The notes beneath the pieces were generated by a model, which was not told the origin of the DNA, did no database searches, and was given only the letters and a program-made list of their open reading frames with translations. 64,000 nucleotides of DNA, taken from sequence record ON529852.1; one strand, given 5' to 3'. Positions 1 to 64,000 of this stretch are shown here, one piece after another. Both the position numbers and the translations under genes were made by a program. How positions within the stretch are numbered: the stretch's first letter is position 1; every line of letters begins with the position of its first letter.

Positions 1-46
1 ACGTGGATGCGGCCCGCGTGCGCGTCGTTGCGAACCACGCCTACGC

Positions 47-298
47 ATGAGCGCCCAGGCCATTCATCTGCTGGCGTTGATCGTGCTGTTTCCGGCCACG
101 ATCGCGTCGTTCGTCTGGTTCCTCATGGCGTGGGGATTCCGGGGCGGCTTCGGCGTCACCTGGCGCTCGGTCGCCCTGTCCGGCGGCGTCTTCCTGACGC
201 TGTTCATCGCCCTGGGCGTGGTCCTCTACCATCCCTACGCCCTGCCGACCCTCCTGTCCGGCATCGTCCTGCCGCCCAACCCTTTCAAGGTGACCTAA
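47..298 (+). CDS. small membrane protein, hypothetical
   Basis: 83-aa ORF with two hydrophobic stretches; first of a tightly packed + strand gene run. Confidence 0.7.
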   Translation: MSAQAIHLLALIVLFPATIASFVWFLMAWGFRGGFGVTWRSVALSGGVFLTLFIALGVVLYHPYALPTLLSGIVLPPNPFKVT

Positions 299-299
299 T

Positions 300-641
300 A
301 TGTTGACCCAGGTCTACTGTGCTCAGAAGACAATCGACGAACGCGGGACGCGCGGCGCCGTCGTCGGTTACTATCGCTCCGAAATCGCCGCAAAGGTGGC
401 GGCGGAGAAACAAGGCTGGTACGGCGGCGACGGGCAAGTCTCGCGTTGTTGGGTCATTACCGTGGCTGGCCGCTTCTATCCGATTGAGCAGTATCAGGAA
501 AAGGGCGTGCCGGTCGACCTGCTCGACAAGAATATCCCATTGGAACTCAAACGGCGGCGCGAGGTGGCCTGGGTCAAGGTCACCGAGGCGCTCAGCCCCG
601 ATGAACGGGACCTCCTCGGCATTACGGAGCCGCAGGCATGA
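300..641 (+). CDS. hypothetical protein
   Basis: 113-aa ORF abutting its neighbours, phage-like codon usage. Confidence 0.75.
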   Translation: MLTQVYCAQKTIDERGTRGAVVGYYRSEIAAKVAAEKQGWYGGDGQVSRCWVITVAGRFYPIEQYQEKGVPVDLLDKNIPLELKRRREVAWVKVTEALSPDERDLLGITEPQA

Positions 642-1003
642 GCAATCCCGTCGTCCTGATCGTCGAGGAGACGATCCAGCGCGCCTATAAGCTGGACCTT
701 GACGATCCCGCCCACGTCGAATTGGTGGACCGGGTGCTGAACAACCCACTGGAACGCCCGGCGGTGTTCGCCTTCGAGCGCCACACCCCGCCGGCGCTGC
801 TGGACAAGCGCGCCCTCAAGGGCAACCGCACGCCCTGGATCAGCGCGACGAACACCAAGGGCCACCAGGTGCGTCTGGACCCTGTCGCCGAACACGCCGT
901 CAACTCGATGATGACGTTGCTGCACGTCGACGAGAAGGGCAAGGCCTATCACCAGGTCAAGGTGAAGCGCACCACGGTGGAACGCGGGCCGGTGAAGTCG
1001 TGA
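638..1003 (+). CDS. hypothetical protein
   Basis: 121-aa ORF, ATGA overlap with the previous gene. Confidence 0.75.
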   Translation: MSNPVVLIVEETIQRAYKLDLDDPAHVELVDRVLNNPLERPAVFAFERHTPPALLDKRALKGNRTPWISATNTKGHQVRLDPVAEHAVNSMMTLLHVDEKGKAYHQVKVKRTTVERGPVKS

Positions 1004-1317
1004 GTTCGGCGATGCTGTGTCCTGAAAACGCCATGACGGTGGTCGGCGCGCCGCGCGACAAGAGCGGCCCGATCATCCTGCGCCTGCACGCCAGTCACTA
1101 CGCCCAGGCGGTGCAGGCGCTCCTGGAAGAGACGGCCGCCGACCTGCGCGACGACCTGAGCCCCGAGGAGGAGGCGGACCCGCAGGCCCAGGCGGACGCG
1201 GACCACCAGGCCTGGAACGACGCCTGCGATCACTTCACCTCGGTGAAGGTCTATCGCGGACACCCGCTTGAAGGGTCGGACGTCGTGACGCCGCTCCAAC
1301 TGATCCACGAGGAATAG
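1000..1317 (+). CDS. hypothetical protein
   Basis: GTGA overlap, acidic 105-aa ORF. Confidence 0.7.
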   Translation: MSSAMLCPENAMTVVGAPRDKSGPIILRLHASHYAQAVQALLEETAADLRDDLSPEEEADPQAQADADHQAWNDACDHFTSVKVYRGHPLEGSDVVTPLQLIHEE

Positions 1318-1560
1318 ATGCACCCTGGATTCTATGTCGTGCGGATGCCGAAGAACGGCGCCGGCAGCCGCTTGATTGTGGAGAGCCGACCGTTCCGAAA
1401 GATCGCCTGGATCGAGGCGGAAGAGCCCGGCTACGCGCGCCGCCAGGCCGAAAGCTGGCGTGACTTCGTCCAGGACGAGCATCCCAAGGACGACGTCTTC
1501 GTCATCGAGCGTGAAGGCCCGATGGACGAATCCCCGCGTCCTCCTCGGCGGACGGACTGA
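1318..1560 (+). CDS. hypothetical protein
   Basis: 80-aa ORF directly after the upstream stop, GAGGA SD-like sequence. Confidence 0.7.
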   Translation: MHPGFYVVRMPKNGAGSRLIVESRPFRKIAWIEAEEPGYARRQAESWRDFVQDEHPKDDVFVIEREGPMDESPRPPRRTD

Positions 1561-2108
1561 TGAAACCGCCCTGCAAGAAACGCTTCCTGGCGAAGTCCAT
1601 CCAGGACTTGGGGGAGTTCACGCGCCATTACGGCCTGACGCCGCCCGAGGGCCATGACCTTAGCCTGAAGGCTCTGGAGCAGAAATCCTGGGCGTGGTTC
1701 GCCAAATCGCTTCACGACGTCAGTGGCGAGATTTACAGCGCCAGCATCGACGCCTACCTGCGCCCGATGGATCGTCAGTGGGGCACGGCCATGGCGATCG
1801 CCTACGAGCCTGTGCGCGTCGGCGGGCTGGTCTTCATTTGGGACGCGCGTCCCTGTGGAAATCTGGAGCGCTACTTGGACGCCGTCGGCGTCCTGGTGGA
1901 GATCGATCGGGAGAAGAACCCCAACCGCCTCTACGAGGATGACGGCGGACCCGCCCGTTGCGGTCAGCGCTACCACCTCCAGAAACTGGACGGGTCAACC
2001 GTCTCCTGGGGCAACTGCGCCCCGCGCAATGTGGTCTCACACCGGATCACCGAAATGAACCGACAGATCGTCAAGGACCTGACAAGAGACCGATGGCCGA
2101 ACCTCTGA
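1560..2108 (+). CDS. hypothetical protein
   Basis: 182-aa ORF, TGATG overlap. Confidence 0.75.
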   Translation: MKPPCKKRFLAKSIQDLGEFTRHYGLTPPEGHDLSLKALEQKSWAWFAKSLHDVSGEIYSASIDAYLRPMDRQWGTAMAIAYEPVRVGGLVFIWDARPCGNLERYLDAVGVLVEIDREKNPNRLYEDDGGPARCGQRYHLQKLDGSTVSWGNCAPRNVVSHRITEMNRQIVKDLTRDRWPNL

Positions 2109-2359
2109 CCCCCGCCGAGATCGATGAAGGCTGGATCGCCGAGCCCTGCGGCTGCGCCTACCATCCCGGCTCCAGCACCCCGCGCGACCTCGGCGGCGGC
2201 ATGGTCGTGGTCAACGAAGGGTTCCGCCGCCGGTGGTGCCAGACGCACACCGATGAACTCATGCGTGATCGTGCGGCGCTGCGCTATCGGTTGTTCGAAG
2301 CGCCAGATGCGCCGGCGCCTAGCCCGATGGAACACTGGCTCCGGCGCAACCGCGACTGA
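2093..2359 (+). CDS. hypothetical protein (Cys/His-containing)
   Basis: Start re-assigned to ATG 2093 (MAEPLTPAEID...); fills the gap in the operon. Confidence 0.65.
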   Translation: MAEPLTPAEIDEGWIAEPCGCAYHPGSSTPRDLGGGMVVVNEGFRRRWCQTHTDELMRDRAALRYRLFEAPDAPAPSPMEHWLRRNRD

Positions 2360-2360
2360 C

Positions 2361-2831
2361 ATGGCGGTTCTCGACATCGGCTCATGGAAGCCCTGGCCCT
2401 CGGGCGCCCTGTCCAACTTCCCACCCCACGCCTTCGTGTTCGAGGACGTCGAATGCGCCTCCATGGAGGGGCTGGTCCAGGCGTTCAAGTTCAACGAGCC
2501 CTACAAACAGGTCATCACCTGCAAGGCCGTGGGCGAGGCCGCCAAGAACATGGGACGGCGACGCAACCTGCACTGGCAGCGCGTCCAGACCCTATGGTGG
2601 AAGACGGACGCCTACGACCGCCACAGCCCCGAATACCAGGCGCTGCTGGATCGCGCCTACAACGCCCTGGCGACCAACCCAGACTTCCGCGACGCCTTGC
2701 TCGCGACGGGCGAAGACTTCCTGACCCATTCGATCGGCGGGCGCGATCCGCACGAGACCATCCTGACCGAAGCCGAGTTCTGCACCCGGCTGATGCGGCT
2801 GCGCCGCGAAATCCGCGAAGGCCTGAGATGA
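2361..2831 (+). CDS. NADAR family protein (T4 gp30.3/YbiA-like)
   Basis: Start re-assigned to ATG 2361; LSNF...F..E.VECASMEGLVQAFK and RDALLATG...L.HSIG pattern typical of phage NADAR proteins. Confidence 0.7.
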   Translation: MAVLDIGSWKPWPSGALSNFPPHAFVFEDVECASMEGLVQAFKFNEPYKQVITCKAVGEAAKNMGRRRNLHWQRVQTLWWKTDAYDRHSPEYQALLDRAYNALATNPDFRDALLATGEDFLTHSIGGRDPHETILTEAEFCTRLMRLRREIREGLR

Positions 2832-3082
2832 CCGCCCCTTGCATCTATCTGACGGCCCCGGCCGAACTGCATGAGGCCAAGCGCTTCGGCGACGGCTGGC
2901 GCCAGGTGGTGCAGCCGGAACGCTTCCTGTGTGCTTGGGCCACCTATCACGAGGACGCCGTCGCGGCGTTGTCGAAGGCGCCGCCCTGGCTGGTCACCAA
3001 CGCGCTCGCCGGGCACCTGGTGCGCGCCGACAAGGATTGCCCGCGCTGTCCCTACTACAAGGCCGGCGATCCGGTCGAATAG
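2828..3082 (+). CDS. hypothetical protein with C-terminal CxxC
   Basis: ATGA overlap at 2828, MTAPCIYL...CPRCPYY. Confidence 0.65.
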   Translation: MTAPCIYLTAPAELHEAKRFGDGWRQVVQPERFLCAWATYHEDAVAALSKAPPWLVTNALAGHLVRADKDCPRCPYYKAGDPVE

Positions 3083-3101
3083 CCGTAAATCCTGACATCT
3101 T

Positions 3102-3142
3102 CTGCCGTATTTCTTGACACCTACGGCGGCGTTAACCATAGT
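3102..3142 (+). promoter_or_regulatory. sigma70-type promoter with upstream CTGCCGT motif and TTAACCAT site
   Basis: TTGACA (3114-3119), 17 nt, CATAGT (3137-3142); CTGCCGT at 3102-3108; TTAACCAT at 3132-3139. Confidence 0.65.
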
Positions 3143-3175
3143 CCGAGGCTTGAACCCCCGACCTCAGGACTAGCC

Positions 3176-4414
3176 GTGAGCACCTTTGCTGTACCGATCC
3201 TCGCGATCGACGACGTCTACGATCACCCCAACGCTGATCGCCTCTCCATCATCCGCATTCGCGGCTACGAAGCCGTCGCCGGCAAGGCCGAGGACGGATC
3301 GCACCGCTTTGTCAAGGGGGAGCGCATCATCTACGTGCCCGAGGGCGCGGTGGTGCCGGCCGCGCACCTGAAGGAGCGCGGCTACTGGAACGAGGCCAAG
3401 GACATCGGCCTGCTGGCGGGAACCAAGGGCAACCGCGTCAAGGCGATCACCCTGCGTGGCGTGCTGAGCCAGGGCCTGGTGTGGAAGACCGAACCCCTCG
3501 TCGGTGCAAAGGTCAAGGATCGCGCGACCGGAGACATCGTCGCCCAGGTGAATCCGGAGAAGCCTGCGCTGGCGGTCGCCACGGCCGAAGACGGCTCGAA
3601 AACGGCGGTGATGGTTGATTTCGGCGACGACGTCGCCGACTTCTTCGGCATCACCAAATACGACCCGCCGATCCCTCCGGGCCTGGACGGCGACGTCTTT
3701 GGCCTGTTCGAGGCGATGTTCAACTACGACATCGAGAACGCCAAGGCCTTCCCGAACCTGTTCACCGAGGACGACGTCGTCACGGTGACGGAGAAGCTGC
3801 ACGGCACCTTCTGCCGGATGACCTACATGCCCGGCATCGAGCCGCGCGACGATTTGTTCGGCGACGGCCGCGTGGCGATCACCTCCAAGGGCCTGGGCGC
3901 CGACGGCCTGGTGTTCAAGAACACCGCCTTCAATCGTCAGAAGAACGTCTACGTGCGCAATATGCTGCCGCTGGTGGACCACTTCGTCTCGGCCTGCAAC
4001 CAGGACGCCAAGGGCCTGACCGTCCACCTGATGGGCGAGGTTTACGGCGCTGGCGTGCAGGACCTCAAGTACGGCCGAACCGAGGACCAGGGCTTCGCCG
4101 CCTTCGACGTCTGGATCGAGAAGTCGGGCTTCCTGGCCGAGGTCGAGAAGGATTACGCCTGCATCGCCTTCGGGGTGGAGCGAGTGCCGGTCTTGTTCGA
4201 GGGCTTCTACGACAAGGCGCTGATCGAGGACTTCGCCAAGGGCGACACCACGATCGACGGCGCCGAGAACATCCGCGAAGGCGTCGTCGTGACCCTGACC
4301 GGAGAGCAGGACAAACGCCCCGACGGCAACGGCCTGGGCGGCACCCTGCGCCCGATCTGCAAGGTCGTGTCGGAAGCCTACCTGACCCGCAAGGGCGGGA
4401 CCGAACTGCAATAG
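3176..4414 (+). CDS. RNA ligase (DRB0094/Rnl2-like family)
   Basis: N-terminal HPNADRL, YVPEGAVVP and RVKAITLRGVLSQG; nucleotidyltransferase motifs TEKLHG, GEVYG, FDV, REGVVV. Confidence 0.85.
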   Translation: MSTFAVPILAIDDVYDHPNADRLSIIRIRGYEAVAGKAEDGSHRFVKGERIIYVPEGAVVPAAHLKERGYWNEAKDIGLLAGTKGNRVKAITLRGVLSQGLVWKTEPLVGAKVKDRATGDIVAQVNPEKPALAVATAEDGSKTAVMVDFGDDVADFFGITKYDPPIPPGLDGDVFGLFEAMFNYDIENAKAFPNLFTEDDVVTVTEKLHGTFCRMTYMPGIEPRDDLFGDGRVAITSKGLGADGLVFKNTAFNRQKNVYVRNMLPLVDHFVSACNQDAKGLTVHLMGEVYGAGVQDLKYGRTEDQGFAAFDVWIEKSGFLAEVEKDYACIAFGVERVPVLFEGFYDKALIEDFAKGDTTIDGAENIREGVVVTLTGEQDKRPDGNGLGGTLRPICKVVSEAYLTRKGGTELQ

Positions 4415-4429
4415 GAGTCACGTTTTCCG

Positions 4430-4774
4430 ATGCAGTCGCTTCAGGACGGCCTGGTTGAATGGGCCACCTACGCCTTCGGGCGTGAAACGATCGACGACCA
4501 GCGCCAGCGCGCCATGCGCTGCCTGGAAGAGGCGGTCGAACTGGCCCAGGCCCTGGGTGTGGATGAGGCGGCCTGCCACCGGCAGGTCGTCCACACCTAT
4601 GGCCGCCCCGTCGGCGATCCCGCCCAGGAGGTCGCCGGCGTCATCAACGGCGCTCTGATGGCGGCCGAGAGCATCGGCGTCGACGGCCTGCTGGTCGCCG
4701 AGGCTGAACTGGAGCGGGTCTGGCTCTGCGTGGACGAAATCCGCATCAAGCAACTGGCGAAGGTTCAGCCCTAA
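4430..4774 (+). CDS. MazG-like NTP pyrophosphohydrolase
   Basis: LEEAVELAQA...QEVAGV helical acidic motif. Confidence 0.6.
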   Translation: MQSLQDGLVEWATYAFGRETIDDQRQRAMRCLEEAVELAQALGVDEAACHRQVVHTYGRPVGDPAQEVAGVINGALMAAESIGVDGLLVAEAELERVWLCVDEIRIKQLAKVQP

Positions 4775-4777
4775 GCC

Positions 4778-6712
4778 GTGGCCCACATCGACTATGAGAA
4801 CAACCTGTTTCTCGGACGCGGCACGTTCGAGGAGCGGGAAATCTTCCGTGATGTCCTGGGCAAGTTCCAGGGCTTCACCTTTTCCAAGGAATACGGCTGC
4901 TGGACGACCGGCGACGTCGTGATGGCCCAGGCGGTCAAGGGCGTGGTCTGGACCGACCGCGCCATGGCGCGTCTGCGCACCCTGCTGGAAGCCGCCAAGA
5001 TCAGCGAAGAACTGTCGTGGCGATCGGATACGACCTATGTGCCGCCGTCGCCGCCGGGGTTGAGTTACCTCCCCTACCAACGCGCCGGAATCGAATACGC
5101 ACTGATGCGCAAGGACACGCTGATCGCCGATCAGCCTGGTCTGGGCAAGACCATCCAGGCGATCGGCGTCTTGAACGCTGACGAGACCATCAACAGCGCC
5201 CTGTTCATCGTGCCGGCCTCGCTGAAGATCAACTGGCATCGCGAGATCGACAAGTGGATGCTGCCCAACCTGACCTTCGGCATCGCCGAGGCCAAGCGGA
5301 TCGACAAGGAGTTGATCGGTTACGCCAAGGCCTATGAATATGTCGAGGACGGGGTCTACAAGACCGGGGCCAAGGCGGGCCAGCCCAAGTTCAAGAAGGT
5401 CGAGGTCCAGGGCAAGCCCAAGTATCGCAACGTCGAGACGTCCGACTACTGGCCCGACACCGACGTCGTCATCATCAACTACGACATCCTGGAGCGCTTC
5501 GCGGTCCAGATCAAGGAACGCAACTGGGACTACCTGGTCTGCGACGAATGCCATGCGCTGAAGAGCGCCGCGACCGGGCGCACCCTGTTCGTGCTCGGCG
5601 GCAAGCAGGAGTTCAACAAGGCCCAGCGCGACAAGCGCAAGGCCGAGGGCCTGTCGTCGCGGCCGATCTGGCATCGCGCCATCGACGCCAACCGCCGCGT
5701 CTTCCTGTCCGGCACGCCGATGATGTCGCGGCCGGTGGAGTTGTGGCCCATCGCTCACGCCTTCAACCCCTCCGACCTGGGCCGCGACTATGTCGACTTC
5801 GCCTACCGCTACTGCGCCGCCTGGACGACCGCCTACGGTCTGGACGTTTCGGGCGCCTCGAACCTGGAGGAGTTGGGCCAGAAGGCCCGCGCCAGCTTCA
5901 TGGTGCGCCGGCTGAAACGCGAGGTGCTACCGGAACTGCCGCCCAAGCGCCGCATCGTCGTCACCCTGGACAGCCCTGAAATCCGCGAACTGGTCGCCCG
6001 TGAAGACGAACTGGCCCAGGCGTTGCGCCTCTACGAGAACGTCACCCTCAACAAGGGCGTGGTGGTCGACGAGATCAACCACGGCATCCAGATCGTCAAC
6101 CACATGACGCGGATGGGGATGACGGACGAGTTCGATCCCGACAATCCGAACTGGCGCTCGCTCGACCTCGACTACGCCGCCTCGGTCGCCGGTCTGGAGC
6201 CGCCGGCCGTCGCCATCCTGTTCGAGGAAATGGCGAAGGTGCGCCGCGATCTCGGCCTCGCCAAGCTGAGCGCGCTCAAGCCGTGGATGGATGATTTCCT
6301 GGAGGGTGGCGAGAAGCTGCTGATGTTCGCCTACCACTCCGACGTGGTCAAGGCGCTGGCCCTGGCGGCCGAGAAGTGGAACCCGGCGGTGATCTGGGGC
6401 GGCACGCCCCTGCACAAGCGCCAAGGCGAGGTCGACAAGCTGCAAGGCGACGAAAGCTGCCGCCTGTTTATCGGCAACATCCAGGCGGCCGGCGTCGGCT
6501 TCACCATGACGCGCGCCCATGACGTCGCCTTCGCCGAGGGCGACTGGGTGCCCAGCCAGATTGAGCAGTGTGAGGACCGCGCCTGCCGCATCGGCCAGAC
6601 GGCCGAGAAGATCAACAGCTACTTCCTGGTCGCCAACGGCTCGCTCGATTCCCGCATCGCCCAGGCCGCCAAGGCCAAGGAAGACAACATCAACCTGGCG
6701 ATGGGGGCGTGA
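4778..6712 (+). CDS. SNF2/HARP-like helicase
   Basis: ADQPGLGKT (Walker A), DECH, LSGTP, GVGFTMTRA, QCEDRACRIGQ. Confidence 0.9.
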   Translation: MAHIDYENNLFLGRGTFEEREIFRDVLGKFQGFTFSKEYGCWTTGDVVMAQAVKGVVWTDRAMARLRTLLEAAKISEELSWRSDTTYVPPSPPGLSYLPYQRAGIEYALMRKDTLIADQPGLGKTIQAIGVLNADETINSALFIVPASLKINWHREIDKWMLPNLTFGIAEAKRIDKELIGYAKAYEYVEDGVYKTGAKAGQPKFKKVEVQGKPKYRNVETSDYWPDTDVVIINYDILERFAVQIKERNWDYLVCDECHALKSAATGRTLFVLGGKQEFNKAQRDKRKAEGLSSRPIWHRAIDANRRVFLSGTPMMSRPVELWPIAHAFNPSDLGRDYVDFAYRYCAAWTTAYGLDVSGASNLEELGQKARASFMVRRLKREVLPELPPKRRIVVTLDSPEIRELVAREDELAQALRLYENVTLNKGVVVDEINHGIQIVNHMTRMGMTDEFDPDNPNWRSLDLDYAASVAGLEPPAVAILFEEMAKVRRDLGLAKLSALKPWMDDFLEGGEKLLMFAYHSDVVKALALAAEKWNPAVIWGGTPLHKRQGEVDKLQGDESCRLFIGNIQAAGVGFTMTRAHDVAFAEGDWVPSQIEQCEDRACRIGQTAEKINSYFLVANGSLDSRIAQAAKAKEDNINLAMGA

Positions 6713-7131
6713 CCTCCCGCACCGCGTGGCAGAAAGAGGTCGACGACCTGTTCTGGGGCGGCGAGCCGTTCGCCGACCGCCAGCGCCGGGTCGAGACTGA
6801 ACGCCGCGAGCGGTGGTCCCAGGAAGTGCGCATCAATCCGTCGGCCGAGGTCTTGGTCGGGCTGTGCCGTAAAGCGCGGTCGCAGGGTCTGCGCGGCATG
6901 TTGCACCAGGGCGACCTCTACTGGTGGCAGGCCTATTACGCCACGCACCACGACGTCCTTCACTGGATGGCGATCCCCGGCAACAAACTGGCGACCGGCG
7001 TGGAGTTGCACGTCTTCGATGACGGGGCCGTCGGCCTGACCGCGTTCGATCCTGCGGCCTTCGAGGCGTGTTTGATCCACCCGAGTCTGATCGGCCGGAT
7101 CGACGCTGAAGGCGTGCTGATCAGCCGCTGA
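6709..7131 (+). CDS. hypothetical protein
   Basis: 140-aa ORF, GTGA overlap with the helicase stop. Confidence 0.7.
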   Translation: MTSRTAWQKEVDDLFWGGEPFADRQRRVETERRERWSQEVRINPSAEVLVGLCRKARSQGLRGMLHQGDLYWWQAYYATHHDVLHWMAIPGNKLATGVELHVFDDGAVGLTAFDPAAFEACLIHPSLIGRIDAEGVLISR

Positions 7132-7212
7132 CAGGCGCCGGCGTTTTCGGCGCCGCAACAAAACTGTGATAGGGGCGTTGGTCAGGCTGTAGTTTTTGCC
7201 TTCAGGACCCCT

Positions 7213-7542
7213 ATGCATACCCGACAACCCGAAGAGTTCGCCCGCATTCTCGACGAGGCGGCCGAGCATATCGCACGCCAACCGATCCATCCCGGTCAAT
7301 CCCTGCCGGGGTTATGGAACCTGGACGACGATTCTCACGAGCCGGCGCGCCTGATCGGCGTCATCGTGGCCTCGGCCCTGGCCCAAGTCTGCAAGACCGG
7401 CGATTGCGACCTGCAAGAGGCGCTCGCCAGCTATGCGGCGGTCTCCCACAACATCCCCCTGGTCGCCAAGGGCGGTCCGGACGTGATCGCGGCGCAGAAC
7501 CTGCGCGACGCCGCCCGGACGCTGCGTGAAGCGCGTCACTGA
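7213..7542 (+). CDS. hypothetical protein
   Basis: 109-aa ORF, AGGA SD-like sequence, followed by a terminator. Confidence 0.7.
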   Translation: MHTRQPEEFARILDEAAEHIARQPIHPGQSLPGLWNLDDDSHEPARLIGVIVASALAQVCKTGDCDLQEALASYAAVSHNIPLVAKGGPDVIAAQNLRDAARTLREARH

Positions 7543-7545
7543 CAC

Positions 7546-7580
7546 AAAAAAGACCCGTCGCTGTCGAGCGCCGGGTCTTT
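7546..7580. terminator. bidirectional rho-independent terminator
   Basis: AAAAAAGACCCG...CGGGTCTTT between convergent units. Confidence 0.7.
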
Positions 7581-7585
7581 GATGT

Positions 7586-7672
7586 TGGAGGTGCGACCTG
7601 GACTCGAACCAGGATGAGGGTAATCCCTACGGCTTATGAGGCCGCTGCCTGTTCCAGCCGCGCCACCGCACC
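7586..7672 (-). tRNA. tRNA with CAT anticodon (Met or Ile2), long variable arm, encoded CCA
   Basis: GGTGCGG/TCGCACC acceptor, GCGGC-CTCATAA-GCCGT anticodon arm, variable hairpin AGGG-ATTA-CCCT, CCTGGTTCGAGTCCAGG T-arm, U73. Confidence 0.8.
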
Positions 7673-7684
7673 AAAAAGAAATCC

Positions 7685-7756
7685 AGGCGTGCTTCCGTTA
7701 CACTAAACCGGCGAGGGTCATGACCCTCGGACGCCGGCTGCGGGATCGAACCGCTC
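7685..7756 (-). ncRNA. circularly permuted tRNA-like module (T-arm, closed acceptor stem, D-arm)
   Basis: GCGGTTCGATCCCGC, then AGCCGGCG...CGCCGGTT, then AGTGTAACGGAAGCAC; closely similar to the tRNA-like domain at 12874-12930. Confidence 0.5.
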
Positions 7757-7903
7757 TACCTGTGTATCCGCTGTCCGCGCCACGCCAGCGTCCGCCGCTA
7801 AGCGGGCGCCTGGAGAGTCGAACTCCGACAACGAAGATTCGGACCAGCCCGTCGGCCGGTCCACGAACGCCGCGACGCCGAGGGAGGCGCCGGGGCGATC
7901 GAA

Positions 7904-7981
7904 TGGGAGCGGGGACACGATTCGAACGTGCGATCTCTTGGTTATGAGCCAAGAATGTTGACCGGGCTACACTACCCCGCG
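7904..7981 (-). tRNA. tRNA-Met(CAT), initiator-like
   Basis: CGCGGGG 5' end with C1:U72 mismatch, CTTGG-CTCATAA-CCAAG anticodon arm, TTCGAAT T-loop, CCA. Confidence 0.85.
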
Positions 7982-7991
7982 ACTCTTAGGC

Positions 7992-8293
7992 GCCAGTTCC
8001 GACGGCAGTGCGCCGGCTGGTACTCAACGGACTCCTCCGCCGACCCTGCGCCAGGAACCATGGCGGACGCAGGATCAAGACGAAGGCGTTGCTTTACACC
8101 CACTTCGGACGCCGGACCCGTCGGGCCGGCGAAACTTTGACCAGGGGTTGTGGGACGAGTAATCCCGCCCTCTGGCCCGGCGGACTACTAGGCCTGCCCT
8201 TGCCTGGGCTCCCCCAGGCGTCCGGCACGACTTTTGGTCAACCAACCTTTACTCACGAAGACGGACGTAGCACCCGGCGTGGATCGGAACTGG
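7992..8293 (-). ncRNA. candidate ~300-nt structured RNA of unknown family
   Basis: 10-bp closing helix CCAGTTCCGA/TCGGAACTGG plus nested helices; lies between tmRNA and tRNA-Met; no credible ORF. Confidence 0.5.
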
Positions 8294-8374
8294 TAGGCCC
8301 CTCTCCTGAACGGGCCGCCGTGCTCTGGCGGTGGTCCGTCGTCATCGCCGCCGGCGTCCGCCTGCGAGAGTAAA

Positions 8375-8711
8375 GTGGGGAACTTTCTGTTCCAAGGCCC
8401 GGCAAGCCGGGGTTCCCCATACCCGTGGACGCCCTTAGGCGGCCAGGAGGACTCGTTCGCCAGCGGCGAAGTTGTCGTTGTGTGCTTCGACAGTTGTCAA
8501 AGTTGGATCGTGAGCGGCCGAAACCGCCATGCAGACCCTAGCACTCGCCATTCAATCCCGTCACCAACGTCAATCGATACTGGTCGGCCCCTCAAACCGC
8601 GCCCGTCTCCCATCATAGGAGGGGGATTGGTGGAGCCGACGGGATTCGCACCCGTGTCTTGTCCGTCTGTTTCGTTCTCTCTGCTTCGGTCCGAAGACCT
8701 CCGCGCGACGA
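8375..8711 (-). ncRNA. ssrA: two-piece (circularly permuted) tmRNA, alphaproteobacterial type
   Basis: Acceptor piece ends ACGGGTGCGAATCCCGTCGGCTCCACCA (CCA end at 8628); 36-nt intervening segment; coding piece starts GGGGCCGA at 8591 (G3.U70 Ala identity); tag ORF 8491-8435 reads VEAHNDNFAAGERVLLAA*. The 8375 end is approximate. Confidence 0.9.
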
Positions 8712-8717
8712 AATGCC

Positions 8718-8758
8718 TGTATACAGAGTCCGTTTCTGAGTGTCAAGCATTCCGTCAA
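8718..8758 (-). promoter_or_regulatory. sigma70-type promoter of the tmRNA gene
   Basis: TTGACA (8746-8741), 17 nt, TATACA (8723-8718); upstream TTGACGG-N5 repeat. Confidence 0.75.
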
Positions 8759-8766
8759 AGATTTCT

Positions 8767-8853
8767 TGGAGGGACGGGTGAGAATCGAACTCACGCCAGG
8801 CTTTCGCCAGGAGGATTTGCAGTCCCCCGCCTTACCACTCGGTCCACCGTCCC
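8767..8853 (-). tRNA. tRNA-Cys(GCA) with long variable arm
   Basis: GGGACGG/CCGTCCC acceptor, CTGCAAA anticodon loop, variable hairpin GGC-GAAA-GCC, GTGAGTTCGATTCTCAC T-arm, U73, CCA. Confidence 0.85.
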
Positions 8854-8862
8854 CTGGTGTCG

Positions 8863-8999
8863 GTCTGGAAAGGGGAACCCGCCCGTGCCCGCCGCAGGTC
8901 CCGTGGTCGGTCCCGGCGGCGTCAGGGTTTCACGGCCCCAGGTCGACCCTCTCCCGTGATAGAGGGCGATACGCTGCGGACGGGCTCGCCTTTCCAGAC
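8863..8999. ncRNA. candidate ~137-nt long-hairpin RNA (6S-like architecture?)
   Basis: 11-bp terminal helix GTCTGGAAAGG/CCTTTCCAGAC, further stems and a central bubble with side hairpin CCCTCT/AGAGGG. Confidence 0.5.
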
Positions 9000-9058
9000 G
9001 AAAAGGACCGCCCTGTTGCACTCCCCGGAGGGATCGTGTGACGGCCCGTGACCCTCGC

Positions 9059-9087
9059 CTTATAGCGGAATCGGCCGGGGCCGGCAA
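9059..9087 (-). promoter_or_regulatory. sigma70-type promoter heading the tRNA/ncRNA cluster
   Basis: TTGCCG, 17 nt, TATAAG on the minus strand. Confidence 0.55.
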
Positions 9088-9232
9088 GGTCGAAAACGCG
9101 CGGATGTCAAAAATCTCGACACTTCGTCAGGATTCTGCCGCTAAAATGTCGATTGAACTTTATGTTAAGACGTGCTAAGGTCTTCATGTAGTCGTCAGCA
9201 ACAGACTGCGTCCTGCCAACGGAGACATACAG

Positions 9233-9970
9233 ATGCTGCACAGTGTTCACGGCACGGTTCCGAAGCTTAAACGATGGTGCGGGCCTTCCGCCATCTCCAT
9301 CATTACCGGCCAGCCCTATCACCACGCTCTGGCGTTGCTTAAGGACGTCAAGGCCGCCAGACGCACCTACCGTGTCACGAAGGCGCCGATCGTCAAAGGC
9401 GCGTCATCGCCTAGCGTGCGTACCGTTCTGAAGAGCCTGGGTTATCTGACGACGCAGCGGGTGACGCCGGCAGGGATCACCGTCGCGGCCTGGCTGGCGG
9501 CGCGGCGCCCCGCCGACCAGTTCACCACCTTCCTGATCGTGGCGGCCAACCACTGGATAGTGGTGCGCGGCGAAGAGGCGTGCTGCGGCATTCTCGGGAC
9601 GCCGACGCCGATCGGTCAGATGAAGTTTCGACGCGGCGTCGTCACGGAATGCTGGGTCGTCACGCCGTCCGCGCAGGGCGTGGCCCCGATCGTGACCGAG
9701 GCGCGCAAGCCGCCCGCGCGGGCGTCGTCCTCCTGGGACCGCAGCGAGGCCCGCGACCGCCGCGCCTTCGTCAAGCTGGCGCGCCAGCACGCCTTCACCT
9801 ACGACATCGTCCGGGATTGCGACACGATCCGCTACATGGAGATCGCGCCCTGCGCCATCTTCCCCAAGGGGCTGGACACCCTGCACCATGACTGGGCGGA
9901 AACCCTGGACCGGGTCCGGCATTGCCTCGATCACCCCGAGGACGCCGCCTCGGGCAGCTACGGCCGCTGA
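9233..9970 (+). CDS. hypothetical protein, N-terminal C39/papain-like Cys-His motif
   Basis: WCGPSAISIITG and NHWIVV segments; followed by a terminator. Confidence 0.6.
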   Translation: MLHSVHGTVPKLKRWCGPSAISIITGQPYHHALALLKDVKAARRTYRVTKAPIVKGASSPSVRTVLKSLGYLTTQRVTPAGITVAAWLAARRPADQFTTFLIVAANHWIVVRGEEACCGILGTPTPIGQMKFRRGVVTECWVVTPSAQGVAPIVTEARKPPARASSSWDRSEARDRRAFVKLARQHAFTYDIVRDCDTIRYMEIAPCAIFPKGLDTLHHDWAETLDRVRHCLDHPEDAASGSYGR

Positions 9971-9977
9971 ACGCAAG

Positions 9978-10010
9978 AGCCCCGACCGAGCGATCGGTCG
10001 GGGCTTTTTC
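9978..10010 (+). terminator. rho-independent terminator (possibly bidirectional)
   Basis: GCCCCGACCGA-GCGA-TCGGTCGGGGC followed by TTTTT. Confidence 0.8.
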
Positions 10011-10035
10011 TCGCGCCATCGTTTGTATCTCGGCC

Positions 10036-10952
10036 GGCGCAGCGTCAGAAGGGTGTGTCGCTAGACCTCCGTCGCGGCGCCAGGGCACTGGGGCTCCCTA
10101 GCACAATCCTCACCTGAACGTGGCTTTCCTCCCCAAGGGGCTGAAGGTGGCGGTGTCCAGGCGACCCTGCGGGGCTCACACGACAAGGCCTCTTCTCAAT
10201 GCCAGGCATAGAAGTAGGCAGAGAGCATAGGTTCTTCCTACCCTCGTCATTGTCGTGGTCCGATTTCCGTCTATCACAGCCTCTGGCTGCCGTCACGCCT
10301 GGTTCCCATTTCTAGGACGGCGTTCCCCTCAGAAGACGGGTCCTGGTGGACCGCGTGCGGCTCTTCAGCGCCTGACGGAACTCGACGACGTGGTAGCCGG
10401 CCGTCTGAACAAGCGTCCCCAAGCGCTCCCAGGGACATGCCGTAGGAGTGTGGCAGGGTCCGCCCCACGCTGTGTCAGGATATACGACAATGAAGAGGAG
10501 GGGTCAATACCGCCTCTGGCGGCCGTCACGCCTAATCGTTCGTCTCGGGCGGCGTTCCCGTCAGGCCTGATTGTCCCCGGCCGAGGTTTGTTCGGGGGAG
10601 CGGTGCGGTCAATCACCCCGACTCACGTTCTCTCGTAACCCGACAGTACGGGCTTAAGCGCGCACGAGCGCTGCAAGGCAGTCACGCGGTGGTCGACTTG
10701 GTGAGGTCATCAAGCCCAGTCGCGCAATCCCACCCTGTATGACGGGATTCACGGCTATCGTCAAGGGGAAACGGGCGCTCTCTCCCGGTCACGCCTCGTC
10801 CTGATGTCTCAGCCGGCGTTCGCTTCAGACAGTGCGGCAGTCTCGGGGCCGTCCCACTCTCCCGCTGTCGTCGGGCCTGTTCCCAGAGGAAGGTCTACCC
10901 CAGGGCAGTCTGCTCCAGAGGCCAGGTCAGGGCGAACCCTGTGTGCTGCGCC
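10036..10952 (-). ncRNA. candidate ~917-nt large structured ncRNA (GOLLD/ROOL-class size and context)
   Basis: Interval between two terminators with no convincing gene; 8-bp end-to-end helix GGCGCAGC/GCTGCGCC; second long-range helix 10889-10897 with 10062-10070; three copies of an internal motif. Confidence 0.65.
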
Positions 10953-11003
10953 TAAGGACCTTCAGCAAGATTGAAGCCTACCAGAACAAACCGAAGCGGG
11001 CAA

Positions 11004-11036
11004 AGAAAAACGGCCCCGATCCGAAGATCGGGGCCG
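11004..11036 (-). terminator. rho-independent terminator of the TROVE gene
   Basis: CGGCCCCGATC-TTCG-GATCGGGGCCG followed by TTTTTCTTT on the minus strand. Confidence 0.8.
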
Positions 11037-11094
11037 CATCGTTCTTTACGCGGCAGCGTAATTCCGCGAACGGATTACGAATACCCGTATTGGA

Positions 11095-12483
11095 TCAGCC
11101 GCCGACGAGGCCGTCGTCGAACTCCATCGCCTCGACCTCACGGATATAGCGCAGGACGCTCTCCGAGAAGCCGTCGATGTGGACCCATCCGTTGCCGTAG
11201 CCGATGCCGTTTTCATAGCTGGCGACGTTGATCATGTAGGCCTTGCCGGCCTTGGGCGCCGGCAGTCGCCCGCCACCCATCCCGCTGCTCAGCGTTCCCG
11301 ACGCCTGTTCGTCGGTGATGACGATCAGGCGGTCGCAGGCGAACTGACGGTTCACCACGTCCACGGCCTGGGCCAGGGCGGTGCCGTTGTGCGGCTGCGA
11401 ACGGATCACCGCATCGACCCCCGCCATGCCCTTGCGGGCCGGGACCTCGACCAGACCGTTGGAGAAGGTCACGACGCGCACGTCGCCCGGCAGGATCGCC
11501 GCCAGCGTCGCCGCCGCATCCATCCGGGTCAGGTCCGACTTTCCGGACAGTTTTTGCCGCATGGAGTAGGAGACGTCGACCATGACCACGGTCGAACCCT
11601 TCAAGGGTTCGGCCTGATCAATCGTCGCCACGAGGGCGTCGTCCAGCGCCCGCTCGAACGAGGGCGCATAACGCGCCGCCGCCGTGAAGCGGAAGGGCAG
11701 GACGCGGTCCGCGCCCTTGCGCGCGCGGATCGCAGCATTGACCAGATCGCGGTCGACGCCGGCCTGCTCCATGTTGCGCAGGTTGCGCAGCAGGGCGAGG
11801 TAGCCCAGTTTGCCGTCGGCCAGCAGACGCGTGAACGTCGCCTTCTTGTCGGCGCCGCCCGACAGGGCGACTTCCCAGGTGTCGGGCGCCGTCAGTTCAT
11901 TGTCGACCAGCTTCTTGTAGAGGACCTCGCGGTCGTCGTTCGCCGGCTTGGCGTGCGCCAGAAACAGAACGTCGCGCAGGCGCACGGACTTGGCCCGGTC
12001 GTACTTGGCGATCTGATAGGCGTCGAAGTTGCCGAAGGCCAGCGACAGCCCCTTCTTCACCTGAGCGGACAGCGGCGCCTTCTTGCCGTCGGCGCGCACC
12101 GGGTTGAGCGCCCAGTAGAGAGCCAGGAACTCGCTCAGTTCATCGGCGCGCTGGATGACGCGGGCGATGGTCAGCGACACCAGGGCCGAGCCGGACCCGC
12201 GTTGGGCCAGAACGACGAGCAGCAGAAGGGGGACGTGACGCAGCTTGGCGTCCTCACGCGCTTCAATCGCGATCTGGGCGAGGGTCTCGACCGGAACTTC
12301 CTTGGCGAGGCTCTGGATACGGTCGGCGATCGACACGCCGCTCTCGTAGAAATTGTCTTCCCACAGCAGGCAGGACATGACCGACCGGCGCAGGGCCTGG
12401 GTCTTGGTCATCCGATCGGCCGGTGCGCCTTCATGGGTGCGCGCGGTGGTCGTCTTGGGCTTTGCGTTGATCGACGCCATAAT
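11095..12483 (-). CDS. rsr: Ro60/TROVE-domain RNA-binding protein with C-terminal vWA domain
   Basis: Start probably ATG 12483 (MASINAKP, GGAGG SD). THEGAPA, LRRSVMSCLLWEDNFYE, KYDR, TWE, YLALLRNLRN, RVLPFRF; vWA MIDAS DVSYSM...T...VITDEQ. Confidence 0.92.
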   Translation of the reverse strand: MMASINAKPKTTTARTHEGAPADRMTKTQALRRSVMSCLLWEDNFYESGVSIADRIQSLAKEVPVETLAQIAIEAREDAKLRHVPLLLLVVLAQRGSGSALVSLTIARVIQRADELSEFLALYWALNPVRADGKKAPLSAQVKKGLSLAFGNFDAYQIAKYDRAKSVRLRDVLFLAHAKPANDDREVLYKKLVDNELTAPDTWEVALSGGADKKATFTRLLADGKLGYLALLRNLRNMEQAGVDRDLVNAAIRARKGADRVLPFRFTAAARYAPSFERALDDALVATIDQAEPLKGSTVVMVDVSYSMRQKLSGKSDLTRMDAAATLAAILPGDVRVVTFSNGLVEVPARKGMAGVDAVIRSQPHNGTALAQAVDVVNRQFACDRLIVITDEQASGTLSSGMGGGRLPAPKAGKAYMINVASYENGIGYGNGWVHIDGFSESVLRYIREVEAMEFDDGLVGG

Positions 12484-12508
12484 GGGTCCCCTCCTCGTCT
12501 GGTCAAGC

Positions 12509-12675
12509 GACCAAGAGGTCGGGGAGGAACAAGCACGAGCCCGGTTCATCCGGTGCGTCTACCACTTCCGCCACCTGCACCAGAGATGCAGGCCAGGACT
12601 TGAACCTGGATACCCTTGACGGGCGCCGGCTCCAGCGAAGTATAGGCTCGTTACGCCATCCCCGACCTCTTGGTC
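12509..12675 (-). ncRNA. Y RNA, YrlA-like unit 1
   Basis: 17-bp terminal helix; TGGCGT/GTTCC internal motif; permuted tRNA domain: CCAGGTTCAAGTCCTGG T-arm, loop-closed TGCA acceptor-like stem, GTGGCGGAAGTGGTAGACGCAC D-arm. Confidence 0.8.
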
Positions 12676-12682
12676 AGTGAAC

Positions 12683-12825
12683 TCCGGCGCTCTGGTAGGA
12701 AGGCGGGGGAACATGCGCGACCGGATGCGGGATCGAACCGCGAGACCGGGGGTTTGAATCCCGGCTTATCAACCAGCGATGTAACCGACCGCTCTCACCA
12801 CCCGCCCACCAACCAGGGCGCCGGA
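12683..12825 (-). ncRNA. Y RNA-like unit 2 (non-permuted tRNA-like insert)
   Basis: 14-bp terminal helix; TGGTGA/GTTCC motif; inner hairpin with AUUCAAA loop followed by GCGGTTCGATCCCGC T-arm. Confidence 0.7.
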
Positions 12826-12833
12826 AAAGCAGA

Positions 12834-12987
12834 AACATGAAGGCGGCGGGGGAATAAGCGACCCCACTCTTTTTAGGCGTGCTACCGTTACACCAAACGC
12901 CGCTAGGCGACGTTGCGGAATCGAACCGCTCATCCCGCTCCACATGCGATGAAAGTGACGTCTATCGCCACCCACCGCCTTCATGTT
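12834..12987 (-). ncRNA. Y RNA, YrlA-like unit 3
   Basis: AACATGAAGGCGG terminal helix; TGGCGA/ATTCC motif; GCGGTTCGATTCCGC T-arm, AACGTCGC-CTAG-CGGCGTT closed acceptor-like stem, GGTGTAACGGTAGCAC D-arm. Confidence 0.8.
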
Positions 12988-12995
12988 GTTGGCTC

Positions 12996-13170
12996 AGAAG
13001 CGTGTGGTGGATCGACAGGGGAACCGGCGGAAAGGCGCCGTTTGGACTATCGTTCTACCAACTGAACTACCGCCGCGCCCGAAGGTGCGCCGAGTGGGAT
13101 TCGAACCCACGACCTACAGTTTGCGAAGAAGGCCTCTCCCTCACCACCTGTCGATCCGCCACACGCTTCT
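12996..13170 (-). ncRNA. Y RNA, YrlA-like unit 4
   Basis: ~23-bp terminal helix; TGGTGA/GTTCC motif; GTGGGTTCGAATCCCAC T-arm, TTCG-capped acceptor-like stem, GTAGTTCAGTTGGTAGAAC D-arm. Confidence 0.8.
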
Positions 13171-13240
13171 CAACCCTGTCCTAGACAGACCCGAGGACCC
13201 AACCCCGGACGAGGAACCGAAGTTCCCCGGCGGGATCAGG

Positions 13241-13328
13241 ATCGTCCGGGAATAGGCGGAACCGAGAGCGGGGCCAAGGCCCCCACGTACCAAAAACGAA
13301 GAACTCGGTCCCTGTCGCCACGGACAAT
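13241..13328 (-). ncRNA. short Y RNA-like unit 5 (no tRNA domain)
   Basis: ATTGTCCG/CGGACGAT helix; TGGCGA/ATTCC motif; ACCGAG/CTCGGT stem; pyrimidine-rich loop TTCTTCGTTTTT; GGGGCC/GGCCCC hairpin. Confidence 0.6.
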
Positions 13329-13354
13329 GACTGTGTGCCCGATCCCGGTTCAGG

Positions 13355-13372
13355 TGTCAACAACAACGGCAG
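13355..13372 (-). promoter_or_regulatory. CTGCCGT-N5-TTGACA element upstream of the Y-RNA/Ro60 operon
   Basis: Exact match to the recurrent motif; the -10 box is weak (CACACA/CACAGT). Confidence 0.5.
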
Positions 13373-13392
13373 AAAAAGTTGAGATTACCGGC

Positions 13393-13427
13393 AAAAAGAA
13401 AACCCCCGGCCGAAGCCAGGGGTTTCC
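13393..13427 (-). terminator. rho-independent terminator after the repressor-like gene
   Basis: AAACCCCTGGC-TTCG-GCCGGGGGTTTT-CTTTTT on the minus strand. Confidence 0.75.
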
Positions 13428-13458
13428 ACGACATCTGACGTCGGCGGGGGTTCCAGGG

Positions 13459-14238
13459 TCAGACGCCGATCTTGCCCACCACCTTGCCCAGCAGGGTGAG
13501 GCTCTTGGCCGGAACGTCGCGGTGGCTGCGACGGTCCTGATCGAAAATGCGGTAGGGGCCGTTGGCGCTGGGGCGGGTCAGGTGGTCGACGCGGACCTCG
13601 CCGTCCAGGGCGTAGACAAAGGTGGCGCCGGTGGGGGTGGGGGTCGCCTCGCGTTGGACGAAGGCCATTTCACCCGGTTGCAGGTTCTCGGCGAAATCGT
13701 CGATTCGGATCAGGGCGAGAGATTCAGTCGGCACGTCGAACTGGGTTTGCAGCCAATCGGCGAACATGGGCCAGGCGCGGGCGGCGGTGAATCCCTTGCG
13801 GACGCCGAAGTATTCCACCTCTTGCAGGGTGACGAGGTCGTCGATCCCGTCGGCCAGCCACTGCGGCGCGGTTTGCAGCGCCTCGGCCAGGATGTCCTCT
13901 TTCTGGGTGCCGAACGCCAGCCATTCTGGCGAACATTGCAGCGCCTCGGCCAGGGTCACGATCTTGTCGATGTCCGGCAAGACGTCGCCGGTCTCATACA
14001 TGCAGTAGGCCGAGCGGGACAGCACCTTCCACTCGCCCTGGCGTTTATTGAAGAACCTGATCTTGGCCGCCACTTCGGCCTGGGACATGTCCAGTTCCAT
14101 GCGGCGCGACGTCATGCGCTCCTGCATGGTGGTGGGATTATCGATCATCCCTTTGAGCGAACCCTTGCGATGCATGGGTCCCTTCTCCTTGACAACGGCA
14201 GACTTGGTCGTGCGGGTCGCTTCCAGCGTGCTCGGCAT
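13459..14238 (-). CDS. XRE-family HTH regulator with S24-like C-terminal domain (CI/LexA-like)
   Basis: RRMELDMSQAEVA...SRSAYCMYETG...IVTLAEALQCSPEWLAFG; C-terminal beta domain ending LLGKVVG. Confidence 0.8.
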   Translation of the reverse strand: MPSTLEATRTTKSAVVKEKGPMHRKGSLKGMIDNPTTMQERMTSRRMELDMSQAEVAAKIRFFNKRQGEWKVLSRSAYCMYETGDVLPDIDKIVTLAEALQCSPEWLAFGTQKEDILAEALQTAPQWLADGIDDLVTLQEVEYFGVRKGFTAARAWPMFADWLQTQFDVPTESLALIRIDDFAENLQPGEMAFVQREATPTPTGATFVYALDGEVRVDHLTRPSANGPYRIFDQDRRSHRDVPAKSLTLLGKVVGKIGV

Positions 14239-14371
14239 TTCGTATAGTCCTCTTCTCAGGCGACCGGTCTCCCGGCCTGCGGCGCCATGTCAACAGCGGT
14301 AACCGCGACTGACAGGAATGGTTGCAGAGGCTTGTAACGATTGTCTGGCAACGAATCAACGCCAGACAACG

Positions 14372-14418
14372 AAAAAACCCCGGCGACACGCAAAATCAGC
14401 GCGGCCACCGGGGCTTCA
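14372..14418 (-). terminator. rho-independent terminator of the nrd-dut operon
   Basis: GCCCCGGTGG...CGCCGGGGTTTTTT on the minus strand. Confidence 0.6.
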
Positions 14419-14574
14419 ACCATCAGTATGAGGCGATCTTGTGACGAACTTGCGGACGTTAAATGCCCGCCCGAACACGGATATTGGTGTTTTTCCTGAC
14501 GGAAGCCGCCAAACATCCTCACAGGTTTGGGGTGCGACAACCTGCCGCACCCTAATCCACGCAACTTTACGCGA

Positions 14575-15219
14575 TCAGGCTTGACCGGTGGAACCGAATC
14601 CGCCTTCGCCCCGCGCCGTGGGGCTCAAGGCCGCCACCTCCACCCAGCGCGCCTGGACGACCGGCGCCACCACGGCCTGGGCGATTCGATCGCCGCGTGC
14701 GATGTGGAACGTCTCCTCGCCGGCATTGAACAGGATGACCTTGATCTCGCCGCGATAGTCGGCGTCGATCGTGCCTGGCGCATTCAGGACGAAGACGCCG
14801 TGTTTGGCCGCCAGGCCCGATCGCGACCGGACCTGGAGTTCATACCCGGCGGGGACGGCGACATTGAACCCCGTGGGCACCATGGCCCGCGCGCCCGGCT
14901 TGAGATAGATGCTGGAGCGCTCCTGGATCGCCGCGCGCAGGTCCATGCCGGCGGCCTGGGCCGTCTCATAGGCCGGCATGGGCAGATCGACGCCATAGGG
15001 CAGGGCGACGAACTCGATCGGCACGGCCTTGTCGAGCCCATGCAGGTAGAGCGCGGCGTCGTGCCAGGTCATCCGCGTGCCCGAGGGCAGGACGACGACG
15101 TCCTGCTCGCCGTAGCCGACGTGGATGTTGTCGAAGCCGGCGGCGACGAACTGCCGACGCAGGGCCTCGGCCGCCTCATGGCGACCGGACCGCACGTACT
15201 GGATCAGGACTTCGCTCAC
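14575..15219 (-). CDS. dut: trimeric dUTPase with N-terminal extension
   Basis: AAGMDL, RSRSGLA, GTIDADYRGE, RIAQ and RGEGGFGSTG motifs. Confidence 0.95.
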   Translation of the reverse strand: MSEVLIQYVRSGRHEAAEALRRQFVAAGFDNIHVGYGEQDVVVLPSGTRMTWHDAALYLHGLDKAVPIEFVALPYGVDLPMPAYETAQAAGMDLRAAIQERSSIYLKPGARAMVPTGFNVAVPAGYELQVRSRSGLAAKHGVFVLNAPGTIDADYRGEIKVILFNAGEETFHIARGDRIAQAVVAPVVQARWVEVAALSPTARGEGGFGSTGQA

Positions 15220-16550
15220 GCGGTCAGGACCTTTTCGAGTTCGGCCGCGCCGCCGAGGAAATCGGCCTCGTGGAAGAACGCGTCCGTGCCAACGCCGACC
15301 CCGGCGTGGACGTCGCTGACGTCGAACACCAGCGGGAAGGTGCGCCAGCCGGGCTTGGCCGCTTCCTTGAGGCGCTTACGCTCTTCGGCGTCCTCGACCA
15401 GGATGAACTCGACCCGATGATCCGAACCCAGCAGCAGGGCCTTGGCCTTGTCGCAGTAGGGGCAGTTCGGCATGGTGTAGACGACGAACGCCTTGGGCAG
15501 GGCCGTGATCAGCGTCTTGGCGATCTTGCCGGCGCCGCCCTCGACCAGCAGCGGACCGCGCTTCAGGAAGCTGAAGGCGTTGTCCCAGCCCTGGGTTTCG
15601 CCCTTACCGTATTCCGTCGAGCGCTGCTCGAAGAAGTTGGTGTGGGTCGGGGCGTTCATGATCCAGTCAAGCCAGTCGAACGGGTTTTCCTTGACGCCGT
15701 AGTTGGCCTTCAGGCCCAGTTGCAGCAGGCGGCGGTCGGCGATGTAGCGGATATAGGCCTTGGCCTCGGCGGGCGTGACGCCCTCCACGCCGCCCAGGGA
15801 GAAGGCCTGGTCGATGAAGGCGTCTTCCAGGTCCACCATGTCGCGGCAGGCCTGATAGATGCGCTGCTTGGTCTCGTCGTTCCAGATACGCGGATGCTCC
15901 TTGATCAGTTCGTGGAGCAGCTTGATCATCGATTCGACGTGGTGGCTCTCGTCGCGGATCGACCATTCGACGATCGTCGTCATGCCCTTCATCAGGCCGC
16001 GACGTTGGAACGACATCAGCAGGGCGAACGACGAGAACAACTGCATGCCTTCGCCGAAGGCCGAGAAGACGGCGATGTCGACGGCCAGATCGGAGATGCC
16101 CTTGCCGGTGTTGCGCTCGAACATGTATTCGTGCTTGGAGCGCATCGCGGCGTAGTCCTGGAACGCCTTGAACTCGATTTCAGGCAGACCCAGCGTGTCG
16201 ATCAAAGTCGCGTAGGCGTCGATATGGTTCGCCTCGGCAGCAATGAACGACCCGATCATCATCCGCAGTTCAGGATGCTGGAAGCGCAGGGCGTACTTTT
16301 CGAAGTATCCGCGCGCGACATCGACATCGGCTTGAGTGAAGAATCGAAAAAGCTGGGTGAGGAGCGACTTTTCATTGTCGTTCAGCTTCTTCTGCCAGTC
16401 CTTGACGTCTTCCGCCATCGGGGCTTCGTGCGGCAGCCAGTGCATGGACTGCATCGTCTTGTAGGCCTGGTAGGCCCAGGGGTAGGCGAAGGGTTTGTAG
16501 TAGTCGCGCGGCTCAAGGAGCGAGGGCTGGACGTGGGGAGCGGTGGTCAT
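15216..16550 (-). CDS. nrdB: class Ia ribonucleotide reductase beta subunit fused to C-terminal glutaredoxin
   Basis: FFTQAD, EANH, EGMQLFSSF, RDESHH, NFFEQR; C-terminal YTMPNCPYCDKAK...TFPLVF. Confidence 0.93.
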   Translation of the reverse strand: MTTAPHVQPSLLEPRDYYKPFAYPWAYQAYKTMQSMHWLPHEAPMAEDVKDWQKKLNDNEKSLLTQLFRFFTQADVDVARGYFEKYALRFQHPELRMMIGSFIAAEANHIDAYATLIDTLGLPEIEFKAFQDYAAMRSKHEYMFERNTGKGISDLAVDIAVFSAFGEGMQLFSSFALLMSFQRRGLMKGMTTIVEWSIRDESHHVESMIKLLHELIKEHPRIWNDETKQRIYQACRDMVDLEDAFIDQAFSLGGVEGVTPAEAKAYIRYIADRRLLQLGLKANYGVKENPFDWLDWIMNAPTHTNFFEQRSTEYGKGETQGWDNAFSFLKRGPLLVEGGAGKIAKTLITALPKAFVVYTMPNCPYCDKAKALLLGSDHRVEFILVEDAEERKRLKEAAKPGWRTFPLVFDVSDVHAGVGVGTDAFFHEADFLGGAAELEKVLTA

Positions 16551-16557
16551 GTCTATC

Positions 16558-17127
16558 TCAGATGTGGATGGGGTCGGGGGCTTGGTTGCCCCACAGAGCC
16601 CAGCCGGGGCGGGCGCGGCGGGCGAAAAGTTCGATCTTGGTCGCCTCGGGGTAGAGGGCCTCGATCCGTTCGTGGACGTCGTCCGGTTTGCGGGAATGTT
16701 CGGCGCGCGGCGCGAAGACGGTCTGGACCACCTTCTCGCTCGCCAGCTTCATCGGGCGACCCTTGGCGACCGGAGAGGCCGCCAGGACGTATTCGGTCAG
16801 CGGCTTCACGATGGAGGGGCGCACCCCCTGGGCGCCGATGGGCGTGCCGTCCATCTTGGTCTTGATCCAGACGAACGCCACGCCGCGATAGTGCAGCTTC
16901 CAGGCGCGCAGGCAGTCGATCGCGAAGTCGAGGCGCGGCGCCGTCACCCACATGAACAGGACGCCGTTGTCGGACAGAAGCTGGCGCATGGGAAACGCCA
17001 GCAGGTCCGCGTCGGGCATCGTGGGGTAGTGGTTAGCCGCCGCGCCCATCTTGTCCTGCTGGCCGTGGTATTCCCACGGCGGGTCGGCCAGCACGACATC
17101 GAAGGTCCCCTGAGGGAGGGCGATCAC
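16558..17127 (-). CDS. MT-A70 family adenine methyltransferase
   Basis: VVLADPPW, LFMWVT, WIKT, HSRKP, ELFARR. Confidence 0.88.
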   Translation of the reverse strand: MIALPQGTFDVVLADPPWEYHGQQDKMGAAANHYPTMPDADLLAFPMRQLLSDNGVLFMWVTAPRLDFAIDCLRAWKLHYRGVAFVWIKTKMDGTPIGAQGVRPSIVKPLTEYVLAASPVAKGRPMKLASEKVVQTVFAPRAEHSRKPDDVHERIEALYPEATKIELFARRARPGWALWGNQAPDPIHI

Positions 17128-17131
17128 GCCC

Positions 17132-19957
17132 TTACCCTTCGCACGCGATGCAGGTGCTGTCGTCGAGCGGGTTGGCGCTGAGGCCGTTCGACGGCGGCGC
17201 CTCGTAGGCCTCGATCACCTTGCGCTCCACCTTGGAGTTGGTGTTCTCGGCGCGACGCGGCGTCGTCGAGCGGTAATAGTAGAGGCTCTTCAGCGGCGCG
17301 CCCTCGCCGTCCGGGTCCCAGGCCATGTAGTGGACCTCGGTCGCATAGCCGGCGTCGGCGTCGTGCGGGAAGGCCAGGTTGATCGACTGCGCCTGGTCGA
17401 TTTCACCCTGACGATCACGGGCGTGCTGGACGACCCAGCGCATATCCAGTTCCGTGAAGGTCTTGAACACGGCGCGGACGTGATCCCAGTCGTCGGCGTC
17501 CACGAAGGTGCCGAAGATGTCGTAGACCGCCGGCTCGCCCAGCTTCTCGATACGCACGCCCAGGTTCTGGATCGACCCCTCGTCCGCGACGATGGCCTTC
17601 CAGACCTCGGCCGTATCCAGGTTCCGCTTGCGCAGTTCACGGATCAGGAAGGGGTTCTTGACCGCGAAGGAGCCTGACAGGGTCTTCTGGAGGTAGGCGT
17701 TGGCGCGCCAGGGCTCGACCGACGGCGAGGTGTTGCCGCACAGGATCGAGGAGGAGGCGTTCGGCGCGATCGCCAGCTTGTGGGCGAAGCGTTCGCCGGT
17801 GCCGGCCATGTCCGGAGCCTCGCCGCGCTCAGCGCCGAGGACCAGCGACGCCTGGTCGGCGTCCGCCCGGATGTGGCGGAAGATCAGCTTGTTGATCTCA
17901 CGCGCCGCATTCGATTCGAACGCGATCATCTTGCGCTGGAGCAGGGCGTGGAAGCCGAGCAGGCCCAGACCCACCGACCGCTCCTGGGTCGCCGAATAGA
18001 CCGCATAGGCCAGTTCCGGCGGGGCGTCGTTGATGAAGACCTCCAGGCAGTTGTCGAGCATCCGCATCAGGTCGGGGATGAACTCCGGCACGGCGCTCCA
18101 CTCGGGATACTTCTCGCCGTTCACCGACGACAGGCAGCAGACGGCGGTGCGCTTGGCGCCCGTGTCGTCACGGCCGGTCGCCAGGGTGATCTCGGTGCAG
18201 TTGCCGGTCAGCAGGCCGTTGAAGACGCCGCGCGACCGCTGGGATTCGGTGAAGCAGAAGGTGTCCGACTTCCAGGCCAGGGGCTGGACATCAACGACGA
18301 CCGGCAGAGGGGTCAGCTTGCCGATGTGATCTTCCGGCAAACGTGACTCCTGCTTGACCAGCAGGCCCTTGTTCGCCAGGCGATGCACGTCATAGACGTT
18401 CAGCATGAAGCCGGCGCCGGTATCGGTGATACGCACGCGCGGGGTCAGACCGGCTTCCAGAGCCGCCAGTCGCATCTCACGCACCAGATCGGCGTCGGTC
18501 GTGGCGACCGACAGGTAATCCCGGAACCCGGTGGCGTCCGCCTGGTCCAGTTCGATCCACTCGCCCGCCGCATCCATGACGCCGGCGAACCAGGCCAGAC
18601 GCGCCTCTTGCGACCAGCGCAGGGGAGCGCGGCCCGACGGGATCGTCTGGGGTTCGAAGCGGATGTAGAGACCTTCCGCGACCGTGTCGGCCTGGGAGTC
18701 CACCGACACCGACAACAGCCGCTTCAGGACGCCCACGTCGGTCTCCCGCGCGAACACCGACAGTCGGTTCTTGTCCTCGAAACCGGTGAAGGTCGCATAG
18801 CCCGCCGTGTAGGCGGTGTCGATCGAATGGGCGGCGTCGTTCGGGTTGACGACGGTCGGATGGTTGGCCGGCTCCAGGCGCAGGCCCGGCGTCAGTTCGC
18901 CGGCGCGTTTCAGGCCTTCGGTGGTGTAGAACTTGTGGTGGGGCGTGCAGTCCAGATGCGAACCGTCTTCAAACCAGACGCGCACCAGTTCCTGGGCCGT
19001 GCCGGTCTGCTCGACGGTGGTGACGCTCCAGTCCTCGCCGTTCCAGACCTCGACCTGCTGGCCCTTGAGGGCGCCGATCGGCGCATAACCGTCGCGGGTC
19101 AGGATTTCCGTCTGCGGCGTGACGCACAGGTTGGACTGATTGACGCGCAGGCCCTTGGCCTTCTGCGTTTCCGGCAGAGCGGCGTTGGCATGATCGACGA
19201 AGAACAGATAGGGCTCGCCCGTCTGCTTGCGGGTCTCGATGATCAGGCGCCACAGAGCGCGGGCGTCCACCGTCTCGGTGACCGCCTTGGTCTTCGGGTC
19301 GACCAGATCGAACGTGCCTTCATCGCCGACGGCCCGCATGAACTCGTCGGTGATGCAGACGGCGTTGTGCAGGTTGGTGAACTTGCGGTTCTCGTCGCCG
19401 CCCGTCGGCTTGCGACCGGTGATGAACTCGACCACCTCGGGGTGGCTGATGTCCAGGTAGGCCGCGTAGGAGCCGCGACGGGTGCCGCCCTGGCTGACCG
19501 ACAGGATCAGGCGGTCAACGGTGGCGATGAAGGGGACGACGCCGGTCGAGGCCGAGCCCTTGGAGGTCTTGGCGCCGTTCGAGCGCAGGCCGCCCCAGTA
19601 GCCGCCGACGCCGCCGCCGACCGACGACAGCCAACCCGTCTCGGCCCAGTGATCGAAGATGCCGGCGCGGCTGTCTTCGGCGGTGGTCAAGAAGCAGGAG
19701 ATCGGCAGGCCGCGATCGGTGCCGCCGTTCGACAGCAGCGGCGTGGCGAACATGAACCAGCCCTGGGACACGTAGTCGTACAGGCGCTGGGCATGGGCTT
19801 CATCGTCGGCGAAGGCGGCCGAGGCGCGCGCGAAGGCCTCCTGAGGCGAGGTCTCGCCAGGGATCAGGTAGCGGTCCCGGAACGTCTGAAGGGTGAATTC
19901 ATCGAACACCTCGTCGCGCGTGAGATTAAGACGAAGAGACGAGCGATCGACAGACAT
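17132..19957 (-). CDS. nrdA: class Ia ribonucleotide reductase alpha subunit with intein
   Basis: ATPLLSNGG, PISCFL, SNL[intein]CTEI, LGLLG, IAPNASSS, SLYYY, C-terminal CIAC. Confidence 0.95.
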   Translation of the reverse strand: MSVDRSSLRLNLTRDEVFDEFTLQTFRDRYLIPGETSPQEAFARASAAFADDEAHAQRLYDYVSQGWFMFATPLLSNGGTDRGLPISCFLTTAEDSRAGIFDHWAETGWLSSVGGGVGGYWGGLRSNGAKTSKGSASTGVVPFIATVDRLILSVSQGGTRRGSYAAYLDISHPEVVEFITGRKPTGGDENRKFTNLHNAVCITDEFMRAVGDEGTFDLVDPKTKAVTETVDARALWRLIIETRKQTGEPYLFFVDHANAALPETQKAKGLRVNQSNLCVTPQTEILTRDGYAPIGALKGQQVEVWNGEDWSVTTVEQTGTAQELVRVWFEDGSHLDCTPHHKFYTTEGLKRAGELTPGLRLEPANHPTVVNPNDAAHSIDTAYTAGYATFTGFEDKNRLSVFARETDVGVLKRLLSVSVDSQADTVAEGLYIRFEPQTIPSGRAPLRWSQEARLAWFAGVMDAAGEWIELDQADATGFRDYLSVATTDADLVREMRLAALEAGLTPRVRITDTGAGFMLNVYDVHRLANKGLLVKQESRLPEDHIGKLTPLPVVVDVQPLAWKSDTFCFTESQRSRGVFNGLLTGNCTEITLATGRDDTGAKRTAVCCLSSVNGEKYPEWSAVPEFIPDLMRMLDNCLEVFINDAPPELAYAVYSATQERSVGLGLLGFHALLQRKMIAFESNAAREINKLIFRHIRADADQASLVLGAERGEAPDMAGTGERFAHKLAIAPNASSSILCGNTSPSVEPWRANAYLQKTLSGSFAVKNPFLIRELRKRNLDTAEVWKAIVADEGSIQNLGVRIEKLGEPAVYDIFGTFVDADDWDHVRAVFKTFTELDMRWVVQHARDRQGEIDQAQSINLAFPHDADAGYATEVHYMAWDPDGEGAPLKSLYYYRSTTPRRAENTNSKVERKVIEAYEAPPSNGLSANPLDDSTCIACEG
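18200..19126 (-). mobile_element. intein (309 aa) in NrdA with degenerate LAGLIDADG region
   Basis: Begins CVTPQTEILTRDG, ends GVFNGLLTGN before the catalytic C of CTEI; block B L.CTPHHKF; LAWFAGVMDAAG. Confidence 0.9.
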
Positions 19958-20037
19958 AGGCGTTTCCGAAGAAAAAGGCTCTGCCCAGCAAAAAGTGCTG
20001 TCTAAACAGAGCCTTAGAGATTTAGTGAAAGGTGGTC

Positions 20038-20078
20038 ACTCTATCGAGAAACCGGTTGATTGTCAATTATTACGGCAG
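20038..20078 (-). promoter_or_regulatory. sigma70-type promoter of nrdA with CTGCCGT-N5 element
   Basis: CTGCCGT-AATAA-TTGACA, 17 nt, TAGAGT. Confidence 0.7.
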
Positions 20079-20129
20079 TCAGTTGGGGAGATTGATTCCT
20101 TGACAGGCACTCATCCCGAAACGTGACTC

Positions 20130-20351
20130 CTACTCGTCCGCGTACTTCAGATTGGCCGCGCGCAGGATGTCCCTGACATTGCACAGCTTTCCATCCAGGG
20201 TGTAGCCCAGCTTGGTCTCCTTCATACGGGGACCGAGAATCGTCTGGGCGATCTCCATCAGAGGCGGCGGGTCGTTGAAAGGCACGACGGGGTGGTTGTC
20301 CTCGCGCGGCAGGCGCTTGGACAGTTTCTCGTTGACGGGTTTGCGAGCCAT
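20130..20351 (-). CDS. hypothetical protein
   Basis: 73-aa ORF in the minus-strand operon. Confidence 0.65.
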   Translation of the reverse strand: MARKPVNEKLSKRLPREDNHPVVPFNDPPPLMEIAQTILGPRMKETKLGYTLDGKLCNVRDILRAANLKYADE

Positions 20352-20354
20352 AGG

Positions 20355-20636
20355 CTAGGCGGCCCCTTTACAGGTCTTGGGATGGGCGTTGTCCGGGACG
20401 ACGCAGGTGCGCTCGGTGCGGACGCAGATTTGGCGCGGATGATCGACGTCGATCCACTGTCCCTGGACCAGGCGACGGACCTGGCCCAGTTCGGTGCGGT
20501 AGGCGGCGCAGGTCGTCTCCCAGTACGGCCGGGGCTTGATCACCCCGACCGCTTTGGAGACCTCGTAGGCGCCCCCGGCCGCGCCGGCGAGCGCCACGAA
20601 CCAGAACGCGACGCGTAGCTGAGTGACGATGCGCAT
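20355..20636 (-). CDS. hypothetical membrane-anchored protein with 4 Cys
   Basis: N-terminal hydrophobic helix, 93 aa. Confidence 0.65.
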   Translation of the reverse strand: MRIVTQLRVAFWFVALAGAAGGAYEVSKAVGVIKPRPYWETTCAAYRTELGQVRRLVQGQWIDVDHPRQICVRTERTCVVPDNAHPKTCKGAA

Positions 20637-21067
20637 CAGGCGCCGCGCACCCGGTCGGGATAGGCGGTGTGGATCGGACTCGGGGCCGTGATCTTGACCT
20701 TGGTGATCCGATGCGGCGGATAGTGGACCAGCACATGCGGCTGGTTCGTCTGGACCGAGCGATAGCCCGTCGCGATGATGGCCGAGACGTGCTCGCGCGC
20801 CGCCGGCATCGACGGCAGGTCGTATTCGTAGACGAGGCCGTCGTCGATATAGACCGAGACGACCCAGTTCTGCGGAATTGTCCCACCGCCGGCCGCAGCG
20901 GCGTCGCCAGGGCCTCCCCGATAAACGTCGCGGGGCACGGCGCTGCCGCCGCCGAGGGTCGAGACCGCCGCCTCGCCGCCGCCCACGACGACGGGAACGT
21001 CAGCGGCGGAGGCGTAGGGACGTCCGGACGCGTCTTCGCGCCCCATGCCGAGGAAACCGGGGCTCAC
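20636..21067 (-). CDS. hypothetical protein
   Basis: 143-aa ORF, TGATG coupling to the next gene. Confidence 0.65.
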   Translation of the reverse strand: MSPGFLGMGREDASGRPYASAADVPVVVGGGEAAVSTLGGGSAVPRDVYRGGPGDAAAAGGGTIPQNWVVSVYIDDGLVYEYDLPSMPAAREHVSAIIATGYRSVQTNQPHVLVHYPPHRITKVKITAPSPIHTAYPDRVRGA

Positions 21068-21070
21068 GCC

Positions 21071-21445
21071 CTAGCCCTCGACGGTCGAGACGGCCCCGGC
21101 CAGGGCTTCGTCGGCGGCGTCGGCGATCGCGTCTTCCGCCTCGCCGGCTTCAAGCTGCTGCGTGACGCTGCGCAGGGTCTCATTGACCAGGTTGACGGCG
21201 CTGCGGAAGTCTTCCGGCTGCGTCTGGATGATGTTCGACACCGCCAGGGCGATCACGTCGACGATCGACACCGGGAACGACTTGTCCGGGTAGAGTTCGT
21301 TCATCTTGGCGCCGTGCAGGCCCAGGCCGACGGTGAAACCGCCGCCGGGGGCTTCGGTCAGGGTGATGATGGCCTTGGGGGCTTCGGTCATGGCGGACTT
21401 CTTGGCTTGACGGCGCTGGAGGCGCGACTTGGAGGAGGTGGTCAT
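21071..21445 (-). CDS. hypothetical protein
   Basis: 124-aa ORF. Confidence 0.7.
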   Translation of the reverse strand: MTTSSKSRLQRRQAKKSAMTEAPKAIITLTEAPGGGFTVGLGLHGAKMNELYPDKSFPVSIVDVIALAVSNIIQTQPEDFRSAVNLVNETLRSVTQQLEAGEAEDAIADAADEALAGAVSTVEG

Positions 21446-21457
21446 GAGACTCTTGGG

Positions 21458-21783
21458 TTAGGCGCCGAGCGGTTCGTCTTCTCGGCGCAGCAGGTGTTGA
21501 ATGCGGTTGGCGGCGTCGACCTCGTTGATCGAGCCCGACGCCAGCAGTTCATCCATGCGGTCGGCGATCAGGCCCTCTTCGTCGAGGGTCAGGACCGCGA
21601 GGAGGTAGAGACCCGCCAGCGAGACGTGCTTGCGGATGTCCGGCCGTTCAGGGAAGTTGACGATCAGTTCCACGTCGGCTTCTTCGTCGTCGCCGACGTC
21701 AAAGAGGTCCAGCGTGTATTGCCGCAGCGCGAACAGATCGTCGGTGGGGGTAGAGGACATGACCGGCGGTCTCCAGAACGTCA
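21458..21783 (-). CDS. hypothetical acidic protein
   Basis: ORF 21458-21802; true start uncertain, near 21783-21762. Confidence 0.6.
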
Positions 21784-21842
21784 TTGCCGTGATTGTTGTC
21801 AATCATTGTCATGATGGCTGGCGCCGGTCAACGGTGTTTCCC

Positions 21843-22112
21843 CTAAGAAACCCTGTCGGTTGAGGGAGTTGACCCGAAGCGCGCAGGAGGGTGCGGCAGC
21901 GGAGTCCACCATTCGTGATAGCCCGGCCAACCGCCCAGATTGACCACGGCGGTGAAGTCGCCGATCGACAGTTCGTAGCCCCGGCCCAGGCACAGGGGCG
22001 AACCGACATAGGGCGCCTCGGTGACCGGGTTGGTCCACCACAGAACGTCGCCCATGTCCTCGTGCCACTCGTCGATATGTCGGGCGTCAGGGGACGGCGG
22101 GCGCGCGGTCAT
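21843..22112 (-). CDS. hypothetical protein (Trp-rich)
   Basis: Start re-assigned to ATG 22112 (MTARPPSPDARHIDEWHED...). Confidence 0.6.
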   Translation of the reverse strand: MTARPPSPDARHIDEWHEDMGDVLWWTNPVTEAPYVGSPLCLGRGYELSIGDFTAVVNLGGWPGYHEWWTPLPHPPARFGSTPSTDRVS

Positions 22113-22330
22113 GCCCATTCTCCCTGATGCAGGCGGCTGTCGCCGTATTGGCGCTCCAGCGGGGCCTTGAAAACGACGTCCTGGGGGCCGGCGACCTTCT
22201 TGGCGTAGGGCGGGATGAAGAGCCCGGACATGCCGGGCTCGTCGATCCAATCCTGCCACTCCGACCGCGCCGCCTGCTCGACCAGATACCACTGATCGCG
22301 CACCTGGGAGAGGAAGTAGTAGCCTCGCAT
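22109..22330 (-). CDS. hypothetical protein
   Basis: MRGYYFLSQVRDQWY...; coupled to the thyX stop. Confidence 0.6.
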   Translation of the reverse strand: MRGYYFLSQVRDQWYLVEQAARSEWQDWIDEPGMSGLFIPPYAKKVAGPQDVVFKAPLERQYGDSRLHQGEWA

Positions 22331-23265
22331 CACAGGCACTCGTTCGGCACGAACTTGCGGAACTGGGCGAAGCCCTTGAGATTGCCCTGCACCCAGTCAG
22401 GCTCGACGTCGAAGGCGATGCGGGCCTGGTGCTCCAGCGGCGAGGCGTGCAACGGCGTGGCGCCGGCCAGGCGCAGATAGAGGTTGAGATCAGTGTCGAT
22501 CTCGGGACGGGCGCCGTCGTGCTTGGAATAGCTGACGCGGCAGCAGCGGGCGGTGGAGATCGCCAGCAGCAGAGCATCGACCGGCGACACGCGTTCGAAC
22601 GGTCCGCCCAGGTTCTTGACGCCGCACAGGGTGTCGATGATCTGGTAGGCGAGCGGATGACGATTGAGTTCGAGGACCACCCGCTTGGCGTCGGCGATGT
22701 CGTCTTCGGTGACATAGGGCAGATGCCAGTCGCCTTCGCGCAGCAGGCGCGGTTCGGCGTCCTGGCGCGCCTGCTTGATCGCCTGGGCCAGATGCATGAT
22801 CTCGTCCTGGGCGTCGGTGTGGTCGCGCAGGGCGTCGAAGTTCGACCAGGTGGTCGAGGTGGCGACCACCTCGATATAGCCGAACCATTCCAGCGGCCGG
22901 TTGACCCACTGCTTGTGCACGTTCAGGCCGTCCTTGGCCGCCAGCAGACGGGTCTTCTCCAGGACGAAGTCCGCCATCTCTCGCCAGATCGCCTCGGCCT
23001 CGGCCTGCTTGTCCGGCGACAGGAAGTCCCCCGGCTGCATGCCGGGCTGATTGACGCGGAACTGCGGGACGTAGATGTCGGCGTCGCGGATCGTCAGCGA
23101 GGCGTGAGGAATGGCGCGGCTCGACGAAGCGTTGCGGCTGAAGACGCGGTGCGTCATGAAGTCGGCGTGCACCATGCGCGGGTAGCGCAGTTGCAGGGTG
23201 TCGATGCGCTCGCCGTCCTCGGTGATCGAGGAGGCGATGGATTTAGCGGTGATTTGAGGAATCAT
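22330..23265 (-). CDS. thyX: FAD-dependent thymidylate synthase
   Basis: Start re-assigned to 23265 (MIPQITAK); QLRYPR, THRVFSRNASSSRAIP, HASPLEH. Confidence 0.9.
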   Translation of the reverse strand: MIPQITAKSIASSITEDGERIDTLQLRYPRMVHADFMTHRVFSRNASSSRAIPHASLTIRDADIYVPQFRVNQPGMQPGDFLSPDKQAEAEAIWREMADFVLEKTRLLAAKDGLNVHKQWVNRPLEWFGYIEVVATSTTWSNFDALRDHTDAQDEIMHLAQAIKQARQDAEPRLLREGDWHLPYVTEDDIADAKRVVLELNRHPLAYQIIDTLCGVKNLGGPFERVSPVDALLLAISTARCCRVSYSKHDGARPEIDTDLNLYLRLAGATPLHASPLEHQARIAFDVEPDWVQGNLKGFAQFRKFVPNECL

Positions 23266-23504
23266 TCGGAAGGCTTCCAGTCCTTGGACCAGCTTTGCTT
23301 GATCGCGGCGGTGAAGAGTTGAACGGGGCGGCTGTAGAAGTCGGCGAAGGCCTCCCAGGCGTCGCCCAGGGCGCTGGGAAGGACCCAAAGGACGGTCGGG
23401 GCCATGCCGACCACCATCACCGGCACGGCGATGAAGATCACCGCCAGGCGTCGCAGGAAGGTGGAGCGGATGCCGCCGATCAGGCCGTTGGGTCCGGGAG
23501 CCAT
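23262..23504 (-). CDS. small membrane protein
   Basis: 80 aa, long hydrophobic segment. Confidence 0.65.
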   Translation of the reverse strand: MAPGPNGLIGGIRSTFLRRLAVIFIAVPVMVVGMAPTVLWVLPSALGDAWEAFADFYSRPVQLFTAAIKQSWSKDWKPSE

Positions 23505-24124
23505 CAGACGATGGCCGGGCCGGTGGTGAAGGTCGCCAGCGGCACGGCGTGCGCCGGCGCCAGCAGCAGGGCGGTGTCACGCAGTTCGCGAACCGTGCGA
23601 TCGTTGACGATCGTCAGGTCGACCCGCAGCAAGGGGATTTCGCGTTCCGAGGCGTGGGCGCCGTAGACGTCCATGATCTTCTGATCGTCGCCGTGGTTGT
23701 TCATCTTGCGCGGGTCGGTGATCTTGACCAGAGACGCGCCCATGGAGCGCAGCATGGCCGCCTCGTTCAGGAACCGGCAGTCGGAACAGATCACGCCTTC
23801 GGCCCCATCACGCAGCAGGTCAGAGACCGTGCGTTCGAACGCCTTGACCCAGGTGTCGTCGAGGTAGCCCCGGAACATCTCGGTGCCGATCCGCTGAAGC
23901 AGTTCGCGCGGCGATTTGAACGGATAGCGATCCAGCGGCGTCTCTTTCAGCACCGGGTCCAGCATCTCGATGTAGGAGACGCCGTAGACGCGATGGCAGA
24001 CGTCCCGCACCGGGTCGGCGAAGTTGACGTGGGCGTAGCCGTAGGTTTCGGTCAGGGCTTCGGCGGCGGTGGTCTTGCCATGGCCGCGCAGTCCGGTGAA
24101 CGCGATGATGGGGCGGGCGCTCAT
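23504..24124 (-). CDS. deoxynucleoside monophosphate kinase
   Basis: IAFTGLRGHGKTT, FADP, PRELLQRIGTE, SDCRFLNE, HASE. Confidence 0.9.
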   Translation of the reverse strand: MSARPIIAFTGLRGHGKTTAAEALTETYGYAHVNFADPVRDVCHRVYGVSYIEMLDPVLKETPLDRYPFKSPRELLQRIGTEMFRGYLDDTWVKAFERTVSDLLRDGAEGVICSDCRFLNEAAMLRSMGASLVKITDPRKMNNHGDDQKIMDVYGAHASEREIPLLRVDLTIVNDRTVRELRDTALLLAPAHAVPLATFTTGPAIV

Positions 24125-24148
24125 GGGCGCAGTCCTTTCAGGCAAGGG

Positions 24149-25496
24149 TCAAACGAGGATTTTGAGGGTTTCAGCCGCACGGGTGATGCCGGTGTAGAGG
24201 TGCTTGTCCGCGTCCTCCCGGAAGCAGCCCGACTCGTCGATGAGCACGACATGGTCCGACTGCGAGCCCTGGAAGTTGTGCACCGTCAGCGCATAGGCCC
24301 AGTCGAGTTGGATCAGACGCTGCTTGGCCCGGTAGGCCGAGCGGCTGTCGGTCGAGAAGGAGTTCTTCTTGGTCGTGTAGTGCTCTTCGAACAGGCCCTG
24401 GAAGACGGCCTTGTCCATGTATTGCGCGCCGTCCTCGTCCTCGAACGACATGCGGCAGGCGTTCTGACCCGGCGAGAGATGGACCTGTTCCGACAGGCAG
24501 GTCGCCAGGGCGCCGTTGACCAGAGCCGGGTGCTCCTTGGAGTTCTTGCGCACGATCAGCGGCTCGCCGCCGACCGGACCGGAGGCCAGGCCTTCGCGGT
24601 ACATGCGCGTGATGCGCCAACGCGTCCGGTTGGTGCCGCACAGCACCTGGGGCACCTCGACGTCGAGACCTTGGCGGCGATCCGCCGACGCCTGGATCGC
24701 GCTCTCGGGATCATAGTCGCGTCGGCTCAAGACCTCGGCGCGGACGACGCCGGAGGAATCCTTGAACTGCCCCATCGGCAGGTCCTTGCCCTGGCGGGCC
24801 AGGGTGGCAAGCTGGATGATCGGGTTGTCGGCCGCCTGGCGGTGGATTTCCGTCAGGAAGAAATCGGGATCGCCCGCCGTCAGGCCCGGCTTGTCGCCGA
24901 CCGGAGGAAGCTGACCCGGATCGCCCATGGCGATGATCGGCACCTTGAACGACATCAGGTCGCGCGTCATCTGGAGGCCCACCATGGAGGCCTCGTCGAC
25001 GACGATCACCTTCTTGTTGGCGATCGCGCTGTCGCCGTTAAGCTGGAAGTTGATGCGGTCCTCGACGTAGCAGTTCTCCAGGTCGGCTTCGAGGCGGCGG
25101 ATCGTGGCCTGGACCTTGACGATCTCGGCATGAGCGCCGCCCGACTTCAGCAGGGCGTCGCGCGCGACCTGGGCGGCGTACAGTTCGTTTTCCAATTGCC
25201 CCACCGGCGCCGGCTTGGCGCGGTAGATGGCCGAATGGATCGTCGAGGCGAACGGCAGGGCGAACTTCTGCGCCTTCAGCTTGGCGCTCATGATCTTGGC
25301 GGCCTTGCCGGTCGGCGCACAGAAGCCGATCTCTTCCGGCTTGAAGCCCAGATCATCCAGAATGAACGGCAGGATGGTCGACTTACCGGTGCCCGCGTAG
25401 CCGCCGATATAGGTGACGTCCTCCGGATACTCGCCTTTCAGGCGGGCCGTGACGACGCGCACGGCGTCGCCCTGGTGTTCGGTAAGGGTGGTCATA
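24149..25496 (-). CDS. RecD/Dda-like SF1B helicase
   Basis: GYAGTGKS, APTGKAA, VDEASM, GDPGQLPP, YALTVHNFQGSQ, LYTGITRA. Confidence 0.9.
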
Positions 25497-25666
25497 TCCG
25501 AAAGGTGCGCCAAGGGGTCTTGGACGGGATCACACTGAAGGAGGTCGGCGGCCGTTCAGGCGCACGCACGCTCCCCCAGTCGAACCGACTGAGAGCGATG
25601 AAGAGGAAACGGGTGAGAAGGAAGCGCCCCGCCCGGTGAACCGGGCGGGGCCTTCAGCCACGTCGC

Positions 25667-26500
25667 TTAGAAGCGACGGCCACGGCCGGCGGGGGCCGCC
25701 GCAGCGGGAGCGGCTTGCTCCTGGGTTTCCGCCGGAGCGGCGTTGGCCGAGCGGGGGGTGCCCGCCGAGGCCGGGGCGTCGCGACGTCCGCCACGCTTCG
25801 GGGCTTCAGCGGCCGGTTCCGGGGTGGGTTCCGGCGCCGGCAGGGCGGCTTGCTGGCTCACTTCGTCGGCGACGTAGTCGTCGGCGTTCGAGCCTTCACC
25901 TTCCTTGTAGCCGGCGAACTCGTCCTGGGTGATCCAGCCCTTGATCGTGAACTTCGGCGCATGCTTCTTGACCTTGCGGCCGCCGTCGCGGGGCTTGGCT
26001 TCGAACTCGTTGGCGCTGAGTTCGATGACCGGGACCATGCCGGGGTTGCTCTTGAACTGACGCGCGAAGTCTTTCATGACCGCTTCCAGAGCGTTCATCT
26101 TCGAGCGGTTGTTCGCCTGGAACAGCAGGGCCGGGGCGTCGCCCTCGATCGGGACGAACTCGATCGTCTTCTGCTCCGACCAGCCGTCGTCCTGGCCGTA
26201 GGGGCCGTAGTCGGGCAGCAGGTGCTTCTGCGGCGGGACGCCCTCTTCGAGGGTCATCATGATCTCTTCCTGGACCTTGCCGTCCTTCCAGCAAATCCAG
26301 CCGCGCTTCAGCGTGCGCGGGTCCATCGCCGCCTGGGTGCCGATCTCCAGATCGGTGTCATCGGCGCCGTAGCTGTAATAGCCGTCATTGCCGTTGAACT
26401 TCAGGAAGGCCGATCCGCCGCCACCGCCACGGTAGCTTTGGGCTTCGGCCGCGAGGGCGGCGTAATAGTCGTCCGTGGACGTAACGAGAGCGTTGCTCAT
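25667..26500 (-). CDS. putative ssDNA-binding protein
   Basis: Between helicase and nuclease; aromatic-rich beta core (FLKFNG, RGWICWKDG, PKFTIKGW); disordered Ala/Pro/Glu tail. Confidence 0.55.
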   Translation of the reverse strand: MSNALVTSTDDYYAALAAEAQSYRGGGGGSAFLKFNGNDGYYSYGADDTDLEIGTQAAMDPRTLKRGWICWKDGKVQEEIMMTLEEGVPPQKHLLPDYGPYGQDDGWSEQKTIEFVPIEGDAPALLFQANNRSKMNALEAVMKDFARQFKSNPGMVPVIELSANEFEAKPRDGGRKVKKHAPKFTIKGWITQDEFAGYKEGEGSNADDYVADEVSQQAALPAPEPTPEPAAEAPKRGGRRDAPASAGTPRSANAAPAETQEQAAPAAAAPAGRGRRF

Positions 26501-26552
26501 CTTCTTCTACTTCTAAATCTAAGACTAAGTCTAAGGGGTTGGGGGTTTCCCG

Positions 26553-26599
26553 CCCGACTACGCGCCGGGCGGGAGTTGTCCTCCCGACTACGCGCCGGG
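26553..26599. repeat. 17-bp perfect direct repeat CCCGACTACGCGCCGGG x2
   Basis: Copies at 26553-26569 and 26583-26599 in the intergenic region upstream of the ssb-like gene. Confidence 0.85.
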
Positions 26600-26706
26600 T
26601 GAACGGGGTCTTTCGTCAGACCATTTTGCGTTTTGTTGTTATTGTCGAGAGGTGGCTTCGACGAATATAGTCTTAGCACAAATCTCATCTTGTCGGAAGT
26701 AAAACG

Positions 26707-27804
26707 CTACTCCTCGTCAGAGATTTTTGGACCCTTTTCCTTAATGGTGAGGCGATCGTGACCTTCCGACGTCTTGGTGAAATCATCCACCGGAAGCCCT
26801 GCGGCCCGCATGGCTTCAACGTCGTAGGTCTTCCTGCCCTTCATCCAGGAGAGGGAAACCTTCGCCAGACCGGGCACCTCGGCCCGACGAACTCCAACGT
26901 CGCGGAACCAGGCCTTAAGTCTCTCTGAGGCTGACCTGTATGCCGCTTCCGAGGCCTTGCGCGCTGCGGACGCCGCCCGCTCTTCGCGCAAGATGTCCTC
27001 GAATTCCTTCATGATCGGCATCGCCATATTGCTGGCGTTGGCTTCACCCTGGGTCGGCGTGGAAAGCCGCGACGCCTTGGCGCAAGCCTGGGTGAACTTG
27101 CAGTAGGTGCAGCCGCCGTCGACCTTGCCCTCGGGATAGACCTGGCCGACATCCTTGATGGTGTAGACCGATCGGGCGCGCTCCTTGGCGATGTCGTAGG
27201 TGTGCTGATCGAACGGGATCACGAACACTTCGATGTCGTCGAAGAAGGAGGCGTCGATGTAGACGATCACCGCATAGTTCGGCCGATAGTCGGTCGTCTC
27301 GCGGATCGTGCCCATCTGCACCTGGGTCTGGCCCCGGTGAATCCCCTTCTCCTCCTTCAGATTGACGCGGGGATCGATCGACTTGATCTCAAAGTTGAAG
27401 CATCCCGTGCCGCCCAGGCTGGGAATGCCGTAGACGGCGAGGGCGTCGTCGTCGGCGTCGATGACCAGACCGTCCGGCGTGGCGGTGAGAGGCGCGTCGG
27501 CGGCTCGGAACGTCTGCTGGTCGTCGCCGCCCCAGATCAGGCGGGTGTCCCAGAAGTAGTTCTCCAGAAACCACTTGACCGCCGGCTCGGCGAAGTGCTG
27601 CTCGATCAGGTCGCCGCGTTGCAGGGCGCCCCAGCTTTCGACATAGTCCTTGTCGACCTCGCCGCCGTGCTTGGCGAACCACGTCTTGCGCAGACAGCCG
27701 AACGCCTCCGAGGCGCCGACCGTCTTGGAGCGGTCATGCGCCCAGACTTTCTGGTGGCCCTTGACGTAGGTGTCGTAGGCTTCCTTGAAGTCGATTTCAG
27801 CCAT
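26707..27804 (-). CDS. Cas4-like PD-(D/E)XK exonuclease with 4-Cys cluster motif
   Basis: GASEAFGCLRK, ATPDG, FEIKS, QTQVQM, CTYCKFTQAC. Confidence 0.8.
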   Translation of the reverse strand: MAEIDFKEAYDTYVKGHQKVWAHDRSKTVGASEAFGCLRKTWFAKHGGEVDKDYVESWGALQRGDLIEQHFAEPAVKWFLENYFWDTRLIWGGDDQQTFRAADAPLTATPDGLVIDADDDALAVYGIPSLGGTGCFNFEIKSIDPRVNLKEEKGIHRGQTQVQMGTIRETTDYRPNYAVIVYIDASFFDDIEVFVIPFDQHTYDIAKERARSVYTIKDVGQVYPEGKVDGGCTYCKFTQACAKASRLSTPTQGEANASNMAMPIMKEFEDILREERAASAARKASEAAYRSASERLKAWFRDVGVRRAEVPGLAKVSLSWMKGRKTYDVEAMRAAGLPVDDFTKTSEGHDRLTIKEKGPKISDEE

Positions 27805-27947
27805 TACGGATTTCGTGACTCATTCAGACCGGCGCGGCGCCGGACATGTTGGGCGGGTCGCCGGGCATGAAGAGCGCGACGAGCAAAAGCAGGAGGGCGA
27901 GGGCTTCCATCACAACAACAGGATGAAGCGCGGCAGGAGCGTCTCGG

Positions 27948-28562
27948 TCACGTCGCCGCCTCGGCCTTGGCGGCGCGCTCGGCCGCCAGGTGGTCCTGGA
28001 TGAACCAGAAGAGGTCACGGCAGTCGATCACGTCGCCGATCGCCTGGTGAGCCGAGGTCGGTTCACGCCCCAGCAGCTTGCGCACCGCGTCTTCCAGCTT
28101 GGGCCAGGCGTAGCCCTGATAGCCGTTCTTGTTGGGGAACTTGCAGATCGGAATGCCGGTCTGCATGGTGCAGAACTGCTGCTTGCCCTGGAAGACGTCG
28201 AGGGCCGGATTGCCCGACAGCAGACGCGCCGCGTTGTTGACGATGTTGACGTCGAACTCGATGTTGTGCGCCACCAGAACATCGGCGACCGCGACCATGT
28301 CGCAGAACACATCCAGAACCGGTCCTTCCGTCAGGCCGATCGCCTGAGACACCGCCGTGGTGGTGCCGTGGACGTTGGACGAGGCCAGCGGAATGGGCTG
28401 GTCGCGGTAGACGATCAGGTCCATGCGCATGAGTTCGGCGCGCGTGTCGCTGTCCTGAAGGATCGCGGCGATCTGGACGATGCGCGGTTGAGCCTCGTGG
28501 CCGCACGGCGAACGCTTGTCCCAGAGGCCGGTGGTTTCGGTGTCGAAGAAGAGCAGGTTCAC
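27948..28562 (-). CDS. DnaQ-like DEDDh 3'-5' exonuclease
   Basis: FFDTETTG, AHNIEFD, AHQAIGD. Confidence 0.88.
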   Translation of the reverse strand: MNLLFFDTETTGLWDKRSPCGHEAQPRIVQIAAILQDSDTRAELMRMDLIVYRDQPIPLASSNVHGTTTAVSQAIGLTEGPVLDVFCDMVAVADVLVAHNIEFDVNIVNNAARLLSGNPALDVFQGKQQFCTMQTGIPICKFPNKNGYQGYAWPKLEDAVRKLLGREPTSAHQAIGDVIDCRDLFWFIQDHLAAERAAKAEAAT

Positions 28563-28563
28563 G

Positions 28564-29070
28564 TCACGCGTCTCCCGACGGAGTCGGATTCTTCAAGGCG
28601 TCAAGACGCTCCTTGAGGAAGTCGGTCATGTAGGCGACGGTCCCCTCGGGCGCGGGGCGTTCCGACGCCTCCGTCGCACGGACCATGGCGTGGATTTGAT
28701 CCTGAGCCGCGCAGGCGGCGTTGGCCTGCGCCTGGGCGTAGGCCGCCATGGTCGTCAGGATGTGGGCCGCCACCAGGGTGTAGCCCTCGAACATTCCCCG
28801 CGTCCGGACGGCGGCCGCGTGATTGATCAACGCCCAGGCGGCGTTGAAGACGAACCAGCCGATCGCCGCCAGCATGGTGACGCGAAGCAGGCCGGCGGAT
28901 GGCGCGCCGATGAGGCCGGGCGCCAGGGCGTGCCCGATCGTGAAGAACAGCGTCAGGCCGCTGGTGACCAACAACAGCAGCGAGGTCAGGGCGCGAAAGC
29001 CCGCCGCGTCCGCCGCAGGCTGATGCGGCGTTGGTTTCACCGGCTTGTTGAGGGGAGTGTCGGAGGACAT
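28564..29070 (-). CDS. membrane protein, hypothetical
   Basis: Start re-assigned to ATG 29070 (MSSDTP); about three hydrophobic helices. Confidence 0.65.
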   Translation of the reverse strand: MSSDTPLNKPVKPTPHQPAADAAGFRALTSLLLLVTSGLTLFFTIGHALAPGLIGAPSAGLLRVTMLAAIGWFVFNAAWALINHAAAVRTRGMFEGYTLVAAHILTTMAAYAQAQANAACAAQDQIHAMVRATEASERPAPEGTVAYMTDFLKERLDALKNPTPSGDA

Positions 29071-29161
29071 CGGGGCGTCTCGTTCTTGAGGGTCTTTGTT
29101 AACCATATTGGCGATGAATGTCAACATTCCCGGCAATGAAATGCCGGAAAATGTGACTCCA

Positions 29162-31645
29162 TCAGTGCGTTTCAGACCAGCGACGGCCGAACTTGGTGTC
29201 CACGTCGACGGGCAGGCGGAAGCCGAAGCCGGCGCCGGCGTCGTAGGCCGCGTCCCTGATGTTTTTCTCGCAGATCGCCATGATCCGGGCGTCGTCGCGA
29301 ACGGCGACCTGGAGTTCGTCGTGAATCCAGGCGACGATGGCGAAATCGCCGTCCCAGCCATGTTTCAGGCCGTCTTCCAGGCAGTATTCGTGGAAGTTCA
29401 CGCACCACTGCTTGGCGATGGTGGCGCCGGCGCCCTGAAGCAGGGTGTTCAAGGCGGCGTGCTGCGCCCGCACGAACAGTCGACGCCCATCCATCGCGTC
29501 CAGCATGCCGGACTTGGCCTGCTTCTGGATATTCTTGACCACCATGCCCAGGGCGGGAATGCGGGTCATCAGGCGACGGCGCATTTCGGCGCCGACCTTC
29601 TTGGCCTCGGTCGGCCGCAGCGCCAGCGCCGGGTCGATGACCGTGCCCAGCTTGAAGTCCTGGGCGCCGTAGATCAGGGCGTAGATGAAGGTCTTGGCCG
29701 TGTCGCGGTTGTTCAGTTCCAGCGCGGCGGTGTGCAGGTCGTGAGGATCGGATTCGACCACCAGGCGGCCGTAGACGCCGTCGTCGAACTCCGCCATGAA
29801 GTGACCGAGGGCGCGCAGTTCGATGCCCTTCTGGTCGGAACCCATCAGAATCCAGCCCTTGGGCACGATGAACAGGTCGCGGCAGTTCCAGCCGTGATCG
29901 CCGGGGCGGCCCTTGAGCATCTGCTTCTTGGTCAGAATCTTCTGACCCTCGTCCAGCAGATACCAGCCGTCACGGCCGTCGATCGCCTCGACCCGGACGA
30001 ACTCGCCCGCCTCGTTGAGATAGCCGTTCAGGCCGTCGCGCACGATGACGTCCAGCGCCGAGCCGTCCTTCATCTTGGCCTTGGCGGGGTTTCCTTCAAG
30101 CTGCTTGCCGGTCAACGGATCGAGCAGCGGCGTCAGATCGGCGCGGTGCTCGAAGACCTGCTTGTCGTCAGGGCCGTCGACCCAGTAGCCGTAGATGATC
30201 TTGCCCTGCTGGAAGTCGATGCCGACGCCCGGCTCCAGCCACTGCTTCAGCTTCTTGAAGACGACGCGAGGGACCTGGGCGATGTTCGGGTTGGCGTGCG
30301 AGGCGCGGTTGGTCACCGTCCCGCCGACGTTGAACGTCGGGTGGATGCGTCCGTCGCCGCGCTCCAGGGCCTTGCCGATCCAGCCGTTCTTGCCGTCGAC
30401 AAGCTGGCCGAGCCGCTTGTTGTAGTAGAAGAGTTCGGCCAGTTCGTCGCAGATCGGAATCGTCTGGGCGAGGTCGCGCAGGATTTCGTCGTTGACGGCG
30501 ATGCCGCCGGCTTCCGTCTTGTCGCGGTCGTCGTGATCCCAGCCGTAGACCTTTTCCAGTCGCTCGATGATCTGCGGGCGCGAGCCGGGGTTGAACTCCT
30601 TCAGTTCCACCGGGCAGTAGGCGCAGCCTTCCATCCGGTCCGGCTTGCCCGAGCCCGGCTTGAACTTCATCGTCTTCTTGGGAACCGTGATGTCGCCCCA
30701 GTTGGAGCGGCCCAGGTCTTCGCCGTGCTCGGTGCGCGGCTTGTAGGCGATCTTGGTCTTCTTGATCTTCCCGTCATCGTCCAGCAGGGGCTTGCCGGTC
30801 TCGGGATCAAGCATCTCGACCGTGTATTCCTTGCCGACGGTCTTCCACTTCGACGGCACCCACCACTCGCCGAAGTGCGCGATCGCCTTGCGCTGCTTCT
30901 CGTCGACGACTTCGCGCAGTTCGGCCTCAAGGGCGCGCGCGGCCTCCATGTCGAAGGGGAAGCCGTTGTTGGTGACCTCCTCCATCAGGGCGTGGACGCG
31001 GTGCTCCAGCGTGATCGACTGTTCGGAGTGCCGGCGCGGGTCGGCCTCCATCAACCGCCACAGGGCCTCGTTGACGTTCAAGTCCTGAACGCAGTAGTCC
31101 TCCATCTCCTGGTTCCATTCGGACCAGACGAGACGGATCAGTTCTTCCTTCGGGTAGTCCGGGTAGAGGGACTTGTAGTAGGCCTGCTGGGTCTTGGCGT
31201 AGTCGCCCTTGGGGAAGCCCAGGCGCTGGCCCCAGGCCTCAAGGCCGTGACGGCCGATCTGGGCGCCCTCGATCTCGTCGCGCTTGAAGCGGCGGAAGTC
31301 GCGTTCCTTCTCGTCCGCATAGAAGATGCGGCTCAGCACCATGGTGTCGCGCACCAGGGCGTTGCACTGGAACTGCGGGTAGAGCAGTTCGATCGCGGGA
31401 ATATCGAAGCCCACGATGTTGTGCCCGACCAGCAGGTCGGCCTCGGCCAGCATCGCCACGCCGCGCGCGATCTGGTCCGTCCGCTTGTTCTTGCGGAAGA
31501 CGTGCGTCTGACGCGTGGTCAGATCGCGGATCGCGAGGATGTGGATACGGCTCTTGACGTCGTCGCCCTTGTGGGCGGTCAGATAGGGCAGCAGGCCCGT
31601 CGTTTCGATGTCGAAGAGGTACTGCTTACCGGGGGGCAGTTGCAT
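29162..31645 (-). CDS. polA: family A DNA polymerase, T7-like, with 3'-5' exonuclease
   Basis: FDIETTG, GHNIVGFD, GTVTNRASHANPNIAQVP, SDQKGIELR, AKTFIYALIYG, AWIHDE. Confidence 0.95.
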   Translation of the reverse strand: MQLPPGKQYLFDIETTGLLPYLTAHKGDDVKSRIHILAIRDLTTRQTHVFRKNKRTDQIARGVAMLAEADLLVGHNIVGFDIPAIELLYPQFQCNALVRDTMVLSRIFYADEKERDFRRFKRDEIEGAQIGRHGLEAWGQRLGFPKGDYAKTQQAYYKSLYPDYPKEELIRLVWSEWNQEMEDYCVQDLNVNEALWRLMEADPRRHSEQSITLEHRVHALMEEVTNNGFPFDMEAARALEAELREVVDEKQRKAIAHFGEWWVPSKWKTVGKEYTVEMLDPETGKPLLDDDGKIKKTKIAYKPRTEHGEDLGRSNWGDITVPKKTMKFKPGSGKPDRMEGCAYCPVELKEFNPGSRPQIIERLEKVYGWDHDDRDKTEAGGIAVNDEILRDLAQTIPICDELAELFYYNKRLGQLVDGKNGWIGKALERGDGRIHPTFNVGGTVTNRASHANPNIAQVPRVVFKKLKQWLEPGVGIDFQQGKIIYGYWVDGPDDKQVFEHRADLTPLLDPLTGKQLEGNPAKAKMKDGSALDVIVRDGLNGYLNEAGEFVRVEAIDGRDGWYLLDEGQKILTKKQMLKGRPGDHGWNCRDLFIVPKGWILMGSDQKGIELRALGHFMAEFDDGVYGRLVVESDPHDLHTAALELNNRDTAKTFIYALIYGAQDFKLGTVIDPALALRPTEAKKVGAEMRRRLMTRIPALGMVVKNIQKQAKSGMLDAMDGRRLFVRAQHAALNTLLQGAGATIAKQWCVNFHEYCLEDGLKHGWDGDFAIVAWIHDELQVAVRDDARIMAICEKNIRDAAYDAGAGFGFRLPVDVDTKFGRRWSETH

Positions 31646-31780
31646 CAGAAGTGACCAGTTGGCGCAGGTCCCCGGCCGTGATCGGGCCGGGGCTGAGCAG
31701 TTGTTGGATCAGGGCGGCGGGCACGCCAGCCGCCCTAAGCATCGTCGCGGGGTCGCGAGACATCAGCAGCGGCGGAGGAG

Positions 31781-32788
31781 TCACGCTGCTTCGCGTTTCA
31801 TGACTCTATCCAGACGTTCGCCGAGCCAGCGGACGACCGGAACAGCCAGGGAGTTGCCGATGGCGGTGCGGCGCGCCGTGACCGAGGCGCCGGGGATGTC
31901 GGTGTAGCCGTCCGGCATCCCTTGCAGTCGCTCGTATTCCACCGGGGTCAGGGCGCGCACGACCCAGCGCCCTTCATGCTGGGTCAGGACCTGGGCGACG
32001 GACCCGCCGCCGGCGGCCGTGCGCAGGCAGTTGGAAACCTCGTCGCCCTGCTCGATCTGCTGGGCCTTGACGCCCTTCAGGAGGCGTCCACGGATGGCGA
32101 TGCGATAGGCAGGGGCGATAGCGCCTCCAGCAGTTCCGGCGACAGGGTCCGTCCCGCCGCCCGCGCGTTCGCCAGCAGCGTCGCCTTGCGATCCTCGCTC
32201 AAAAAGAACGTCGCGGGGATCGATTCCGCCCCGAGGACACGCGACAACGTAGACGCGCTCGCGTTGTTGGGGCAGGCCGAAGTGTTGTGCGTCCAGGACT
32301 CGCCAAGCAATGGCCCGTTTGGGGCCAAGCACATAACCAGCGTTCGTCCACCGATCCCCTGACGGGACGAGGTTCCCAAACTCTCCGGCCAGGGCTCCGA
32401 GGAATTGTCCAAAGGCGTTGCAGTCATCGGTGAGCAGTCCGGGCACGTTTTCGAAGAAGAAGACATCAGGATCGATTTCGTCGATCAGCTTGATGCCGGC
32501 GAGGGTGAGGAAGCCACGGCCGCCGTCGACACCGGCCTTCTTGCCGGCCTCGGAAAAATCCTGACAGGGGAAGGAGGCCCACAGGATGTTGACGGCCTTG
32601 CGGAAGGCTTCGCCGTCGATCGTCAGCAGGTTGCCCAGGTTGGGCGTTTCGCCGTAGCGGTGATGCAGAAATCGGGTCGGGAAGGCGGCGTTGTCGGCAA
32701 AGAATACCGGCTTCAGCTTGAGGTCCTTCCACGCCAGAGACACGGCTTCAATGCCGGAGCAGAGGGTGGCGAAGGTGCGTTGGGTCAT
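31781..32788 (-). CDS. C5-cytosine DNA methyltransferase
   Basis: Start re-assigned to ATG 32788; CSGIE (I), FPCQDFS (IV), ENVPG (VI), QQRERVY (VIII), LTPVEYERLQG, GNSLAVPVV (X). Confidence 0.92.
   Translation of the reverse strand: MTQRTFATLCSGIEAVSLAWKDLKLKPVFFADNAAFPTRFLHHRYGETPNLGNLLTIDGEAFRKAVNILWASFPCQDFSEAGKKAGVDGGRGFLTLAGIKLIDEIDPDVFFFENVPGLLTDDCNAFGQFLGALAGEFGNLVPSGDRWTNAGYVLGPKRAIAWRVLDAQHFGLPQQRERVYVVACPRGGIDPRDVLFERGSQGDAAGERAGGGTDPVAGTAGGAIAPAYRIAIRGRLLKGVKAQQIEQGDEVSNCLRTAAGGGSVAQVLTQHEGRWVVRALTPVEYERLQGMPDGYTDIPGASVTARRTAIGNSLAVPVVRWLGERLDRVMKREAA
32077..32428 (-). CDS. overprinted alternate-frame ORF inside the C5-MTase (M.EcoHK31I beta-polypeptide-like)
   Basis: Open frame 32077-32466; GESWTHNT...STLSRVL...FFLSEDRKATLLANARAAGRTLSPELLEAL; host-gene codon usage is atypical exactly here; start codon uncertain. 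Confidence 0.6.
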
Positions 32789-32849
32789 GGGTCCGGTATG
32801 GTTAACGAATGCCGTAGATGGAGTCAAGGATTGACGGGAAAACTGACAA

Positions 32850-33626
32850 TCACTCCACCTGACCCGGCCAGACACGGTCCGCCAGCCGCAGCAGGGCGCC
32901 GATGACCAGCTTCTTGTCCTTACCGTTGACGAAGGGGCTCATCGTCTCAGGCCAGCGCGGCGGCAGGCCCAGGAAGGGCAGGGTGCGCTCGGCCGCCTCG
33001 AACTCCGAGGCGGCGAAGGCGGCGACCTGCTGAAGACCGACGGCGTAGGAATGCAGGCCGTACTGCTTCGCGTTGCCGCCGTCGTGGTAGCCCATGCCCA
33101 GGCGGATTTTCTCGATCTCGCTGTCGTAGGCCATCCAGCAGAACCGGCCGTCGGGCAGGTCGAGGTGCTGGGTGTCCCAGTCCAGCGGATGGCCGAAGGC
33201 GTCGATGCGGCAGCGGTCGACGGCCTGGGAGAAGGGCTCCAGGCGGCCGATCGCCTTGATGGTGGAGACCAGAGGCATGAAGCGGCCCGCCGCCAGTTCC
33301 AGGCACGGGGTCTGGTCCAGCAGGGCGCGGTATTCCGCCACGGTTTGCCCGGCGCTCGACAGCGGATGGCGCTTGCCCTCGATCTGTTCGCGCAGCAGCA
33401 GGCCGTCGATCGGATCACGCGCCGCCAGCCATTCCACAAAGGCCGAGACGTGATACTCGTGCACCTGAGGCCCCAGAATGTGGGCGCGCTGGAGTTCGTT
33501 GACCGATTCCATGCCAAAGCCGATGTGCAGGCTGTTGTTCTCGTCCTGGTGCAGGGCGTAGAGGAACAGCCGACTGGCGCCGGTGGCCTTCAGCGGCGTG
33601 CGTTCATAGGCGTTGAGGAGGCTCAC
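32850..33626 (-). CDS. hypothetical protein
   Basis: GTG start at 33626 overlapping the upstream TGA; 258 aa. Confidence 0.7.
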   Translation of the reverse strand: MSLLNAYERTPLKATGASRLFLYALHQDENNSLHIGFGMESVNELQRAHILGPQVHEYHVSAFVEWLAARDPIDGLLLREQIEGKRHPLSSAGQTVAEYRALLDQTPCLELAAGRFMPLVSTIKAIGRLEPFSQAVDRCRIDAFGHPLDWDTQHLDLPDGRFCWMAYDSEIEKIRLGMGYHDGGNAKQYGLHSYAVGLQQVAAFAASEFEAAERTLPFLGLPPRWPETMSPFVNGKDKKLVIGALLRLADRVWPGQVE

Positions 33627-35335
33627 AGGCGCCACTTCGCTCCCTGCATGGTGATGATCTGGCGCTGGCCGTTGTGCAGGGTCACGACGTGGCTGTGCGA
33701 CCACGACGAGAGGCCCTTGTTGTAGCCCATGTCCAGCTTGGAGGTGGTGCCGGAGACGAAGGCCCCGTCGATGATCTGACACGAATGGGTGTGCCCGGTG
33801 GTCGACTTGGCGCCGGCGCGGGTGAACTGCCGGGGATTGCCGCGCGCGCCATTGGCGCCCAGGTGCCCGTGCATGCCCTTTTCGATGTCCATCACCTGGA
33901 AGGACTCGTCCTCGCGCAGGAAGCGCACGCCTTCGCAGGCGATGTCGTCGAAATAGTCCGTCAGGACATATTCGAACACCGAGAAGTCGCCGTCATGTTC
34001 GCGGATCGCCTGGTAGGCGCGCCGCTGGCAGGCCAGGAAGAACTCGGCGTTGCGCGGATCGTGGCGATAGTCGGCTTCCTTGAGCCAGCGCTTCAGCGCC
34101 AGGTCATGATTGGACTCCACCACGACCGTCTTGCAGAAATCCCGTCGCGTGGATTCGATGAAGGACGCCACCTCGCGCAGTTCCGTCTCGACGGAGTCGG
34201 CGCCGGCCACGAACAGGGCGAACATGTGGTGGGGATCGCGCAGATTGTGGTGGTTGCGCGCCTGGAAGTCGCAGACGTCGTGATAGAACTGGTACGACGG
34301 CCGCAGCGCGTCCAGGATCGGCATCGGATCGCTCTCGCCCGAGGTCGCCCAGCGCCGGCCGGACCCGCGCCCCTTGGCGTCAAGCGGGTAGAAGCCGAAG
34401 CAGGACTTCGCCACGATCGGGTCGATCTGGGCGACATGGAGGTCGCCCCAGTTGATCGCCGCCACGCGGTGACGGTGGGTGATCAGGGGCGTGTTGCCGC
34501 GCGCGGACTTGTCCGCGCGCGTCTGCACCCGGATGTCCAGGTCCATGAAGGAGCCGTCCGGCTCGGCGATCAGGTGGCGGCAGAAGAACTCGCCCTGGTC
34601 GTTCATCTCGACCAGCAAGGCCGCGACTTCGTGGTGGAAGGCCGCCTTGATGCCGGCCTTCTTCTTGACGTAGTTGGGCAGGGTGATCGAGCCGGTCGTC
34701 ATGTTCTGCTTGGCCGGGGCGTGCTTCATCGTCGGGACCGACTGAAGCTGAACCTTGGCGTGCGGGAAGATGCCCCAACGATGCTTGGTGTAGGTTTCGA
34801 ACCCGCTGAGCGGCGTGACCGCCGTCGGCAGGGTGTTCATCTCGCCGCAGTAGTCGATCTTGTCGCCCAGGCGGATGCGCTCGTTCGAGATGTAGGGCTC
34901 GATGCGGAAGTGGTAGTAGGGCTTCTGCTCGTTTCGACCCTTGTCATCGCCGTCTTTGGCGTGGCCCCGATACATCTTCTTGTTGTAGGTGTAGCCCGAG
35001 ATCATGATCTGGCACGGGCCGTCCTTGGACAGATGATCGCGATAGGCTTCCAGGTTGGTCAGGAAGTCCTCATGGATCGACGTCTCGGACTGGGCCGAAG
35101 TCAGGATGAAGCGCTGCACGGTGCCGGGCGCGACCACGATCTTCTTCGGCTCGACCGGCGGGATGTAGCTGAACGGGTCGCGGTGCACCTTGTGCAGGCG
35201 CAGTTGCAAGGTCGAGCGCGCCACGCCGTAGTGACGGCTGAACTGACGCTGGCCGCCCATCTCGGTGACGATGCGGTCGAGTTCCTCGGGCGAGACGGAG
35301 TCGAGGTCGAAGGACCCCTTGGCTTCAGCCGGCAA
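33623..35335 (-). CDS. HTH plus calcineurin-like metallophosphoesterase protein
   Basis: N-terminal FSRHYGVARSTLQ HTH; WGDLH, HD, SNHD, MHGH, GHTH metal motifs. Confidence 0.75.
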   Translation of the reverse strand: MPAEAKGSFDLDSVSPEELDRIVTEMGGQRQFSRHYGVARSTLQLRLHKVHRDPFSYIPPVEPKKIVVAPGTVQRFILTSAQSETSIHEDFLTNLEAYRDHLSKDGPCQIMISGYTYNKKMYRGHAKDGDDKGRNEQKPYYHFRIEPYISNERIRLGDKIDYCGEMNTLPTAVTPLSGFETYTKHRWGIFPHAKVQLQSVPTMKHAPAKQNMTTGSITLPNYVKKKAGIKAAFHHEVAALLVEMNDQGEFFCRHLIAEPDGSFMDLDIRVQTRADKSARGNTPLITHRHRVAAINWGDLHVAQIDPIVAKSCFGFYPLDAKGRGSGRRWATSGESDPMPILDALRPSYQFYHDVCDFQARNHHNLRDPHHMFALFVAGADSVETELREVASFIESTRRDFCKTVVVESNHDLALKRWLKEADYRHDPRNAEFFLACQRRAYQAIREHDGDFSVFEYVLTDYFDDIACEGVRFLREDESFQVMDIEKGMHGHLGANGARGNPRQFTRAGAKSTTGHTHSCQIIDGAFVSGTTSKLDMGYNKGLSSWSHSHVVTLHNGQRQIITMQGAKWRL

Positions 35336-36059
35336 AATACATCTCCGCCTTGGCGTGGGGGGCGGTCAGGGCCTTGCGCCAGTCCCAGACGTACCAGGCG
35401 TAGGAGAAGCGCGGGCTCTTGGACTCCTCGCCCTCCTTCTTCTCGACCCAGACCGGGCGGAAGCGCAGGGTGATCTTGGCGATGAAGGCGGGGTGATCGA
35501 TCAGGTGGGCGCGGCCCTTGGCCGTGTCCCACTCATGGCGCATCAGCATGGCGACATAGCCCTGCTCCGCCTCCATCAACTCCAGCGCCTTCTCGACCGC
35601 CAGAACGGCTTCCTTGCCGTAGGGTGGGTTGGTGATGATGCAGTCCGGACGGAAGCCCAGGGCCGCCTCGACCTCGGTCATGGAGATCGGACGGGGCGCT
35701 TCGTTTTTCGTGACTCCACCGTCCAGCGTCGCCTTGTCGATCGTGCGCTCCCAAGCCGCCACGGCGATCTCGTGGGCGTCGCCGTCGGCGTAGATGTTGA
35801 AGAAGTCCAGCATCGCCGTCGGGTCGAGGCCCTCGTAGCGATGGATGTCGCTGGTGGCTTCCAGCCGGCACAGCGGGCCGATCAATCGGGAAATGGCGCC
35901 GTTGCCCGCGAAGGGCTCCCAGAAGGCCATCTGCTCCAGGTCGTCCTCGACCACGGAGATGAAGGCTTCGGTCGCGCGGGCCGGGGTCGGGTAGAAGTCC
36001 AGGGCGTTGCGGGGATAGTTCGTACCCCCCAGCATGGAGGGGTCTTGACGCGTGGTCAT
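35325..36059 (-). CDS. amino (N6-A/N4-C) DNA methyltransferase-like protein
   Basis: DFYPTP, WEPFAGNG, SD, IITNPPY, RF...YAWYVW. Confidence 0.8.
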   Translation of the reverse strand: MTTRQDPSMLGGTNYPRNALDFYPTPARATEAFISVVEDDLEQMAFWEPFAGNGAISRLIGPLCRLEATSDIHRYEGLDPTAMLDFFNIYADGDAHEIAVAAWERTIDKATLDGGVTKNEAPRPISMTEVEAALGFRPDCIITNPPYGKEAVLAVEKALELMEAEQGYVAMLMRHEWDTAKGRAHLIDHPAFIAKITLRFRPVWVEKKEGEESKSPRFSYAWYVWDWRKALTAPHAKAEMYFAG

Positions 36060-36209
36060 TCAGCAGGCCGTTTTGATGGAGGGGATGCGCGGTCGGAGCG
36101 CTTGCGGCCTTCTTGGTCTCACGATTAACCACGAACGTCAAGATTTACGTCAATGGGAGTCAGGTGCGTTGACACACTTGCATCCGGATCGACCTTGGAT
36201 TATCGGTGA

Positions 36210-36615
36210 TGCTTCGAGAAGACGACGAGGATCGTCGAGCGTCTCCTGGCCGCGCACGGGTCAGGATCAACGCCGTCGTCTCAGGGAGACGCGGACCTAA
36301 GGCGATAGGGCTCCGCGTCAATGGGTGAAGTGAGGAACGGACGGCGCATCCGTGTTGGAGCCATAGTCCAGGTGGGCGATTCACTGCCTTACCCGGACCG
36401 AGTCGCGGTAATCGAATGCTGCCGCGTGACGTGACGCCGACCGACAGTAGAGGATGGCGTGACCTAAGGGGAGAGGCCCATGCAGGGCGGACCGCGTCGG
36501 ACGCGGCCGCCGACTAGCCGGAGGGGCTGCACACCCGATGGACAGGATCGCCCCGCCCGCGAAGAAGCGAATGGGGGATGACGCCGGCGCAGCCGAGACA
36601 GACGATGCGCACGAA
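36210..36615 (+). ncRNA. candidate ~400-nt structured RNA
   Basis: Helix-dense, no credible gene; helices GCGTCTCC/GGAGACGC and AGACGACG/CGTCGTCT; shares the ACGCCG...GGCGTGAC motif and 3' tail with the 10-kb RNA; ends are approximate. Confidence 0.5.
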
Positions 36616-36645
36616 AAAGGCCCCGATCGCAAGATCGGGGCCTTT
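36614..36645. terminator. bidirectional terminator between two convergent ncRNA candidates
   Basis: AAAAA-GGCCCCGATC-GCAA-GATCGGGGCC-TTT; same 10-bp stem as the terminator at 11011-11034. Confidence 0.8.
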
Positions 36646-37233
36646 GACGTCGTGGCGGGGTCCTCGGTTTTCATCGTCGCGGCCGGCGTGCCTTTCGCTA
36701 AACGATCCCGCATCTCTTCGCACCGGGCGGACCCGGACTACTTTACCGCCGGCCCCCATACGGTGAACCTCGAAGGCAGAGCCTCTAGCGCATCCTACCG
36801 GCGCCATAGCGGTGTGTGAGGAAGGGGTTCTCACCTCACGATCAGGGAAGTGGACGACCGGGGAAACGTCCCGCCGGCCCGATCGTCCGGGCATTGCGCC
36901 CTTGAAAGCGAAACGGCAGGAGGGGACTGGCCCGTCCTGCCGCTCTATGACCTGGGGAGTGGCGTACCTGTCCCGGCGGTCGGTGCGGTGGCGCATGGTC
37001 CGAAAGACCAGAGGAGCCGCGTGATCCGGGGTAACTCGAAGGTCCCGCGCCTCACCCGCTGCTGTTTATTCGCCCCGACATGCTGATCCGGGACTACTAG
37101 AACTGGTTGCCCCGTCGTTCCAGCCGGGGACTGCGTGTGGCCGTCGCCAATACCGCCTTGGTCCGTTCCAGGAGCCACCCTGCCTGAGCAGTCGCCAGCG
37201 AAGCCGATACTGAAAGCGCCTCACTGAGAAGAG
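36646..37233 (-). ncRNA. candidate ~590-nt structured RNA (ROOL-like size)
   Basis: Strong promoter upstream and terminator downstream; no credible gene; two AGUA/GAA loop-E hairpins; long-range helix 37195-37202 with 36694-36701. Confidence 0.6.
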
Positions 37234-37238
37234 GGCGC

Positions 37239-37279
37239 ACTATAAGCAGGGTTTCGACTTTTGTCAATAACTACGGCAG
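37239..37279 (-). promoter_or_regulatory. sigma70-type promoter with CTGCCGT-N5 element
   Basis: CTGCCGT-AGTTA-TTGACA, 17 nt, TATAGT. Confidence 0.75.
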
Positions 37280-37285
37280 AAAAAT

Positions 37286-37645
37286 CTAACGCCCGAAGCG
37301 GAAAAAGCGGCGCAGGGGGGATTCCGTCTCGCGCTTGTATTGCTCGGCGTAGTCGGCCTTGCGCTTCTTGGTCTCTCCGACCGTGTCATGGCAATCCGCC
37401 CAGGCGCCGTGAAGATCACGGTCGTAGGCGGCCTTGTCTTCGTCCAGGCGCGGCTGACCCGGCGCGGGGCGCGCGGGCACGACCGGCTCGTCCCGGCACT
37501 CGGTGATCGAGTCCGGGTAGAGGCTGTCAGGGGACAACAACACCGTCGGGCTGCTTGCGCAGGCCGTCAGCAGCAGGCTGGTCGCCAGCAGGAGCGCCGC
37601 CAGTCGGGCGGGCTTGCGCTTCCGCGCGTCGGTCGAGGGCTTCAT
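37286..37645 (-). CDS. o-spanin (Rz1-like lipoprotein)
   Basis: Start re-assigned to ATG 37645; lipobox LLLTAC; Pro-rich; overlaps the 3' end of the i-spanin. Confidence 0.75.
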   Translation of the reverse strand: MKPSTDARKRKPARLAALLLATSLLLTACASSPTVLLSPDSLYPDSITECRDEPVVPARPAPGQPRLDEDKAAYDRDLHGAWADCHDTVGETKKRKADYAEQYKRETESPLRRFFRFGR

Positions 37646-38060
37646 CTTGGGCTCCGTGATAATCGGGACGTTCGGCGGCGATGCCGTCGAGCGCGGCGTC
37701 GTGCTTGCGGCCCTGGGGGGCCTGTTCAATCCGCTCGGTGATGCGGTCGTTCTGGGAGCGGCGGACGTCGCGTTGCGCGGCGCGACGCGCTTGCGACTTC
37801 TGGGCGTCCTGATCCGCCTGGGCCTGGCGGGCGGCGCCGGCGATCTGCGCCTCAAGGGCGTCCGCGCGCTTCTCCGAGTGTGCGAAGGCCAGGACCGCCA
37901 GCACCAGACCGAGAATGAACCAGGTCCGGATGTCGGAGGCGATCTTGATGACGAAGGCGGGTCCGACCGTGAACCACAATGCGACCACGGCGGCGCAGAC
38001 CGCCGCGATCGTCCACAGGGTGGCGGGGTTCAGCAGAAGGGCCAGAAGGATGGAGAACAT
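37527..38060 (-). CDS. i-spanin (Rz-like)
   Basis: N-terminal transmembrane segments, Ala/Gln/Arg coiled coil, lysis context. Confidence 0.7.
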   Translation of the reverse strand: MFSILLALLLNPATLWTIAAVCAAVVALWFTVGPAFVIKIASDIRTWFILGLVLAVLAFAHSEKRADALEAQIAGAARQAQADQDAQKSQARRAAQRDVRRSQNDRITERIEQAPQGRKHDAALDGIAAERPDYHGAQDEALDRRAEAQARPTGGAPAGDQPAADGLRKQPDGVVVP

Positions 38061-38521
38061 CAGCGCTTGAACGTCACAGGATGGATGCCCTGACGATACC
38101 CCGAGCCGTTATAGGTCAGGTTCTGGCGACGCATCCGGGGATTGAAGGAGATGTGGACCCACCAGGAGCCGTTGGGCTTGCGCTCGTGGATCAACTGGTC
38201 GTAGTCCAGTTCCGAGGCGGCGATCTCGCGACAGATCGCCAGTGGATCGCCAAAGCCGGGGCAGGTGAAGTCGACCGCCCAGCCCAGGGCGTGGTCGGAG
38301 TTGGGCACGCCGCCGACGGCGCGGTTGACGGCCGGATTGCGGTAGGCCGAGTTGACCCGGATGGCGTTGTCGCCCAGCACCCAGCGCACCTGCTCCATCC
38401 GCTGAGCGGTCTGGCGCATGTTCTCCAGGTGGGCTGGGGTCGGCATGTTGTCGTTGCGCAGACGAGCGGCGGTGTCTGACCGCACAAACTCTGCAAGCGT
38501 GAAATGGTCAGACAGACGCAT
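38060..38521 (-). CDS. peptidase M15A (Zn D,D/L,D-peptidase-type endolysin)
   Basis: NSAYR, VGG..NSDH..G.AVD, WVHIS. Confidence 0.85.
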   Translation of the reverse strand: MRLSDHFTLAEFVRSDTAARLRNDNMPTPAHLENMRQTAQRMEQVRWVLGDNAIRVNSAYRNPAVNRAVGGVPNSDHALGWAVDFTCPGFGDPLAICREIAASELDYDQLIHERKPNGSWWVHISFNPRMRRQNLTYNGSGYRQGIHPVTFKR

Positions 38522-39042
38522 CAGTCCGTCACCCCCGTGTCCGAGGCCTTGTCGTCATCGACAGAGGGCATGGGGCGTCCGCCCCGGAAATCATTGCGGC
38601 CGCCGAACCCGCCGTAGCCGCCCCCGAAGCCGCCGCCGCTGTAATCGTCGTCCTTCTTGCCGCCGCCGAAGCCGTAGTCGACGTTGCGCGAGGTGGACGG
38701 ATCGACGTCCGGGTCATCGGCGGTGGTGACCAGGGTCAGACCGGCGCCGCCCGGCCCCTTCAGCGACAGGCCCTTGATCGTGCCCAGCATCGAGATGATG
38801 ACCAGGGCGAACAGGCCCAGGAAGATGTAGCCGTAGTTGATCAGGCCGGTGATGATCTGGGTCTGGAGGCCGTTGTATTCGGCCGTGTAGGTGACGGCGA
38901 ACCAGACCAGCACGATGATCATGCCGACGAAGAGCGGGAACAGCGACATGCCCGACAGGATGATCGACACACGCTGGAGATGGTCCGGGCGATCGCACAG
39001 GACGTCCATGGTGTCGCGCATCCAACGGAAGAAGCGGCTCAT
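38521..39042 (-). CDS. putative holin (2 TM, Gly-rich C-terminal tail)
   Basis: Start re-assigned to ATG 39042 (MSRFFRW); two hydrophobic helices; between two muralytic enzymes. Confidence 0.55.
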   Translation of the reverse strand: MSRFFRWMRDTMDVLCDRPDHLQRVSIILSGMSLFPLFVGMIIVLVWFAVTYTAEYNGLQTQIITGLINYGYIFLGLFALVIISMLGTIKGLSLKGPGGAGLTLVTTADDPDVDPSTSRNVDYGFGGGKKDDDYSGGGFGGGYGGFGGRNDFRGGRPMPSVDDDKASDTGVTD

Positions 39043-39089
39043 GTTGTGTCGCAACCGAAGCGGCGACGGGGTCGTCGGCCAGCCGGGCA

Positions 39090-39698
39090 TTAGCGGTAGG
39101 ACCAGGCGGTCTGGAGCGACTGGGCGGCGGGGTGGCCGCCGTAAACCATCAGTTCGGCCAGGCGGCGGCGATAGAGCCCCAGCGCCCACTTGCCGTTGGC
39201 GTTGGACCAGCGGGCGAAGGCGATCTGGATGTTGACAGGTTCGGCCTTGGCCTTGGACTGCGCCGCCAGGCCCGACATGGAGATGTTGCCGACCTTGCGC
39301 GCGCCCTGGGCGTGCAGTCGCGCCACGGCCGACGAGCGGAAGCCGGCGGTGCCGATGTTGAAGCACATGGAGACCATGGCGTCGAACTCGCCCTGGTAGG
39401 TGCGGGCGTCCGCGATCCGATTGACCTCGGCGACGTAGCGCTTGAGGTCGTCGGTCAGCAGGGCGTCGGCCTCGGCGACCGTGATTCGCTGCTTGCCGAA
39501 CATCCGCTGCATGGCTTCGCGGGTCAGTTGGTCGGCGCGGGCGCGGCCGAAGATGTCGTAGTCGATGATCTGGCCCGACGGGGTCGTCAGGGCGTGGCCC
39601 CAGCCGATCGTGGAGACGTGGGCCGAGCAGTAGTAAGGCTCGGCCTCGAACTGCTCGGTGGACTGAATCAGCTTCAGCCCTTCCGAGGAAATTTGCAT
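39090..39698 (-). CDS. GH24 lysozyme (endolysin)
   Basis: Start probably MQISSEGLKLI; E-X8-C-X5-T triad, TIGWGH, FDAMVSMCFNIG, RRLAE. Confidence 0.88.
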   Translation of the reverse strand: MQISSEGLKLIQSTEQFEAEPYYCSAHVSTIGWGHALTTPSGQIIDYDIFGRARADQLTREAMQRMFGKQRITVAEADALLTDDLKRYVAEVNRIADARTYQGEFDAMVSMCFNIGTAGFRSSAVARLHAQGARKVGNISMSGLAAQSKAKAEPVNIQIAFARWSNANGKWALGLYRRRLAELMVYGGHPAAQSLQTAWSYR

Positions 39699-39716
39699 TG
39701 TAGTGGAGACACGGGC

Positions 39717-39755
39717 TGTCAAAAAGTCTGGCAGATTGTGCCAGACTTATTGACA
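39717..39755. promoter_or_regulatory. near-perfect inverted repeat built from two TGCCAG-N5-TTGACA elements
   Basis: TGTCAAAAAGTCTGGCA-GATTG-TGCCAGACTTATTGACA. Confidence 0.6.
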
Positions 39756-39797
39756 TTCGTCAAGAATCCGCTAGGGTTCGCGCCCTTTGCGCCTCAC

Positions 39798-40919
39798 TCA
39801 GACGTCGGGCGGCATCAAAACGATGCCCGAAGGGACCGGCGAGAGGGGATTGAACCCCGCTTGAGACCATGCCCGATGCGGGATTTTGACGCCTTCCTCC
39901 TCCCGCGCGCGATCCAGCGCCTGGGTGAAGCGCGGCAGGGCCAGGCCGGTGCCGTAGGACCAGATGTGATCCCCGTGCCGTCGCAGGCCGTATGAGCCGA
40001 TCTCAATGCCCGCCAACAGCAGGTCGCGGCCCTCGTCGGTCTTCTCCTGGGACAGGGCGGCCTTGGGCGCGCCAAGCCGCAGCGCCAGTTCATAGGCGTC
40101 AGCCAGCATCGCCTTCCAGCCCGTGTCGTCGGCGTAGGTGTTGTCGTAGAGTTCCACCTTCATGAAGGTCGGGAAATGCAGGTCGTCCTCGGCGTCGCCC
40201 AGGCGGAAACAGGGCGTGCAGGCGACCATGCGGCCGTGGCCGATGGCGCCGTCTTTGTCCAGATGAAGGAAGGATTGCTCAGACGATCCGACCAGGTAGC
40301 CCAAGCCGTCCACGCGCGCCGCGAACGCCGGGTTGGGGCAGGTGATGTCGATGGTGTCCTTGGACACCGCCCAAGGCGTCTCGACGTAGCGGTAGCCCTC
40401 CCTTTCGTAGAAGGCCACGGCGGCGCCCAGCAGGGCGTAGTCGATGCGCGGCATCGGGGGCAGGTCCTTGTGGACCGGCGCGACCGGGTAGCGCGCTTTC
40501 ATCTGGCTGATCGCGTCGCGAATCGCGCCCACCCAACGCGACTGCTTGGGCGATCCCGTCTCGGCGTGGTCGATCGCCTCCAGCGGCTGGTCGTTCAGAT
40601 GCGCCAGAGGCACGCTCAGGCCGTAGCGGGTATGAATTTGCGTGCGGACATGGTCCGCCCACTCCACGTCGCTCGCCCGATAGAAACGCCAGTCGGGCGG
40701 CGGCGGCGGGGTCGGCCGACGGGCTTGTTCGGCCGCGATCAGGACGCGCAGCCGCGCCTCCAGGGACGGCCCGGAAGACGACCCGAACCACGGCGAAGGC
40801 CGCGCCATCATGTCTCCCAGCGACACCGTGGGGTGGTACTCCGAGGTGAAGACCGCCTCCTCGAACCGCTCCAGGTCCAGATCGATCACATAGGTCGAGC
40901 GCCAGTCAGCGTCGTCCAT
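39798..40919 (-). CDS. class II aminoacyl-tRNA synthetase-like catalytic domain with unrelated N-terminal region
   Basis: Motif 1 GYRYVETPW, GSSEQSF, motif 2 PCFR.G...HFPTFMKVEL, IEIGSYG, motif 3 GTGLALPRF; no anticodon-binding domain. Confidence 0.7.
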   Translation of the reverse strand: MDDADWRSTYVIDLDLERFEEAVFTSEYHPTVSLGDMMARPSPWFGSSSGPSLEARLRVLIAAEQARRPTPPPPPDWRFYRASDVEWADHVRTQIHTRYGLSVPLAHLNDQPLEAIDHAETGSPKQSRWVGAIRDAISQMKARYPVAPVHKDLPPMPRIDYALLGAAVAFYEREGYRYVETPWAVSKDTIDITCPNPAFAARVDGLGYLVGSSEQSFLHLDKDGAIGHGRMVACTPCFRLGDAEDDLHFPTFMKVELYDNTYADDTGWKAMLADAYELALRLGAPKAALSQEKTDEGRDLLLAGIEIGSYGLRRHGDHIWSYGTGLALPRFTQALDRAREEEGVKIPHRAWSQAGFNPLSPVPSGIVLMPPDV

Positions 40920-41382
40920 TGAGGAAGGCCCTTTCGGTGATGGCGGACATGGTCTCCAGGTCGGCCAGAGTCAGATTATGCTTATGCAGGTAGGCCTTGA
41001 CCGCGCCCATGAGGTCCGCCAGTTCGACCAGGCCCATGATGACCGAGCCCTGCTGGACCGCGTCGGCGAACTCGGCCGCCTCTTCGATGATCTTGGAGGG
41101 CTCGCCGAGCACGCCCTTGGCGATCGGGGTCAGGTGGTAGCCCGGTTTAACTTCCTCAGGCGCCTCGAATGGCCTCATCACCTGGGCGAACTCGTGGGCG
41201 GTCATTCCTCCGTAGTTCAGGCCGTCAAGGGCTGCGCTGGCATAGCGATCATATTGGTCTTTGTTCGGCCCTTCACGCGACGTATCGCCGAACTCGCGCA
41301 GGCTCTCGTAGTCATGGCCGTCCCGGCGCGCGAGATGCGTCACGATGGCTGTGAACTGGCGTTGGTAGAGGTCGTCGAGCAT
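40906..41382 (-). CDS. MazG/HisE-like NTP pyrophosphohydrolase
   Basis: KIIEEAAEFADA...VELADLMGAV. Confidence 0.65.
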   Translation of the reverse strand: MLDDLYQRQFTAIVTHLARRDGHDYESLREFGDTSREGPNKDQYDRYASAALDGLNYGGMTAHEFAQVMRPFEAPEEVKPGYHLTPIAKGVLGEPSKIIEEAAEFADAVQQGSVIMGLVELADLMGAVKAYLHKHNLTLADLETMSAITERAFLNGRR

Positions 41383-41413
41383 CCGCCACGGTTACGCCAG
41401 CGACCCGCAGGTG

Positions 41414-42043
41414 TCAAGCAACCTGACGATGATCGTCGTGAATCCTGTCATCCGCCAGCAGGTCCGCCAAGGGGCGCTCCGGGATATAGGTCAGCGACGA
41501 GGGCGTCGCCCGCACGATCTCGATTCCCCTGGTCTGGAGCGCGGCGATCAGGGGCGGATAGAGGGGACCAAAGGCCTTGGTGTAGTTGGACTCCTTGGTC
41601 GGCACGGGATGACCGGCGTGCCAGTGCGACGCCGTCCCGCCCTGGAACCCCATGTCGTAGCCCAGGAGGACGATCCGGGCGACGCCCAGGTGCAGGCACA
41701 GGTTCAGCGCCATATAGCCGCTGTCGTGTCCGGCGACATGGTCGGGATTGGTCGAAAGCGCCGGGCCGCCGGCCTCGAAGCGCATGTCGCGGTAGAGGCG
41801 TTCGACGCGCTGGTCCACGGTCGGGGACGGGGTGATAATGCGCCCGGAGAAATGCGCCGGCACGCGATCGCGATGCCAGTCCCACCAGCGGGCGTCGGCG
41901 AAGAACAGGATGTCGGGCTCGGGGACGATCTGATAGGCGTTGTTGAGCGCGATCGTGCGCCGGTCGCGCAGGCCGCTCAGGTCCATGCCCTTCAACGAAG
42001 GGCCGCCGCCAATGATGTATGCCGTCTCGCCGCGCCAGTGCAT
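41414..42043 (-). CDS. MptE/DUF115-like (Maf/sialyltransferase-like fold) protein
   Basis: IIGGGPSL, IALNNA, ILFFAD, SGYMALNL..HLG..RIVLLGYD. Confidence 0.65.
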   Translation of the reverse strand: MHWRGETAYIIGGGPSLKGMDLSGLRDRRTIALNNAYQIVPEPDILFFADARWWDWHRDRVPAHFSGRIITPSPTVDQRVERLYRDMRFEAGGPALSTNPDHVAGHDSGYMALNLCLHLGVARIVLLGYDMGFQGGTASHWHAGHPVPTKESNYTKAFGPLYPPLIAALQTRGIEIVRATPSSLTYIPERPLADLLADDRIHDDHRQVA

Positions 42044-42125
42044 GGGTCCCCTCTGTCAACGATCGCCGTCCCGACCCGTTTAGAGGTCTGGACGGCGATG
42101 TCAATGGGGACGGCAGTGAACGCCG

Positions 42126-43220
42126 TTACTGGGTGACCTTCCAGCCGAACTCGGCGGCGTCGACGTCGGCACGGGTCCAAGCCCCGCCGCCGGGTTTGGT
42201 GGCGAACGTATCCTGACTGAAACGGTAGTTCGCCGTCAGATCAAGAAGGACGTTCTGGGCAAGGCCTTCCTCCTCCACCCCGGCAAGCCGTGACAGGGTC
42301 TTGAACTGACGCGGGGACATGCCCTGCGACTGGGCCGCCGTCGTCACCACGACACCGTGAATCGTCGTGGGGGTCGTCGTCATATTGCTGTAGGCGTAGG
42401 TGTCCTTGTTCCCGACAGTGTCGATCGCCGTATAGGTGGTTTGTCCGTCGGACGCGATGTCATCCACCGCCTGCCACGCCGTGCCGGTATTCGGCGTCGA
42501 CTGGGTGGTGGCGCCGGGGCCATTCGGCCGCTGGGTGTCGATGATGAGATCACCCAGAAAGCCGTTCATCGTCGATCCTCCGGACGACAGCACAAGGATG
42601 TCATCGCCGCGATGGGTATTGGTGAAGTGGTAGGCAATCGCCTCGATCTGTCGCGACCCCGCTGCAAAGAGGTCGCCGGTGAACGAGATTTCGGTCACGC
42701 CATTCACGCGAACCTCGGCGGTCGCGCCGGCATCGTCGATGTTGGCGACGCGAATCTCGATCCGCTTCCACTCACCCGCCACCATGGGGTTCGTGCCGGT
42801 CGCCAACAGCGTGCCGTTCAGCAACAGTTCCAGGCGACCGCTGGTGTTATAGGACACCGTGATCCAGGTTGACGTCGACGTCGTCGACGACCAGGGCGTC
42901 TGGGTGTTCTGTGAGACCGGCGGCAGGAAGTTGACCAGGGTCAGCAGAAGGCGTCGTGCGATAGGCGCGGAGATGTAATAGATCGAGGCCGAATAGATCA
43001 CAGCATCCTGCCCCAGCGCCGCCAGGGGTCGCGGCAACTGTTTGGCGCAGAGGGTGGTGACGTTACCGCCGCCGCCATTGGTGAGGGCCGTGCCGCCCGC
43101 TCGGCCCAGGGTCGTGCTGACATTGGCGTAGGTGGTGGACGTATCCACGGTGTCCCACCGTTGATTGAGGTGAGTGATCGTGGTGATCGTGTCGAGGCCG
43201 TCGCAGAATTCAACAGACAT
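42126..43220 (-). CDS. virion/tail protein with LamG-like beta-sandwich
   Basis: Thr-rich beta protein, WKRIEIRV, DDILVL; tail-cluster position. Confidence 0.7.
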   Translation of the reverse strand: MSVEFCDGLDTITTITHLNQRWDTVDTSTTYANVSTTLGRAGGTALTNGGGGNVTTLCAKQLPRPLAALGQDAVIYSASIYYISAPIARRLLLTLVNFLPPVSQNTQTPWSSTTSTSTWITVSYNTSGRLELLLNGTLLATGTNPMVAGEWKRIEIRVANIDDAGATAEVRVNGVTEISFTGDLFAAGSRQIEAIAYHFTNTHRGDDILVLSSGGSTMNGFLGDLIIDTQRPNGPGATTQSTPNTGTAWQAVDDIASDGQTTYTAIDTVGNKDTYAYSNMTTTPTTIHGVVVTTAAQSQGMSPRQFKTLSRLAGVEEEGLAQNVLLDLTANYRFSQDTFATKPGGGAWTRADVDAAEFGWKVTQ

Positions 43221-43222
43221 GA

Positions 43223-44323
43223 TTAGGCGACCGACCGGATGATTTCGAGAGTTTGCATGGTAGTCCGCACGGGGGCTGAGGGGAGTACGAGGAGGGTTTC
43301 AAGGGTCTGCATGGTGGTCCGCACGGGGGCTGCGCCACGGTGGTTGACCACTTCCACCGTCTGCATGGTGTTTCGCACGGGTTTGCGATCCGAAGGATAG
43401 GCATGGACGATCACATAGCCTGGGCCGCCGCGCGCGCCGTTGCCGTTGCTGCCGCCGGCGCCGCCTCCGCCTACCGCGCCGGGATAGTCCGTGTCGCTGG
43501 TCCCCGACGGCGAAGCGCCTGTGCCACCGCCGGCCGTGCCGTCCGCAAGCCGAAGCGATTCCCAGCGCGGGAAATAGGCCGATCCGCCGCCGCCTAGCAC
43601 GATCTGGGTATTGGTGGTGAAGTTGGCCGCGCCGCCGCCATAGTAGCCCCCACCGCCGCCGCCGCCGCCCCTTGTGAACGTCTCCGACTGCACCGTGAAG
43701 CGATTGCCCGTTTTCCAGGCGCGGCCGCCGCGCAGGTAGCCGCCTTGAGATTCCGGGTTATTAGGGACCGAGGCGAGATCGCCCCGTCCACCCGTCGTCT
43801 GAGACCCACCGAGCGCGTTGTAGACCGTCAAATACTCAGAGCCGGCCACCAGTCCACCGCCGCGACCGGTCGCGCCCAGACCGCTGTATCCGCCGCCGCC
43901 GCCACCACCCGCCACGGCCCGCAACACACCATTGATGTAGACGCGCGACGAACCGCCGCCGCCGCCGCCGGCGTAAACGTTGGTGCCGGCGGCGCCGTCG
44001 CCCCCGTCCGGCCAGCCTCCGGCTCCGCCTTCACGCGGCGTCTGCAAACCGGGTCCGCCTGAACCGCCGACCTGGATGAGGACCACGTCACCCGGAACGA
44101 CTGGAAGGCTGATGGCGGTGAAGCCGCAGCCGCCGCCAGCGTTGAAGGACCCGCCGCCGCCGCCGCCGCCCCATAGCTTCAACCCCAACAGGTCGCATCC
44201 CGCCGGAACGACGCGGGTGAGGTTGATCCCCGTGTAGGGATAGGCGTTGAGCCCCAGGGTCAGAGGCTCGCCCGCAGAGGCGCCGGACCGACGTGCGGCG
44301 GCGTAAAAACCGGGGATGATCAT
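43223..44323 (-). CDS. glycine-rich tail fibre-associated protein
   Basis: Repeated GGGGG runs, LWGGGGGGG, GGSG.V type motifs. Confidence 0.75.
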   Translation of the reverse strand: MIIPGFYAAARRSGASAGEPLTLGLNAYPYTGINLTRVVPAGCDLLGLKLWGGGGGGGSFNAGGGCGFTAISLPVVPGDVVLIQVGGSGGPGLQTPREGGAGGWPDGGDGAAGTNVYAGGGGGGSSRVYINGVLRAVAGGGGGGGYSGLGATGRGGGLVAGSEYLTVYNALGGSQTTGGRGDLASVPNNPESQGGYLRGGRAWKTGNRFTVQSETFTRGGGGGGGGYYGGGAANFTTNTQIVLGGGGSAYFPRWESLRLADGTAGGGTGASPSGTSDTDYPGAVGGGGAGGSNGNGARGGPGYVIVHAYPSDRKPVRNTMQTVEVVNHRGAAPVRTTMQTLETLLVLPSAPVRTTMQTLEIIRSVA

Positions 44324-47300
44324 CAGACCGACCCCAGGTCGCCGAACAGGGTCCAGACATCGGTATCGGTCTTCAACAGAGACGCGACAGAATGCTTCTT
44401 GCGCAGGTCGGTCGTCACATCGTCAGGATACTCCAGCGTCACCCCGGAGCCAGCCAGGACGGTCACCGTGCCGTCGCCCGCACGTTGCAGGGACACAGAG
44501 GCTCCGATCGGGAAGGCCACGGCGCTGTTGGGCGGCACCGTCACGACGCTCGGCGAGGCCGAGTCGATCTTGCGGTGACCTTGACGATCCGCCAAGGTCA
44601 GGGTGTAGCTGGTGGTTGCGCTGACCGCGATCGTCAGCAAGTCCTGCCGCTGCGGCGCCTGGGACTCCCACATGCCGTTCTTGAACGTCAGCAGGTGGCC
44701 GTCGGCGGGCGTCATCCCCGTCTTGACGTTCGTCAACTCGGACAGCGCCAGGCCAGGATTGTAACGCGCCCAGTCCCCGGCGCCCGCCGCGCTCAGCATG
44801 ATCGCGGCGTAGCCCGCATGAGTCGGCGAGGTGAACGTGGCGTCCGGAGAGATCGCCGTGTTCGGCGCGACCACGGCGCTGGCGGTCGCATAGCTGCGGT
44901 TGGCGCTGGCCGAGGGCAGGCTGCCTTGAGCCAACTGGGTCCAGGGGGCGTCAGCCGTCGCCGCCGTGGTGGACTCTCGGCCGACGTACAGGGACAAGGC
45001 CAGGGCCGAAGCGGCGCCGCTGGTCATGGCGGCGCCCGTCCAGGACGGCGCGCTGGTGTAGGTGGGATCGCTGGCCCACGACACCGCGACAATACCGTCG
45101 ATGCCGCTCGTCAATCCCGCGATCTCATAGACGGCAAGGGCGCCGGCGGCGATCACCGAGGGGGACGAAGCCGTCACGAACGGCGACAACGAAGCCGTGT
45201 CGCCCGACACCTGTCGATAGGCGATGGCGGGGCGGATGCGATCCCCGGTAGCGGGCGCGCCCGGCAGCATGGTCCAGCCCGTGTTGGCCGTCGGGGTCGT
45301 CTGGTCGCTCATCAAGGCGATCAGCCAGTTCCCTGCTTGAGGCGTGGCCGGCAGGGTGACGGACGGCACGAAGGCGGTCGCCGTGGAGTAGACCCCGATC
45401 AAGGCCTGCTGGACGATCTCCGGCGCGGCGAGCGGGACACCCTGTTGATAGATTTTCCCCGTGCTCTCGTCGACATAGAGAGAGGAGGCCGGCTTGGCCG
45501 CCGTCGGGACCCCGGACCCCGAGCCGATTTGCGCCTGGTCCAGGAACAGACGTGCGTCACGCGACGGTTCGGACGTCCATTCGCCGTCCCGGTAGGTCAG
45601 CACCTCGCCTTGAGCCGGCGCGCCCAGGTTGACGTCCGTCAGTTCGCCCAGGGCCGGCACGCCGCCCGACGAGGCGGGCAGGTTATGGGCGCCCCAGACC
45701 CCATCCTTATAGGTCAGGACCTGATCGGCGAGCGGCGCCGAGGCGAAGTCGACGTCGGTCAATTCATCCAGAACGACGGGCAGGGCGCGCCATTCATCGC
45801 CCGTTCCCGGCGTTTCAGTCGTCCCCTCCAGCAGGCAGAGGTAGAGCACGCCATCGTGATAGACGGTGTCTCCCGACAGGTAGGGACGGGTCGAAAAGAC
45901 GGTGTTGCAGCGAATATAACTGATCCGCACGTCGTCCGAACCGCCGACGAAGTTGCCGTCTTTCGAGTAGCGCAGCCGGATGGCGTGCGTGCCCGGCGAC
46001 AACGTCGTCGTGAAGGTCTTGAACGGGTTCGCCGGTCCGCCGTCAGACAGCACCTGAGTGCCGTCAACGAAGACACGGAAGACGTCGGACGCCGTGCTCT
46101 CGCTTTGCACCCGATAGCGGATCACGAGATCGGGATGCGCGGCATCCGCCTCGACCGTGAAGGTGAACTCCGTCGCCCCATTGTGCGGAATGACCGGAGA
46201 CTTCAGGACCTTGGTGTAGGGCGCGTCCTCCTGAGCGACGACCGCCCAGCCTGCCGAGTAGGCGTTGGCGAACAACGCCGGGGGCGTGGCCTCGAAATCG
46301 TAGGTTACATAGTCGGAGGCGACGCCGAACTCGCCGCGATGCTGCGGCACCGAAGTGCCGCCGAAGGGCAGGAACTCCAGCCCTTGACCATCTTCGCGCA
46401 CGCCGACGACCTTGCCGCCGTGCCCCGTATAGGTGTCCGGGGTGTCGATCAGGCGGTTGAACGCAATACGGTCGGTCGATCCGATGTTGAAGGTGGTGAC
46501 GGCCGCCCAGCCGTTCGCCGTTCCGCCTGAGTAGGCGGTGGTCCAGGTCGTCCCGTCGTCGGAATACTGCACATCCCACGAAATCGCCCCCGTCCGCGTG
46601 CTCGACGTCGTCATGGCGACGTAGCCGATCTCGACCGGCTCGACGAAGTCATAGCGCAGCCATGATCCCTCGCTGGCGTTGAAGGTCGACTGCCAGGCGG
46701 TCGCGGGGTCGGCGTCGAAAGCCTTGTCGGCGGACCACGTACTGCCTCGGGACGAACTGGCGGACGCCGTTCCGCCCGTCGCCAACTGCGGGCCGCCCGC
46801 GACCTTGGTCATCACCACATCGCGCACGGTGATGTAGTCCGCCACCGCCGTGTGATAGAGGATGCGCCAGCGCGCGTGTGCGCCGAAAGACAGCATGGGC
46901 TTGATGCCGACCGGGGCCGCCTTCCAGGCGCCGCCTTGATAGGTCAGGACGTGTTCCGGCGGGGTGCCCGTGACGGTCAAATCGACGTCGGTAAGATCGT
47001 CCAGTTGCTGCACCGGAGACACATATTCCAAGGCCGTGCCGGTGGCGTTGACCCGAACGGCCTTGCCCGGCTGAGCGCTCATAGGGCCAGGGCCGTCGCC
47101 CAGTCGAGCGAACAGTTCCGTCGACAGAGACGGCGCGAGTTCAAGAACCGCGCCGGCGGTCCACGGCGGTTGCACCGTCGTCCAGGCGGTCGTCCAGGTC
47201 GTGCCGTTGTCGTCCGAATACTGGACGGCGATCGTCGTCGGGGTCGTTCTCGCCGTATGCGGGGTCAGTGTCACATGACCCACGGCCACTGGCGCGGCGA

Positions 47301-50300
47301 AGGCGTAGCGCAGCCAGGAGCCTTCGTTCGCGCCCGAACCGTTCTGCCAGTAGGTCGCCGGATTGTTGTCGAAGGCGTTGGCCGCGTTGTTGCTCAGCCA
47401 CGTCGTGGACGCAGTCGCCGTTCCGCCGACCGCCAACTGCGGACCCCCGATCGCGGCGCACATCACGACTTCGCGGGCCGTGATGAACTGACCGGCGGTC
47501 GTGGCGTAATAGACCAGGCGCCAGTCCTTGTGCGCGCCGTAGGTGGGCTTGGACGATTCGGAGGTCCAGGCCCCCCCGCGATACGTCAACCGGTCGCCCG
47601 CTTGCGGGGCTCCAGCAGAGAAATCGACGTCGTCCAGTTGCGCGAGGTTCTGTGCGCCGCCTTCCCCCTCAGTGAGGAAGCGTTTCCAGGTCGGCTCCAG
47701 GTTTTCACCGTAGAGATGCTCGGCGTCGAAGTAGATCACCGCATAGGCCCACAACGGAGACCCTGCGCCCAGGGACGCCGTCAGGGTGGCGTCGCTGCTC
47801 GGCGTGAACGCGCCCGCCCCCGCGACCGCCATCGCTTGAGCGGCGTCGCTGTCCGTGACCGTCGTCAGCCCGTATTCTCCCGAAAGGGAGCCGGCGGTCG
47901 TCCCGCCCTTCTCGAACATGGCGCCGATGGCGAAGGTATAGGGGCTCGTCGCGGGGGCCGTATAGGCGGCGGCGGAGAAGGCGCCCGAGGCGGACCCTGC
48001 CATGAAGGCCGTCTGATAGAAGTCCCCCCAGGCGGCGCCCAGGCCGGACACCTCATGCACCGCGAAGGCGTCTTCGGGGCTGGCGGCGGCCGTGATCGGC
48101 AGCGGATGGGCCTCCGATCCGTCGATCTTCCGATAGGCGACCGTAACGTTGATGTCGGTCCCCGGCGCCGAATCAACGACCGTCCAGATCGAATCCAGCG
48201 TCACCGGACCAGCGGTGCCCGCCGCATAGAACAGGACCAGCCAGTTGTCGGTCTGGATTTGTTCGTAGTTCCAGGTCAACGGTCCCGCGTTGGGCGAGAC
48301 AAAGCCCCAGGACTGTTCGAACTTGGGGGCCAGGCGCGGCGTGGCGCGCGACACGTAAAGGTCGCCGGGGTCGTGACGCATGTAGAGCGAACCGGAGGCT
48401 TCGCCCCAGTCCGGCGCCCCGGAGCCCGATTCAATCCGACGGCCATCATAGATATAGATGGGGTATTCGCCGCCGGGACCCGTGCCGCCGTCCGGCGTGC
48501 GGGCCTCCCAGTAACCGCTGCCCTCAACCCCGGTGTCGATCCAGGTCAAGACCTGGCCGTTGGAGGGATAGGGCGGCTGGCGCACGTCATCCAGCATGCT
48601 CAGGCGCATCCGGCGCGAGCGCCACACGCCACCGACGTCGGGAACGTTGACGTAGGTCAGCACCTCGCCGAACACCGGCGAAGGCTCCGTCAGATCGACA
48701 TCGTCGAGGTCGTTCAGGGTCAGCGGGACCGCCGTGGGATTCTCCGCCTGCCAGACGCCGTCCTTGAAGGTCAGCAGTTGTCCCGCCGTCGGCGGCGTGT
48801 CGAACTCGACGTCCGTCAGGTCATTGAGGACCTGCGGCACCGTCGGCGGCGTGACGAACTCCAGTCCGCTGGCGTCGGCCTTGACCTGAACCTGCTTGCC
48901 GCCCTGGCCCACATAGGTGTCGGGGGTGTCGGCATCGTCAAGGAAGCTGGTGGTCAGTCCGGGCCGCGTATAGACTCGGGTCTGCGACGCCGTCCAGCCG
49001 GTCTGATTCGTCGCACCCCAGGCCTCGAACCACGACGCACCGTCGTCGGAATACTGGACCCGGAAGACTTCAGGCGAGTAGTTGGGCGCCCAGCCGGCGA
49101 CGGACGAGGCGGTGAGGGTGATTTCCTGAAGCGAGACCGGAGCCGCGAAGTGATAACCGATCCAGGCGTCCGGCAGATAGGCGGTCCAGATGTCGCCGGT
49201 CGTGCCGTCGAAGGCGCCGTTGGTGTTGCCGCCCGTGCCGATCGCCGTCCCGCCGGTCGCCATCTGAGGCCCGCCCGGCACGCCGCGCATCACCACTTCG
49301 GCCACGACGACGGTGGTCGTGCCGGGGTAGGCGGCGGTGTCGTCCACCACCACGCGCCAGTAGGCGTGTCGACCGTAATCGCCCGGCGACGCCAGTGGCA
49401 CCCATTTGCCGGCCCGACGGCCCAAGAGGTCTCCGTCTTGCTGTCCGGTGGTGTCGGCGTCCGTCAGGTCGTTCAGCGCCAGTTCGGTGTCGCCCGTCGC
49501 ATCCTTGGCCGACCACTCCCCGTCGGTGTAGGTCAACACCTGGCCGTTGACCGGAGCCGGGTTCATGTTGACGTCGGAGAGTTCGCCCAGGGTCGAGGCC
49601 GGCGGCGTGAAGGGGACGTATTCCAGCTTGGTGCCGTCTTCGTTGACGCGCACGATCTTGCCGGCGTGGCTCGTCATGGCCCCCGGCGAATCCGAAAGCT
49701 GGGCGAACGAAAGCTTCGCCCGCGTCGGCACGGTCTCCATCACCTCCGCCGCCGTCCAGCCGAAGGAGCGTTCTTCGCTCCAGGCGGTGATCCAGGTCAC
49801 CCCGGCGTCATCCGAGAACTGGACGTCCCAGGAGACCGGCAGTTGGCGCAGGGACGCCGGCGTCAGCGTGATCGCGTTGACTTCGACAGGATCAATGAAG
49901 GTGTATCGCAGCCAGGCCTTGTCGGCGGCGACAGCGGGCGCGCGCCAGTAGGTGGCGGGGTCGGCGTCGAAGGCCTTGTCAGCCGCCCAGTCGGGCATGG
50001 TCTCGGCGTTGGAGGTCGGAATGCCGCCTTCCGCCAGTTGCGGCAGGCCCGCGCCCGCGCGCATGACCACTTCAGTGATTTCCATCACCTGGTCGGTCGA
50101 GGTCCGGAAGTAGAGCCGCCAGTCGCGGTGCTCGCCGAAGCGGAGGCCCTCGCCCGCGATGGGCTGGGCCGGGGCGTAAATCCAGGAGCCGTCCCAGTAG
50201 GTCAGCAGATCGCCGTTCAGCGGCGTTCCGGCCGAGAAGTCGACGTCGGTCAGATCATCCAGGGATTGCGGGATCGCGGCGGCCACCGAGGGCTGCGGCG

Positions 50301-51987
50301 TCCAGAACCCACCCTTGTAGGTCAGGACATAGTCCTCGGTCGGCGCCGGGGTCTCGTAGAGGACGTCCGTCAACTCTTCGAGGCGAGTCGCACCGCCGCC
50401 GGTCGCCGGCACAGGCTCCGAGCCCCAGACGCCGTCCCGATAGGTCAGCACCTCGCCCGGTGCCGGATCGACGATGGTGACGTCGGTCAGTTGGTCGAGG
50501 GTGGTCGCGCCGCCGCCGCCGCCCGAGGGGGCGGGCACGAAGATCAGTCCCGTGCCCGCCGGGTTGACGGCGACGAACTTGTTCTGGGCGTTCTGGTAAT
50601 TGGCGGGAGTGTCGGTCAGACCGATAAAGGCGACGTCCACCGCGTTGAGGACGTATTCGAAGCCATCCTCGTTGCCGTTGACGCGAACGAAGCGTCCTCC
50701 GGCGCCGGCCATGGAGGCGACGCCGACCATTTCGGTGATCGAGGGCCGCACATACTCCAGCGCCGTGCCGTTGGCGTTGACGCGCAGATAGCGCAGGGCG
50801 GACGCCGCCGCCATGGCGCCGGGACCGTCCGAGAGGTCCGCCAACTTCAGGCGACCGAAAACCATGCCGCTCTGGGCCGAGTTGACCCGCAGCACCATGC
50901 CCGCCGCGTCCGTGTAGACGTTGGGGGTGTCCGAGAGTTCAGTCAGACGCAGGGAGCCGAAGATCAGTCGGTCTTCATCCGGACCGACGCGCGCCATTCT
51001 GCCGGCCTGGCCCGTGAAGCTGTTCGGCGTATCCAACAGTTCGGTGAAATTGACGGGGCCGCCGGTCCCCGGCGCATACTCCCAGCCCGTGCCGGCGGCG
51101 TTGACGCGCAGATAGGTGAGGGCGTCGCCGAAGTCGGGGGCGCCGGGTCCGTCCGTCAGATCAGCGACCTTCGGCATGCCGAACTGGACGCCGTTGTTGG
51201 TCGCATTGACCAGGAGGTATTTGCCGGCCTGGCCGGCGTAGGAGTTCGGGAAGTCCGAGTTCTCGCGCAGGTAGGGCGTGGCGTAGGTCAGGCCCGTGCC
51301 GTTGGCGTTGACCACGACGTGCCGGTTCGCGGCGCCAGTGTAGCTGTTGGGAGTGTCGTCCAGATCAACGAAAGAATTGACGTTGGCGGCCGAGGAGACG
51401 AACTCCAGGCGCGTGCCGGCGGCGTTGACCGCCACCAGGCTGCCCGCGTTGCCCGCGAGCGTGCTCGGCGTGTCCGTCAACTGGGCGAACGACATCGCCA
51501 GCGTCCACGGATTCCAGGTATTGGTAGCGGCGCTGTAGCGCAGCAGTTGGCCGTCGGTCGGCAGGCCCGACACGTCGGACAGATCGCGCAGCAGTCCCAT
51601 GCCCGAAATCGGGTCCGGCACCACGAAACGCACATCGTTTCCGTCCGACACCACCAGGCCGATCCGGTTGGCGGGCAGTTCCGCCGACAGACCCGTGCCA
51701 GCGACCTTGACCACGACCGAGGCCGTGCCCTGGTTTTCGATGGCGAACCAACGGGGCGTCGCCGGGACCGTCACCGTCCGCGCCGCCGTATGTCCGGCGA
51801 ACTGAAGCAGGAAATACTTGGTGAACTGATCGGTGTTGAGGGTGACGTCGCCCGCCGCCAGCGACACCGACAGCGTATCGTTCATCGCCGCTTCGAGAAT
51901 GGCGATCGCGGTGTTGATCGTCGCCTCCTTCTGCTCCTGGTTGGCGGCGACCTGGGGCAGGTGGAGAATCGGGGTGTAGTCGGTCAT
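44323..51987 (-). CDS. giant tail fibre / receptor-binding protein (2554 aa)
   Basis: DUF2793-like N-terminus; many L..L.DV and F..L.DTP repeats; four discoidin/F5-8 type C-like domains (AFD...T.W, WL.Y.F, VQYSDD..TW). Confidence 0.85.
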   Translation of the reverse strand: MTDYTPILHLPQVAANQEQKEATINTAIAILEAAMNDTLSVSLAAGDVTLNTDQFTKYFLLQFAGHTAARTVTVPATPRWFAIENQGTASVVVKVAGTGLSAELPANRIGLVVSDGNDVRFVVPDPISGMGLLRDLSDVSGLPTDGQLLRYSAATNTWNPWTLAMSFAQLTDTPSTLAGNAGSLVAVNAAGTRLEFVSSAANVNSFVDLDDTPNSYTGAANRHVVVNANGTGLTYATPYLRENSDFPNSYAGQAGKYLLVNATNNGVQFGMPKVADLTDGPGAPDFGDALTYLRVNAAGTGWEYAPGTGGPVNFTELLDTPNSFTGQAGRMARVGPDEDRLIFGSLRLTELSDTPNVYTDAAGMVLRVNSAQSGMVFGRLKLADLSDGPGAMAAASALRYLRVNANGTALEYVRPSITEMVGVASMAGAGGRFVRVNGNEDGFEYVLNAVDVAFIGLTDTPANYQNAQNKFVAVNPAGTGLIFVPAPSGGGGGATTLDQLTDVTIVDPAPGEVLTYRDGVWGSEPVPATGGGATRLEELTDVLYETPAPTEDYVLTYKGGFWTPQPSVAAAIPQSLDDLTDVDFSAGTPLNGDLLTYWDGSWIYAPAQPIAGEGLRFGEHRDWRLYFRTSTDQVMEITEVVMRAGAGLPQLAEGGIPTSNAETMPDWAADKAFDADPATYWRAPAVAADKAWLRYTFIDPVEVNAITLTPASLRQLPVSWDVQFSDDAGVTWITAWSEERSFGWTAAEVMETVPTRAKLSFAQLSDSPGAMTSHAGKIVRVNEDGTKLEYVPFTPPASTLGELSDVNMNPAPVNGQVLTYTDGEWSAKDATGDTELALNDLTDADTTGQQDGDLLGRRAGKWVPLASPGDYGRHAYWRVVVDDTAAYPGTTTVVVAEVVMRGVPGGPQMATGGTAIGTGGNTNGAFDGTTGDIWTAYLPDAWIGYHFAAPVSLQEITLTASSVAGWAPNYSPEVFRVQYSDDGASWFEAWGATNQTGWTASQTRVYTRPGLTTSFLDDADTPDTYVGQGGKQVQVKADASGLEFVTPPTVPQVLNDLTDVEFDTPPTAGQLLTFKDGVWQAENPTAVPLTLNDLDDVDLTEPSPVFGEVLTYVNVPDVGGVWRSRRMRLSMLDDVRQPPYPSNGQVLTWIDTGVEGSGYWEARTPDGGTGPGGEYPIYIYDGRRIESGSGAPDWGEASGSLYMRHDPGDLYVSRATPRLAPKFEQSWGFVSPNAGPLTWNYEQIQTDNWLVLFYAAGTAGPVTLDSIWTVVDSAPGTDINVTVAYRKIDGSEAHPLPITAAASPEDAFAVHEVSGLGAAWGDFYQTAFMAGSASGAFSAAAYTAPATSPYTFAIGAMFEKGGTTAGSLSGEYGLTTVTDSDAAQAMAVAGAGAFTPSSDATLTASLGAGSPLWAYAVIYFDAEHLYGENLEPTWKRFLTEGEGGAQNLAQLDDVDFSAGAPQAGDRLTYRGGAWTSESSKPTYGAHKDWRLVYYATTAGQFITAREVVMCAAIGGPQLAVGGTATASTTWLSNNAANAFDNNPATYWQNGSGANEGSWLRYAFAAPVAVGHVTLTPHTARTTPTTIAVQYSDDNGTTWTTAWTTVQPPWTAGAVLELAPSLSTELFARLGDGPGPMSAQPGKAVRVNATGTALEYVSPVQQLDDLTDVDLTVTGTPPEHVLTYQGGAWKAAPVGIKPMLSFGAHARWRILYHTAVADYITVRDVVMTKVAGGPQLATGGTASASSSRGSTWSADKAFDADPATAWQSTFNASEGSWLRYDFVEPVEIGYVAMTTSSTRTGAISWDVQYSDDGTTWTTAYSGGTANGWAAVTTFNIGSTDRIAFNRLIDTPDTYTGHGGKVVGVREDGQGLEFLPFGGTSVPQHRGEFGVASDYVTYDFEATPPALFANAYSAGWAVVAQEDAPYTKVLKSPVIPHNGATEFTFTVEADAAHPDLVIRYRVQSESTASDVFRVFVDGTQVLSDGGPANPFKTFTTTLSPGTHAIRLRYSKDGNFVGGSDDVRISYIRCNTVFSTRPYLSGDTVYHDGVLYLCLLEGTTETPGTGDEWRALPVVLDELTDVDFASAPLADQVLTYKDGVWGAHNLPASSGGVPALGELTDVNLGAPAQGEVLTYRDGEWTSEPSRDARLFLDQAQIGSGSGVPTAAKPASSLYVDESTGKIYQQGVPLAAPEIVQQALIGVYSTATAFVPSVTLPATPQAGNWLIALMSDQTTPTANTGWTMLPGAPATGDRIRPAIAYRQVSGDTASLSPFVTASSPSVIAAGALAVYEIAGLTSGIDGIVAVSWASDPTYTSAPSWTGAAMTSGAASALALSLYVGRESTTAATADAPWTQLAQGSLPSASANRSYATASAVVAPNTAISPDATFTSPTHAGYAAIMLSAAGAGDWARYNPGLALSELTNVKTGMTPADGHLLTFKNGMWESQAPQRQDLLTIAVSATTSYTLTLADRQGHRKIDSASPSVVTVPPNSAVAFPIGASVSLQRAGDGTVTVLAGSGVTLEYPDDVTTDLRKKHSVASLLKTDTDVWTLFGDLGSV

Positions 51988-52021
51988 TGAGGCGTCGCCG
52001 GTGAGCAGGCTGGAAGAGGGG

Positions 52022-52393
52022 TCAGGCGGTCAGCAGGAAGACGTCGACGCCGTCCGAGACCACGAGACGGCGTGCGCCGGCCGGGAGAGCGACCGACGCG
52101 CCCGTCGGCGAGCATTGCAGGGTCAGCGCCCCCGTTCCCTCGTTGGAGGCGGCGAAAAAGCGGGGCGTCGCCGGAAGGGTGACGACGAGCGGGACGGCGT
52201 GACCGCTGAAGCGCAGATGGAAGGCGCGCGTGAACTCCGCCTTGGTGAGGGTCTTGGGAACCGTCGTCAGGGCGATGACGCGCTGCGCGTTGGCGGCCTG
52301 CTCCAACACCGCCACCGCCGTGTTGATCGTCGTCTCTTTTTGGTTCTGGTTGGGGCTGACCTGGATGATGTCCAGGATCGGGGAGTTCGCCAT
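52022..52393 (-). CDS. short paralogue of the tail fibre N-terminal domain (DUF2793-like)
   Basis: SPILDIIQVSPNQNQKETTINTAVAVLE vs TPILHLPQVAANQEQKEATINTAIAILE. Confidence 0.8.
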   Translation of the reverse strand: MANSPILDIIQVSPNQNQKETTINTAVAVLEQAANAQRVIALTTVPKTLTKAEFTRAFHLRFSGHAVPLVVTLPATPRFFAASNEGTGALTLQCSPTGASVALPAGARRLVVSDGVDVFLLTA

Positions 52394-52474
52394 CTATCGT
52401 CCATGCCGAATCCGGCCGTCGTGACTGGACAGCGCGGGGCGCCGGTCAATCCCGGCGCGATTACAGAAGGGGTC

Positions 52475-55400
52475 TTAAAAGTCCTGCCAGGGCTCGATCG
52501 AACGAACACCGGGGAATCCACGGCCAACCGCAGTAGACAGTTGATAGATCAGAACGTGGATCGAGTCAAGATTTACGTCAAAGGGCGCCGTAAATCCTGA
52601 CACATCGACGGTCAGTTCGGGACTGTCCGTTTCGACCCGGTAGAGGACCTGGGCCTCGGCCGGGACTTCGTCGCTGCGCGACAGATCACCCGTGAACCCT
52701 GCCTTGAGGATGAAGACCTCATAGCGCTCACGCCCTTCATTGAGCGGCACCGATCCCGTCAGGTCTTGCATGTTTCCGCCCATGCGGGTCCGACGTTTCC
52801 ACGTCAGGGTCACCGTCGTGCCAAGCACAGTCCGTCGAATGTCCTTGGGCGCATAGGGCATCAGGTCGCGCGGCTCGTAGCGCGTGATGGTGGAGGGCGA
52901 CAACTCAGGCTTGACGCCGTCGCCGACGGCCCGGTGCCAGCGGGTCTTGGCCCGTTGGTCGAGCAGTTCCGCTCCCGGTTCGAGCGTGCTGGGGGAGAGG
53001 ACGACGAACATCTCGCCCAGGGCATGCGACGCGCAGGCGTATTCGGTGCCCCGGCGTCCGCGCAGGAGGTTCCAGATGGTCCACGAGCCGTCCGCGTTCT
53101 CGACGCAATCGCGGAACTGGATCAGTTCAGCCCCGAGCGCGCACATGTTGGCCCCGGACCACAGTTCGTCATCCGTGATCGATTCCAGTTCGAACCAGTC
53201 GATCGTCGGCCACAGGGTGATCCGCGTCTCCCAGTCAAGGCCGTGCGCGCCGTGACGCGGCGGCGGGACGACGCCGGACACCTGCGCCCACTCCGTGTCC
53301 TGATCCGTCAGGTAGACCAGGTCATAGTTGACGCCGTCTTCAGAACGCCACATGCCGGCGCCGTCGAACGGGGTTTGTCCGCCATGCGCCACACCGAGGT
53401 AGTGCAAGGAGTAGGCGCCGCCCGTGTCGTCCGCGTCGCGCATCAGCGGCGTGTTCAGCACGATGGCCTTGGCGGCGCGCGGCGGGATGAAGGGTAGAGG
53501 ATCGATGACGCCGGAGCCGCCGTCGGCCACGGCGTCGCTCTCATAGGCCATGGAGTCCTGGCTGAAGGTCTCCAGGGCGTAGGTCCAGTTGGCGCCGAAC
53601 TCGGTCTGATGCAGGCGCTCACGGTAGCGGCGGCCGTCAGGGAAGCGAACGTCGACGATGTCCGCCGGATCGAGATCGATGTAGGCCCAGGGCAGGCTGG
53701 TCTCATGCTGGGTGCGCTCAGCCCATTGCGCCCAGAGCATGCGATTGACCTGATCCTTGGCCTCTTTGGCCGTCATGACGACGCCCATCTCCATCGAGAC
53801 CTGCTGATAGGAGAACATCGCCGGGATCGGGTTGGAGATGCGGCGCGTCTGGGCGGTCGAGGTCTCGAAGTCCTGATCCCAGTTCATGTAGGACAGGTGG
53901 ACGCGGCGCGGCAGATCGGCGTCCTGGAGACGGCTTTCCTTCCAGAAATCGACGCCCTCGCCGTCGCCGGTCGTCCCCAGAAGCTTGGACGTGATCCGAC
54001 GCACGGGTTTCCCGGTCTGGGATTCGTTCGATCCGGCGCCGCGCATGACGCCGACCATGACGCCGTTCCGCTCGACCAGATCGAACAGATAGAGCATGCG
54101 CAACTGGGCCAGGACGGATCGCAGGTCCGACAGGGAAGCCCAGCCGTAGCCTCGCACGGGCTGCGATTGCAAGGCCGTCAGATCGTACTGCGCCGGGGTC
54201 AGTCCTGCGCGGTTCAACAGGGTCGCCACAAGCCCCGCCAGCGTGGTGGACTCCGGCTTCACGGTGAGGCCCTTGCGAATGACCTGGATGCCCTGAGAGC
54301 CATAGGTCACGATCTGCCCATTGCCCGGATCAGCGTACTGCGAGACGCTGGAAGGGAAGGTGACGGTGTTCCCGGTCGGGCCATAGAGGGGCTGCCCCCG
54401 ATAGAGCAGATTGGACGTCGACTCGTTCACGGCGGCCTGGGACATCCAGTCCGGGTCGAGCGCCGCGTAAGGATCGTGAATCTCGACGATGTAGTCGCCG
54501 GTCGCCGCGTTCATCTTGTAGAGGCGCGAGCCGGAGACCCACCAGAACTCGCCGGTGGTCAGCACGGAGGATTGCACGCCGGCCACGCCGGCGTTGAGCG
54601 CCGTCTTGCGCCAGGCCCAGCGGGACTGTTCCGGGAGGTATTTGCCGATATAGTGCCGTTGGGCGTTGCGCCAAACCAGCAGAACGCCCTTATCGGCCGG
54701 GTCATAGTGGCAGCCGAGCGTCTGGAAGTTGCTGATCGCGCCTTCATTCTCGATGGCGACGACCTCGGACTTCGCCCAGCCTCCGGCCTGGGACACGCGA
54801 TACAGATGCAGGTTCGTCACCGCGCTTCCCGAGCGGTCTCCGCCTTCGAAGATGTAGAAGGTCGCGCTGGGTTCGCCCGACACGCCGACATAGAAGCTGT
54901 CGCCGTAGACGCCGCGACTTTGAGACCCGAGATCAGCCAGGCCTCCCAAACCAAACGCCGAGGTGCACAGGGCGCGCTGGTAGCCCAGCACGCTGGTATA
55001 CATGCACCACTCACGGCCTTCCCGATCCACGCTGAAAGCGCCAGCCCGGTTGCCGACGGGGAACTCGGAGGTGGAGTTGGAGGAGGTCCCGAAGCGCCCG
55101 ATGGTTTCGAACGTCACCGGATCATAGAGGATGAAGGGCTCGGAATTGGAGAAGCCGCCGTCGCCCTGGGTGACCAGAGCGCCAGTGGTGGGCGATACCC
55201 CCAGCAGGGCGGCGAGGCCCGGCGTGGCGCCACGCCCCTCTTCCCGGCTGCTGGACGGACGCAAGGCCGCGATGCCGCCGTTCGTCAGGCCGACGGCGAT
55301 CAGGTCCATGTCGCCGTTGTAGGCGACTTCGGTCGTCTGATAGCTGGTGATGCGCGAGAAGGTGACCGGCGTGGCGCGGCCGATGATCTCGCCCTCGCCG

Positions 55401-55942
55401 TCGCCCTGGGCGAACACCTCGACGCTGATCTGAGGGATCGAGTTGCCGAAGTCCTCCAGAGGCATGTCCTGGAACAGGATATAGGCCAGGCCGCGATAGG
55501 CCGGCGTATTGCCCTCGCCCACGATCTTCTCGATGGTCGGGTCCGGCATCTGGTTCTCGCCGCCATCGTAGACCTTGAACTTGAAGGTCTTCTTGATGGC
55601 GAGTTTTCCGGTTCCCGTGGCGTCGTAGATCAGCTTGTGGTTGGCCCAGATTTTCCGGACGTTGGTGATCGGTCCTCGGCAGATCGCCATCGCGAACGTA
55701 CCCGTGTAGAGGTAATATTTGTAACGCTTGAGCGCGACGGTCTTCTTCTTCTTGATCTCCTTGATCTTGTCCGTCCAAATCATGTTGCCGGCCACCCGCA
55801 CGATCCCGTAAGCATTCGGGATCGCCGCGCCATAGGTGGAGGCGGAGATTTTCAGGTCCTTCAGGCGGGGGCCTTCGGCCGGGAACAGGAAACCGATCCC
55901 GATCTGGGCCACCGCCATGACGGCGAACGAAAACGGGTCCAT
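52475..55942 (-). CDS. tail/baseplate hub protein (phage tail_3, GTA host-specificity-like), copy B
   Basis: STYGAAIP, G...Q.PDPTIE...G.GNTPAYRGLAY, LRGRRGTE, W.RRTRMGG. Confidence 0.85.
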   Translation of the reverse strand: MDPFSFAVMAVAQIGIGFLFPAEGPRLKDLKISASTYGAAIPNAYGIVRVAGNMIWTDKIKEIKKKKTVALKRYKYYLYTGTFAMAICRGPITNVRKIWANHKLIYDATGTGKLAIKKTFKFKVYDGGENQMPDPTIEKIVGEGNTPAYRGLAYILFQDMPLEDFGNSIPQISVEVFAQGDGEGEIIGRATPVTFSRITSYQTTEVAYNGDMDLIAVGLTNGGIAALRPSSSREEGRGATPGLAALLGVSPTTGALVTQGDGGFSNSEPFILYDPVTFETIGRFGTSSNSTSEFPVGNRAGAFSVDREGREWCMYTSVLGYQRALCTSAFGLGGLADLGSQSRGVYGDSFYVGVSGEPSATFYIFEGGDRSGSAVTNLHLYRVSQAGGWAKSEVVAIENEGAISNFQTLGCHYDPADKGVLLVWRNAQRHYIGKYLPEQSRWAWRKTALNAGVAGVQSSVLTTGEFWWVSGSRLYKMNAATGDYIVEIHDPYAALDPDWMSQAAVNESTSNLLYRGQPLYGPTGNTVTFPSSVSQYADPGNGQIVTYGSQGIQVIRKGLTVKPESTTLAGLVATLLNRAGLTPAQYDLTALQSQPVRGYGWASLSDLRSVLAQLRMLYLFDLVERNGVMVGVMRGAGSNESQTGKPVRRITSKLLGTTGDGEGVDFWKESRLQDADLPRRVHLSYMNWDQDFETSTAQTRRISNPIPAMFSYQQVSMEMGVVMTAKEAKDQVNRMLWAQWAERTQHETSLPWAYIDLDPADIVDVRFPDGRRYRERLHQTEFGANWTYALETFSQDSMAYESDAVADGGSGVIDPLPFIPPRAAKAIVLNTPLMRDADDTGGAYSLHYLGVAHGGQTPFDGAGMWRSEDGVNYDLVYLTDQDTEWAQVSGVVPPPRHGAHGLDWETRITLWPTIDWFELESITDDELWSGANMCALGAELIQFRDCVENADGSWTIWNLLRGRRGTEYACASHALGEMFVVLSPSTLEPGAELLDQRAKTRWHRAVGDGVKPELSPSTITRYEPRDLMPYAPKDIRRTVLGTTVTLTWKRRTRMGGNMQDLTGSVPLNEGRERYEVFILKAGFTGDLSRSDEVPAEAQVLYRVETDSPELTVDVSGFTAPFDVNLDSIHVLIYQLSTAVGRGFPGVRSIEPWQDF

Positions 55943-58900
55943 CAGAAGGCCTCGTCGGGTGCGACGGAGCGCAGCGCCGGGAAGCCCCGGCCCACGGCGT
56001 CGGAAAGCTGGTAAATCACCAGATGCAGCGTGTCGGTGTTCGGGGCGAAGCCGTCTTCAGCCTGGGCGGCGGCGTCGTAGACGAACTGCGGCGTCGCGCT
56101 CTCGAAGCGCCGGCGGTACGCTTCCGGCCCGCGCCCGCGCGAGCGGTCGCCGTCAAAGGGCGCATCCAGGATGAAGGCTTCATAGCGCTCGATGCGCTCC
56201 GCCAGCGGCACTTCTCCGGTGCCGTCCTGCATGTTGCCGCCGAAGCGGGTGCATCGGCTCCAGGACACGGTGAAGTCGCTCGACGTTTCGGCCTTGACCC
56301 GCCGCACATCCGCAGGGGCGTAGGGCATGAGGTCTCGCGGCTCATAGGCGAGGCTCAACACGCCCTGGGTCGCCAGAGAGCCGCCGGACGCGACCGCCTT
56401 GAAGAAGCGCGCCTGGCCGCGCGCGCTGGTCTGCTCCACAGCAAAGCCGACCGTATCGGACGAGAGGAAGACGAACCGCTCCCCCGCGCCATGACGGTCG
56501 CAGCCATATTCCGTGCCGCGCCGCGCGCGCAGGAGGTTCCAGATGCTCCAGGTGCCGTCTTCATTCTCGACGCAATCCCGGAACTGAATGATCTCGTCGC
56601 CTACAAGGGCAAGGTTGGCGCCCGCCCAGAGTTCGTCGTCCGTGACGGATTCGATCGCGAACCAGTCCACCGCCGGGCGGATCGTCAGTCGGCTGGTCCA
56701 GTCCAGAGCAAAGGCCCCGAACGGCGGAGGCGGCAAGACGTCGCCGATCACCGTCCCCCACTCCAGATCAGAATCCGGAGAGGGGATGATCTCGTAATCC
56801 AGATTGTTGACCGAGCGCAGCATGGCTCCGCCGGTCCAGGCCTGTTCCATGCCGTTGCCGAGCCCGACATAATAGATGCTGGCCGAACCGCCCTGATCGT
56901 CCATGTCGCGCATCAGAGGCGTGTTGAACACGAACGGCAGGGCCAGGCCCGGAGGCAGGATTCCGGACGATCCGCCCGACCCCGCGCCGCCATCCGCTTC
57001 CAGTTCGTCCCAGCCGTCATAGGCCCCGGAATCCTGGGCGTAGCATTCGGTGCCCATGATGAAGTCGGCGCCGATCTCGGTGCGGTCGATACGGTCTTCG
57101 TAAAGGCGGCCGTCGTCCATCTTGACGTTGATGGTGTCGCCAGGATCAAGCATCAGATAGGCCCACGGCAGATAGGTCTGGTGACGCACGCGCTCCGCCC
57201 ACTGGGCGTAGAGCATCTTGTGGACCTGAGCCTTGGCCTCTTTCGCCGCCATGACGATGTTGATCTCCATCGAGACCTGCTGGCGCGAGAACATGGTCGG
57301 GACAGGCGAGGCGATACGCACGGAATGGGCGGTCGACGTCTCGAAGTCGCGGTCGACGTTCATGTAGGACACGGTGACGCGCGACGGCAGGTCCGCTTCC
57401 TGCATGCGGGTCTCGCTCCAGAAGTCCGAGGCTTCCGGAGAAGACGATCCAAGGGCCGCCTGAGGGATGATCTCAACCGGAACGCCCATGCCGTTGGTGT
57501 CGTCGGCGCGCATGGTCGCCACCAGCAGACCTTCCCGCTCGACCAGGTCAAACAGGAACAGACGGCGCAGTTCGTCAAGCACGCCCTTGATGTCGGTGGC
57601 CGAGGCCCAGCCGTAACCCCGGATCGGAATCGCATAGAGCGCCGACAGGTCGGTGCGCATCAGCGGCATGCCGCCTTCTTCGAGAAGGCGGGCGACGATG
57701 GTGCCGACGCTGACTCCGGTGGCGATGTTGGTGGCCTTGACGACGCCGTCGACGCCGTCCAGAGCGATCAGCAGGCCGCGCTGGGCGTCGATCGCCTGAA
57801 GCGCCGCCACGCCGCCCTCGTAAGGGGCTTTGAGCGGAATGCCCGACCCTTGGGTGCTCACGATCATGTTGACCGTGCGTCCCGCCGCCTGCCCGCCCGA
57901 CATGTAGTCGTGCTGGGCGTAGGATTCGGGACTGTCGGCGTAGGCCCACCCGAACTCGTAATAGTCCGCCAACACCTGCGGGTAACGCGCCAGGTAATCC
58001 GCCCAGTCGGGCGTGCCGGTGGCTTCTCCGGCGTCTTCACCGTCGATGGGCGTGCCCGTGGCGGTATCCAGCAGATAGACGCGCCCGCCGACGAGCCAGG
58101 CGATCTGGGATTCCAGCGTGCGGCTCTCAGGCGCGATTTCCGGCGGATACCCAGGGATGGCGCGGGTCCAGGCGACCGCGCCCGTATCCTCGTTCCACTT
58201 GGTCAGGTAGGCCTGGCCGGCGCGCTTCATGAAAATCAGCACGCCCGGCATGCCGGCGTCCCACAGGATGGGTCCGATCTCGGTCCCGTCGACCTCGGCG
58301 AGGTCCTCAATCCCGTCGACGGTCACCCGCGACAGGCGCAAGGTCGCGCCGTTCGGGCGGACGACATAGAAGATCGCCGACGCGGCGATGTCGGTGGGGT
58401 CGCGACCCACCACGCGAGCGCCCGCGCCGAGCGTGCCGGACCACAGCACGTCCAGGGTCGACGCGTCATGCAGGCAGGCGGAACCCGAGGCGTCCACCGC
58501 CAGCACCCGCATGGCCCCGTTGCTGGCCGATGCGGGAGCCGCGCGGACATACTGGAGCGACGGGGCGTGCGTGGCGACCCGTTGCAGCGAGAAGGGATCG
58601 AGCCGCCCCAGGGCGTTCGGCCCCGCCTCAGGTCCGAAAAGGGTGAACAGCGAACCGTCGACGCCTCCGCACAACAGGCGATTGAGCCGCTCTCCCTCGG
58701 GGTAGCCCAGGGTGTCCGCCGGGTAGAGGACGCGGGCCTTGCCGTCACGAAGGCTGACGGATTTGATGGCGTCGTCATAACGCAGGTAGAAGACTGCACG
58801 GGGGAAGTCGAAGACGGCTTCTCCGGGCGCGCGGTCGCGATCGAGGTCCGTCAGGCCATCCTGTTCGGTCAGCGGGGTCACCGTCACCGTCGTGGACTGT

Positions 58901-59499
58901 TCCCCAACCATCACCTCGGCGGTGATCTGGGGAATGCGGTTCCCGAAGTCCTCCAGAGGCATGTCGTCGAACAGGATGTAGGCCAGGCCCCGGAAGGCCG
59001 GCGCATTACCCTCGCCCAGATTGGTCTCGATGGCGGAATCCGGCAACTGGTCCTCATCGCCGCGATAGAAGCGCATGCGATATTTGGAGACGCCCTGACC
59101 CGTGATGCGCTGGGTGATCGCTTCCTTGACCGAGTTGGGTTGGGTCGCCTGGGTCGGGCTGATCCCGCCCGTGGCGTCGTAGATCAGCTTGTTGTCCGCC
59201 CAGATGCGACGGATTTCCCGAACGGGACCCTGGCACAGGCCCATGGCGAAGGTGCAGAAGTAGGTATACTGGTTGTAGGCGCCGCCCTTGCCCGACTTCT
59301 TCTTCTTGTTTTCGCGGATCGGCATCGACCAGATCATGTTGCCGGGCACGCGCGTCAGGCCGAACACCCAGGGGATGGCCGCGCCATAGGTCGAGGCGCT
59401 GATCTTGAGGTCTTTCAGGCGCGGGCCTTCCGACGGGAACAGATAGCTGATCCCGACCTGGGCCACCGCCATCATCGCCATGCTGAACGGATCAGCCAT
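55942..59499 (-). CDS. tail/baseplate hub protein (phage tail_3, GTA host-specificity-like), copy A
   Basis: Same motifs as copy B; nearly identical N-terminus (FP.EGPRLKDLKISASTYGAAIP). Confidence 0.85.
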   Translation of the reverse strand: MADPFSMAMMAVAQVGISYLFPSEGPRLKDLKISASTYGAAIPWVFGLTRVPGNMIWSMPIRENKKKKSGKGGAYNQYTYFCTFAMGLCQGPVREIRRIWADNKLIYDATGGISPTQATQPNSVKEAITQRITGQGVSKYRMRFYRGDEDQLPDSAIETNLGEGNAPAFRGLAYILFDDMPLEDFGNRIPQITAEVMVGEQSTTVTVTPLTEQDGLTDLDRDRAPGEAVFDFPRAVFYLRYDDAIKSVSLRDGKARVLYPADTLGYPEGERLNRLLCGGVDGSLFTLFGPEAGPNALGRLDPFSLQRVATHAPSLQYVRAAPASASNGAMRVLAVDASGSACLHDASTLDVLWSGTLGAGARVVGRDPTDIAASAIFYVVRPNGATLRLSRVTVDGIEDLAEVDGTEIGPILWDAGMPGVLIFMKRAGQAYLTKWNEDTGAVAWTRAIPGYPPEIAPESRTLESQIAWLVGGRVYLLDTATGTPIDGEDAGEATGTPDWADYLARYPQVLADYYEFGWAYADSPESYAQHDYMSGGQAAGRTVNMIVSTQGSGIPLKAPYEGGVAALQAIDAQRGLLIALDGVDGVVKATNIATGVSVGTIVARLLEEGGMPLMRTDLSALYAIPIRGYGWASATDIKGVLDELRRLFLFDLVEREGLLVATMRADDTNGMGVPVEIIPQAALGSSSPEASDFWSETRMQEADLPSRVTVSYMNVDRDFETSTAHSVRIASPVPTMFSRQQVSMEINIVMAAKEAKAQVHKMLYAQWAERVRHQTYLPWAYLMLDPGDTINVKMDDGRLYEDRIDRTEIGADFIMGTECYAQDSGAYDGWDELEADGGAGSGGSSGILPPGLALPFVFNTPLMRDMDDQGGSASIYYVGLGNGMEQAWTGGAMLRSVNNLDYEIIPSPDSDLEWGTVIGDVLPPPPFGAFALDWTSRLTIRPAVDWFAIESVTDDELWAGANLALVGDEIIQFRDCVENEDGTWSIWNLLRARRGTEYGCDRHGAGERFVFLSSDTVGFAVEQTSARGQARFFKAVASGGSLATQGVLSLAYEPRDLMPYAPADVRRVKAETSSDFTVSWSRCTRFGGNMQDGTGEVPLAERIERYEAFILDAPFDGDRSRGRGPEAYRRRFESATPQFVYDAAAQAEDGFAPNTDTLHLVIYQLSDAVGRGFPALRSVAPDEAF

Positions 59500-59503
59500 T
59501 TCG

Positions 59504-59920
59504 TTAGTCCTCCACGCCGGGGAAATCGAGCACGCAGCGCAGGCGGGTCGACCAGTAACCGTCCCACTCCTCTTCGATCACGCTGCGCTTGGAGAGCGAG
59601 GCGTGCAGGAGGTAGGGACGGTCGTATTTTTCAGTGATGATGCCGATGTGGCAGGGCTGGTGCTGATCCCGCAGGATCACCGCCGTTCCGGGGGCGATGA
59701 CCTGGGGATCGCGATAGATCATGAAGCGTTTGACATGATCGACGAAGCGGCCGTCGGGATTGCGGGAATAGCCGTCGATGTCCTCGTAAGGCACGTCAAA
59801 GGCCGCACCCACGACGCAGACGAGCCCGATGCAGTCGACACCGGTCGAGGTGCGCCCGCGATGCCGCCAGGGCACGCCGAGCAAACGGCGGCCTTCGTTG
59901 ATGATGTCTTGACGCAGCAT
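59504..59920 (-). CDS. NlpC/P60 tail-associated peptidase
   Basis: GVPWRHRGR..GVDCIGLV, HIGI, LLHA. Confidence 0.88.
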   Translation of the reverse strand: MLRQDIINEGRRLLGVPWRHRGRTSTGVDCIGLVCVVGAAFDVPYEDIDGYSRNPDGRFVDHVKRFMIYRDPQVIAPGTAVILRDQHQPCHIGIITEKYDRPYLLHASLSKRSVIEEEWDGYWSTRLRCVLDFPGVED

Positions 59921-59924
59921 GGAG

Positions 59925-61598
59925 TTACATCGCCGGGGCGTTGGGGGTCTGGTAGTATTTGTCCTGCCCAGGCACGTCCGGTTCGCCCCGGAAGTTCAGG
60001 ATATTGGCGAACTTGTCCTTGCAGGAGGCGCGGGTCTTGTCGCAGCCCGGATGGATGACGAAACGATCGCCGGCGCGGGGGATGTGATAGGGGCGTTGGA
60101 ACAGCGTCACCGAGGCGGCGGCGGACACCTTGATCTCCTGGGCGCGGCCGGCGTTCGGCCCCGTCTCCCAGATCATGAGGCCGCCGTCGTAATAGCCGAC
60201 CGCATCGCCCAGCGCCGAGGTCACAACCGTGCGGCCGCCGTCCGAGGTGCCGATGACGGTCATCGACTTCTTGTAGGACTTGACGGCCTTCCAGGTGACG
60301 GCGCCGTCCTGGATGGTGTCGCCCAGCAGGTTCGACCAGGCCGGTTCTTCGGCGCCGGAGGTGCCGGCAGTGATGCACTGGAAGGCGACGTCGCCATACT
60401 GGGAGGAAGAGCCCAGGGTGCCGTCTGGGAAGTTGACAGCGAGCGTGACCGTATCGAAGGCGGCGCCTTCCGAATAACGGCTGCGCTTGTGGGCGAACAG
60501 GTCGACACGCAGGCGACGGGTGCCCGCCGGGATCAGGATGTCGCGCACGATCTCCTGGAACCAGCGATCTTCCGCCGTCTTCTTCAGGCCCGTGTCATAG
60601 ATCGCCGAGGCGCCGATCTGCACCCCCGCGCCGTCAAGGGCGAAGACGCGGAACCGGGCGCCGGCCTCTTTCGGGTTGATGCAGGCGTACCAGACCGTGG
60701 CGAACAGGCGGCACAGGCCCGTATCGAGTTGCACGGCGTCCCCGCCCTGGGCGATCAGGTCCACGTCCTGATACATGCCGATGTCCGCGACCGTGTGTCC
60801 GTCGCCGTCGTTGTTGGTCACGTCGGAGAGCGTCCAGCCGTCGTCCGTGCCGAAGGCGGCGTAGGAGTCCTTGCCGCCCAGGCCGAAGAACGGCGTCTGC
60901 CGCACCGTCCAGCGCCCGCGAGGGTCGCCGTAGCTGGTCCAGCCTTCGATGTCGCGCACCGTCACCGGCAGGGTTGCGGCGTCGTTGTCGAACGAGGGGT
61001 TTTGCAGCGACAGGTTCAGGTAGCCGGTCGCCACATTGATGATGCCCCGCACGACGTCTCCCCGCCGGTAGTAGCCGCCCGGTCGCCAGTCCGCTGGGCT
61101 GATCGCCACGCGGCAGCGCCGGTCGCCGAGGTCGGCGCGGCACTCCGGCGCATAGCCCTCGCCGATGCGATAGGTATAGACCTGGGTCAGCCCGCGCAGT
61201 TCGGCGATGAAGGTCGAATCTTCGTTCATCGTCACTTCGCCGAGCCAGCCGGTGCGCAGCGTCGTGGAGCCGGAGTCGGGCTCCATCCAGTTGACGATGA
61301 AGACGCGGACTTCAGCGAAGTCGAACAGGCCGCTCGCCACGTCGGCGCGCGCAATGTGCTTGGAGTTCAAGATGCCGCGCACTTCCATCTGGTCGACTTC
61401 AAGATCGAGGCCGGTGGTGATGGAGGTGCGGGCGAACGAGGAATAGGGCACGTATTCCGACGAGCCGATCCGCAGGACCTGGTCATGATCGGTGAACCGG
61501 AACGACCGACCATCCTTGCGGATGATCTCCAGGCAGGTGCACAGCGTGGTGACGCCTTGGCGGATGTGGCTCTTCAGGGCGGGAGTGAGGTCTTTCAT
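59925..61598 (-). CDS. DUF2163 baseplate protein (GTA-type) with inserted beta domain
   Basis: TTLCTCLEI.RKDG..F.FTDHD, CRADLGD.RC, GCDKT...C..KF.N..NFRGEP. Confidence 0.85.
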   Translation of the reverse strand: MKDLTPALKSHIRQGVTTLCTCLEIIRKDGRSFRFTDHDQVLRIGSSEYVPYSSFARTSITTGLDLEVDQMEVRGILNSKHIARADVASGLFDFAEVRVFIVNWMEPDSGSTTLRTGWLGEVTMNEDSTFIAELRGLTQVYTYRIGEGYAPECRADLGDRRCRVAISPADWRPGGYYRRGDVVRGIINVATGYLNLSLQNPSFDNDAATLPVTVRDIEGWTSYGDPRGRWTVRQTPFFGLGGKDSYAAFGTDDGWTLSDVTNNDGDGHTVADIGMYQDVDLIAQGGDAVQLDTGLCRLFATVWYACINPKEAGARFRVFALDGAGVQIGASAIYDTGLKKTAEDRWFQEIVRDILIPAGTRRLRVDLFAHKRSRYSEGAAFDTVTLAVNFPDGTLGSSSQYGDVAFQCITAGTSGAEEPAWSNLLGDTIQDGAVTWKAVKSYKKSMTVIGTSDGGRTVVTSALGDAVGYYDGGLMIWETGPNAGRAQEIKVSAAASVTLFQRPYHIPRAGDRFVIHPGCDKTRASCKDKFANILNFRGEPDVPGQDKYYQTPNAPAM

Positions 61599-61601
61599 GG
61601 A

Positions 61602-62252
61602 TCAGCCCTGGAACAGGTCGTTCCAGTCGCGGACTTCGACCAGAGGGATCGAGGCCCAGGACTGGGTCAGCCAGAACTCGTGCGTGGCGTCGAGGTGATC
61701 GGTGTCGAAGCGGACGGGAACATGGAACTCGGCCGCACCGATCATGATCGGCGCGGTGTTGAGCGGCGGGACGGCGAAGATGATCTTGCCGGTGTCGTGG
61801 TCGATCGTGTAGTCGACGCCCTGGACCTGCACCGCCGCGCCCATCTTGACGCCGGCCACCGTGTCCCAGGCGATTTTGTAAAGCTTGCGCTGATAGACGT
61901 AGTTCTGCGCGGTCGCCGGGTTCTGATCGTTGTAGGTCTTGATGATCTGGAACTCGGTCTGAACGCCGTCGCCGAGCGCGATCACTTGCTGCTTCAGGCG
62001 GAAATCGTTGTAGTCCTTGAAGCGGAACCCGAAGGCGCGGCCGCGCCGGGCGTAGAAGAACGCCGTCAGTTCATCCATCTGGACCTGGCTCTTGATCCCG
62101 TGGCTGACGTCATACTCGGCGCGCGTCATCGACCAGTCGATGTTGCGCTGCTCGTAGCCGGAATCGGCCGTGAAGATCGTGGTCTTGAATTTCGGGCCGC
62201 CCGACGAGCCGTAGGAAATCTCCGTCGGGAAAAGCACCTCGTGAAAGGCCAT
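61602..62252 (-). CDS. DUF2460 distal tail protein
   Basis: FHEVLFP.EISYGSSGGP.F.T, FF.AR.GRA.GFRFKD..D, EFHVPVRFDTD. Confidence 0.88.
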   Translation of the reverse strand: MAFHEVLFPTEISYGSSGGPKFKTTIFTADSGYEQRNIDWSMTRAEYDVSHGIKSQVQMDELTAFFYARRGRAFGFRFKDYNDFRLKQQVIALGDGVQTEFQIIKTYNDQNPATAQNYVYQRKLYKIAWDTVAGVKMGAAVQVQGVDYTIDHDTGKIIFAVPPLNTAPIMIGAAEFHVPVRFDTDHLDATHEFWLTQSWASIPLVEVRDWNDLFQG

Positions 62253-62254
62253 GG

Positions 62255-64000
62255 TTAGTCCAACTCCAGTTCGGACCAATCCCGCACTTCAACGAGGGGG
62301 ATGGAGTCCCAGGACCGATAGGTCCAAAAATCATGCTTCATGTTGAGGTGATCGGTGTCGAAGCGGACCCCGATGTGGAACTCGGCGCTGTCCATCGTCA
62401 GCACTTCCGGCGGGGTGAACGCCACGCCGTCGAAGTCCGTGGAATAGACGGAGGACGGGTCGATGACGGCGATGCCGCCAAAGGCGCCGACGTATTTCCG
62501 GTCAGGGTCGTAAACCTGGTATTCGCCGCCGGATTCAGGGGTCCGCCGGGAGACCAGGACGCCGGACTCGGTATTGATGCTCCACATCCGGTCGCCGAAC
62601 GGCGTGCCGGTGCCGCGCACCCAGCACAGTTCGCCGTTCAGCACCGTCTGGCCGTTGGTCAGGGCGTGGAAGGGCGTCAGGGACGGCGGCATACGCCGCG
62701 TCCAAGCCCATTTCCCTTCCTCGGGCAGAAACAGGCCGCACCAGTAGTCGTAGCTGTAGGACGAATTGTTGATCCCCTCCTCGCCATTCCAGAAGATCAG
62801 GAGCCCTTCGGTCTTCTTGTCGTAGAAGACGGCGTCGGGGCGGGCCGTGCTCGCCCCCCATTCGATCGCCGTCCACATCGTGCCGCCGAACCAGATCGAC
62901 AGGGCGCATCCGTGACCCGGAGAGGAGTCGGGGAGGAAGTGCACGAAGGCGAAACCGTTCAGCTTGTAAGGGCACGCGCCACGATACCGCTGCGAGATCA
63001 GGCTGCCGCCGAACCGCCCCAGATCGGCGACCATGGTCAAGGTCTCCGTCGAGTAGATGCGCACATAGCCGAAGCTGTCGCCGTTGAGCAGGTACTGCTC
63101 ATTGGAGGACACGCATCCCGGTACGATCGGTTCCTGGATGGCGGGGTTCCAAATGGTCGCCGGAGGACCCTTGGCGACGTATTGCATCGTCCGCCCGTCC
63201 ACCTTCACCAGGGTGTTCGCCATTGTCAGGTAGACCATGCCGGCCGGGCTGACGCCGACGATGTGGTCGAAGGCCTCGCCGCCAGGCACCTGCATCGTCA
63301 GGTGGGTGGCCTGGGCGTCTTCCTTGGCTGTCGGCAGGTGGAACCGACGCAGAACGAAATAGCCCAGACCCGTGCCCGCCCAGCCTCGGACGAAAGCATG
63401 CCCGGACTCCGAGGCGTAGAACAGGACCGGTCGGGTCACCGAGCCGCTGGCGTAGCTGTTGCCGAGCAGGGCGCCGGGATCGAACGGAGGCAGGAAGGTC
63501 ACGCGCTGATAAGGCGTCGTCGCCGCGTAACGACCGCCCCACATCGGCGTGTTCAGGGTCAGCTTGCCGGTGTTGTAGTCCAGCTTGTAGTTGCGGGACG
63601 CCGAGATCGACTTCGTCAAGGTCGATCCATCGATCTGAACGCCCTTTTCGGAGTTCCACTCCACCTTCTCGATCCGGCGCGTCGTCAGGAACTCCTGACC
63701 GGTCGCCGACGTGTTCCGATATTCCTTGTGAAGCTGGTAGACGTGCGTGGCGTAGTCGCCCTGACCGAGGGTGACGTTCTCCAGCCTATAGTCGTTGAAG
63801 TCCTTGAACCGAAACCCGTAGGCCCGGCCGCACCGGTTCATGAAGAAGGTCGTCAGGGCTTCGGCCTGGGCCTGCGACTTGACGCCGTGACTGACGTCGT
63901 ATTCCGCACGGGTTTCGGGCCAGTGGTCGACCCGCGCCTCGAAGCCGGAGTCCGCTTCCCAGACCGAGGTCTTGAACTTCGGTCCGCCCGACGATCCATA
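62255..64000 (-). CDS. second DUF2460-family protein with ~350-aa insertion (5' end outside the window)
   Basis: Frame stays open to the window edge (YGSSGGPKFKTSVWEADSG...); GRAYGFRFKDFND; C-terminal EFHIGVRFDTD. Confidence 0.82.
   Translation of the reverse strand, partial: YGSSGGPKFKTSVWEADSGFEARVDHWPETRAEYDVSHGVKSQAQAEALTTFFMNRCGRAYGFRFKDFNDYRLENVTLGQGDYATHVYQLHKEYRNTSATGQEFLTTRRIEKVEWNSEKGVQIDGSTLTKSISASRNYKLDYNTGKLTLNTPMWGGRYAATTPYQRVTFLPPFDPGALLGNSYASGSVTRPVLFYASESGHAFVRGWAGTGLGYFVLRRFHLPTAKEDAQATHLTMQVPGGEAFDHIVGVSPAGMVYLTMANTLVKVDGRTMQYVAKGPPATIWNPAIQEPIVPGCVSSNEQYLLNGDSFGYVRIYSTETLTMVADLGRFGGSLISQRYRGACPYKLNGFAFVHFLPDSSPGHGCALSIWFGGTMWTAIEWGASTARPDAVFYDKKTEGLLIFWNGEEGINNSSYSYDYWCGLFLPEEGKWAWTRRMPPSLTPFHALTNGQTVLNGELCWVRGTGTPFGDRMWSINTESGVLVSRRTPESGGEYQVYDPDRKYVGAFGGIAVIDPSSVYSTDFDGVAFTPPEVLTMDSAEFHIGVRFDTDHLNMKHDFWTYRSWDSIPLVEVRDWSELELD

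Follow-up and report, generated by a model that had tools for sequence, protein, structure and literature searches.

A recurrent structured RNA motif at gene borders of Brevundimonas phage vB_BpoS-Kabachok and other phages: a candidate boundary or processing element

A stretch of 64 kb of the Brevundimonas jumbo phage vB_BpoS-Kabachok (ON529852.1), called the window below, carries a short sequence element that returns several times within a small region, and the question is what kind of element this is and what it may do there. A preliminary description had reported three copies on the minus strand, with variable loops and invariant flanks, and had taken them for kink-turn-like modules of a giant RNA built by internal duplication. 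The three copies are present and all their coordinates and sequences are correct; the pattern GAACGCC-N8-30-GGCGTGA has 3 exact matches in the 64 kb, on the minus strand only (10821-10789, 10557-10526 and 10325-10293), against 0.05 expected in shuffled windows, and none of 100 shuffles reached 3. Also the 22-nt repeat reported for two of the copies was checked and is 21/22 identical (10533-10512 versus 10300-10279), and the variant reported on the plus strand at 36427-36463 is a true family member as judged by our covariance model of the motif, R1 (21.5 bits, E ~8e-4). The flanks are indeed invariant. Within the loops the variation is limited, since the N3 segment covaries with the opening 2-3 bases and most copies have YGARA in the 5′ part.

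From the alignment (A2, whose columns give the pair numbering used here) the motif is seen to be a small, self-contained RNA structure of 45-70 nt in which a hairpin comes after an H-type pseudoknot. In the pseudoknot, helix S1 (2-3 bp) joins the 3 nt on the 5′ side of GAACGCC with the first bases on its 3′ side, and helix S2 is ACGCC/GGCGU. On the 3′ side of S2 comes the invariant linker GAC(A/G), and then hairpin 2, with 4-6 bp and a loop of AGA or GAGAGA. The copies in the window are as follows.

10765..10833, minus strand: motif copy 1 (R1 64.4 bits, E 1.5e-15)
10823-10822 with 10813-10812, and 10819-10815 with 10795-10791, minus strand: S1 and S2 of copy 1 in alignment A2
10790-10788, minus strand: linker GAC of copy 1, then hairpin 2 (10787-10784 with 10775-10772, loop AGAGAGCG)
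10502..10569, minus strand: motif copy 2 (R1 66.1 bits)
10559-10558 with 10549-10548, and 10555-10551 with 10532-10528, minus strand: S1 and S2 of copy 2
10523-10518 with 10514-10509, minus strand: hairpin 2 of copy 2, loop AGA
10269..10337, minus strand: motif copy 3 (R1 70.7 bits)
10327-10326 with 10317-10316, and 10323-10319 with 10299-10295, minus strand: S1 and S2 of copy 3
10290-10285 with 10281-10276, minus strand: hairpin 2 of copy 3, loop AGA
9993-10053, minus strand: degenerate copy 4, CUGA-CGC-UGCGCC...GGCGCG (R1 12.8 bits; 9975..10053 with its terminator)
36421..36484, plus strand: motif copy 5, a variant without A15 (R1 21.5 bits)
36431-36432 with 36441-36440, and 36434-36438 with 36456-36460, plus strand: S1 and S2 of copy 5
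36468-36470 with 36477-36479, plus strand: hairpin 2 of copy 5 (GGG/CCC), loop GAGAGG

One G.U pair in S1 of copy 3 is an A-U pair in Marchewka, and copy 5 keeps S1 as U13-A22 and G12-C23. In copy 4, S1 and S2 can still pair while the GA, UGAC and hairpin 2 elements are gone, and the copy is fused to an intrinsic terminator at ~10011-9975, an arrangement found also in Marchewka (L002 4095-4153). Copy 5 has a terminator at ~36614-36646, ~130 nt on the 3′ side of the motif, and adjoins a DNA methylase gene and a gene at the position of an A1-like DNA-transfer gene (annotated only as a hypothetical protein); this neighbourhood matches that of the single long-loop copy of phiCbK. The scan with R1 covered the window and Kabachok 1-186 kb and gave no other copy there, and BLAST of Kabachok gave no further near-identical copy.

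Both helices of the pseudoknot covary. In S1 the pair 13-22 occurs as CG (32), GC (7) and also as AU, GU and UA, and the pair 12-23 as GC (41) and UA (2); over 152 independent sequences they are paired at 87% and 83% of sites, respectively, as compared to 43% and 46% after shuffling, and pair 13-22 ranks second by mutual information in the alignment. Compensatory changes in S2 run from CG to UA, AU to GC, CG to AU and CG to GU, and hairpin 2 occurs as more than 12 different stems, every one of them paired. The linker lengths are sterically possible for an H-type pseudoknot, with 2 nt (L1) across the 5-bp S2, 1 nt in L2 and at least 4 nt (L3) across the 2-3 bp of S1. In the short-loop members the linker crossing S1 has only 4-6 nt, which limits S1 to 2-3 pairs and therefore leaves the extended S1 of the Kabachok subfamily uncertain. 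Extra tertiary pairs (5-21, 5-30, 7-28, the tandem G8.A26/A9.G25 and P0, 6-8/69-71) are suggestive within the Dolichocephalovirinae subfamily only. Since the motif contains G.U pairs, its structure is strand-specific. About 25 nt are invariant across phages, and conservation of this order is as a rule confined to ribozymes, the cores of riboswitches and RNAs whose partners are universal machines. The check proposed in the preliminary description, covariation and conservation in orthologous loci, was made by building and scanning the covariance model, and the motif has both.

The same pairings bear on the proposed kink-turn, in which a 3-nt bulge, tandem sheared G.A pairs and the ACGCC/GGCGU helix would form a tertiary or L7Ae-type elbow in the duplicated giant RNA. 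The motif does share with a kink-turn the GA and GA dinucleotides around a Watson-Crick helix and the 3-nt segment on the 5′ side: G14, A15, G67 and A68, which flank the helix in the same manner, vary little or not at all (G14 and A68 in 43/44 sequences, A15 with G67 in 39/44), and the sequence is compatible with tandem sheared G.A/A.G pairs. Also a short C-helix is possible (8-69 as GC40, 7-70 as UG27/UA5 and 6-71 as CG26/GC2), its three pairs being formable in 26/44 sequences with one independent compensatory event. But a kink-turn requires the 3-nt bulge (L1-L3) between its C and NC helices to be unpaired, whereas in the motif N12 is paired with N23 of the loop and N13 with N22, and compensatory changes are abundant, the covariation being strong in two independent data sets. 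The S1 pairing is sterically incompatible with G14.A68 and A15.G67 extending ACGCC/GGCGU. Nor is a consistent C-helix apparent: the CUG strand is not conserved outside the Dolichocephalovirinae subfamily, and in class A hairpins G71 of the would-be C-helix is used by hairpin 2. Natural variants have G at position 15 or lack the position altogether, and alphaproteobacteria are not known to have an L7Ae or YbxF homologue. A kink-turn at these sites seems to us very improbable.

Whether the copies belong to one giant RNA can be judged from the sequences around them, which contain the following features.

10338..10945, minus strand: small RNA unit bodies ending in copies 1-3, 5′ ends predicted
~10945-10834, minus strand: unit U1
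~10728-10570, minus strand: unit U2
~10472-10338, minus strand: unit U3
10736..10764, minus strand: promoter-like site directly 3′ of copy 1 (TTGACG, 17-nt spacer, CATACA)
10479..10507, minus strand: promoter-like site directly 3′ of copy 2 (TTGACC, 17-nt spacer, TATATC)
11095-12549, minus strand: Ro60 gene (TROVE and vWA), context outside the motif, with an intrinsic terminator at 11037-11010

Every copy stands at the end of a unit of its own, and after each unit comes a sigma-70-like promoter in which, between Kabachok and Marchewka, the hexamers are conserved and the spacers have diverged. In Marchewka the counterpart of the site after copy 1 reads TTGACC, 17 nt, CATATA, with a diverged spacer, and the 40-nt promoter block there is 29/40 identical between the two phages as against 37-40/40 for the RNA bodies; a generic promoter scan does not list the copy 1 site (10736..10764). 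A TTGAC hexamer lies 1-20 nt on the 3′ side of hairpin 2 in ~14/44 family members. The bodies of U1-U3 are 95-100% identical between Kabachok and Marchewka, while the plus-strand ORF at 9233-9970 is only 80-88% identical, and the AGGCGCAGCAC box at the 5′ end of U1 is common to the phiCbK and Rogue unit. With the Ro60 gene upstream closed by its own terminator, and a single motif copy in most other phages, the Kabachok locus reads as several independent small RNA genes in a cluster, and one giant RNA that arose by internal duplication is not supported.

As the unit bodies are more constrained than nearby coding DNA, the motif could also be thought of as the conserved handle of a trans-acting small RNA or aptamer, or as a 50-70 nt RNA freed by tRNA-processing enzymes, in either case with a conserved protein as its partner (for example Ro60, a host RNase or a neutralised host defence protein). 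Where tRNAs flank a copy, their processing would yield it as a separate RNA species, proteins typically make contact with invariant purine loops, and Ro60 is encoded next door in the Brevundimonas phages. Yet the linkage to Ro60 is not conserved, as the motif cluster of CcrColossus lies ~25 kb from Ro60, and no Ro60 match was found in phiCbK-type phages, which have the motif, or in most other carriers. The Y-RNA-like matches (RF02553, YrlA, at 13048-13118 on the minus strand) lie upstream of Ro60, on the opposite side of it from the motif, and in most phages the motif sits in a short spacer between protein genes without a promoter or terminator of its own. We consider this explanation unlikely. 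The narrower candidate, a Y RNA or Ro60 ligand, was rejected on the same positions. Y RNAs and YrlA are recognised by a terminal stem with the Ro60-binding GNCGAA, a tRNA-like domain and a gene beside Ro60 (PMC4201824), and in the motif CGAA is not conserved and N3 varies.

That the motif is a sub-motif of GOLLD is not supported. The GOLLD model (RF02032) has no match in the window at the gathering score or at E up to 5, R1 finds nothing on the genuine GOLLD strand of phiCbK, and GOLLD occurs only in phiCbK and Magneto, on the strand opposite to the motif. Like the motif, YrlA and GOLLD are structured non-coding RNAs of phages in the same RNA-gene islands beside tRNAs, but neither model touches the motif sites. 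Of the preliminary description there stands, then, a reiterated structured RNA module with invariant flanks, kept in related phages; the kink-turn and the giant RNA are not supported.

The motif is not confined to these relatives. With R1, phages of Brevundimonas and Caulobacter together with related contigs yield 47 copies, and exact-pattern scans of IMG/VR gave more than 168 stretches with 152 unique instances. The motif is present in more than 150 phage contigs (36-72% G+C). Cultured carriers include phages of Synechococcus, Planktothrix, Rhizobium, Bradyrhizobium, Pseudomonas, Stenotrophomonas, Morganella and Providencia, and the carriers as a whole span phages of alpha- and gammaproteobacteria and of cyanobacteria. 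Most carriers other than Kabachok have one copy per phage; in Kabachok and its Dolichocephalovirinae relatives the motif is multiplied in an RNA-gene island with small RNAs, tRNA-Cys, a permuted tmRNA and tRNA-Met. A host origin was rejected, the strict pattern giving only three chance-level matches in 185,579 genomes and none in E. coli genomes. Rfam 15 has nothing at the motif, in searches of the whole window, of 7-14.5 kb at E up to 5 and of single motifs at E up to 10, and the literature searched by phage name and sequence string does not describe it.

The position of the motif is equally regular. It is always intergenic and in the same orientation as the neighbouring genes, and the promoter-like sites come after it. 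In 12/152 instances a tRNA begins 6-15 nt on its 3′ side (as does the tRNA-Cys of Colossus, PW, L012, L018 and L024), and in 9/152 a tRNA lies just upstream, the gap between its 3′ end and the 3 nt that precede GAACGCC being mostly 1-9 nt, and up to ~22 nt in two; at some loci the motif is the entire spacer between two tRNAs. In L027 and L034 it follows a stop codon by 5-6 nt. An ORF start with a Shine-Dalgarno site is present within 150 nt on the 3′ side in 91/168 instances (median 35 nt), the start codon often being ~25 nt away (10-40 nt), and the downstream gene families are mutually unrelated.

A conserved fold that stands at the borders of transcription units is most likely a cis-acting boundary or processing element, a role that we infer from position and hold at a probability of about 45%. 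The motif would separate an upstream RNA (small RNA, tRNA or mRNA) from a downstream tRNA or mRNA by cleavage at or beside the motif, the agent being either the RNA itself or a universal RNase, and the products would each be capped, the upstream one by the pseudoknot on its 3′ end and the downstream one by hairpin 2 on its 5′ end. Against processing, there are copies (in phiCbK and at 36.4 kb of the window) from which a longer transcript runs on for another 130-170 nt to its terminator, and the upstream tRNA gaps, being mostly 1-9 nt and ~22 nt in two cases, make no fixed cleavage register evident. The ~25 invariant nt would be more than a purely protective or insulating structure needs.

Termination was considered in several forms and rejected. 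tRNAs follow at 6-17 nt, a gap too short to hold a promoter, so the motif does not terminate transcription efficiently; as an intrinsic terminator it also lacks a U tract after hairpin 2, and its absence from Kabachok 1-186 kb and from the rest of the window speaks against a general terminator of the phage. Nor is a terminator directly 3′ of the motif the rule, since 11/136 instances have a terminator-like hairpin within 200 nt as compared to a background of ~5%, which is no clear enrichment. A stop codon or recoding signal at the UGA of the motif was likewise discarded, as ORFs show no preference for ending there.

The opposite effect, antitermination or anti-pausing, would have the nascent fold bind RNA polymerase, in the manner of HK022 put, or keep Rho from acting, and would thereby carry transcription through to the end of late operons and of long clusters of untranslated RNA genes. 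Invariance across phages of very different hosts fits a universal partner such as RNA polymerase, several copies stand in leaders of late or packaging operons (5′ of holin, HNH and small terminase genes) and others 5′ of untranslated tRNA and tmRNA arrays, and a terminator follows directly in a Morganella phage and at Kabachok copy 4. Against this are the lack of clear terminator enrichment just given and the tight gaps to tRNAs on both sides and to start codons, unexpected for a polymerase-loading signal. The put RNA of HK022 is a cis-acting phage RNA of ~70 nt that needs no phage protein, and the motif resembles it in size and two-domain build; put differs in having two stem-loops with a minor-groove triplex and no pseudoknot, and in starting with AGACG (PMC9378689). 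R1 finds nothing in the HK022 early region (20-32 kb, which holds putL and putR), and with the placement by tRNAs and start codons also different from that of put, identity with a put-like RNA was rejected. Antitermination in the wider sense is improbable in our estimate.

The frequent start codon 10-40 nt downstream, together with a compact pseudoknot, ~25 invariant nt and a linker of variable length, would suit a ligand-sensing riboswitch with the pseudoknot as pocket and hairpin 2 as expression platform. The preQ1, SAM-II and guanidine-III classes are compact H-type pseudoknots of such build. However, there is no relation among the genes that follow, and in many instances a tRNA or a promoter comes next. 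Hairpin 2 has no U tract and does not sequester the Shine-Dalgarno site, and no Rfam riboswitch matches at E up to 10; a riboswitch is highly unlikely. A signal at the DNA level, that is, a strand-specific single-stranded hairpin or a protein-binding inverted repeat for replication, recombination or promoter control, could be read from the invariant arms of the inverted repeat, from the -35 hexamers that the motif abuts in the Kabachok cluster and from the helicase, methylase and A1-like genes nearby. But the arms stand between 4 and 30 nt apart, and the -35 hexamer lies anywhere between 17 and 26 nt away. RNA is indicated by covariation of the pseudoknot type, by the G.U pairs and by an orientation that strictly follows that of transcription and of the tRNA genes, and a DNA signal is extremely unlikely.

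If the boundary element works by cleavage, known RNAs offer partial models. The pistol ribozyme (RF02679), of ~50 nt and found in phage-like metagenomic DNA, starts with a hairpin that becomes an H-type pseudoknot by pairing of its loop to a strand further 3′, and continues with a short conserved linker and a 3′ hairpin. The motif has the same order of elements and resembles pistol in topology only: there is no similarity in sequence or covariance model (RF02679 has no match at E up to 10), S1 has only 2-3 bp and the GAGAGA hairpin loop is conserved in the motif. The intercistronic RNase III hairpins of T7-like phages, co-oriented with their genes, cut polycistronic RNA and leave stabilising hairpins, and by analogy they may serve as a functional model for the motif. 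They are, however, long irregular duplexes that a host enzyme recognises, and their sequences differ from one phage group to the next, whereas the motif is a pseudoknot with a sequence invariant across host phyla.

Small ribozymes are known to process tRNA 3′ ends in phages, and the theta (minimal HDV-like) ribozymes beside phage tRNAs are a precedent for RNA-only processing of viral tRNA precursors (PMC10879173). Like the motif these are small structured phage RNAs within a few nt of tRNA ends; the motif, however, occurs also 5′ of tRNAs and between protein genes. An HDV-like or theta identity was rejected, as mapping by hand on alignment A2 gives the order S1-S2-S1′-S2′-hairpin instead of P1-P2-P3-P1′-P1.1-P4-J4/2(C)-P2′, with no P3/L3 between the two 5′ strands, A16-U66 in place of a G.U at +1 and the 5′ flanking nt paired; Rfam gave no HDV-type match to the motif. 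A hammerhead was rejected as well: there are three nt where the single N7 belongs, GAC instead of GAA, no stem I pairing and no Rfam match, and CUGA is missing from most family members.

The motif might itself belong to a new class of small self-cleaving ribozymes of pistol-like topology whose cleavage site would lie within the GAC(A) linker, next to it or at its 5′ boundary, though we regard this as doubtful. Polycistronic transcripts and tRNA arrays would then be punctuated without host RNases, with both products capped by stable structures.

If the predicted fold and the distribution hold, the motif represents a new and widespread family of structured RNAs of tailed phages. With the motif placed where tRNAs, small RNAs and cistrons begin or end, the question of how phages process their own tRNA arrays and long operons can be tested directly. 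Were the motif truly catalytic, it would add a class of natural ribozymes and provide a compact tool for setting RNA ends.

The window matches Brevundimonas phage vB_BpoS-Kabachok (ON529852.1, 356 kb; window position 1 lies at about 186,001 of the record) without differences. Kabachok belongs to the Dolichocephalovirinae, and the three module copies of the preliminary description were recovered in it at the positions given, with GAACGCC-N8-30-GGCGTGA found three times against 0.05 expected from shuffles. Downstream of copies 2 and 3 the 21/22 identity was confirmed, the forward-strand variant is present at 36427-36463, and a further copy, degenerate and fused to the terminator, lies at 9993-10053 (-). 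From high to low coordinates, the minus strand carries an HTH gene, ~900 nt of non-coding DNA, Ro60, a 1.1-kb module stretch and a terminator.

Features of the Kabachok locus (window coordinates)
13048-13118, minus: sub-threshold YrlA match in the non-coding DNA upstream of Ro60
11095-12549, minus: Ro60 gene (TROVE + vWA)
11037-11010, minus: intrinsic terminator of the Ro60 gene
~10011-9975, minus: terminator after the 1.1-kb module stretch
9233-9970, plus: ORF convergent with the small-RNA cluster
beyond this ORF, minus: tRNA-Cys, permuted tmRNA (8435-8690) and two tRNA-Met genes

The convergent ORF (245 aa, good ribosome-binding site, no match in Pfam or PHROG) separates the motif cluster from tRNA-Cys in Brevundimonas phages only. 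The tmRNA is two-piece and lies between tRNA-Cys and tRNA-Met, where the GenBank record gives only three tRNAs. Just upstream of tRNA-Cys, 200 nt of non-coding DNA (8860-9065, minus) are 95-100% identical between Kabachok and phage Marchewka, above the identity of nearby coding DNA; they hold a degenerate CUGA-CGC-CGCCG...CGGCG element and may encode a further structured RNA. The stretch that separates the two tRNA-Met genes (window 7673-7903, minus; phiCbK locus L020 7280-7500, plus) contains tRNA-like fragments, namely T-arms with CCA-like ends and a tRNA 5′ half, with a YrlA-like match in phiCbK, which suggests permuted or decoy tRNA-like RNAs. CcrColossus has three YrlA (Y RNA-like) matches upstream of its Ro60 (L017 5067-5678). 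Kabachok also has genes, lying outside the window, for peptidyl-tRNA hydrolase, tRNA-His guanylyltransferase, CCA-adding enzyme, seryl-tRNA synthetase and RtcB RNA ligase (record 72093-72518, 88795-89622, 92562-93716, 114393-115700 and 148407-149645). Taken with Ro60 and the Y-like RNAs, these genes make up a toolkit for RNA repair and maturation.

From 22 copies we built a covariance model (R1), which recovered 47 copies, 44 of them distinct, at E < 1e-3. In its alignment the strand order is S1 5′, GA, S2 5′, G, S1 3′, linker, S2 3′; since the two helices interleave, the predicted fold is a classical H-type pseudoknot. Its linkers (2 nt over the 5-bp S2, 1 nt at the junction, at least 4 nt over S1) are sterically reasonable. 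S2 (ACGCC/GGCGU) is almost invariant and its changes are compensatory: C-G to U-A at 19/63, A-U to G-C at 16/66, C-G to A-U at 17/65 and C-G to G.U at 20/62, with ACCGC/GCGGU in a cyanophage copy. S1 pair 13-22 is CG in 32 cases, GC in 7, and AU, GU and UA in one each; pair 12-23 is GC in 41 and UA in 2. Five measures of S1 covariation each exceeded at least 487 of 500 shuffles (four exceeded all 500) and also all slid controls; these controls do not correct for phylogeny, although the instances are paralogues and unrelated phages with little flanking sequence in common. By mutual information pair 13-22 ranks second, behind a pair of hairpin 2. This hairpin follows an invariant GAC(A/G) directly 3′ of S2 and has more than 12 different stems, every one paired, with a loop of AGA or GAGAGA. 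With G.U pairs present in S1, S2 and hairpin 2, the structure is specific to the strand that is transcribed; a DNA-level signal is hardly credible.

The preliminary description had read the three nucleotides before GAACGCC as the bulge of a k-turn within one giant RNA. Unexpectedly, this segment (N11-13) covaries with the first bases after GAACGCC-G, and a k-turn, which requires it unpaired, cannot coexist with S1; a simple k-turn is therefore not supported. In the Dolichocephalovirinae a conserved UGA precedes the segment, and U7-A28 reads UA in 33 cases, CG in 3 and UG in 2. S1 may, with some uncertainty, be extended through this pair and tandem G8.A26/A9.G25 in this subfamily only, not in general.

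The single giant RNA fares no better. The Ro60 gene has its own terminator, and in copies 1 and 2, as in many relatives, hairpin 2 is immediately followed by TTGAC-N, 16-17 nt and a -10-like hexamer. In a comparison of Kabachok with Marchewka the hexamers are retained and their spacers diverged; identity is 95-100% in RNA bodies and motifs, 80-88% in the neighbouring coding region and 65-75% in the inter-unit spacers. A k-turn in a giant RNA is very unlikely. The phiCbK ortholog forms one unit, in which a promoter is followed by a body, the motif, another body and a terminator; its 5′ box AGGCGCAGCAC recurs in Kabachok unit 1. The 36.4-kb copy adjoins a DNA methylase gene and a gene that occupies the place of the A1-like DNA-transfer gene but is annotated in Kabachok only as a hypothetical protein; the phiCbK copy has the same neighbourhood, so the ancestral cluster was split by a rearrangement. 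A protein-binding RNA acting in trans we consider improbable.

The module is present in every sequenced relative examined. The model finds just the five described copies in the window and none in Kabachok 1-186 kb, so the module does not serve this phage as a signal throughout its genome.

Copies in Dolichocephalovirinae relatives
Marchewka: three
Gurke, Kikimora: one canonical and one divergent
CcrColossus: three long-loop and one short-loop
CcrPW: five
phiCbK, Magneto, Rogue, BL10: one long-loop and two short-loop
metagenomic relatives L012, L018, L024: up to nine

In phiCbK, and likewise in Magneto, a genuine GOLLD RNA that scores 165 bits, above the gathering score, and has a tRNA-Gly embedded in it lies directly upstream of tRNA-Cys (phiCbK L020 5570-6056, minus); Kabachok, Gurke, Rogue, BL10 and Colossus lack it.

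Dropping the CUGA requirement, we scanned IMG/VR with GAACGCC-N4-30-GGCGTGAC-N3-9-(G/C)AGAG and obtained at least 120 stretches and 48 further ones, at least 152 distinct instances, on contigs of 36-72% G+C. As S2, the GAC linker and the loop are prescribed by such patterns, invariance there is partly by construction; in the model-based set S2 varies and GAC does not. In this independent set every Watson-Crick and wobble pair type occurs in S1, and pairing exceeds that in shuffles at 13-22 (87% vs 43%), 12-23 (83% vs 46%) and 11-24 (51% vs 32%). The usual form has 45-55 nt, an 8-14 nt linker, a 5-bp hairpin and a GAGAGA loop, with no conservation upstream of N11. BLAST located the motif in cultured phages of Synechococcus, Planktothrix, Rhizobium, Bradyrhizobium, Pseudomonas (Itty13), Stenotrophomonas (phiSHP3), Morganella and Providencia. 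A search of 185,579 bacterial genomes gave essentially no match to the strict Dolichocephalovirinae-type pattern, and E. coli genomes have no lambdoid-type copy. No Rfam 15 family matches, even on searching just 100-460 nt at E up to 10, and no description was found in the literature searched; the fold, distribution and context are derived here.

The motif is invariably intergenic and oriented as its neighbours. In 91 of 168 listed cases an ORF start with a Shine-Dalgarno site lies within 150 nt (median 35 nt after the loop), and no ORFs end at the UGA. The proteins encoded downstream have no relation to one another (RuvC-like resolvase, head-tail adaptor in three cases, connector, DNA methylase, holin, HNH endonuclease, unknowns), and a riboswitch seems highly improbable. 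In phiSHP3 the motif separates the major capsid gene from the one after it, and in a Morganella lambdoid phage it lies just ahead of a terminator and holin gene. Terminator-like hairpins downstream are not clearly enriched (11/136 vs ~5% background), and a put-like antitermination element is unlikely. Among 152 listed instances, a tRNA starts ~6-15 nt after hairpin 2 in 12, and in 9 one lies upstream, ending mostly 1-9 nt before N11 (~18-22 nt in two); in three contigs (L053, L087, L157) the motif is the entire tRNA-tRNA spacer. The Caulobacter phages show a like arrangement: in Colossus, PW, L012, L018 and L024 a motif is followed at 7-17 nt by the start of tRNA-Cys, and in phiCbK and BL10 the initiator tRNA-Met ends 1 base ahead of it. 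Copies are also adjoined by tRNA-like genes that contain long insertions or two T-arm-like hairpins and are not called by ARAGORN (L012 2874-2990, plus; L008 ~7380-7480, minus; L205 2577-2680, plus).

Taken as sequence comparison, these data show a conserved, predicted pseudoknot-and-hairpin RNA at junctions between functional RNAs, apparently transcribed through. We tentatively propose, at a probability of about 45%, that it is a cis-acting boundary or processing element. Three points favour this: its positions all place it where one unit stops and another starts, whether these neighbours are small RNAs, tRNAs or ORFs; a tRNA with a stable 50-nt structure 1-9 nt downstream needs an endonucleolytic cut at the junction to mature; and a build of two stable halves with an invariant linker between them is as expected for a cut that caps both products. 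RNase III sites in T7-type phages are a known analogue of this cut-and-cap arrangement. The invariance of the sequence across host phyla would favour a universal enzyme or self-cleavage. In phages, small HDV-like theta ribozymes are known to process tRNA 3′ ends (PMC10879173); autocatalysis by the motif itself, as one form of the processing role, is unlikely. Its fold does not fit the rules of HDV or hammerhead ribozymes, and it resembles pistol in topology only. If the motif is such a boundary element, a cut would cap the upstream product at its 3′ end and the downstream one at its 5′ end.

What the first reader, a model, noticed from the sequence alone, without database searches (positions are those of the whole stretch)
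12509..13328. Five tandem Y-RNA-like units directly upstream of a phage Ro60/TROVE gene
Seen: five consecutive self-closing hairpin units on the minus strand (13328-13241, 13170-12996, 12987-12834, 12825-12683, 12675-12509). Each has a long terminal helix interrupted at the same position by TGGYG(A/T) on the 5' strand and (G/A)TTCC on the 3' strand. Three contain a circularly permuted tRNA domain (T-arm, loop-closed acceptor stem, D-arm). The array ends 26 nt before the likely Ro60 start. Established: bacterial Ro60 (Rsr) binds Y RNAs via a bulged helix with a GNCGA-like 5' motif, and YrlA RNAs have this permuted tRNA mimicry. Inference: the phage carries a diversified set of Y RNAs of three architectures, co-transcribed with its own Ro60, possibly as decoys for host anticodon nucleases or as tethers. 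An array of five is more than the one or two per locus I know of.
Basis: partly seen in the sequence, partly recalled or inferred. Interest (0 to 1): 0.88.

Follow-up and report, generated by a model that had tools for sequence, protein, structure and literature searches.

The report
Tandem Y-RNA genes before phage Ro60
A giant Brevundimonas phage carries five back-to-back genes for small structured "Y RNAs", three of them rearranged tRNA look-alikes, directly upstream of its own Ro60 RNA-binding protein gene; the kind of RNA is already known from bacteria and phages, but arrays this long and varied have not been described in the papers I could read.

Summary
The window is Brevundimonas phage vB_BpoS-Kabachok. 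The 980-nt gap upstream of its Ro60 (TROVE+vWA) gene holds five closed hairpin units at the stated coordinates. Each has the motif pair TGGYGW / RTTCC at the top of its terminal helix: 5 found against 0.15 expected by chance in 64 kb.

Related phages keep the units, and covariation is strong: 96% of cells pair, 24 of 27 stem pairs show compensatory changes, and 0 of 500 shuffles reach this. A covariance model built from them finds 163 matches (E ≤ 0.01) in 67 of 71 sequences searched, nearly all just upstream of Ro60 on the same strand.

U2, U3 and U5 are circularly permuted tRNA mimics: ARAGORN calls each a tRNA once it is de-permuted. U5 is class II, Leu-like. U3 keeps its own anticodon-like arm.

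Rfam's YrlA model matches significantly but never reaches its gathering score. Y RNAs next to phage Ro60, including in the close relative CcrColossus, are already published.

This is therefore a divergent subfamily of a known kind. The arrays are unusually long (5 here, 8 in CcrColossus, 6 in a Rhizobium phage) and carry a nearly invariant UACUUC element that is not explained. Ro60 binding, RNA processing and any decoy role remain untested.

The parts
13398..13427 (-). Intrinsic-terminator-like hairpin that ends the upstream HTH-repressor gene transcript. It marks the 5' limit of the Y-RNA/Ro60 unit.
   Evidence: 13-bp stem followed by a T run. Several Rfam terminator-type models touch it weakly.
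13332..13360 (-). Promoter-like element: -35 TTGACA at 13360-13355, a 17-nt spacer, and a -10-like CACACA at 13337-13332. This would start transcription at about the first base of U1.
   Evidence: TTGACA is invariant and at a fixed distance from the first unit in five phage lineages (alignment A4). Coordinates. The sigma-70 consensus scan did not call it because the -10 is poor, so it is inferred.
13241..13328 (-). U1, the minimal Y-like unit. It has an 8-bp outer stem, UGGCGACAG, an inner stem GGACCGAG/CUCGGUUC, GUUCUUCG, a small GC hairpin and AUUCC. It has no tRNA-like domain.
   Evidence: Fold; descriptor hit; model R1 30.3 bits; conserved in Bambus, Kikimora and Colossus.
13171..13240 (-). 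Spacer holding an 18-bp hairpin with a UUCG loop plus a small hairpin. It has no Ro-type motif. Kikimora and Colossus carry an extra Y unit at this position.
   Evidence: Fold z -2.6. The Bambus orthologue has a different sequence but the same hairpin, z -4.8.
12996..13170 (-). U2, the classical YrlA-like unit. Parts: 23-bp outer stem; UGGUGAGG; 7-bp inner stem; CUUCUUCG; anticodon-stem analogue ACUGU/AUAGU; T arm 13110-13094; loop-closed acceptor stem 13093-13070; D arm 13067-13052; GGUUCC.
   Evidence: Fold z -5.9. Rfam YrlA 27.1 bits, E 0.0026. RNAalifold on six orthologues: 21 of 54 pairs compensatory. R1 129.8 bits. The de-permuted sequence is called a 75-nt tRNA by ARAGORN.
12834..12987 (-). 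U3, a permuted whole-tRNA mimic. Parts: 17-bp outer stem; UGGCGAUAG; inner stem; UUUCAUCG; anticodon-arm-like hairpin 12950-12934 with loop AUGUGGA; T arm 12929-12915; closed acceptor 12914-12896; D arm 12893-12879; AUUCC.
   Evidence: Fold z -5.9. R1 114 bits. After rotation only, with no artificial loop, ARAGORN calls a 73-nt tRNA with anticodon GUG.
12683..12825 (-). U4, which has a T arm only. Parts: outer stem with bulges; UGGUGAGAG; 8-bp inner stem; UUACAUCG; D-loop-like CUGGUUGA; a hairpin with the 9-nt loop AUUCAAACC; T arm 12741-12727; GUUCC. It has no closed acceptor stem and no D arm.
   Evidence: Fold z -4.9. R1 50 bits. ARAGORN does not call a tRNA at default settings. Rfam tRNA-Sec only 21.8 bits, E 0.18.
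12509..12675 (-). U5, a permuted class II (Leu-like) tRNA mimic. Parts: 19-bp outer stem; UGGCGUAA; inner stem CGAGCC/GGCUCG; UAUACUUCG; long variable arm 12626-12610; T arm 12609-12593; 8-bp closed acceptor 12592-12574; 3-bp D stem with GGAAGUGGUAGA loop 12571-12555; GUUCC.
   Evidence: Fold z -5.5. R1 116.7 bits. The de-permuted sequence is called an 85-nt tRNA with a long variable arm by ARAGORN.
11095..12508 (-). A 28-nt unstructured leader with Shine-Dalgarno GAGGAGGGG (12496-12488), then the Ro60 orthologue CDS (ATG 12480, stop at 11095; 461 aa; TROVE + vWA with a DxSxS MIDAS motif).
   Evidence: Pfam TROVE 45.6 bits (cut-off 23) and VWA_2 27.3 bits (cut-off 27). Full-length match to Thermus phage phiLo Ro60, PDB 9KOP/9L5Y, E 1.2e-20. 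GenBank CDS KABACHOK_03570. The leader does not fold.
11010..11037 (-). Intrinsic-terminator-like hairpin 58 nt after the Ro60 stop codon; the likely 3' end of the transcription unit.
   Evidence: 12-bp stem, 9 of them GC, followed by a T run.

Best explanation
This is a tandem array of five Y-RNA genes of a divergent, phage-type YrlA subfamily. I infer that one promoter transcribes them together with the phage's own Ro60 gene.

Each unit is a closed hairpin. Its base is a long, sequence-variable outer stem. On top of that sits a conserved asymmetric internal loop: U-GGYG-(N)WAG on the 5' strand and CGY-YUG-UUCC on the 3' strand. Next comes a 7-8-bp inner stem, then a nearly invariant UACUUC/UUCAUC element. 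By analogy with other Y RNAs, this conserved module is the Ro60 docking site.

The top of each hairpin is a variable effector domain. It is absent in U1. In U2 it is a permuted tRNA body in which the Y stem replaces the anticodon loop. In U3 it is a permuted complete cloverleaf with its own anticodon-like arm. In U4 it is a T arm with a D-loop-like element. In U5 it is a permuted class II, Leu-like tRNA body.

Inferred mechanism: the precursor is cut in the 7-8-nt single-stranded spacers. Each RNA loads onto phage Ro60. The different tRNA-like heads let the Ro60 particle engage different tRNA-recognising host or phage factors, or tether Ro60 to an exoribonuclease such as PNPase. Both were shown for bacterial Y RNAs and for Thermus phage phiLo.

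Shown here: the structures, their conservation and covariation, the tRNA mimicry, the homology to YrlA and the genomic linkage to Ro60. Inferred: transcription, processing, Ro60 binding and biological role.
For: Existence: exactly five motif-bearing hairpins against 0.15 expected; folds with z -4.9 to -5.9.

Covariation:
- U2 orthologues: 21 of 54 pairs compensatory.
- 14 units from five phages: 96.1% of cells paired against 67% shuffled and about 50% slid; 24 of 27 pairs compensatory; 0 of 500 shuffles reach this.
- 141 distinct units family-wide: 92.7% against 59%; covariation score 0.50 against 0.12. That alignment is fitted to the model.

Linkage to Ro60: model R1 gives 163 hits at E <= 0.01 in 557 kb. 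Nearly all lie within about 1 kb upstream of Ro60 on its strand, and nothing else in the 64-kb window reaches E <= 0.01.

Homology to YrlA: Rfam RF02553 hits at 27-52 bits, E from 2.5e-9 to 8e-3, on several units per array.

tRNA mimicry: de-permuted U2, U3 and U5 are called tRNAs by ARAGORN.

Transcription unit: conserved TTGACA; flanking terminators and none inside the array.

Protein: TROVE+vWA; closest solved structure is phage phiLo Ro60. That protein binds two upstream Y-like RNAs and host PNPase (PMC12135203).

Precedent: YrlA RNAs near Ro60 in 254 bacteria and 22 phages (PMC4201824).
Against: - No unit, here or in about 70 related loci, reaches the Rfam YrlA gathering score of 69 bits.
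- The 5' motif fits the published GNCGAAN0-1G only through GNCGA, and only in U1 and U3. It is GGUGA in U2 and U4 and GGCGU in U5.
- Nothing here shows that the RNAs are expressed, cut apart or bound by Ro60.
- My model gave only weak matches in phiLo (24 bits, and downstream of the gene). The one phage system with binding data is therefore not directly bridged to this family.
- U1 does not fold better than shuffles on its own.
Confidence: 0.8

Rival explanations
1. The main job of the array is to act as a panel of tRNA decoys, with Ro60 mostly stabilising or presenting them. The tRNA-like heads would titrate tRNA-targeting host defence nucleases or other tRNA-binding enzymes during infection. 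This concerns function and is compatible with the units being Y RNAs.
For: - U3 carries a 7-nt anticodon-like loop with U33 and R37 (AUGUGGA).
- Among related units, 26 have canonical anticodon-like loops, and 11 of these read U-G-U (GUN anticodons).
- CUGUUAA is kept from Caulobacter to Xanthomonas phages.
- Colossus and PW unit 4 are about 95% identical, yet two adjacent differences fall on anticodon positions 34-35.
- The loci often sit inside phage tRNA gene clusters.
- Hughes et al. 2020 proposed that YrlA could competitively inhibit an anticodon nuclease (PMC7790460).
Against: - Only one of Kabachok's five units (U3) has a canonical anticodon-like loop. In U2 and U5 the anticodon loop is replaced by the Y stem.
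- The loop counts are not phylogenetically independent.
- No nuclease target is known in Brevundimonas or Caulobacter.
- No experiment bears on this.
Confidence: 0.2
2. The units are not separate trans-acting RNAs. They form a structured 5' leader of the Ro60 mRNA, serving for example as autoregulatory Ro60 binding sites or as protection against 5'-end-dependent decay.
For: The array lies between the only promoter-like site and the Ro60 start. The last unit ends 28 nt before the ATG, and there is no internal terminator.
Against: - Each unit is a self-closed hairpin separated by a 7-8-nt spacer, like polycistronic tRNA or Y RNA precursors.
- The units are homologous to YrlA, which accumulates as a discrete RNA (PMC4201824).
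- In crAss001 the weak matching units lie downstream of Ro60.
- Five to eight diversified tRNA mimics are more than a leader would need.
- The ribosome-binding region itself is unstructured.
Confidence: 0.08
3. The region is a decayed tRNA gene cluster or a set of repeated hairpins with no function of its own.
For: Annotation pipelines called pieces of the orthologous units tRNA-Ser (Kikimora, Gurke) and tRNA-Gln (CcrColossus). tRNA genes lie nearby.
Against: - In native order no unit is a tRNA by ARAGORN or Rfam.
- The permuted order is conserved.
- The outer and inner stems covary strongly across very different sequences.
- The module is always linked to Ro60.
Confidence: 0.02

Closest known systems
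YrlA, the bacterial tRNA-like Y RNAs (Rfam RF02553; Chen et al. 2014, PMC4201824), including those reported in mycobacteriophages and CcrColossus
   Same: They are encoded within about 1 kb of a Ro60 orthologue on the same strand. A long stem is formed by the 5' and 3' ends, with a GNCG-type motif. The order is T arm, loop-closed acceptor stem, D arm. Rfam E-values are significant on several units.
   Different: - No unit reaches the gathering score.
- This family has an extra helix: the outer stem plus the inner stem.
- It has a nearly invariant UACUUC element not present in the Rfam consensus.
- The 5' motif is GGYG(N)WAG rather than GNCGAA.
- Some units keep a complete anticodon-like arm (U3) or a class II variable arm (U5).
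- Some units lack the tRNA domain (U1) or have only a T arm (U4).
- Arrays have 5-8 units.
Thermus phage phiLo Ro60 with Yrl1 and Yrl2 (PMC12135203; PDB 9KOP, 9L5Y)
   Same: It is the closest solved structure of this Ro60 (E 1.2e-20). It is also a phage, and Y-like RNAs are described upstream of its Ro60 gene. Binding to Ro60 and to host PNPase was shown.
   Different: phiLo has two Y-like RNAs, defined by a CGAA motif, and no tRNA-like domain is described. My model matches phiLo only weakly, and downstream of the gene.
Deinococcus radiodurans Yrn1/Yrn2 and the four small RNAs upstream of rsr
   Same: Several small RNAs are encoded upstream of the Ro60 gene. The Y RNA tethers Rsr to PNPase, which is established knowledge cited in PMC4201824.
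   Different: The tRNA-like features are oriented differently and are thought to have evolved independently. There are at most four RNAs, and they are not a uniform modular array.
Vertebrate Y RNAs (two to four per species)
   Same: The 5' and 3' ends pair to form a stem with a conserved distorted helix bound by Ro60, and a variable upper loop acts as the effector.
   Different: They have no tRNA-like domain. They are separate polymerase III genes. The motif is GGUCCGA / UUGAC.

Membership tests
YrlA / bacterial Y RNA | Encoded within 4 kb of a Ro60 orthologue and on the same strand | tested here: met
   The array occupies 13328-12509 and Ro60 occupies 12480-11095, both on the minus strand. 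The same arrangement is seen in 67 of 71 sources searched.
YrlA / bacterial Y RNA | The 5' and 3' ends pair into a long stem that holds the Ro60 binding site | tested here: met
   Outer and inner stems: 96% of cells paired, 24 of 27 pairs compensatory, 0 of 500 shuffles reach this. Family-wide 92.7% paired.
YrlA / bacterial Y RNA | GNCGAAN0-1G motif near the 5' end | tested here: inconclusive
   U1 GGCGACAG and U3 GGCGAUAG match only the GNCGA core. U2 and U4 have GGUGA, and U5 has GGCGU. Rhizobium phage units have UUGCGAA. Family consensus is U-GG-c-G-u-A-G.
YrlA / bacterial Y RNA | tRNA-like domain in the order T arm, loop-closed acceptor stem, D arm | tested here: met
   Met for U2, U3 and U5: ARAGORN calls tRNAs after de-permutation, and Rfam YrlA aligns T/AS/D of U2. 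Not met for U1 (no domain) or U4 (T arm only).
YrlA / bacterial Y RNA | Score at or above the Rfam RF02553 gathering threshold (69 bits) | tested here: not met
   Best in the window is 27.1 bits. Best in relatives is 52.3 bits, in Xanthomonas phage MET23-P3.
YrlA / bacterial Y RNA | Accumulates as a discrete RNA bound by Ro60 | not testable with these tools
   Needs RNA-seq or Northern blots and Ro60 pull-down or EMSA.
Ro60 / Rsr protein | TROVE (HEAT-repeat ring) domain followed by a vWA domain with a MIDAS motif | tested here: met
   Pfam TROVE 45.6 bits and VWA_2 27.3 bits, both above their cut-offs. Full-length alignment to phiLo Ro60 with DVSYS (DxSxS) aligned to DVSGS.
tRNA gene | Canonical cloverleaf in native 5'-3' order, detected by ARAGORN or by Rfam tRNA at threshold | tested here: not met
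   No tRNA is called in 12509-13328. Only tRNA-Sec at 19-22 bits, E 0.18-0.85.

The most novel reading that the evidence does not exclude
Phage Ro60 loci encode panels of circularly permuted whole-tRNA mimics. Each is grafted onto a common Ro60-docking stem and each imitates a different tRNA class: class I, class II Leu-like, and units with real anticodon-like loops. Their anticodon positions change quickly between sister phages. Such a panel would be a counter-defence against tRNA-targeting immunity, or a way to hijack tRNA enzymes. The invariant UACUUC element would be a second, undescribed protein-contact site.
Probability: 0.2. Interest if true: 0.8.

Novelty: new variant of a known kind. 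Interest (0 to 1): 0.55.

Why it matters
What the tRNA-like domains of bacterial Y RNAs do is still an open question. These phages offer natural arrays of five to eight Y RNAs that share one docking module but carry different tRNA-like heads. They sit next to a phage Ro60 and often lie inside tRNA gene clusters. CcrColossus infects the laboratory model Caulobacter crescentus, so deleting a unit, swapping heads or pulling down Ro60 are ordinary experiments there.

There are practical consequences too. About 160 units in this Ro60 clade are missed by Rfam at its curated threshold. Some are wrongly annotated as tRNA genes in GenBank. The covariance model built here could seed a new Rfam family or a YrlA clan.

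Tried and rejected
- Rfam at gathering threshold on the window and on 26 related loci: no YrlA call. Only the E-value mode shows the relationship.
- ARAGORN on the native sequence: nothing in the array. ARAGORN on U4 finds nothing at default settings and only a contrived model when relaxed.
- A relaxed regular-expression descriptor was noisy, giving 7-8-bp chance hits across the window. I replaced it with the covariance model.
- I tried to bridge to the only phage system with binding data, phiLo. The model gives only 24 bits, downstream of the gene, and 9.6 bits in the upstream gap, so no direct link.
- Ralstonia phage RsoM2USA (Ro60 45% identical) gave no match up to E = 0.1.
- I looked for further units or other RNAs in the 1.1-kb unannotated stretch after Ro60 (9971-11094) and found none.
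- I considered a hairpin between the CGA of the 5' motif and the UCG of UACUUCG. CGAA/UUCG, CGAU/AUCG and U2's UGA/UCG fit it, but Kikimora u3 breaks it, and it would be pseudoknotted with the well-supported inner stem. I left it open.
- The promoter-like hit at 12506-12479 is rejected because its -10 overlaps the Ro60 start codon and 0.6 such hits are expected by chance.
- Chen et al.'s supplementary tables and three Wolin-laboratory reviews are not held. I could not check how many YrlAs were already listed for CcrColossus.
Full report
**Source**

The window is identical to Brevundimonas phage vB_BpoS-Kabachok (ON529852.1). This is a 356-kb siphovirus of the Dolichocephalovirinae, the subfamily of phiCbK. 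Window position 11000 equals record position 197000.

The finding lies in a 980-nt stretch with no annotated gene. On one side is a DicA/RstR-like HTH gene (13459-14238, minus strand). On the other is CDS KABACHOK_03570 (11095-12480, minus strand), annotated as hypothetical. That protein is a Ro60 orthologue:
- Pfam TROVE scores 45.6 bits against a cut-off of 23, and VWA_2 scores 27.3 against 27.
- It aligns over its full length with the Ro60 of Thermus phage phiLo (PDB 9KOP/9L5Y, E 1.2e-20).
- Its DVSYS aligns with the MIDAS DxSxS of that protein.

Yes.
U2-U5 have z-scores of -5.9, -5.9, -4.9 and -5.5, and none of 200 shuffles folds as well.
- U1 is not significant on its own (z -1.8).
- A strict descriptor finds exactly these five sites in both strands of the 64 kb. 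The descriptor is a helix of at least 8 bp, then TGGYGW, 40-200 nt, RTTCC, then the helix partner. Markov shuffles give 0.15 on average and never more than 2.
- The only correction is that U5 ends 28 nt, not 26, before the annotated ATG.

**Anatomy of a unit**

This comes from reading, and was checked by alignment. From the base upward each unit has:
1. An outer stem of 8 to 25 bp whose sequence differs from unit to unit.
2. A conserved asymmetric internal loop. The 5' strand reads U-GGYG-(N)WAG. The 3' strand reads CGY-YUG-UUCC.
3. An inner stem of 7-8 bp.
4. On the 5' side, always 10 nt after the first motif, the element UACUUC(G), or UUCAUCG in U3 and U4.
5. A variable head.

Across 127 non-redundant units from many phages, the positions of UACUUC are 85-100% conserved. 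That is more than the GGYG motif itself. I cannot explain this element. In some units it forms the 5' strand of a local stem, and in others it appears unpaired.

The heads differ between units:
- **U1** has only a small GC hairpin.
- **U2** has an anticodon-stem analogue that continues into the Y stem, then a T arm, a loop-closed acceptor stem and a D arm.
- **U3** has the same three arms plus its own anticodon-like arm with the 7-nt loop AUGUGGA.
- **U4** has a D-loop-like CUGGUUGA, a hairpin with a 9-nt loop and a T arm, but no acceptor or D arm.
- **U5** has a long variable arm, a T arm with UUCAAGU, an 8-bp closed acceptor and a 3-bp D stem with GGAAGUGGUAGA. From my own knowledge of tRNA-Leu sequences, this is the class II pattern.

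**Test of the permuted-tRNA claim**

I rotated each sequence at the acceptor loop and removed the Y stem.
- U2 and U5 were given an artificial anticodon loop. ARAGORN called them a 75-nt class I tRNA and an 85-nt tRNA with a long variable arm.
- U3 needed no artificial loop. ARAGORN called it a 73-nt tRNA with anticodon GUG.
- In native order nothing is called.
- U4 is not a tRNA at default settings.

**Related phages and covariation**

The gap and its units are kept in several relatives:
- Domovoi and Papperlapapp (99% identical to Kabachok over the Ro60-array region).
- Bambus and Marchewka (91%).
- Kikimora and Gurke (77%).
- Caulobacter phages CcrColossus and CcrPW.
- A group of 43-kb Xanthomonas phages.

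The evidence for covariation is:
- For the U2 orthologues of six phages, RNAalifold recovers the outer stem, inner stem, anticodon-stem analogue, T arm, acceptor and D arm. Of 54 pairs, 21 show compensatory changes.
- For 14 tRNA-bearing units of five phages, the outer and inner stems pair in 96.1% of cells. Shuffling the partners gives 67%, and sliding the partner gives about 50%. Of 27 pairs, 24 have changes on both sides, and no shuffle of 500 reaches the observed values.
- The inner stem was not part of my descriptor. It is complementary within a unit (mean 5.7 bp) but not between units (3.8 bp).

**A covariance model and the wider family**

I built model R1 from the 14 units. It has 163 positions and 35 pairs.

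- Over the window and 70 loci that encode relatives of this Ro60, it gives 163 matches at E <= 0.01. The loci come from GenBank phages, IMG/VR contigs and GTDB genome contigs, 557 kb in all.
- Nearly all matches lie on the Ro60 strand within about 1 kb upstream of the gene.
- In the window it finds U2 (129.8 bits), U5 (116.7), U3 (114) and U4 (50), and nothing else in 64 kb.
- With filters off on the local region it also finds U1 at 30.3 bits.

Counts per locus among the best 150 matches:

| Units detected | Sources |
|---|---|
| 1 | 24 |
| 2 | 23 |
| 3 | 10 |
| 4 | 6 (the window among them; the model did not pick up U1 here) |
| 6 | Kikimora and Gurke |
| 7 | CcrColossus and CcrPW (8 with the U1 homologue seen by eye) |

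Further results from other loci:
- Rhizobium phage RHph_TM21B has six tandem units with UUGCGAA and UUACUUCG.
- crAss001 has two weak units downstream of its Ro60, and RsoM2USA has none.
- On the model-fitted alignment of 141 distinct units, 92.7% of cells pair against 59% shuffled, and the covariation score is 0.50 against 0.12. That alignment leans towards the model.
- About 100 of the 141 units have the T arm and about 86 have the D arm.

**Relation to known families**

Rfam's YrlA model (RF02553, gathering score 69) never reaches threshold, here or in any relative. In E-value mode it matches several units per array:

| Unit | Bits | E-value |
|---|---|---|
| Xanthomonas MET23-P3 unit 1 | 52.3 | 2.5e-9 |
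| Colossus unit 3 | 42.3 | 2.1e-6 |
| Kikimora unit 5 | 38.8 | 2e-5 |
| MET23-P3 unit 5 | 37.5 | 4.9e-5 |
| Kabachok U2 | 27.1 | 0.0026 |

The family is therefore homologous to YrlA but distinct from the curated model. Compared with the Rfam consensus it has an additional helix and the UACUUC element, and its 5' motif is GGYG(N)WAG rather than GNCGAA.

What the literature says:
- Chen et al. 2014 reported 355 YrlA-like RNAs near Ro60 in 254 bacteria and 22 phages. They listed all multiple hits within 4 kb (PMC4201824).
- A 2025 paper states that Y-like RNAs and Ro60 were identified in mycobacteriophages, CcrColossus and Bacillus phage G. It shows that phiLo Ro60 binds two upstream Y-like RNAs and host PNPase (PMC12135203).
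- Hughes et al. 2020 suggested YrlA might competitively inhibit an anticodon nuclease (PMC7790460).

I could not read Chen's supplementary tables. I therefore do not know how many units they listed for CcrColossus.

**Transcription unit (inferred)**

- A terminator-like hairpin (13427-13398) ends the HTH gene transcript.
- A TTGACA at 13360-13355 is invariant, and at a fixed distance from the first unit, in five lineages.
- No terminator-like site lies between it and the Ro60 stop codon.
- A 12-bp terminator-like hairpin follows Ro60 at 11037-11010.
- Units U2-U5 are separated by only 7-8 nt (GAGCCAAC, UCUGCUUU, GUUCACU).
- The 70 nt between U1 and U2 hold an 18-bp hairpin. It is kept in Bambus with a different sequence.
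- The promoter region and the 28-nt leader with GAGGAGGGG do not fold.

All this fits one precursor that carries five Y RNAs and the Ro60 message. No expression data were available.

**Mechanism and rivals**

The best-supported reading is that the conserved lower module docks Ro60 and the variable head selects a partner. Ro60 docking on the conserved stem of Y RNAs is established for vertebrate and Deinococcus RNAs. The role of the head is inferred from the tether function of Deinococcus Y RNA and from the phiLo Ro60-Yrl-PNPase complex.

A functional variant is that the heads are decoys for tRNA-targeting enzymes. It has some hints in its favour:
- 26 related units have canonical anticodon-like loops, and 11 of them read U-G-U.
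- CUGUUAA is kept from Caulobacter to Xanthomonas phages.
- Colossus and PW unit 4 differ at two adjacent anticodon positions in an otherwise about 95% identical unit.
- Several loci are embedded in phage tRNA gene arrays.

These counts are not independent, and only U3 of Kabachok has such a loop.

The alternatives of a purely cis-acting leader or of decayed tRNA genes are less likely. The units are self-closed, they are homologous to YrlA, they covary, and they are always linked to Ro60.

**Verdict**

The kind is already known, including in the nearest Caulobacter relative. As far as I could check, the following are new:
- the size of the arrays;
- the common two-stem docking module with an invariant UACUUC;
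- the range of heads, including a class II mimic and complete permuted cloverleaves;
- the fact that about 160 such units escape Rfam's threshold.

I rate it a new variant of a known kind, of moderate interest.

Noticed in passing
window 8435-8690 (-): A circularly permuted (two-piece) tmRNA gene: Rfam RF04321, 57.1 bits against a gathering score of 47. It is not annotated in ON529852, and the genome paper states that no tmRNA could be detected with ARAGORN. The same gene is present in Kikimora and Gurke. It lies between tRNA-Met and tRNA-Cys, about 2.4 kb from the Ro60 gene.
   Followed up: partly
L002 4459-4533; L004 4442-4516; L005 6120-6187: GenBank annotations call parts of the Y units tRNA genes: tRNA-Ser in Kikimora and Gurke unit 5, and tRNA-Gln in CcrColossus unit 4. 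The callers joined the Ro-motif strand, the anticodon-like arm and the T arm of a permuted unit. These are probably not tRNAs.
   Followed up: yes
all units; window 13303-13297, 13130-13124, 12953-12947, 12783-12777, 12642-12636: The heptamer UACUUCG (variants UUCUUCG, UUCAUCG, UACAUCG) always lies 10 nt after the GGYG(N)WAG motif. It is the most conserved element of the family (85-100% per position in 127 units), yet it has no consistent pairing partner. Its role is unexplained.
   Followed up: partly
window 13171-13240 (-): The spacer between U1 and U2 holds an 18-bp hairpin with a UUCG loop, plus a small hairpin. The Bambus orthologue keeps the hairpin with a different sequence. Kikimora and Colossus have an extra Y unit at this position, so this may be a remnant or a processing site.
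   Followed up: partly
L076 1314-2445 (Rhizobium phage RHph_TM21B); L077 3945-4354 (crAss001): The Rhizobium phage has six tandem Y-like units upstream of its TROVE gene, flanked by tRNA-Leu genes. Their motif, UUGCGAA, is closer to canonical GNCGAA. crAss001 has two weak units downstream of its TROVE gene in a 900-nt unannotated gap.
   Followed up: partly
L054, L055, L062, L064 (MAG contigs), positions about 600-5700: In several contigs the Y units and Ro60 sit inside dense arrays of 12-20 tRNA genes, typical of phage tRNA islands. Ro60 with Y RNAs appears to be a recurrent part of such islands.
   Followed up: no
L005 6016-6202 versus L006 6018-6202: CcrColossus and CcrPW unit 4 are about 95% identical but differ at two adjacent positions of the anticodon-like triplet (CUG versus UAG). 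Orthologues in other phages read GUG, UAG or UGG between conserved loop flanks.
   Followed up: partly
window 9971-11094: About 1.1 kb without an annotated gene lies between the Ro60 terminator and the convergent hypothetical gene at 9233-9970. It gave no Rfam match and no match to the Y model.
   Followed up: partly
window 12481-12549 (-): The longest ORF of the Ro60 frame starts at an ATG at 12549, inside U5. The annotated start at 12480 has a strong Shine-Dalgarno sequence and is the likely one. Gene callers that prefer long ORFs would overlap the last Y unit.
   Followed up: yes
L005 2570-2810 (-) and L006 2631-2869 (-): My relaxed descriptor found a 13-14-bp helix with the motif pair inside the spanin genes of CcrColossus and CcrPW. 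The covariance model did not report it, so it is probably chance.
   Followed up: partly

Follow-up and report, generated by a model that had tools for sequence, protein, structure and literature searches.

K36, a candidate structured non-coding RNA of Brevundimonas phage Kabachok, and the repeated 60-nt module relating it to a second gene-free region

Introduction

The described RNAs and RNA signals closest to the element considered here belong to several classes. Species 1 and 2 RNAs of phage T4 are small stable RNAs located inside the phage tRNA gene cluster, while nut/put-type antitermination sites and inter-gene processing hairpins represent cis-acting signals of phage and rRNA operons. 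GOLLD and ROOL are large ornate non-coding RNAs, frequent in phages or prophages and in the vicinity of tRNA genes (PMC5737381), and bacterial Y RNAs are usually encoded near the gene of Ro60 protein, within about 4 kb and on the same strand (PMC4201824).

Here, we address the 1.2-kb gap between the DNA methylase gene and the lysis cassette of Brevundimonas phage vB_BpoS-Kabachok (ON529852.1, 356 kb, Dolichocephalovirinae), a jumbo phage, studied within a stretch of 64,000 nt further referred to as the window (record position equals window position plus 186000). The gap houses a block designated K36, which an earlier sequence-only reading had proposed to be a plus strand RNA, shorter than but paralogous to a large RNA encoded on the minus strand near position 10,000 (the 10-kb region). 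Both regions turn out to carry copies of one module of about 60 nt.

K36 resembles GOLLD and ROOL by comparable context and size class, but it is composed of a short repeated module, belongs to one phage subfamily with another host phylum and another base composition, and has no match among Rfam models, be it at the gathering threshold (window) or at E up to 10 (two regions). At the gathering threshold, nothing in the whole window matched except the permuted tmRNA and two tRNA genes, out of three that ARAGORN detects; at E up to 10, regions 36000-37320 and 9950-11120 gave terminator look-alikes and a skipping-rope match of sub-threshold quality only, and no model of known self-cleaving ribozyme classes matched in either of them. 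The likeness to T4 species 1 and 2 RNAs lies in non-coding nature, co-location and probable co-transcription and processing with phage tRNAs, although to our knowledge no repeated-module build is described for the T4 species, unlike K36. With nut/put-type signals the likeness is that of architecture only (repeated short elements, single-stranded boxes, covarying hairpins, placement in the leader and spacer parts of long transcripts that are partly untranslated), whereas the module has no sequence or model match to them, and the K36 unit stands alone and ends in a terminator. The literature searched yielded neither a transcript map nor any description of ncRNA for these phages; matching no Rfam family and having no description in this literature, the 60-nt module is undescribed.

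Genomic surroundings of K36

The gap and its borders comprise the following features:

35325-36059, minus strand: DNA methylase gene, the left border of the gap
36060-36163: conserved promoter-like block of the methylase, 99% identical and similar in phiCbK
36164..36211, plus strand: hypervariable spacer between the methylase promoter region and the RNA, 60% identity between Kabachok and Bambus with flanks at 98-99%
36178-36206, plus strand: weak sigma-70-like candidate promoter, hexamers read by eye from the sequence (TTGCAT 36178-36183, 17-nt spacer, TATCGG 36201-36206)
36212..36645, plus strand: K36, candidate RNA of about 430 nt, a conserved structured non-coding block delineated by conservation, compensatory pairs and folding
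36538-36819, plus strand: annotated CDS KABACHOK_03830, judged spurious
37286-37543, minus strand: o-spanin gene of the lysis cassette, the right border of the gap

The promoter-like block of the methylase is confined to about 100 nt from the methylase start, and the 48 nt of the spacer lie exactly between this promoter region and the conserved RNA block. The TTGC..N..TAT skeleton of the plus strand promoter candidate is retained in Bambus, and the promoter scan did not pick the candidate up; a promoter at 36178-36206, situated in the least conserved 48 nt, is thus only weakly predicted.

The right half of the gap, about 36650-37240 on the minus strand, corresponds to a convergent “590-nt RNA” with a near-consensus sigma-70 promoter at 37267..37239 (TTGACA, 17 nt, TATAGT), which ends at the hairpin 36619-42 with a 5-T run on the minus strand. 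It is conserved in Gurke and Kikimora, and the tRNA arrays of CcrSC and CcrBL9 preserve an 85-nt core of it. Identity to Bambus is 43% in an indel hot spot at approximately 37050-37100, and the sub-threshold skipping-rope match (36674-36844, E 0.015), containing large insertions, falls into this RNA, outside K36.

Conservation, folding and coding potential

The K36 region is present in five phages, and their comparison is that of two lineages, the Kabachok group and the Bambus group (Bambus and Marchewka). Between them, 36212-36615 is identical by 98.0% (396/404), to be compared with 95.8% for the methylase, 89.8% for the A1-like gene, approximately 91-92% for the spanins and 88% for the minus strand 590-nt RNA. 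Four of the eight substitutions constitute two compensatory replacements of A-U by G-C, one at 36410:36420 (A-U in the Kabachok group, G-C in Bambus and Marchewka) and one at 36591:36606 (A-U in Kabachok, G-C in Bambus); one further substitution, C-G to U.G at 36409:36421, is tolerated on the plus strand only, since on the minus strand it would be a C.A mismatch. The sample, two lineages and eight substitutions, is small and points one way. Consensus folding of 36212-36615 with RNAalifold gave five compatible variable columns and two breaking pairs for the plus strand versus four compatible and five breaking for the minus strand, where a sixth break is located at 36648, in the flank of the terminator. 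As for thermodynamic stability, minimum free energy of the plus strand amounts to -203 kcal/mol vs -183 +/- 6.6 in shuffles (z = -3.1), and the minus strand has z = -4.5, so both strands beat their shuffles, the minus strand even more so; the description of this interval as helix-dense is borne out in either direction.

The absence of a convincing gene, likewise assumed from the letters, holds as well. ORFs overlapping 36052-36996 have no Pfam or PHROGs match, and the sole annotated CDS, KABACHOK_03830, spans the terminator and remains unannotated in Bambus and Marchewka, where two in-frame stops interrupt it. That K36 nevertheless encodes one or more small proteins might be supposed from ORFs of 33-110 codons available on both strands, one of which directly follows the module and one of which is the annotated CDS, yet these ORFs lack family matches, their products are Arg/Pro/Gly-rich as expected for random frames at about 65% G+C, and the pattern of substitutions tracks helices rather than codons. 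We consider a coding function to be next to negligible in probability.

The site of K36 in Gurke is reduced to approximately 145 nt (L010, 2356-2500), and in Kikimora it is occupied by a plus strand ORF for 280 aa (L003, 1655-2494) having no family match and unrelated to the ORF adjoining the 10-kb array. The position of K36 is a variable slot among close relatives; being missing in the first phage and replaced in the second, K36 is dispensable there.

Composition of K36 and the 60-nt module

Five parts can be distinguished within K36:

36280..36319, plus strand: degenerate module-like element seen in the consensus fold, CUCAGG followed by an 8-bp stem 36288-36295/36312-36319
36404..36426, plus strand: hairpin P0 with 7 bp and a 9-nt loop, directly 5′ of the canonical module and containing a compensatory pair (36410:36420)
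36423..36481, plus strand: canonical copy of the 60-nt module matching model R1 over its full length (39.7 bits, E about 4e-9)
36579..36615, plus strand: terminal module variant (“3′ tail”) composed of UGACG, stem 36587-36591/36606-36610, loop starting with GCCGAGA and A-run
36616..36645, strand not assigned: terminator hairpin with stem 36619-36628/36633-36642, common to K36 and the convergent minus strand RNA

The covariance model R1 was built from 20 aligned copies of the module. Its elements follow in the order of a variable hairpin, YUGASG, the 5-bp stem P1 with a loop starting with (G)CCRAGA, GAC and a small hairpin, the latter having a stem of 5-6 bp and a purine loop of AGA or GAGAGAG type. 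In K36 this order is reproduced by UGACG, P1 at 36434-36438/36456-36460, GAC and a purine-loop hairpin at about 36468-36479. Matches to R1 fall on one strand only in every locus checked, and the minus strand of 36423-36481 gives none, in agreement with the suggestion that K36 carries a variant of a repeated module and that it does so in the plus orientation. Since canonical copies score 58-83 bits, this copy with its 39.7 bits has to be considered divergent; it shows 72.5% over 80 nt to the reverse complement of module 3 of CcrColossus.

The helical nature of the module is supported by several counts. Its helices are paired in 90.5% of cells vs 76.9% in shuffles and 28-49% in slid controls, and 9 of 11 pairs change on both sides, the value reached by 0 of 500 shuffles, with the reservation that the covariation alignment (A4) was fitted to model R1 and favours the structure. 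A hand-anchored count, which is independent of A4, found all five pairs of P1 in 33 of 35 copies, each position being represented by two to five pair types. Moreover, 15 G.U cells of the module helices turn into mismatches on the opposite strand, which fixes the sense of the RNA, and for K36 this sense is plus.

The more upstream element, 36280-36319, in which the 8-bp stem encloses a short inner stem, can be aligned with the start of copy 1 of the 10-kb module. This alignment is not significant (21/300 shuffles), and the element is regarded only tentatively as a third, degenerate copy of the module.

The 3′ end of K36

The 3′ end was supposed to parallel that of the 10-kb RNA, and at the level of letters it does: GCCGAGA..ACGATG occurs at exactly two sites in 64 kb, 36592-36607 (plus) and 10017-10034 (minus), with 0.03 expected, and the local alignment of 36579-36644 (plus) with 10047-9975 (minus) has a score of 29 vs 14.9 +/- 1.9, which 0 of 300 dinucleotide shuffles reach. 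Much of this score is supplied by the terminator hairpin. Once it is removed, the best alignment between K36 and the 10-kb region is not significant (21/300 shuffles), and sequence identity alone would not carry the claim.

Put side by side in RNA sense, the tails of six lineages (K36, the 10-kb array, Bajun, Gurke, phiCbK and Rogue) have one common order: YUGASG, stem, loop beginning with CCRAGA, A-run and terminator hairpin. The sequence of the stem varies among lineages, the Kabachok/Bambus compensatory pair included. Since the architecture is the same and the stems covary, the “shared 3′ tail” is a terminal version of the module with the terminator replacing the small hairpin, even though the K36 tail scores only 3 bits with R1. 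The similarity is not limited to the terminator-proximal part either, because the internal 60-nt module is also common to K36 and the 10-kb region. Outside the modules, comparison of these two regions detected no similarity or common global fold. Thus the idea of K36 as a paralogous member of an RNA family survives in part: orientation, module, terminal module-terminator and covarying helices speak for it, and no shared fold of large RNA was detected. The K36/10-kb family is defined by the repeated module, not by a shared global fold.

The terminator requires similar specification. The same hairpin lies at the end of both convergent RNA candidates, as had been proposed, but the stem is followed by five T on the minus strand and by three on the plus strand (four in Bambus), so that 36619-36642 appears to be primarily a terminator of the minus strand RNA and a weaker one for K36. 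The scan tool listed this hairpin on neither strand. Its 4-nt loop (36629-36632) is reverse-complemented in Bambus and Marchewka (GCAA versus TTGC) with an unchanged stem, as if the hairpin tip had been flipped.

The recognition of the tail as a covarying terminal variant of the module lends comparative support to both the plus strand reading and the family link. On balance, 36212-36645 is probably a real non-coding element acting as a folded plus strand RNA, and in this case most likely an independent transcript of about 400-430 nt; this estimate derives from sequence comparison.

The 10-kb array and its Ro60 neighbour

The counterpart region on the minus strand contains:

10275-10335, 10508-10567 and 10771-10831, minus strand: three canonical module copies, direct repeats detected by R1 and adjoining the phage Ro60 gene
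9975..10051, minus strand: paralogous terminal module plus terminator at the array end (R1 at 10008-10051, 20.9 bits, E 7e-4)

The canonical copies score 71.9, 69.7 and 60.5 bits, and the tail hairpin is located at 9979-10004. Directly after two of the modules, sigma-70-like -35/-10 pairs are found, one of them being conserved in a distant contig: copy 2 is followed by TTGACC, 17 nt, TATATC, an arrangement that recurs behind a module of contig L143. These pairs escaped the promoter scan because their last base is not T. With such promoter pairs inside, this region resembles a series of tandem units more than a single 917-nt RNA.

The ORF next to the array (11095-12480, minus strand), annotated as “hypothetical protein, gp540”, is an orthologue of Ro60/Rsr (TROVE 7e-12, vWA_Ro60). 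With such a neighbour it is attractive to regard K36 as a Y-RNA-like partner of the phage Ro60 (Rsr) protein. YrlA/Y RNAs (RF02553) are also structured RNAs that phages can encode and that are connected with RNA quality control. The 10-kb array immediately follows the TROVE/Ro60 gene on that gene's strand, and four module copies contain GGCGAACG, a short segment fitting the motif GNCGAAN0-1G (PMC4201824). This motif, however, has six fixed letters and is inexact in most module copies, the module lacks the tRNA-like T/D-arm domain, and YrlA gives no match at E up to 10 in 36000-37320 or 9950-11120. K36 itself is encoded on the opposite strand about 24-25 kb away from the Ro60 gene, and only the 10-kb array lies at the distance usual for Y RNAs. 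Besides, no module is present near the Ro60 genes of CcrColossus, Xanthomonas phage Sopo and Ralstonia phage RsoM2USA, while phiCbK, Rogue, BL10 and Bajun possess the module and have no Ro60 gene, and a separate YrlA-like match sits upstream of the Ro60 gene of Kabachok. The identity of the module as a Y RNA was rejected on its absence beside other Ro60 genes, its presence without Ro60 and the missing YrlA match, and a partnership of K36 with Ro60 seems to us hardly credible.

The YrlA-like match mentioned (13048-13118, minus strand) is a sub-threshold one with 27 bits and E 0.002, displaying T-arm and D-arm features; weak tRNA-like matches are also situated upstream of the Ro60 gene, at 12718-12791 and 12906-12979, and at the equivalent place CcrColossus has an annotated 68-nt “tRNA-Gln”. 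Region 12600-13150 (minus) is probably the true Y RNA locus of the phage.

Among other features of the window, a permuted two-piece tmRNA (8435-8690, minus strand; RF04321, 57 bits, above threshold) is located between tRNA-Met and tRNA-Cys. It is missing from the GenBank annotation, and a tmRNA of this kind occupies the corresponding position in contig L143. Since an annotated RNA ligase gene (3176-4414, plus strand) is also situated a few kb from the tRNAs, tmRNA and Ro60 gene, RNA repair and quality control emerge as a theme of this genome section.

Distribution of the module and its tRNA context

Every phiCbK-like phage checked gave blastn matches to the module, with one to four places per genome. 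Kabachok-group genomes have two such places, and counting with the covariance model adds the third canonical copy, the K36 element and the tails, all within the two loci of the window. A loose 15-base DNA pattern was uninformative, giving more than 120 single chance matches in viral contigs. The stricter pattern retrieved from viral contigs only the known isolates plus one new contig, from metagenomes one true module, and from bacterial genomes no module, with no match above 29 bits. None of the collections searched yielded the module outside Dolichocephalovirinae phages.

In relatives, what directly follows a module is tRNA-Cys, tRNA-Met, a small ORF or a sigma-70-like promoter. The order in phiCbK, Rogue, BL10 and Bajun is tRNA-Cys, terminator, tail, module, sigma-70-like promoter and methylase, the promoter reading towards the tail and the methylase being encoded on the other strand. 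The interval between methylase and tRNA is taken up in CcrColossus and CcrPW by three to four modules, the last of which ends about 7-9 nt before tRNA-Cys. The IMG/VR contig L143 has at least seven modules on a single strand, starting about 200 nt from a divergent methylase orthologue (68% identity) that adjoins the first of them, and here modules directly precede tRNA-Cys, tRNA-Met, two small ORFs and a TTGACC promoter. The distance from module to tRNA-Cys varies from about 1 to 9 nt (L143, Colossus and PW), and to tRNA-Met it is about 10 nt. Units of different phages compared pairwise have only modules and terminators in common, with the exception of phiCbK, Rogue and BL10 among themselves. 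As to the ORFs behind modules, 1344-2127 of L143 contains two modules, behind each of which come approximately 20 nt with a ribosome-binding site and then a small ORF (56 and 87 codons), and in CcrPW an ORF for 197 aa likewise follows a module; ORFs behind modules in relatives belong to no informative family.

The short distance, from a few nt to about 20 nt, between copies and the tRNAs or ORFs behind them, together with a small hairpin of 5-6 bp and a 3-nt loop, could be understood as a sign of phage-specific or hairpin promoters operating at the DNA level, and K36 would then be a cluster of promoters. Two blastn places per Kabachok-group genome and one to four elsewhere are, however, far too few for a promoter class. 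In addition, P1 pairs bases about 20 nt apart and covaries, the G.U pairs are strand-specific, and several copies are followed by ordinary sigma-70-like -35/-10 pairs. Genome-wide promoter identity of the module was ruled out on copy number and covariation, and there is little to recommend the view of K36 as a promoter cluster, which we rate as highly doubtful.

Another DNA-level possibility is suggested by the proximity of the methylase, which the module region adjoins in phiCbK, Rogue, BL10, Bajun, Colossus, PW and L143. The A1-like protein neighbouring the methylase is a proposed transcription factor (PMC3556154), the minus strand of K36 folds well too, and K36 might represent a DNA-level or minus strand regulatory region of the methylase/A1-like operon. 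Yet the covariation of the stems and the G.U pairs single out the RNA-sense strand, the same module occurs beside tRNAs and ORFs far from the methylase, the methylase owns the conserved promoter-like block 36060-36163, and Gurke retains the methylase without K36. We hold this explanation improbable, and the folded plus strand RNA remains the preferred one.

Inversion of the replication block

In CcrColossus, CcrPW and L143, the array starting from the methylase leads on the same strand into tRNA-Cys, tmRNA and tRNA-Met. K36 adjoins the methylase and points away from it as in these relatives, but no tRNAs stand behind K36, because the replication block has been inverted. Relative to CcrColossus, the replication-gene block of Kabachok from Ro60 to methylase (window ~11000-36650) has the opposite orientation, so that the array abuts the Ro60 gene and K36, the methylase-proximal unit, abuts the lysis cassette. 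The tails 9975-10047 and 36579-36646 form an inverted pair 26 kb apart, enclosing the 10-kb module array, the replication block and K36. Thus, the similarity of K36 and the 10-kb region also has a genomic explanation, namely that the methylase-proximal end of the array was split off by inversion.

The same rearrangement could have left K36 as a functionless relic of the array, the likeness of tails being due only to duplication at the breakpoints. The inverted position of the tails would fit this scenario, as would the lack of K36 in Gurke and Kikimora, which share the inversion. It is difficult to reconcile with a relic, however, that K36 is more conserved than the adjacent protein genes, that half of its substitutions are compensatory, and that the architecture of the tail is kept with different stems in phages having no inversion. 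A functionless K36 is therefore considered improbable as well.

Possible role of the module

Where an ORF follows a module at about 20 nt, or a tRNA follows it at a few nt, the module must be transcribed through, and modules consequently act in or on the transcript. In the scheme we favour, the K36 RNA would begin immediately right of the region with the divergent methylase promoter and run up to the hairpin that it has in common with the convergent minus strand RNA. It would comprise three modules of about 60 nt, the degenerate, the canonical and the terminal copy fused to the terminator, and inversion of the replication block may have separated it from the rest of the array in the 10-kb region. 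The modules are suggested to be RNA-level recognition signals in long untranslated transcripts, which in the leader of the tRNA-tmRNA operon could bind a processing or stabilising factor or participate in antitermination. Among these roles we infer processing or stabilisation as first, antitermination as second and self-cleavage as third. High conservation of the detached K36 suggests that modules function apart from tRNAs as well, for instance by retaining the same factor, and K36 may persist as a stable module-bearing RNA engaging this factor in trans.

A bolder version can be formulated as well, where the module would be a new active class of RNA, self-processing or polymerase-modifying, which punctuates the tRNA-tmRNA operon, and K36 would be a trans-acting triple-module RNA. 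We regard this as speculative and rather unlikely. If the module is a processing signal only, it would be of specialist interest; if it proved catalytic or polymerase-modifying, it would amount to a new RNA class. Clear helices, invariant unpaired bases and tandem layout are in any case typical of RNAs that have a particular partner or activity.

Long gene-free stretches of giant phages get filled with doubtful ORFs in the course of annotation. Two such stretches of Kabachok belong to one conserved, strand-specific family of RNA modules, which is linked to the tRNA-tmRNA cluster in every phiCbK-like phage checked, among them phiCbK itself, a model phage for which laboratory tools are available. 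The module thus offers a concrete handle on the expression and processing of long untranslated phage operons.
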